From assembly GCA_043742065.1 (NCBI GenBank), contig JAYTZD010000368.1, forward strand, positions 1 through 6,240: DNA of 6,240 nucleotides. The letters are read 5' to 3'. A model generated the notes under the pieces. The model was not told the origin of the DNA, did no database searches, and worked only from the letters and a program-made list of their open reading frames with translations. Numbering within the stretch: position 1 is the stretch's first letter; each line of letters starts with the position of its first letter. The DNA comes from Oscillatoriales bacterium (lineage in GTDB: Bacteria > Cyanobacteriota > Cyanobacteriia > Cyanobacteriales > Microcoleaceae). Both the position numbers and the translations under genes were made by a program. Positions 1 through 6,240 of the stretch are shown here, piece after piece.

Positions 1-132
1 AGTCGATCGCGATATGTCGGTTCTTTTGGTATCATAGGAAAATCCTTCCCACTTTTGTGGGTGGTGAATGAAAGGCGATCGCTCTTGATTTATCAGGTCT
101 GAGGGCGATCGCTATTAACTGTATATTCATTA

Positions 133-152
133 AATTACGATTACTCGTAATT
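133..152 (+). promoter_or_regulatory. Perfect 8-bp inverted repeat AATTACGA-ttac-TCGTAATT, 13 nt upstream of the XRE start. Candidate operator.
   Basis: The palindrome was read directly. It lies between a TATATT -10-like hexamer (122-127) and ATG 165. No convincing -35 was found, so promoter assignment is weak. Confidence 0.3.
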
Positions 153-164
153 GTCAAGGGCGGA

Positions 165-377
165 ATGGGACGAATTAGACTGCGAGTGCGAGAATTTGCT
201 CAAGAGAAGGGTTGGACTCTCAGGGAAGTCTCCAACAGAACAGGTATTCCATACACAACCATCGCCACCTATGCGAACTCTCCAGGTATGGCAACTGTAG
301 ATTACACAGCTTTGGACAAAATGGCCCGTGCGTTTGATATTGCGATCGAAGATTTGGTTGAGATTTTGGAACAATAA
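165..377 (+). CDS. XRE/Cro-C1 family helix-turn-helix transcriptional regulator (70 aa)
   Basis: ATG 165, TAA 375-377. The sequence RVREFAQEKGWTLREVSNRTGIPYTTIATYANS matches the classic HTH_3 pattern: helix, then G-x-T/S-xx-E-L/V-A/S-xx-T/S-G-I/V-xxxTIxxxE/A-N. Its size is typical of stand-alone XRE proteins. Confidence 0.8.
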   Translation: MGRIRLRVREFAQEKGWTLREVSNRTGIPYTTIATYANSPGMATVDYTALDKMARAFDIAIEDLVEILEQ

Positions 378-425
378 ACTGATTTCTCAGCGGGACAATG
401 GGGTTAATTCGGTTGCTAGAAACGG

Positions 426-530
426 AGGACACGGCAATGTCGTTTCCCTACCCCACAATAATCATGAGCCTTCGATGAGAAATGCAACCATCGCCCGATT
501 AATGGTAGGGAAACGGCACTGCCGTGTCCT
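426..530. repeat. Long imperfect inverted repeat with 27-nt arms (426-452 and 504-530) and a 51-nt spacer, between convergent genes. Possible bidirectional terminator or MITE-like/REP-like element.
   Basis: Arm 1 is AGGACACGGCAATGTCGTTTCCCTACC and arm 2 is GGTAGGGAAACGGCACTGCCGTGTCCT. Of 27 positions, 25 are Watson-Crick pairs, 1 is a G-T wobble and 1 is a mismatch. Arm 2 also contains the internal palindrome ACGGCAcTGCCGT. The repeat starts 49 nt after the XRE stop and ends 9 nt from the RelE-like stop. Confidence 0.5.
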
Positions 531-538
531 GAATGACT

Positions 539-913
539 TTAAACATCTGTTTCTTCAGATTGCGTGCTGAATGCTTTAATAATTTGGCGAATCTCCCCTA
601 CTTCAATATCTTGCTGGTCAGACTTTGAGTAAATGTCTAATAAAACAATCAATTCAGGCGATGAAATCCAGTAAATCAGGCGATAACCGCCACTTTTACC
701 TTTTTGAATATCGCTATTTTTAAGCCGCACTTTCATAACTTTAGAGCCAATACCAGGGATTTGATCTCCAAGAAATGCTCCAAATTGCAACTGCTCAAGG
801 ATAGGATGAAGATCGGCTTGGACTTGGCGATATTTCTTTGCTAGGGTTCTCAGTTTGCGCCGAAATTCAGGGGTCAACCGAATTTCTACCAAAGGTGTGT
901 CAGTCAACGTCAA
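539..913 (-). CDS. Type II toxin-antitoxin system RelE/ParE-superfamily toxin (about 122-124 aa)
   Basis: The motif KVRLKNSDIQKGKSGGYRLIYWISSPELIVLLDIYSKSDQQDI matches the conserved K-x-R...GKSGGYR-hIY...h-hLL-x-hY-x-K core of RelE/ParE-type addiction toxins. No ATG is available, so the start is TTG at 913 or 907. GGGAGG at 922-917 gives better spacing for 907. The gene overlaps the upstream antitoxin ORF by 14 nt. Confidence 0.85.
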   Translation of the reverse strand: MTLTDTPLVEIRLTPEFRRKLRTLAKKYRQVQADLHPILEQLQFGAFLGDQIPGIGSKVMKVRLKNSDIQKGKSGGYRLIYWISSPELIVLLDIYSKSDQQDIEVGEIRQIIKAFSTQSEETDV

Positions 914-1139
914 TGCCCTCCCAAAGTTCAGAAAGGGGTAGAGTTTGTCCGGTTACAGCTTGATGCCAGGATGTGCGAAAACTTTCTGCTGAAAAGTCTG
1001 TATCTGCTTCGGGCGTGATTTTGTTTTCTAGAGAATGGGTTTGTTGAATGATTGTGGATAGTGTTTTTAGGAGTTCAAGCTGCTCTGTGAATGAAAGCGA
1101 TCGAGCCAGATTGATGGTTTGTTGAAGTTGCGATGTCAT
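900..1139 (-). CDS. Putative antitoxin partner of the RelE/ParE-like toxin (79 aa; the maximal ORF extends to 1163)
   Basis: This small acidic ORF lies immediately upstream of the toxin and overlaps it. GGAGA lies 7 nt before ATG 1139, whereas ATG 1163 has no SD. The segment SLSFTEQLELLKTLSTIIQQ resembles the helical 'addiction module component' type of cyanobacterial antitoxin. The family was not identified with certainty. Confidence 0.6.
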   Translation of the reverse strand: MTSQLQQTINLARSLSFTEQLELLKTLSTIIQQTHSLENKITPEADTDFSAESFRTSWHQAVTGQTLPLSELWEGIDVD

Positions 1140-1299
1140 GGTGCATTCTCCATTTTTACTCATTTTACAGTTTTAATTGCTCCTGCACCCATTCTCGCAG
1201 TTTGCTCGTCGGGGTCGTTCCTGTAAAAAAATACGGATATTGGCATTTTCCGACTGTAGACTAAAGTCAGGAGTTGTTCAGTCTGCCGGAGTTAAATCA

Positions 1300-1791
1300 A
1301 TGCCGATCGATCGTCTGTCTGACATGGAAGAAAACTTGGAATCGCTGCAAGAGCAATTAGTGGGCAAGGTGAAGGCGCTAAATTTAGCACCGCAAGAAGA
1401 CAAGACCCGAATTAAACTGCAAATTCGAGAGCTACGCAAGGAGATTCGGGAACAGGAACAGGATTATTGGCAGGTTTTCGCTAGACAAACGAAAACAGTG
1501 GAAATTCCCGAACCGGAAGCTGAGATTATTGTTGCCGAGATTGTCGAAGAAGTTGGGCAAATTGAAGTGCAGCGACAGTATCCCGGTGAAGTGATTCAGA
1601 TATTGCAGCAGATTCGGGACAAGCTGAACCAACCGGGACCCACGGCAGCCGCGAAACTTAAAGGTGTCATTTCCAGCATTCCGCCGTTTGTGGGACTTTC
1701 CATAGAGGGAGAATTCGATGCAGAGAATTTTTTCCAGCAGCATTTCCCAACATTTCGGAAATGGTCTAAGGCACTAGCAAAAAAGTCCTAG
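1300..1791 (+). CDS. Hypothetical coiled-coil protein (163 aa), or the N-terminal module of the downstream NB-ARC protein if the frameshift at 1779-1785 is decoded or corrected
   Basis: ATG 1300 is preceded by GGAG (1288-1291) with an 8-nt spacer. The TTG-1177 extension in the ORF track is rich in R, C and S and does not look like protein. Heptad-like charged region: EENLESLQEQLVGKVKALNLAPQEDKTRIKLQIRELRKEIREQEQDYW. This is followed by an acidic stretch (VEIPEPEAEIIVAEIVEEVGQIEV) and a short hydrophobic segment (GVISSIPPFVGLSI). The ORF ends GCA AAA AAG TCC TAG. Confidence 0.6.
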   Translation: MPIDRLSDMEENLESLQEQLVGKVKALNLAPQEDKTRIKLQIRELRKEIREQEQDYWQVFARQTKTVEIPEPEAEIIVAEIVEEVGQIEVQRQYPGEVIQILQQIRDKLNQPGPTAAAKLKGVISSIPPFVGLSIEGEFDAENFFQQHFPTFRKWSKALAKKS

Positions 1792-1823
1792 ACCTGGAGC
1801 GGAATACACCCAATCCAGGTTTA
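1767..1823 (+). promoter_or_regulatory. Candidate -1 ribosomal frameshift (recoding) cassette: SD-like TAAGG, slippery A AAA AAG, 0-frame stop and a downstream stem-loop
   Basis: TAAGG is at 1767-1771. The heptamer at 1779-1785 is in X XXY YYZ register for the 1300-1791 frame. TAG is at 1789-1791. The stem is 1789-1798 paired with 1814-1823 (core ACCTGGA/TCCAGGT plus U-A, A-U and G-U closing pairs), with a 15-nt loop. A -1 slip enters the NB-ARC frame exactly at 1785. Confidence 0.4.
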
Positions 1824-1895
1824 ACAATTTTTTACCAACTTTACGATATTCCCTCCGAACTCGGTTCCAAAAACTTTGTCGGGCGGGATGAAGAG

Positions 1896-4199
1896 ATGCA
1901 GCAATTGCACGAATTGTTGCAGGATGGGAGCCGCGTTGCCATTGCCGCTGCGTCGGGAATGGGCGGCATCGGCAAGACAGAATTAGCATGGCAGTATGCA
2001 ACTTTTCACCGCGATCGCAATACCTATTCAGCCGGGATTTGGTGGCTGTTTGTGCGGGAAATCGATTTAGCGCCGCAGGTGTTGCAAAAATCGCTGCGAA
2101 TGGGAATTCAGCCGCCGGATACTCTCGACAATCTGGAGGAACGGTTGCAGTTTTGCTACGAAGAGTGGGCAAAAAAAACCTCTGGCAATGCTCTGCTGGT
2201 ATTGGATGATGTCAGCGATTACCGCGCGGTACAGTCGTTGCTGCCTAGAAATCCCCGCTTTAAGGTGTTGCTGACAGCGCGACAAATTGTGCCTCCACCT
2301 GTGGGGTGTTTGCCGTTAAAAGTGTTGAAACCAGAGGCGGCGCTAAACTTGCTGCGGCTGACGGCTGGGGATTTGCCGGGAAACGGGCTGGGACGGATTG
2401 ATGCCCAGCTTGAAGATGCTGAAGCGCTTTGTCAGTGGTTGGATTATTTGCCTTTGGGCATCGAACTGGTGGGGCGCTATCTGCGACGCAAGCGGGCGCT
2501 GTCCGTGGCAGAAATGCTGCAACGGTTGCAGAGTCAGCGATTGGAGGCGCGGGCATTGCAGGAGGCGGAAGCTGGGATGACGGCTAGGCGCGGAGTGGCA
2601 GCAGCTTTTGAGTTGAGTTGGGCGGAGTTGAAACCTCCGGCGCGGACGCTGGGGTGTCTGCTGAGCGTGTTTGCGCTGGCTCCGATTCCTTGGGAGTTGG
2701 TAGCCGATTGTTTGCCGGATTGGGATGGGGAGGATTTGGAGGATTGTCGGGATGACGAACTGCTGGAACAGAGTTTGCTGTCGCTGGTGGAGGATGAAAC
2801 CTCCGATCCGGTTCAATCTGGGCTAGTGCAGCCGCGCTATCAACTTCATGCTTTGATTCGGGAGTTTTTTGCGGCGAAATTGCAGGAACGCGCCGATGCT
2901 GAGGATTTGCGGAGAAGTTTTGCGGTGGCGCTGACAGCGGTGGCAAAGACGATTTCGTATCCGGTGAGGCTGGAGGTGTATGAACGGGTGAAGGAGGTGC
3001 TGCCACATTTGGAGGTGTTGGCGGAGCAATGGTCGCATTTACTGAAAGATAGTGATGCTGTATGGTCTTTCACTAGCTTAGGGTGGGTTGCTCAGGGACA
3101 GAGTTTTTGGGTAGAGGCAGAGAAGTGGTTCAAAGCTTGCCTCCAGATGACAGAGCAACGCTGCGGAACCGACCATCCCGGTACGGCAACGAGTTTGAAC
3201 AACCTGGCAGACCTATACCGTGTAATGGGAGACTGCCCGGAGGCTGAACCCTTGTTAGTGCGATCGCTCTCGATCTGGGAGCAACAGCTCGGAGCTGACC
3301 ATCCCCAGACGGCAAGTAGTTTGAACAATCTGGCAGCGCTGTATTATGCAATGGGTCGTTACGCGGAGGCAGAACCCTTGTTTGTGCGAGCGCTCGCGAT
3401 CAGGGAGCAGCAGCTCGGAGCCGACCATCCCGATACAGCAGGCAGTTTGAACAACCTGGCAGAGCTATACCGTGAAACTGGATGCTACTCGGAGGCGGAA
3501 TCCTTATTGGTGCGATCGGTCGCCATCATAGAGCAGCAGCTCGGAGCCGAGCATCCCCACACGGCTATGAGTTTGAACAATCTAGCAACTCTGTACCATT
3601 CAATGAGTCGCTACGCGGAGGCGGAACCCTTGTTAGTGCGATCGCTCGCCATCTGGGAGCAGCAGCTAGGAACCGACCATCCCCATACTGCTCAGAGTTT
3701 ACACAATCTGGCAGAGCTATACCGTGCAATGAGATGCTACTCGGAGGCGGAACCTTTGTTAGTGCGATCGCTGTCGATCTACCAGCAGCAGAAGCAGCAG
3801 CTAGGAGTTGACCATCCTGATACGGCAAGTAGTTTGAACAGTCTGGCAGGGCTGTACAAGTCAATGGGACGCTACGCGGAGGCGGAATCCTTGTTAGTGC
3901 AAGCGCTCTCGATCTGCGAGCAACAGCCAGGAGCCGACCATCCCGATACGGCAAATAGTTTGAACAGTCTGGCATTGCTGTACCGTGCAATGGGTCGCTA
4001 CCCGGAGGCGGAACCCTTGTATTTGGGAGCATTAGAAATCTTGTTTAACCGATTAGGAGAGGAACATCCAAATACCCGAACCACTTGGAGCAATTTCATT
4101 TATTTTCTTCAGGAGGCGATGTCAGCGGGTCAAGAATCCAAACTTTCCCAGCATCCAACAACGCAATCAATACTTCAGCAACTTCGGGAGATGGAGTAG
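1896..4199 (+). CDS. NB-ARC (STAND, AP-ATPase type) NTPase with a C-terminal TPR array; a bacterial NLR-like protein. The true N-terminus is probably upstream of ATG 1896.
   Basis: Walker A is GMGGIGKTELA (1956-1988) and Walker B is LLVLDDV (2193-2213). KVLLTAR (2262-2282) is RNBS-B/sensor-1-like, and YLPLGIELVG (2445-2474) is GLPL-like. YQLHALIREF is MHD-like, with its His codon at 2847-2849. About 8 units of the 42-aa TPR_10/12 type follow, with consensus LGxDHPxTAxSLNNLAxLYxxMGRYxEAEPLLVRSLAIxEQQ. Confidence 0.92.
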   Translation: MQQLHELLQDGSRVAIAAASGMGGIGKTELAWQYATFHRDRNTYSAGIWWLFVREIDLAPQVLQKSLRMGIQPPDTLDNLEERLQFCYEEWAKKTSGNALLVLDDVSDYRAVQSLLPRNPRFKVLLTARQIVPPPVGCLPLKVLKPEAALNLLRLTAGDLPGNGLGRIDAQLEDAEALCQWLDYLPLGIELVGRYLRRKRALSVAEMLQRLQSQRLEARALQEAEAGMTARRGVAAAFELSWAELKPPARTLGCLLSVFALAPIPWELVADCLPDWDGEDLEDCRDDELLEQSLLSLVEDETSDPVQSGLVQPRYQLHALIREFFAAKLQERADAEDLRRSFAVALTAVAKTISYPVRLEVYERVKEVLPHLEVLAEQWSHLLKDSDAVWSFTSLGWVAQGQSFWVEAEKWFKACLQMTEQRCGTDHPGTATSLNNLADLYRVMGDCPEAEPLLVRSLSIWEQQLGADHPQTASSLNNLAALYYAMGRYAEAEPLFVRALAIREQQLGADHPDTAGSLNNLAELYRETGCYSEAESLLVRSVAIIEQQLGAEHPHTAMSLNNLATLYHSMSRYAEAEPLLVRSLAIWEQQLGTDHPHTAQSLHNLAELYRAMRCYSEAEPLLVRSLSIYQQQKQQLGVDHPDTASSLNSLAGLYKSMGRYAEAESLLVQALSICEQQPGADHPDTANSLNSLALLYRAMGRYPEAEPLYLGALEILFNRLGEEHPNTRTTWSNFIYFLQEAMSAGQESKLSQHPTTQSILQQLREME
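3162..4133 (+). repeat. Tandem 126-bp (42-codon) coding repeats: 7 full TPR units plus a degenerate cap. Unit 5 carries a 9-bp insertion.
   Basis: Unit starts are at 3162, 3288, 3414, 3540, 3666, 3801, 3927 and 4053. The period is exactly 126 nt, except for 135 nt in unit 5. Long strings recur across units, including gaccatccc, agtttgaacaa(t/c)ctggca and gcggaggcggaaccctt(g)ttagtgcgatcgct. A more degenerate half unit precedes the array at about 3048-3161. Confidence 0.92.
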
Positions 4200-4218
4200 C
4201 TGTTGTTTAAATTAGGAA

Positions 4219-4313
4219 TTACGCATAGGCCCCAGAAACCGGGTTTTTTCGAGAAGACTTCGTTACAGCCCACAAATTCGGTAAAAACCCGGTTTCTTTG
4301 TCGGAGTGCGTAA
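4219..4313. repeat. Nested inverted repeat between convergent genes. Possible bidirectional terminator or MITE-like element.
   Basis: The inner arms are perfect 15-mers: AGAAACCGGGTTTTT (4234-4248) and AAAAACCCGGTTTCT (4283-4297), with a 34-nt spacer. The outer arms are TTACGCA (4219-4225) and TGCGTAA (4307-4313). The repeat starts 20 nt after the NB-ARC stop. An additional hairpin, GAGTGCG(4304-4310)/CGCACTC(4322-4328), overlaps the right end. Confidence 0.45.
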
Positions 4314-4404
4314 ATCTCGATCGCACTCAATTCCACCAATCCTCATAAATCGCCAAAATCTTCAATCCCGGTACGAATTGCCAAAAGTGCGATCGCATAG
4401 TAGG

Positions 4405-4650
4405 CTAGGCAACTTCTTCTAACTCAGGAATATGTTCGGCTTCATAGTTTTCAATTAAAACACCAATAACGTCCATCATCGAAGCAAGCGGATGGTTTTC
4501 ATCCTCGCCAACTATATCGATCAGAGTATCTAGTAGCTCGACTAAATGCTCGTATTCTGCTTCGATGCGAGGGACAAAAACCGTTTCAGCAATCAGTGTC
4601 CAAGCAGTAATTGTTCTATCCAGATTAAGACTTTTCATCATTCTTTCCAC
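4405..4650 (-). CDS. higA: HigA-like antitoxin, N-terminal domain only (78-81 aa); the C-terminal HTH domain is absent
   Basis: The gene lies directly downstream of higB and overlaps it. The track start is GTG 4650, but ATG 4641 forms an ATGA overlap with the higB stop and has GAGG 8 nt upstream. The pattern IEAEYEHLVELLDTLIDIVGEDENHPLASMMDVIGVLIENYEAEHIPE matches the N-terminal half of long HigA antitoxins (I-x-x-E-x-x-Y...L...hPL...L...LIxxYE..H.P). The ORF stops where the HTH half would normally begin. Confidence 0.7.
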   Translation of the reverse strand: MERMMKSLNLDRTITAWTLIAETVFVPRIEAEYEHLVELLDTLIDIVGEDENHPLASMMDVIGVLIENYEAEHIPELEEVA

Positions 4651-4925
4651 CTCTCTTCATCGTATTCTGAGTGAGTTAATATAGCCCGAATATATACTTT
4701 ATTCCGATTGTAATGAATAGCAGCAATGAGTCGAACTTTATTTCCTCCTATATTGAAGACAGTCAATTTACCGACTAGATCGGCAGAGGGAAATATTTCG
4801 CGGAGTTCAACGAAGGTTGCAAATTCATTTTGTTTGACAAGTTTGTACCACTGAACCAAGGCATTTGTTGTATCTGGATGAAGTTTAGCAAACTCATTCA
4901 GCCGTTTGCGGGTAATCACGTGCAT
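4638..4925 (-). CDS. higB: Type II toxin HigB (RelE-fold mRNA interferase, HigB_toxin family), 95 aa
   Basis: MHVITRKRLNEFAKLHP...FPSADLVGKLTVFNIGGNKVRLIAAIHYNRNKVYIRAILTHSEYD closely parallels E. coli HigB/YgjN as I recall it (MHLITQKAL...VFNVGGNELRVVAMVFFESQKCYIREVMTHKEYD). The toxin-first gene order is typical of higBA. Confidence 0.9.
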   Translation of the reverse strand: MHVITRKRLNEFAKLHPDTTNALVQWYKLVKQNEFATFVELREIFPSADLVGKLTVFNIGGNKVRLIAAIHYNRNKVYIRAILTHSEYDEERWKE

Positions 4926-5053
4926 ATTAATTTGCTCATGCCTCCTCCTCTTTAATTCTTAGCATTTCACTCAGCATGACATATGGGCTTTGTGTAACAT
5001 CAAGTCAATTTTACCATGAGGATTACAGGTAGATTGCGATTTGTCGTTGGGTG

Positions 5054-5108
5054 GGGGCGGGTTTTTGAGATGGTCATTCGGTGTCGTAAATGTTGGCGAA
5101 CCCGCCCC
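5054..5108 (-). terminator. GC-rich inverted repeat 20 nt downstream of the ubiD stop. Possible terminator, but non-canonical.
   Basis: GGGGCGGGTT (5054-5063) pairs perfectly with AACCCGCCCC (5099-5108). The loop is 35 nt, and no U-tract follows the stem on the minus-strand transcript, so the assignment is weak. Confidence 0.3.
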
Positions 5109-5127
5109 TACAGGTCGATTAATTCCC

Positions 5128-6240
5128 CTACTTCATCTCATATCCAAACAAATTTGGATCGACTTCTCCCAAATTTAAATCGGCCAAACCATACTCAGCC
5201 CAACGCCGCTGAACCATCGCCGTCATATCAGGATCGGATTCCAAAGGTTTACCCCATTCGTGATCGGTTTCCGGCGGCATCTTCGTAGTAGCATCAATGC
5301 CCATTCTGCCTCCCAAACCAATTTTTTCACTGGCAAAATCTAACGTGTCAAAAGGTGTATTCGGCAAGATAAATACATCTCGAACTGGGTCAACTTTAGA
5401 ACTAATTGCCCAGACTACTTGACGCGGATCGCGAATGTTGATACTTTTATCGACAACAATCACAAACTTAGTGTAAGTAAACTGCGGTAATGCACTCCAA
5501 AATGCTAAAGCAGCCCTGCGCGCTTGACCGGGATATGCTTTATCGATCGAGATAATTGCAGCTTTGTAACTCAGGGCTTCCATCGGTAGGAAGAAATCGA
5601 CAATTTCCGATACTTGCTGCCGCAAAATAGGAGTATAAATGCGATTCAGCGCGATCGCCATCATCGCTTCTTCTTTCGGTGGCCGCCCGCTAAATGTGGT
5701 TAGATAAATTGGGTCTTTGCGGTGTGTCATGCAGTTGAATCGTACCAGTGGCGAATCTTCGACACCGCCGTAATAACCCATGTGGTCGCCGAAGGGCCCG
5801 TCTGGCAAAACTTCACCGGGGGTAATCGTTCCTTCTAATACGATTTCCGAGTCTGCGGGTACTTCCAAATCTACGGTTTTGCACTTTGCCAATTGCACGC
5901 CGGAACCGCCATAAAGTCCGGCAAATAACCATTCGGATAAATCTACAGGAATTGGGGTAGCTGCGGCTAGGATGATTAGTGGGTCAACTCCCAGGGCGAT
6001 CGCAACTTCCAACTTTTTACCAGCCTGCGCCGCTTTTCGCAAGTGTCGCGCCCCACCCCGCACCGATAACCAGTGTACAGTCATCGTGTTTTTTGACTGC
6101 AACTGCAACCGATAAACGCCCACATTCGGCGTACCCGTTTCGCAATCTTTGGTAATTACCAAACCCAAGGTGATAATTTTGCCCGCATCTCCCGGATAGG
6201 GGCGAATCATCGGGATTTTGTTCAAATCCAGCCCTTCTCC
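5128..6240 (-). CDS. ubiD: UbiD-family (prenylated-FMN dependent) decarboxylase, likely 4-hydroxy-3-polyprenylbenzoate decarboxylase. Partial: the N-terminus lies beyond the window.
   Basis: The frame stays open to position 6240 (…GEGLDLNKIPMIRP…). The track 'M' at 6225 is a TTG read as Leu. Conserved UbiD strings are present: ITLGLVITKDCETGTPNVGVYRLQL, GGARH, GPFGDHMGYYGG and FVIVVDKSINIRD. Stop TAG is at 5128-5130. Confidence 0.9.
   Translation of the reverse strand, partial: GEGLDLNKIPMIRPYPGDAGKIITLGLVITKDCETGTPNVGVYRLQLQSKNTMTVHWLSVRGGARHLRKAAQAGKKLEVAIALGVDPLIILAAATPIPVDLSEWLFAGLYGGSGVQLAKCKTVDLEVPADSEIVLEGTITPGEVLPDGPFGDHMGYYGGVEDSPLVRFNCMTHRKDPIYLTTFSGRPPKEEAMMAIALNRIYTPILRQQVSEIVDFFLPMEALSYKAAIISIDKAYPGQARRAALAFWSALPQFTYTKFVIVVDKSINIRDPRQVVWAISSKVDPVRDVFILPNTPFDTLDFASEKIGLGGRMGIDATTKMPPETDHEWGKPLESDPDMTAMVQRRWAEYGLADLNLGEVDPNLFGYEMK

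Follow-up and report, generated by a model that had tools for sequence, protein, structure and literature searches.

How can an NLR-like NTPase be translated when the 5' part of its reading frame has no start codon? The question is raised by a 6,240-nucleotide stretch of an Oscillatoriales cyanobacterium (contig JAYTZD010000368.1, hereafter the window), in which a short open reading frame, ORF1, is followed in the -1 frame by the gene for an NB-ARC/TPR protein of the STAND class. An initial annotation proposed that both are linked by programmed recoding, and this interpretation is supported. The junction is conserved in dozens of loci and before at least three immune ATPase classes, and therefore looks like a programmed frameshift that has not been reported before; no published report of this adaptor-NLR frameshift was found in the literature.

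Anatomy of the junction

The features considered here are the following.

1288-1291, forward strand: GGAG, Shine-Dalgarno-like, 8 nt 5' of ATG1300, read from the sequence
1300-1791, forward strand: ORF1 zero-frame product, 163 aa, C-terminus ...FRKWSKALAKKS followed by the stop
1767-1771, forward strand: TAAGG, its TAA being the final -1-frame stop 5' of the slip site
1779-1785, forward strand: slippery heptamer A_AAA_AAG, in the X_XXY_YYZ register of ORF1
1785-1895, forward strand: 37 -1-frame codons without a start codon, VLDLER...LYDIPSELGSKNFVGRDEE, encoding the linker and the N-terminal end of the NTPase module
1785-4199, forward strand: -1-frame NB-ARC/TPR STAND NTPase, 804 codons plus stop
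1789-1791, forward strand: zero-frame TAG stop, one codon past the heptamer
1789-1823, forward strand: predicted stimulatory hairpin, arms 1789-1798 and 1814-1823, 15-nt loop
1956-1979, forward strand: Walker A (P-loop) GMGGIGKT of the NB-ARC domain, read from the translation
3164-4020, forward strand: TPR array of 126-nt (42-aa) units, 6.7 copies, sensor region

ORF1 runs from ATG1300 to TAG1789-1791 and its last codons are GCA AAA AAG TCC TAG, with AAA (1780-1782) and AAG (1783-1785) as the zero-frame codons within the heptamer. The -1 frame has a TAA at 1767-1769, is open from 1770 up to the stop at 4197-4199, and contains no ATG, GTG or TTG before ATG1896; the only non-canonical candidates ahead of it are CTG1794, ATT1827 and ATT1848. 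The conceptual fusion of ORF1 residues 1-162 with the 804 -1-frame codons has 966 aa. This anatomy, the sizes of the unshifted and shifted products and the in-frame position of an A8 run at 2171-2178 agree with what had been annotated initially. A single AAAAAAG in 6.2 kb, where 2.4 are expected, is unremarkable alone; the significance of the heptamer comes from its register, position and conservation. Initiation of both products is plausible only at ATG1300 with its GGAG. A weak promoter-like match lies 5' of it at 1240-1267, and no terminator-like site was found between ORF1 and the NB-ARC gene.

Coding sequence upstream of the first start codon

The -1-frame product matches the Pfam models NB-ARC (E = 1.7e-12) and TPR_12 (E = 4.5e-116), and gene callers place its start at ATG1896 (767 aa). 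The stretch 5' of ATG1896 is nevertheless under -1-frame coding selection and homologous to NB-ARC proteins. The 37 codons from GTC1785 translate as VLDLERNTPNPGLTIFYQLYDIPSELGSKNFVGRDEE, which had been judged to read as real protein, and this judgement held: seven of the eight variable codons among codons 20-37 change only synonymously in the -1 frame, and residues 19-37 align to residues 39-57 of the NB-ARC protein P0036. Moreover, the Pfam AAA_16 and NB-ARC matches begin at residues 30 and 35, ahead of M38, a position that is Leu in other lineages. Further downstream, the number of TPR copies varies between close relatives (665, 767 and 809 aa).

Conservation across cyanobacteria

The same domain ends in NNA AAA AAR, 0-3 codons and a stop in 36 related loci from Microcoleus, Nostoc, Anabaena, Leptolyngbya, Pseudanabaena and other genera, with 36-85% identity in the ORF1 domain, and in nearly all of them a long -1 ORF then follows. 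The heptamer is kept in 36/36 loci having, or recently having had, a downstream -1 ORF and is missing in 5/5 homologues without a long one (GGA AAA AAC, GCC AAA AAA TGG, GCG AAA AAG TGA, and two without KK). The codon preceding the AAA of the heptamer always has A as third base (GCA, GGA, GTA, CTA, CCA, AAA), and the stop is separated from the heptamer by no codon in 12 loci, one in 19, two in 2 and three in 3. At intact loci the -1 ORF spans about 200-1179 codons and opens 13-124 nt ahead of the stop, most often 16-19 nt. Most loci offer no ATG, GTG or TTG in this frame until 62-731 nt downstream; a few (L018, L024, L027, L028, L036 and L041) have a -1-frame start codon at or before the stop, and independent initiation is possible there. 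The G of the heptamer and its register are tied to the conserved Lys-Lys, and these two alone do not separate ribosomal from transcriptional or DNA slippage.

The window is not alone in its A6G, its 104-nt gap and its -1 ORF: all three recur in 11 further Microcoleus-type assemblies or metagenome contigs of independent origin, so that neither a misassembly of A7 as A6 nor a private mutation can account for them. In orthologues and paralogues the split falls at precisely the same position, and a search of 5.8 billion clusters (148 matches) gave no contiguous protein spanning both halves in this subfamily apart from A7 alleles. All three of these computational checks point to programmed recoding, without separating a ribosomal from a transcriptional slip or giving its efficiency.

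The phenomenon had been described for this gene alone, but is not special to it. Domain and slip site are a family-wide, portable cyanobacterial cassette, found before several STAND classes: the -1 products include NB-ARC-TPR, NACHT and nSTAND4/DS8-antiphage-like proteins, as well as TM-TPR modules, and TIR or TRADD-N effector domains may precede the ORF1 domain. The -1 product of L013 matches NCBIfam DS8_antiphage over profile positions 295-994 from its residue 9 onwards, so that homology sets in directly at the slip site. Decay is common at these loci (L003, L043, L044), L043 being cut off directly after TAGACCTGGAG and L044 after 140 codons.

Stimulator candidates

The hairpin downstream of the heptamer has a calculated energy of -16.8 (centroid) to -18.4 kcal/mol, with z = -3.85 against shuffles and an empirical p = 0.022 against local 45-nt windows. 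The 10-bp stem of the initial annotation is present in the window, with one G-U pair, although only part of it is conserved: the outermost U-A pair occurs in just 3 of 11 distinct relatives, and the conserved stem is therefore 9 bp. No covariation or compensatory change was found in this 9-bp stem among Microcoleus relatives, and relative L008 keeps the arrangement despite two stem-disrupting changes. The spacing calls for caution too, with the first pair just 3-4 nt from the heptamer versus the classic 5-9 nt; the G+C core CCUGGA/UCCAGG begins 7 nt past it. Over the A6G lineages as a whole, the 45 nt 3' of the heptamer are unusually structured, 10 of 15 lineages reaching an empirical p < 0.1 (Fisher's combined p = 3e-6), by stems that are not homologous to one another. 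No such enrichment was found 3' of the heptamer in A9 lineages, and the A6G loci L018, L036 and L040 have no obvious hairpin. On the 5' side TAAGG is present, as had been noticed together with the adjacent zero-frame stop, and its AAGG, 7 nt from the heptamer, is a possible weak SD-like stimulator; AAGG, AGGT or GGTG lies 7-11 nt 5' of the heptamer in many, not all, related loci.

Variants of the A run

The A7 alleles (L003/L007 and L023) read exactly as the predicted trans-frame product. L023 encodes a contiguous ORF1dom-NACHT protein that is 65% identical to the -1 product of L019, and the junction of L003 reads AKK-VVD. Of the three A7 cases, two represent a single decayed locus, with the NB-ARC deleted and in-frame stops in the upstream TRADD-N part. 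Five related loci have A9 and one A10G (L013, L022, L035, L037, L041, L015), none with downstream structure; within the A9 group, L013, L022 and L035 have their first start codon only 248-731 nt downstream.

Alternative explanations

In programmed transcriptional slippage, RNA polymerase would add one A in the A6 run and a subset of the mRNA would encode a contiguous 966-aa protein. We regard this as unlikely, though not negligible: the recoding site is a homopolymer, and the conservation data are unable to separate this mechanism from ribosomal frameshifting. The protein outcome of the two is the same. A run of A6 is, however, short for efficient slippage by bacterial RNA polymerase, selection for slippage would predict longer runs in the 30 A6G loci, and the A6G lineages have the enriched hairpin and a stop 0-1 codons away, as expected of ribosomal shifting. 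The GeneTack reporter figures are about 10% at A7 and higher at A9-A11 (PMC3711429), which also counts against slippage at A6. The A9 and A10G loci without downstream structure do resemble typical slippage sites such as Thermus dnaX (PMC3711429).

Two separately translated genes, with a stand-alone ORF1 adaptor whose KK-stop is a natural domain end and an NB-ARC/TPR gene initiated from ATG1896 or a non-canonical start (CTG1794, for example), would agree with the gene callers, with the C-terminal position of the domain in most family members, with the conservation of ATG1896 within Microcoleus, with the start codons that overlap the stop in a few loci, and with the two-gene neighbourhood of TRADD-N genes beside AP-ATPase-TPR genes of Kaur et al. 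2021 (PMC8195603). We consider it improbable, given that profile matches and P0036 homology begin ahead of M38, that codons 20-37 are under purifying selection, that M38 is replaced by Leu elsewhere, and that L013, L022 and L035 have such distant start codons, with DS8 homology from residue 9 in L013; nor would it explain why 36/36 loci have the silent third-base A and use AAA AAG as codons. Even less credit is given to a phase-variable (contingency) switch, in which A6 would normally be OFF and rare A7 replication-slippage variants would turn on the full-length NLR. In-frame A7 alleles exist and the family is immunity-related and potentially toxic, but A6 is invariant in 12/12 Microcoleus-type loci, about 33 of 36 loci are in a shift-requiring state with A6 or A9, most of the A7 cases come down to the single decayed locus, and the hairpin enrichment would stay unexplained. 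In addition, contingency loci need tracts longer than A6 to switch at a useful rate. The homopolymer at the junction and the decay of L043 and L044 might raise the suspicion of a sequencing or assembly error, or of an indel that inactivated the gene in this one genome; this is hardly credible, and effectively refuted by the recurrence of A6G and of the frames across genera in many independent assemblies. The 804 codons downstream form an unbroken frame under purifying selection, and there is no in-frame orthologue in this subfamily.

The ORF1 domain and related systems

ORF1 had been described as coiled-coil only. It is more than that, a widespread adaptor-like domain, all-alpha in its AF2 model (all-helical, pLDDT 82), and no match was found in Pfam, including the EAD models, NCBIfam or PADLOC, nor any significant fold match of the model in the PDB. 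The family comprises 395 representatives at 50% identity, almost always with the domain C-terminal in the protein, and about 70 of 145 representatives end in ...KK. The domain is present on TIR, SEFIR, TRADD-N, SNF2 and Roc-COR effectors and also at STAND N-termini; in divergent subfamilies, nSTAND1 or TPR proteins begin with it in frame, and the fused architecture is therefore natural. We infer, without experimental data, that it acts in homotypic contacts as an adaptor of the "effector-associated domain" type.

Among the closest known systems is the slip site of E. coli dnaX (tau/gamma), which in NC_000913.3 reads aaagcaaaaaagagtga and shares with the window the 10-mer AGCAAAAAAG, an identity that the initial annotation had given correctly. 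Both have A_AAA_AAG in register, a hairpin a few nt downstream, perhaps an upstream SD-like element, and two products with a common N-terminal part at a set ratio. In dnaX, however, the shift yields the short product (gamma), owing to a stop in the -1 frame, whereas here it would yield the long one; the dnaX SD (AGGGAG, 10 nt upstream) is far stronger than AAGG, and a clamp-loader subunit is unrelated to a STAND immune NTPase. The contrast here between A6G with a hairpin and A9 without structure mirrors that between E. coli and Thermus dnaX (PMC3711429).

The IS3-family orfA-orfAB genes (IS911, IS150) and phage lambda G/GT likewise have a short ORF ending just past a heptamer, often A_AAA_AAG, a -1 ORF without its own start, a fusion with the upstream domain as N-terminal module, and a free short product that works with the fusion at a fixed ratio. 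The present cassette is neither a transposase nor a virion assembly (tail assembly chaperone) gene, has no associated inverted repeats or transposase domains, and has several unrelated NTPase classes downstream. In the amyloid pairs of fungal NWD2/HET-S and bacterial BASS (Bell-domain/NLR), the effector or adaptor gene also lies immediately 5' of the NLR gene, and its C-terminal element equals the N-terminal element of the NLR, giving templated or homotypic signalling. There the common motif is a short amyloid motif encoded twice, once per gene, whereas here a 160-aa helical domain, encoded only once, would serve both products via frameshifting.

Kaur, Iyer, Burroughs and Aravind (2021) described TRADD-N/AP-ATPase-TPR two-gene neighbourhoods and the "EAD principle" in the same organisms (PMC8195603). 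Their components are met here as well, with HTH-TRADD-N proteins (P0002, P0031), a CyanoTRADDas_TM gene as neighbour, and an NB-ARC(AP-ATPase)-TPR gene alongside, and the ORF1 domain behaves like an effector-associated domain; a recoding link goes beyond the adjacency of two genes, and the word "frameshift" has zero occurrences in that paper. The GeneTack poly-A clusters of Antonov et al. 2013, including Mg-chelatase chlD/bchD-type recoding, are conserved frameshifts annotated as two adjacent genes, with occasional natural fused orthologues taken as evidence of a functional fusion, in a different gene family; no STAND/NLR cluster is named in the portions consulted, the supplementary cluster tables being excluded from this statement (PMC3711429).

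Proposed mechanism and meaning

We think that a programmed -1 ribosomal frameshift, yielding a free 163-aa adaptor and a 966-aa adaptor-NB-ARC-TPR protein, is the probable explanation, in the absence of a junction peptide, reporter assay or ribosome profile. What the sequences show is the anatomy, its conservation, a coding signal ahead of the first ATG and the hairpin enrichment; the ribosomal nature of the slip and its efficiency are inferred, as is the adaptor model. One mRNA would be translated from ATG1300; most ribosomes would read GCA AAA AAG TCC, terminate at TAG1789 and release the 163-aa all-alpha adaptor-like protein. A minority would slip back 1 nt with two Lys-tRNAs on A_AAA_AAG, probably aided by the hairpin and perhaps by the adjacent stop, and read on through GTC CTA GAC into the 966-aa protein, in which the ORF1 domain would be the N-terminal module of the NLR-like NTPase. 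Frameshifting would thus set the ratio between free or effector-linked adaptor and sensor-tethered adaptor, and an activated, oligomerised STAND protein could then recruit or nucleate the free adaptor copies.

The proposed slip site and the frame that follows it

The junction between the two reading frames is defined by the following features of the window:

1300-1791, + strand: ORF1, from ATG1300 to TAG 1789-1791, 163 aa, with the terminal codons GCA AAA AAG TCC TAG at 1777-1791
8 nt upstream of ATG1300, + strand: GGAG, read from the sequence
1956-1979, + strand: Walker A motif GMGGIGKT of the NB-ARC domain

The initial annotation had claimed a -1 slippery heptamer at the end of ORF1 and a downstream frame without a start codon of its own, and both claims are borne out. 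AAAAAAG is found at 1779-1785, formed in ORF1 by the codons AAA (1780-82) and AAG (1783-85), which is the canonical X_XXY_YYZ arrangement. The -1 frame is closed by TAA at 1767-69 and open from 1770 to TAG at 4197-99, its first ATG, GTG or TTG being ATG1896. Translation of this frame from GTC1785 gives VLDLERNTPNPGLTIFYQLYDIPSELGSKNFVGRDEE-MQQLH..., so that the conceptual trans-frame protein has 966 aa and the junction ...SKALAKKVLDLE; the tryptic peptides VLDLER and NTPNPGLTIFYQLYDIPSELGSK are encoded in the -1 frame upstream of ATG1896. The likeness to dnaX that the initial annotation cited is correct, as E. coli K-12 dnaX has ...aaagcaaaaaagagtga.... Chance statistics were rejected as evidence: a lone heptamer is unsurprising because 2.4 copies of AAAAAAG are expected in 6.2 kb and 1 is found, and it is context and comparison that carry the case. 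Upstream, AAGG is placed 7 nt before the heptamer. Many related loci (L numbers) have a motif of this kind (AAGG, AGGT or GGTG), although not consistently, and no such Shine-Dalgarno-like motif is present in L002, L004, L010, L012, L018 and L029.

The -1 ORF encodes a STAND NTPase with an NB-ARC domain of the AP-ATPase clade (Pfam NB-ARC, 47.5 bits against a cut-off of 23.5) and a long TPR_12/TPR_10 array (TPR_12, E = 4.5e-116). The matches to the AAA_16 and NB-ARC profiles start at residues 30 and 35 counted from 1785, upstream of Met38 (ATG1896), and in a contiguous NB-ARC protein from Pegethrix (66% identity overall) the counterpart of residues 19-37 (LYDIPSELGSKNFVGRDEE) is residues 39-57. 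The 37 linker codons were compared in 11 Microcoleus-type sequences. Codons 1-19 show mostly amino-acid changes, as for a variable linker, without ever gaining a stop, whereas 7 of the 8 variable codons among 20-37 are purely synonymous in the -1 frame. Met38 is conserved in Microcoleus only, and Leu takes its place in other lineages. A product initiated at ATG1896 would therefore lack conserved sequence of the NTPase module, and an independent start there was rejected, since profile matches, homology and synonymous-only codons all extend upstream of the ATG. At a site of the dnaX/IS3 type, the downstream -1 ORF has only a brief overlap with the zero frame, no initiation site of its own and coding sequence right up to the slip site, and the window fits this criterion.

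Two further observations concern the body of this gene. An A8 run at 2171-2178 reads A_AAA_AAA in the register of the gene; a -1 slip there would lead to a stop after about 10 codons, and the Lys-Lys is not conserved (AKQ in the related protein P0028), so that as a slip site the run is probably incidental. The TPR sensor region at 3164-4020 consists of tandem 126-nt units (6.7 copies, 77% matches), and close relatives of the 767-aa NB-ARC/TPR protein have lengths of 665, 767 and 809 aa, which suggests gain and loss of repeat units.

RNA structure downstream of the heptamer

The 10-bp stem that had been described after the slip site (1789-1798/1814-1823) could be confirmed, with 10 pairs including one G-U and a loop of 15 nt. 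The hairpin 1789-1823 has an energy of -16.8 kcal/mol (centroid) or -18.4 kcal/mol (MFE), with z = -3.85, and is separated from the heptamer by a spacer of 3-7 nt. The 45 nt after the heptamer were compared with local 45-nt windows in 15 non-redundant lineages with an A6G site. They are more structured than their surroundings in the window (p = 0.022), and 10 of the 15 lineages reach an empirical p < 0.1 (Fisher's combined p = 3e-6). The stems, unrelated in sequence between lineages, begin 2-8 nt after the heptamer, and some are perfect over 9-10 bp (L010, L014, L017 and L042, for example). No such enrichment was found after the junction of the loci with A9 or A10 runs (Fisher p = 0.40). The 9-bp stem of Microcoleus is conserved, with two changes giving G-U pairs and variation mostly in the loop. 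Covariation is silent on it, because Microcoleus shows no compensatory or double changes and the stem of L008 carries two disruptive ones. An Rfam scan of the window returned no frameshift element. The criterion of a stimulatory structure, as in dnaX/IS3-type sites, is met; a stimulatory function is not shown.

Conservation in related loci

The ATG-started protein of 767 aa clusters with proteins of two other loci, L001 (JGI metagenome) and L002 (Microcoleus sp. CAWBG58). Both hold an ORF of 163-164 aa ending G[CG]A AAA AAG TC[CA] TAG, the same 104-nt gap as the window and an open -1 frame. Scanning of an alignment of the ORF1 domain against GTDB genomes and JGI metagenomes provided 38 more loci, and contig look-ups 3 further ones, giving about 45 in all, 36 of which were counted as having, or recently having had, a downstream -1 ORF. 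A check of whether orthologues are split or contiguous had been proposed. They are split at this site, and 36/36 counted loci have NNA AAA AAR in register with the zero frame and reach a stop 0-3 codons later. Where the locus is intact, the -1 frame becomes open 13-124 nt (mostly 16-19 nt) before the zero-frame stop and runs for about 200-1179 codons, and in most loci its first ATG, GTG or TTG lies 62-731 nt past that stop. The codon before AAA AAG is GCA, GGA, GTA, CTA, CCA or AAA, with a silent third base that is always A, and the alternatives AAG AAA, AAG AAG and NNG AAA AAG do not occur in front of a -1 ORF (36 loci).

Five homologues without a long -1 ORF have lost the heptamer, namely L009 (GGA AAA AAC), L011 (GCC AAA AAA TGG), L032 (GCG AAA AAG TGA), L021 and L026. 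Two other loci look like recent decay: L043 keeps the heptamer with the NTPase deleted directly after TAGACCTGGAG, and in L044 the -1 ORF is truncated after 140 codons. On this comparative basis, the criterion that site and frame be conserved beyond the requirement of the protein can be taken as met.

The exceptions to the split organization are alleles with an A7 run. ORF1 and the 146 residues that open the -1 product were joined as a query and searched against 5.8 billion protein clusters; no match spanned both halves (0 of 148, with a maximum coverage of 54%). In L003/L007, GCA AAA AAA GTC GTA GAC C... is read as ...LAKK-VVD... fused to TPRs, and in L023 (4001-5743), where the junction is GCA AAA AAA GCT CTA GCC, a single ORF encodes a protein of ORF1 domain and NACHT, which shares 65% identity with the L019 -1 product. 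L023 comes from a metagenome-assembled genome, and both a real allele and a homopolymer error of the assembly are possible. As these alleles show, the meaningful protein is the one predicted from trans-frame reading. They also show that a one-base insertion is easily reached, and that it is rare is thus an argument for selection maintaining the split. As for the state of the fused locus, L003 4223-6833 (the L007 locus) is decayed, with in-frame TGA and TAA codons in its HTH-TRADD-N part and the NB-ARC domain missing; its ORF1 domain is joined straight to a TPR repeat after ...GTAGACC, and the shared GACC suggests, as an inference, that NB-ARC was lost by microhomology deletion.

Ribosomal or transcriptional slippage

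A split gene of this kind could also be an artefact or a switch. A sequencing error was rejected, since the same junction recurs in independent assemblies and in many loci. A phase-variable contingency locus would be expected to show tract-length polymorphism among close strains, and none was found, A6 being invariant in 12 Microcoleus-type loci; A7 is confined to L023 and the decayed L003/L007, and the criterion is not met. Slippage of the RNA polymerase at the junction is harder to set aside, because the conserved Lys-Lys and the A6 run force the G and the register of the heptamer, and the conservation data do not separate it from ribosomal slippage. The run-length criterion for it is not met in the window, where the homopolymer of A6 falls short of the 8-9 or more A/T (approximately) needed for polymerase realignment. 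The relatives with A9 or A10 runs (L013, L022, L035, L037, L041 and L015) do meet it. For the A6G class, the window included, the enrichment of structure after the heptamer favours ribosomal frameshifting, and the lack of such structure at the A9/A10 loci is a second observation in the same direction.

The loci of Nostoc/Anabaena type, L013 (4486-6627), L022, L035, L037 and L041, have an A9 junction without a downstream hairpin, and ATT-AAA codons directly before the run form their -1-frame stop. The first -1-frame start in the A9 group is found 539 nt (Anabaena L013), 731 nt (Nostoc L022) and 248 nt (L035) past the zero-frame stop. We consider these loci candidates for transcriptional rather than ribosomal slippage. 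E. coli dnaX (A6G plus hairpin) is described as ribosomal and Thermus dnaX (A9) as transcriptional (PMC3711429), and the division of the ORF1 loci into A6G with hairpin and A9 without structure reproduces this contrast. We are quite confident that some form of programmed recoding operates, and we lean towards the ribosome as the agent at the window locus.

With ribosomal recoding, a single mRNA would be translated from ATG1300. No terminator-like site was found between ORF1 and the -1 ORF. Most ribosomes would end at TAG1789 and release the free 163-aa domain, while a fraction would slip by -1 at A_AAA_AAG, with the hairpin assisting, and produce the 966-aa protein composed of the domain, NB-ARC and TPRs.

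The ORF1 domain and its partners

ORF1 has no family in Pfam, NCBIfam or PADLOC. At E < 0.1 it matches no Pfam model, EAD1-11 included, except for a spurious match to MlaD, and there is no NCBIfam match. Its AlphaFold2 model (33 homologues, pLDDT 82) is all-alpha and places a small helical bundle after a long helical hairpin; no fold is assigned because Foldseek returns only generic helical bundles from the PDB, at E >= 1. A profile search of 1.84 billion representatives yielded a family of 395 members, in which the domain is nearly always C-terminal, either alone (about 160-175 aa) or after TRADD-N, TIR, SEFIR/TIR, SNF2, Roc-COR or NACHT, and ...KK is the C-terminus of about 70 of 145 representatives. 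Some divergent members, a minority (proteins P0182, P0233, P0178 and P0266), carry it in frame, N-terminal to nSTAND1, TPR or TIR and without a KK junction. Since these members and the A7 alleles carry it contiguously, the domain joined to a STAND module is a natural architecture.

Modules found in the -1 frame after the ORF1 domain
NB-ARC-TPR: window, L010, L014, L016, L017, L020
NACHT: L018, L019
nSTAND_NTPase4: L013
TM-TPR proteins: L024, L028
AAA_16/TPR protein: L042

The effector domains upstream of the ORF1 domain are also diverse, including HTH-TRADD-N (L008, protein P0031) and TIR (L042, protein P0044). Because upstream and downstream modules vary, the conserved unit is an optional effector, the ORF1 domain and the slip site, followed in the -1 frame by a STAND module. 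L042 (507-8969) holds three tandem STAND-type genes, in the order of a 144-aa ORF with NB-ARC-TPR, the TIR-ORF1 domain with AAA_16/TPR in the -1 frame, and a 221-aa TIR protein with another long ORF; only the middle pair has the A_AAA_AAG junction. An effector-associated domain is expected on diverse effectors and at the N-terminus of STAND or ternary-system NTPases, and the ORF1 domain meets this criterion. To judge from its architectures, its behaviour is that of the 'effector-associated domains' described by Kaur et al., yet it lies outside the catalogued EAD families.

The evidence for an anti-phage role is only indirect, and the function is inferred. It comes from the paralogue type of L013, whose -1 product matches NCBIfam 'DS8_antiphage' over profile positions 295-994, from product residue 9, with E = 8e-173 and 577 bits (below the equivalog cut-off of 790), besides matching PADLOC PDC-S60. 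The NB-ARC/TPR protein of the window matched no defence-specific PADLOC model, and gave a weak match to the generic TPR-repeat model PDLC01169.

Genomic neighbourhood

The locus sits between a gene for a 70-aa HTH_26 (XRE-type) protein, 165-377 (+), and a gene for a UbiD-family decarboxylase, 5128-6225 (-). Two toxin-antitoxin-like pairs flank it, at 539-1163 (-) and 4405-4925 (-):

539-913, - strand: RelE/ParE-like toxin, 124 aa, overlapping an upstream 87-aa partner at 900-1163
4638-4925, - strand: HigB toxin, with an overlapping 81-aa ORF after it at 4405-4650, the order usual for higBA

The intergenic space separating the RelE/ParE-like toxin gene from the HTH_26 gene contains a near-perfect long inverted repeat (425-530, outer stem of about 26 bp, -57 kcal/mol, z = -7.0). 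Its only Rfam matches are weak ones to miRNA-precursor models, as would be obtained with any generic hairpin of this length, and a MITE-like or cyanobacterial repeat element is one possibility. The relatives compared (L002, L003, L043 and L044) have one to four copies of HTH_26 genes, and their content is strain-dependent: TRADD-N with CyanoTRADDas_TM, a kinase-FGE protein, PMT_2, Fic/MazE and DUF6887/DUF6888. The locus looks like part of a variable island.

Significance and perspectives

Conserved programmed frameshifts are rare in cellular, non-mobile bacterial genes, with few examples such as dnaX, prfB, copA, csoS2 and Mg-chelatase, and to our knowledge none is known in NLR-like immune receptors. 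TRADD-N genes beside AP-ATPase-TPR genes have been described as a conserved two-gene neighbourhood (Kaur et al. 2021, PMC8195603, section 9), in a text where the word 'frameshift' does not occur. In the text searched, supplementary tables excluded, neither a 2016 recoding review nor the GeneTack paper (PMC3711429) mentions STAND, NACHT or TPR genes. No relevant work came up in literature searches that paired frameshifting with STAND, NACHT, NB-ARC, EAD, TRADD-N or defence systems, and recoding of STAND genes thus appears unreported within the literature searched. We think that the interpretation as an A_AAA_AAG frameshift has strong comparative evidence in its favour, without experimental proof; on this interpretation, NLR-like immune genes use a -1 slip site of the classical kind as their portable junction.

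What the split is for can only be inferred. The ORF1 domain might be a homotypic adaptor, and frameshifting would then set how much adaptor is free or linked to an effector relative to the amount tethered to the sensor, a logic that resembles lambda G/GT or IS3 OrfA/OrfAB. This adaptor model is less likely than ribosomal recoding itself. A more far-reaching version, which we regard as doubtful, would make the helical domain and A_AAA_AAG a mobile 'stoichiometry cassette' of cyanobacterial innate immunity, with free or effector-carrying adaptor made in excess from one gene and only a little that is sensor-tethered. The STAND NTPase would oligomerise on sensing an invader, and its clustered N-terminal domains would nucleate the assembly of free copies, in analogy to NLR-ASC or NWD2/HET-S signalling, here with one domain copy encoding both partners. 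The efficiency of frameshifting could itself respond to infection, for example through modification or supply of Lys-tRNA or through translation stress, in which case the receptor-to-adaptor ratio would be a regulated variable. If true, this would be the first NLR-type immune receptor with a synthesis dependent on programmed recoding.

One gene family offers here a natural comparison of A6G-plus-hairpin with A9 sites. If the recoding is real, hundreds of cyanobacterial STAND genes would be mis-annotated, each being called at present as a 'hypothetical protein' and an NTPase without its N-terminal part, and a new adaptor domain would connect at least 3 STAND classes with TIR, TRADD-N, SEFIR and other effectors. 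Moreover, it would provide a concrete and testable rule for the ratio of sensor to adaptor or effector in bacterial immunity.

Follow-up and report, generated by a model that had tools for sequence, protein, structure and literature searches.

How are the two reading frames at positions 1300 to 4199 of this cyanobacterial DNA connected, and what might the small protein encoded by the first of them do for the NLR-like receptor encoded by the second? The window, i.e., the whole analysed stretch of 6,240 nucleotides, holds a short ORF1 whose frame lies one base ahead of that of the downstream ORF2, so that a -1 shift joins the two. It is probable, at roughly 0.7, that 1300–4199 is one recoded gene of a filamentous, Microcoleus-like cyanobacterium for a free 163-aa adaptor and a 966-aa frameshifted NLR-like protein. 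The putative recoding signal and the single-gene structure can be regarded as established by comparative sequence evidence. The features of the locus are collected in Table 1.

Table 1. Features of the locus and of its flanks, in positions of the window
Feature	Position	Strand	Remarks
RelE/ParE-family toxin	539–913	-	Pfam RelE 1e-6
RelN-type antitoxin	900–1163	-	NCBIfam TA_RelN_antitoxin 5e-10
Shine-Dalgarno-like GGAG	1288–1291	+	8 nt before ORF1 start codon, read from sequence
ORF1, zero-frame product	1300–1791	+	163 aa; TAG stop 1789–1791
A_AAA_AAG slippery heptamer, ORF1 frame	1779–1785	+	proposed -1 frameshift site
Linker, -1 frame	1784–1895	+	VLDLERNTPNPGLTIFYQLYDIPSELGSKNFVGRDEE; without ATG/GTG/TTG; contains pre-P-loop FVGRDEE
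ORF2 as read after the shift	1784–4199	+	fused to ORF1 residues 1–162, 966 aa
Candidate stimulator hairpin	1789–1823	+	stem 1789–1798 with 1814–1823, loop 15 nt
ORF2 from ATG 1896 to stop 4199	1896–4199	+	767 aa
NB-ARC (STAND) NTPase module	1902–2552	+	Pfam PF00931; Walker A GMGGIGKT 1956–1979
TPR sensor array, TPR_12/TPR_10 type	3029–4100 (approximate bounds)	+	Pfam
81-aa ORF overlapping HigB toxin	4405–4650	-	without family match
HigB toxin	4638–4925	-	Pfam HigB_toxin 1e-30; PADLOC PD-Lambda-2_A 1.5e-23

ORF2 and its genomic surroundings

The first-pass annotation had read ORF2 as an NLR-like STAND protein with NB-ARC and TPR parts, and this reading, with intact NB-ARC motifs, is supported. 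When numbered from ATG 1896, residues 3–219 match the Pfam NB-ARC family (E 6.3e-12), and the translation contains Walker A, Walker B (LLVLDDV), GLPL-like (LPLGIEL) and MHD-like (LHALIRE) motifs. TPR_12/TPR_10 models match eight stretches of ORF2 (Pfam; E 1.8e-115 for TPR_12). The start of the array was placed at ORF2 residue 378, where TPR_MalT matches, and its end beyond a tandem array in the DNA itself, which spans 3164–4020 (126-nt unit, 6.7 copies, 77% matches; Tandem Repeats Finder). The length of ORF2 differs among Microcoleus loci. The locus follows the same tripartite logic as the bacterial NLR-like STAND proteins of multicellular cyanobacteria and actinobacteria (NB-ARC or NACHT with TPR or WD repeats) and as Avs and bNACHT: an N-terminal module, a STAND NTPase and a C-terminal repeat sensor, with a TPR array that is near-repetitive at the DNA level. 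It differs from them in that its N-terminal module contains no recognised effector and appears to be joined by recoding rather than by a continuous ORF.

Toxin–antitoxin pairs flank the locus on each side (Pfam, NCBIfam, PADLOC); the position of the 81-aa partner of HigB, which has no family match, suggests an antitoxin role. Relatives of the locus are found on mobilizable plasmids. Both observations fit an accessory or defence setting, in which anti-phage defence may be a candidate role. The PADLOC search recommended at first reading returned only a generic TPR model for ORF2, and no Avs or bNACHT model matches the locus.

The junction between the two reading frames

The end of ORF1 reads GCA-AAA-AAG-TCC-TAG, with the heptamer one codon ahead of the stop. 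Among 64 homologous loci, which represent 44 distinct contexts at 40–90% protein identity, all 64 carry an in-frame heptamer at the end of the ORF1 homologue, 0–3 codons before the stop. The same arrangement occurs in Stenomitos frigidus ULC029 (complete genome CP170648.1), Phormidium sp. CLA17 and Anabaena sp. UHCC 0451, and separately on finished plasmids of Crinalium PCC 9333 and Nostoc sp. C057. At first reading, the small module was taken either as the product of an upstream ORF or as part of a frameshift fusion. Both hold: over 100 protein clusters conserve the 163-aa ORF as a separate, stop-terminated one, and a conserved slippery site links it to ORF2. The accompanying idea of a defect to be "corrected" had to be given up. 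The frameshift is a conserved recoding signal. A single gene with two products is the more fitting description of the locus. On the plus strand between ORF1 and ORF2, a terminator-like site was looked for and none was found.

A formerly fused NLR gene could also have been broken by losing one A, either in a pseudogene or through a sequencing error. Homopolymers are prone to such errors, one added A restores a single ORF, and at two loci (L044 and L045) A7 replaces A6 and the gene reads straight through as a 722-aa in-frame ORF. This explanation is nevertheless extremely improbable. All other intact homologous loci recovered are out of frame, and they come from independent metagenomes and isolate genomes, with one complete chromosome and two finished plasmids among their sources. 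The ORFs on both sides of the junction are intact and under purifying selection, and disabling mutations are not accumulating in ORF2 of the relatives.

The A7 alleles also bear on phase variation at the DNA level, in which the run would alternate between A6 and A7 by slipped-strand mispairing. A subpopulation would then have the full-length NLR switched on, and the consensus genome would represent the OFF state. One orthologous group has both alleles (A6 in L026, A7 in L044/L045), and some relatives carry longer A9 runs, which are more mutable. On the other hand, a run of only six A is short for this kind of mispairing to be efficient, and the ON state is present in just 2 of the 64 assembled loci. 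Phase variation would also leave unexplained the exact X_XXY_YYZ register with its 3' G, as well as the hairpins 2–9 nt downstream and the Shine-Dalgarno (SD)-like elements 10 nt upstream. We consider it quite improbable.

It could further be supposed that two independent genes lie side by side, one for a small helical protein with a functional Lys-Lys tail that AAAAAAG merely encodes and the other for an NB-ARC-TPR protein initiated at ATG 1896 or a near-cognate codon. ORF1 is complete, conserved and stop-terminated, ATG 1896 is kept in the Microcoleus clade with purine-rich sequence 5' of the codon, and cyanobacteria are known to carry effector and NLR genes as adjacent pairs separated by very short distances. 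The synonymous sites, however, are fixed in a manner that a simple tail does not account for. The heptamer is A_AAA_AAG in 40 of the 44 contexts (A_AAA_AAA in 4), although the other Lys-Lys pairs in long ORFs of these loci are usually encoded by AAA-AAA (119/193) and only rarely by A_AAA_AAG (5/193). The codon before the lysines is GCA, CTA, CCA, AAA, GTA or ACA, so its wobble base is invariably A regardless of the amino acid.

The linker argues in the same direction. The -1 frame is open from shortly before the heptamer through 4199, and its first ATG, GTG or TTG is codon 1896, past the conserved FVGRDEE motif. In pairwise comparisons of 16 Microcoleus-clade loci, codon differences in the linker were 458 synonymous vs 411 nonsynonymous in the -1 frame; the ratios were 54:766 and 174:663 in the two remaining frames, both of which contain stop codons in every locus. 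Judged by these comparisons, the linker evolves as coding sequence in the -1 frame only, and the constraint of the ORF2 frame covers 37 codons 5' of ATG 1896, including FVGRDEE. Other clades have Leu at the aligned position of this Met, and their first -1-frame start codon lies inside Walker A (L046 and L057–L060) or 96 codons past it (L074). Near-cognate starts are not conserved either (CTG is replaced by CAG or CGG, and ATT by AGT). A minority of loci (L053, L055, L056, L075) have a -1-frame start codon just 5' of the heptamer, which makes independent initiation possible at those loci. With hairpins and SD-like elements also enriched at canonical spacings, two independent genes are an improbable explanation of the junction. 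In the Microcoleus clade, ATG 1896 could be the source of a third, N-terminally truncated product.

The hairpin of the window has a 10-bp stem that starts 3 nt past the heptamer (-16.8 kcal/mol, z -4.31), and none of 200 dinucleotide-preserving shuffles folded equally well. Perfect hairpins of at least 7 bp, located 2–9 nt past the heptamer, are present at 23 of 53 sites vs 2.2% of random positions, and at least 10 unrelated stem sequences occur among them across clades. The mean folding z at heptamer sites is -1.54 vs -0.36 in controls (p 7e-5), and the mean upstream SD-like pairing is -6.6 vs -3.2 kcal/mol (p 8e-12). None of the statistical tests on these loci is corrected for shared ancestry. 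The perfect hairpin is absent from about half of the lineages. Several clades without it (L051–L070, L057) have a strong AGGGGTG/AAGGAGG element 10–11 nt upstream, and L053 combines a perfect hairpin with a strong SD-like element. The window's own SD-like element is weak (-4.7 kcal/mol). In its own Microcoleus clade, the hairpin displays no compensatory change, and three sequences lose one or two pairs.

These features can be compared with -1 frameshifting of the dnaX type, described for E. coli dnaX (tau/gamma) and orfA/orfAB of the IS3 family (PMC5009743, PMC3711429). The A_AAA_AAG heptamer is identical, a hairpin is likewise located a few nucleotides downstream, many relatives of the locus have an SD-like element about 10 nt upstream, and two proteins with a common N-terminus are again expected. 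IS3 orfAB also agrees in that the long product is the shifted one and the zero-frame product ends just past the site. The systems differ in that the host gene here is an NLR-like STAND receptor rather than a gene of replication or transposition, and that the slippery site forms a cassette with an N-terminal domain before many unrelated partners.

The domain encoded by ORF1

The ORF1 homologues share the start Met (MPIDRL...), and family members at about 30% identity still terminate in ..KK. The eight helices of the AlphaFold2 model (pLDDT 89.3, pTM 0.77) form a long hairpin and, after it, a set of shorter helices; one hydrophobic stretch, GVISSIPPFVGLSI, is conserved. The N-terminus of the protein is a charged coiled coil. 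No match was found in Pfam, NCBIfam, PDB or BFVD, and none that was meaningful in PADLOC; the top PDB match, the ESCRT-III protein CdvB, is non-significant (E 0.59). The profile and fold searches suggested earlier for this module thus returned no known family, and the helical ORF1 product keeps its place as the sole N-terminal module, outside annotated effector families. No TIR, nuclease, protease, caspase or transmembrane signature was found, in agreement with the first-pass annotation, although this applies to this locus only. The module can still be called uncharacterised in the sense that it is unannotated, but it is no orphan: it belongs to a widespread family of 184 clusters, counted as representatives at 50% identity, whose architectures resemble those of effector-associated domains (EADs).

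In this family, the domain lies C-terminal to TIR (P0127), HTH with TRADD-N (P0122, P0333), SNF2 (P0126) and ROCO (P0223). Via the same heptamer, it lies N-terminal to NB-ARC, NACHT, nSTAND1, nSTAND4, VMAP-C, GUN4 and membrane proteins, and the slippery site moves with it as a cassette that fronts many unrelated partners. There are also natural in-frame fusions, to a STAND P-loop NTPase with TPR (P0219, 1315 aa) and to nSTAND1 (P0184). The TRADD-N paralogue P0333 has 85% identity over the domain part covered by the query.

The ORF1 domain represents an all-alpha family without annotation, and we propose that it acts in the manner of an effector-associated adaptor, as its architectures match the principle described for EADs. 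EAD1–12 and the bDLDs were described by Kaur, Burroughs, Iyer and Aravind in 2020/2021 (PMC7159879, PMC8195603). Like them, the ORF1 domain is non-enzymatic, all-alpha and terminally placed, occurs on core components (STAND, VMAP-C) as well as on TIR and TRADD-N proteins, and has closely related paralogues such as P0333. It differs in that no EAD Pfam model matches it above threshold; sub-threshold EAD9 matches appear in just 6 of 67 family members, with a best E of 0.008. At about 160 aa, the domain also exceeds typical EADs in size.

Bell-domain/BASS amyloid-signalling gene pairs (Dyrka et al. 2020) and fungal HET-S/NWD2 provide a second comparison. In filamentous bacteria, such pairs likewise encode a small helical protein directly 5' of an NB-ARC-TPR gene and collinear with it. 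In L062-type relatives of our locus, the -1 product acquires a short C-terminal tail, RTINISQSGIGNTQNNIFNL; the matching sequence, MKINIEQDGNDNNQNNTFNL, is the N-terminus of an NLR encoded 0.7 kb further downstream. As in these pairs, the domain would thereby stand downstream of an NLR. In contrast to Bell/BASS pairs, the L062-type small protein gains the motif only upon the -1 shift, whereas the window has no paired motif, is linked by frameshift and encodes an ORF1 product without the Bell-defining hydrophobic N-terminal helix.

Proposed output of the putative recoded gene

Since the front domain and the sensor body appear to be joined only by a -1 slip at the conserved AAAAAAG, the cell would produce the front domain in free form as well as the complete receptor. 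Zero-frame decoding would release the helical domain at the TAG stop, while some ribosomes may slip back one base on A_AAA_AAG and continue in the -1 frame to 4199, assisted by the hairpin and possibly by the nearby stop codon. The shiftiness of A_AAA_AAG varies with the tRNA-Lys repertoire. The identical two proteins would arise if RNA polymerase slipped on the A-run, which is the likelier route in the A9 relatives. The -1 product would carry the N-domain, the linker with FVGRDEE, the NB-ARC switch and the TPR sensor.

Once the TPR array binds a ligand, NTP would drive NB-ARC to oligomerise, and the fused N-domains would thereby be clustered. If these act as an adaptor of the EAD type, as the domain architectures suggest, they might recruit the abundant free N-domain via like-with-like contacts, and they could also recruit paralogues in which TIR or TRADD-N is attached to this domain. 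Of the outputs considered in the first-pass annotation, the last, in which a partner encoded elsewhere would be recruited, appears to be the best supported. By functional analogy, signalling could be amplified or damped by a free copy of the interaction domain of the receptor, as inflammasome adaptors and CARD-only or PYD-only proteins do; no sequence or fold relationship of ORF1 to these was detected.

The recoding might instead serve a different output. The ORF1 domain may itself be the executioner, polymerising or attacking membranes after seeding by the activated NLR, or the free form may be a decoy that caps the NLR N-domain and sets the activation threshold. No enzymatic effector is encoded at the locus, the L062-type domain sits where amyloid-signalling pairs have Bell, TIR or CHAT effectors, and the long helical hairpin with its shorter helices and hydrophobic stretch, together with the non-significant CdvB match, would suit such roles. 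However, ORF1 has a charged coiled coil instead of a transmembrane segment or a Bell- or HeLo-type hydrophobic N-terminal helix, pore formation or membrane remodelling finds no significant fold match, and the frequent fusion behind TIR/TRADD-N and before VMAP-C suits an adaptor better. Taken together, the executioner and the decoy are somewhat unlikely.

In the literature searched, there was no earlier case of recoding in NLR-like STAND receptors. If both forms are made by frameshifting from the proposed gene for adaptor and receptor, frameshift efficiency would set the ratio of the rare sensor to the abundant adaptor or effector. The two copies that the EAD principle needs could thus be obtained from one gene via frameshifting, and not from two genes.

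Gene content of the window and the receptor body

The window (6240 bases) has a cyanobacterial look, and the proteins encoded in it have their closest relatives in Microcoleus. The first-pass annotation had placed an NLR-like STAND system at 1300-4199, and ORF1 and an NB-ARC/TPR ORF were found there by translation and Pfam. ORF2 contains an NB-ARC domain (Pfam PF00931, E 6.3e-12), and its translation shows Walker A (GMGGIGKT), Walker B (LLVLDDV), GLPL-like (LPLGIEL) and MHD-like (LHALIRE) motifs. The TPR sensor consists of eight TPR_12/TPR_10 stretches (Pfam, E 1.8e-115). By its NB-ARC domain with motifs and its C-terminal repeat sensor, ORF2 is a STAND/NB-ARC NLR-like NTPase. The TPR array at 3164-4020 is also a tandem repeat at the DNA level, with 6.7 copies of 126 nt that are 77% identical, and the length of ORF2 differs between Microcoleus loci (730-927 aa). 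Both observations suggest that repeat units of the sensor are gained and lost.

Features of the window
Feature	Position	Strand	Remarks
XRE-type HTH gene	165-377	+	
RelE/ParE toxin and RelN antitoxin	539-1163	-	
ORF1	1300-1791	+	163 aa; GGAG 8 nt 5' of ATG
ORF2 (mechanical ORF call)	ATG 1896 to 4199	+	767 aa
HigB toxin and 81-aa partner ORF	4405-4925	-	HigB also matches PADLOC model PD-Lambda-2_A
UbiD-family decarboxylase gene			Extends past the right end of the window

Two toxin-antitoxin modules bracket the NLR gene and the XRE-type HTH gene lies close by, which is an accessory or defence-island-like setting. In PADLOC-DB v2, HigB was matched, and ORF2 matched no Avs1-5 or bNACHT profile, its sole match being a generic TPR model (3.7e-10). 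From the ORF calls, the Pfam, NCBIfam and PADLOC results and the flanking genes, the earlier observation is therefore confirmed at the coordinates it gave.

An inverted repeat (426-452 and 504-530; 27 nt, 93% complementary, arms 51 nt apart) lies in the spacer that separates the XRE-HTH gene from the RelE/ParE toxin gene and may have a regulatory or terminator-like role. It gives spurious plant-miRNA matches in Rfam (E 0.0013, far under the gathering score). These were the sole Rfam matches, and no known frameshift element or model was found for the junction region.

The junction between ORF1 and ORF2

The N-terminal module and the NB-ARC-TPR body would share one polypeptide only if a -1 frameshift takes place, for which the comparative evidence is strong. 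ORF1 ends in GCA AAA AAG TCC TAG, with the heptamer A_AAA_AAG at 1779-1785 in the ORF1 frame, and a slip of -1 at this site leads into the ORF2 frame. This heptamer also serves as the slippery site in E. coli dnaX and in IS3-family elements (PMC5009743, PMC3711429).

Homologous loci were collected from species-representative genomes (9 loci), from metagenomes (61 loci at 40-85% protein identity, found with a search based on a 12-sequence ORF1 alignment), from isolate assemblies (3 loci, one of them on the complete chromosome of Stenomitos frigidus ULC029), and from finished plasmids (2 loci, one each in Crinalium PCC 9333 and in Nostoc sp. C057). An in-frame heptamer was present in the ORF1 homologue of all 64 tabulated loci, 0-3 codons before the stop; the table omits about nine recovered loci with a disrupted or mis-framed match or with read-through fusions. 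A_AAA_AAG accounted for 40 of the 44 distinct contexts and A_AAA_AAA for the other 4. The three isolate and two plasmid loci, examined apart from this table, likewise carry the site. Across the 44 contexts, the codon before the heptamer is GCA, CTA, CCA, AAA, GTA or ACA, so its third base is A whatever the amino acid. In the long ORFs of these loci, background Lys-Lys pairs are encoded by AAA-AAA in 119/193 cases and by A_AAA_AAG in 5/193. The KK terminus is kept in ORF1-family representatives down to about 30% identity. A zero-frame X_XXY_YYZ heptamer, as in dnaX/IS3-type recoding, is thus conserved at synonymous positions.

The ORF2 frame opens just five codons 5' of the heptamer and reads VLDLERNTPNPGLTIFYQLYDIPSELGSKNFVGRDEE up to ATG 1896, a stretch from which ATG, GTG and TTG are absent. 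In all relatives examined, an FVGRxxEL motif just 5' of the P-loop is a regular feature of these NTPases, and a protein initiated at 1896 would therefore miss conserved sequence. In most loci the -1 frame extends for 1.2-2.8 kb. As a rule, no canonical start codon appears in it until 3' of the FVGR motif; the first one falls within Walker A in five loci (L046 and L057-L060) and 96 codons past Walker A in an Anabaena locus (L074). A few loci have a -1-frame start codon just 5' of the heptamer. Among 16 Microcoleus-clade loci, pairwise synonymous and nonsynonymous differences in the 37-codon linker stood at 458:411 in the -1 frame, against 54:766 and 174:663 in the remaining two frames, which contain stop codons in every locus (counts uncorrected for phylogeny). 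This pattern, together with homologues fused in frame, argues for a start-less -1 ORF under coding constraint, again as in dnaX/IS3-type systems. Between ORF1 and ORF2 no terminator-like site was found.

Alternatively, the two ORFs could be independent genes, the locus could be a pseudogene or contain a sequencing error, or the frame could be switched by phase variation at the DNA level. The probability of these explanations is low, as each is contradicted by specific results. In particular, more than 100 clusters (90% identity) have ORF1 as an ORF of about 163 aa with its own stop codon, which excludes a private sequencing error.

Candidate stimulators lie downstream of the heptamer and, in several clades, upstream of it. 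In the window, a 10-bp hairpin (1789-1798 paired with 1814-1823) begins 3 nt past the heptamer; its folding energy is -16.8 kcal/mol (z -4.31), better than that of any of 200 dinucleotide-preserving shuffles. Perfect hairpins of at least 7 bp that begin 2-9 nt past the heptamer occur at 23/53 distinct sites versus 2.2% of random positions (uncorrected for phylogeny), and they comprise at least 10 unrelated stem sequences. The mean folding z is -1.54 at heptamer sites versus -0.36 in control windows (p 7e-5, uncorrected for phylogeny). For the Microcoleus-clade hairpin, a covariation check gave no compensatory pairs, and the stem is weakened in three loci. Overall, these data point to a predicted RNA structure a few nucleotides past the heptamer, as in dnaX/IS3-type signals. 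Upstream, pairing of the Shine-Dalgarno (SD) type averages -6.6 versus -3.2 kcal/mol family-wide (p 8e-12, uncorrected for phylogeny). Several clades that lack a perfect hairpin (L051-L070, L057) have strong AGGGGTG or AAGGAGG elements 10-11 nt 5' of the heptamer, and one locus (L053) combines a strong SD-like element with a perfect hairpin. The SD-like element of the window itself is weak (-4.7 kcal/mol). Hairpins are absent from loci with A9 runs, which fits transcriptional slippage as the probable route in those lineages.

On these comparative grounds, the ORF1/ORF2 junction is a conserved putative recoding signal. The data support a single transcription unit with two predicted products, one of 163 aa by standard decoding and one of 966 aa through a -1 shift at 1779-1785. 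The longer predicted product would have the full tripartite NLR architecture.

The N-terminal domain and its partners

The ORF1 family comprises 184 representatives at 50% identity (exhaustive profile-free search). Most members stand alone as proteins of about 165 aa. Their hosts are filamentous cyanobacteria (Microcoleus, Stenomitos, Phormidium, Phormidesmis, Anabaena and Nostoc), and all named members are annotated as "hypothetical protein" by NCBI. The AlphaFold2 model of ORF1 (67-sequence alignment) is confident and all-alpha, with pLDDT 89.3 and pTM 0.77, and consists of two long helices (3-29 and 32-64) followed by six shorter ones. The absence of a recognised effector family, claimed in the first-pass annotation for this locus, held up, as nothing meaningful was found for ORF1 in Pfam, NCBIfam or PADLOC; the only PADLOC match was of the coiled-coil type (0.0016). 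Foldseek searches with the model yielded no significant relative, with a best E of 0.59 against the PDB (TM 0.3-0.4; the top match, the ESCRT-III protein CdvB, was non-significant) and of 0.22 against BFVD. A profile search of PDB sequences was likewise negative (best E 0.068), and no ORF1 homologue was present in the phage collection searched.

Two described groups of small helical domains were considered. ORF1 was rejected as a member of a described effector-associated domain (EAD) family: it had no Pfam match, and scanning 67 family members gave scattered coiled-coil noise and sub-threshold EAD9 (PF19962) in 6/67, with no EAD9 match among 10 distant members. It was likewise rejected as a Bell domain, on the criterion of the N-terminal helix. 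The Bell domain described by Dyrka et al. is a bundle of helices, about 100 aa long, whose N-terminal helix is hydrophobic, whereas the N-terminus of ORF1 is a charged coiled coil (MPIDRLSDMEENLESLQEQL...), lacks such a helix and belongs to a domain of about 160 aa.

The distribution of the domain is that of an EAD. The EADs of Kaur et al. are small, non-catalytic and terminal, occur on core components as well as on effector and signalling proteins, and are proposed to work through homotypic contacts (PMC7159879, PMC8195603). ORF1-type domains stand C-terminal to TIR (P0127), HTH + TRADD-N (P0122, P0333), SNF2 helicase (P0126), ROCO (P0223) and a NACHT-like NTPase (P0218). In-frame fusions place the domain ahead of a STAND P-loop NTPase with TPR (P0219) or of nSTAND1 (P0184), and it is also N-terminal, in frame, to membrane-anchored TPR or periplasmic-binding domains. 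Partners encoded behind the domain and heptamer include NB-ARC, NACHT, nSTAND1-like, nSTAND4, VMAP-C, GUN4 and membrane + FGE-sulfatase proteins. Judged by these architectures, the domain would be a small, non-catalytic terminal module shared by core and effector or signalling proteins. No close in-frame fusion came out of a protein search centred on the junction; the nearest NB-ARC relatives have EAD1 (PF19955), PF19959, PF25000, TIR or trypsin at their N-termini. In two loci from separate assemblies (L044 and L045, identical in sequence), the A-run is A7 and not A6 (GCA AAA AAA GCT, 3451-3480), and a single uninterrupted ORF of 722 codons encodes the domain, a NACHT-like NTPase and a Gly/Leu/Val-rich hydrophobic C-terminus.

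Another arrangement is found in a group of relatives that includes L052, L055, L062 and L065, where the -1 frame closes 32 codons past the heptamer (about 3490-4250 in L062) and adds a 32-aa tail. An NB-ARC-TPR gene follows 0.7 kb downstream, and its N-terminus MKINIEQDGNDNNQNNTFNL is matched by the tail motif RTINISQSGIGNTQNNIFNL; a RelB/ParE-like toxin-antitoxin pair separates the domain from this NLR gene. The match recalls the amyloid-motif pairs of effector and NLR that Dyrka et al. described, and by this analogy the ORF1 domain would be functionally downstream of an NLR. The Dyrka-type motif is found only in these relatives, and there only after a -1 shift; in the window, no matching pair was apparent on reading the ORF1 C-terminus and the NLR N-terminus. 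In L061 the domain is joined straight to the NLR, and the locus looks like an L062-type locus with the interval deleted.

The contig L010 carries three consecutive units of a small N-module and a STAND. In the TIR-headed version of the domain on this contig, the ORF ends in GCA AAA AAG TAA, the -1 frame runs into an AAA_16 + TPR STAND, and an 8-bp GC-rich hairpin follows the heptamer before the STAND continuation. Also on L010 (Logan SRR27453498, 8253-8985), a 221-aa TIR protein ends ..WQINVSGGTVNIGNPPGQP before TGA, and the downstream STAND ORF is in frame with it (..PRSGVVQFVGRDADLHQL..); stop-codon readthrough or an amyloid-motif effector/NLR pair could explain this arrangement. In L011 (3480-3830), the -1 ORF past the conserved linker ..FVGRDEEMQ turns TRADD-N-like (LNYSSDIEEGVKLKKFIRQVNIV..) in place of the NB-ARC P-loop, which suggests recombination between paralogous cassettes (compare P0333, HTH + TRADD-N + domain). 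A Microcoleus copy (L008, 4001-4565) has an internal stop in the ORF1 homologue, reading from the match start; its sequence past GCAAAAAAGTCCTAG bears no resemblance to the linker of the NLR, only 76 nt of contig remain after that, and the copy may be degraded or rearranged.

Two proposed products per gene and what they would mean

One far-reaching reading is that of a portable cassette of domain and slippery site. Filamentous cyanobacteria would make many conflict-system proteins (NB-ARC, NACHT, nSTAND, VMAP, TIR- and TRADD-N-headed) in two forms per gene, an abundant free adaptor or effector and a rare sensor-fused copy, in a ratio set by frameshift efficiency, so that a few activated receptors would nucleate many free subunits. 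The probability of this cassette reading can be put at a little under one half. In the mechanism that is most likely for the locus in the window, the N-domain would act as a like-with-like adaptor. Ligand sensing by the TPR array and oligomerisation of NB-ARC would cluster the fused N-domains, which would then recruit the free form as well as TIR- or TRADD-N-headed paralogues. Frameshift efficiency would determine how much sensor is made relative to adaptor or effector. Within the same recoding model, the free form could instead be a decoy inhibitor, or the ORF1 domain could act as executioner in its own right.

Neither the NB-ARC/TPR NLR-like proteins of multicellular cyanobacteria nor the adaptor principle is new. 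To our knowledge, bacterial chromosomes have few programmed frameshifts (prfB, dnaX, copA, csoS2). Most known bacterial cases belong to mobile elements and phages. In the literature searched, recoding was not described for any bacterial STAND or NLR gene. As far as that literature shows, two elements appear to be new: a conserved putative dnaX-type recoding site in a bacterial NLR family, moving with its N-terminal domain as a cassette, and the unannotated, apparently adaptor-like ORF1 domain family itself.

Annotators and defence-system finders that keep both ORFs apart would misread these loci. The public gene call in the Anabaena locus (L074, Anabaena sp. UHCC 0451) starts late and lacks Walker A, and in RefSeq the NACHT and FGE-family genes of the Crinalium (L076) and Nostoc (L077) plasmids begin 174 and 201 nt past the heptamer. 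The downstream proteins are therefore truncated by current annotation. In Phormidium sp. CLA17 (L072), a -1 ORF of 676 codons has no gene call at all.

If true, a conserved -1 site would yield both the complete receptor and a free N-terminal module in an NLR-like receptor family, and a class of immune or cell-death receptors would join the short list of chromosomal programmed frameshifts. It would account for many cyanobacterial NLR genes that seemingly lack N-terminal modules or are called truncated, such as those of the Anabaena locus and the Crinalium plasmid, and would make it possible to test in concrete terms how bacterial NLR systems set the stoichiometry of receptor and effector. Should the cassette reading be true, programmed frameshifting on chromosomes would gain a new class, in bacterial immunity, and prokaryotes would have a translationally encoded equivalent of ASC or HET-S type amplification.
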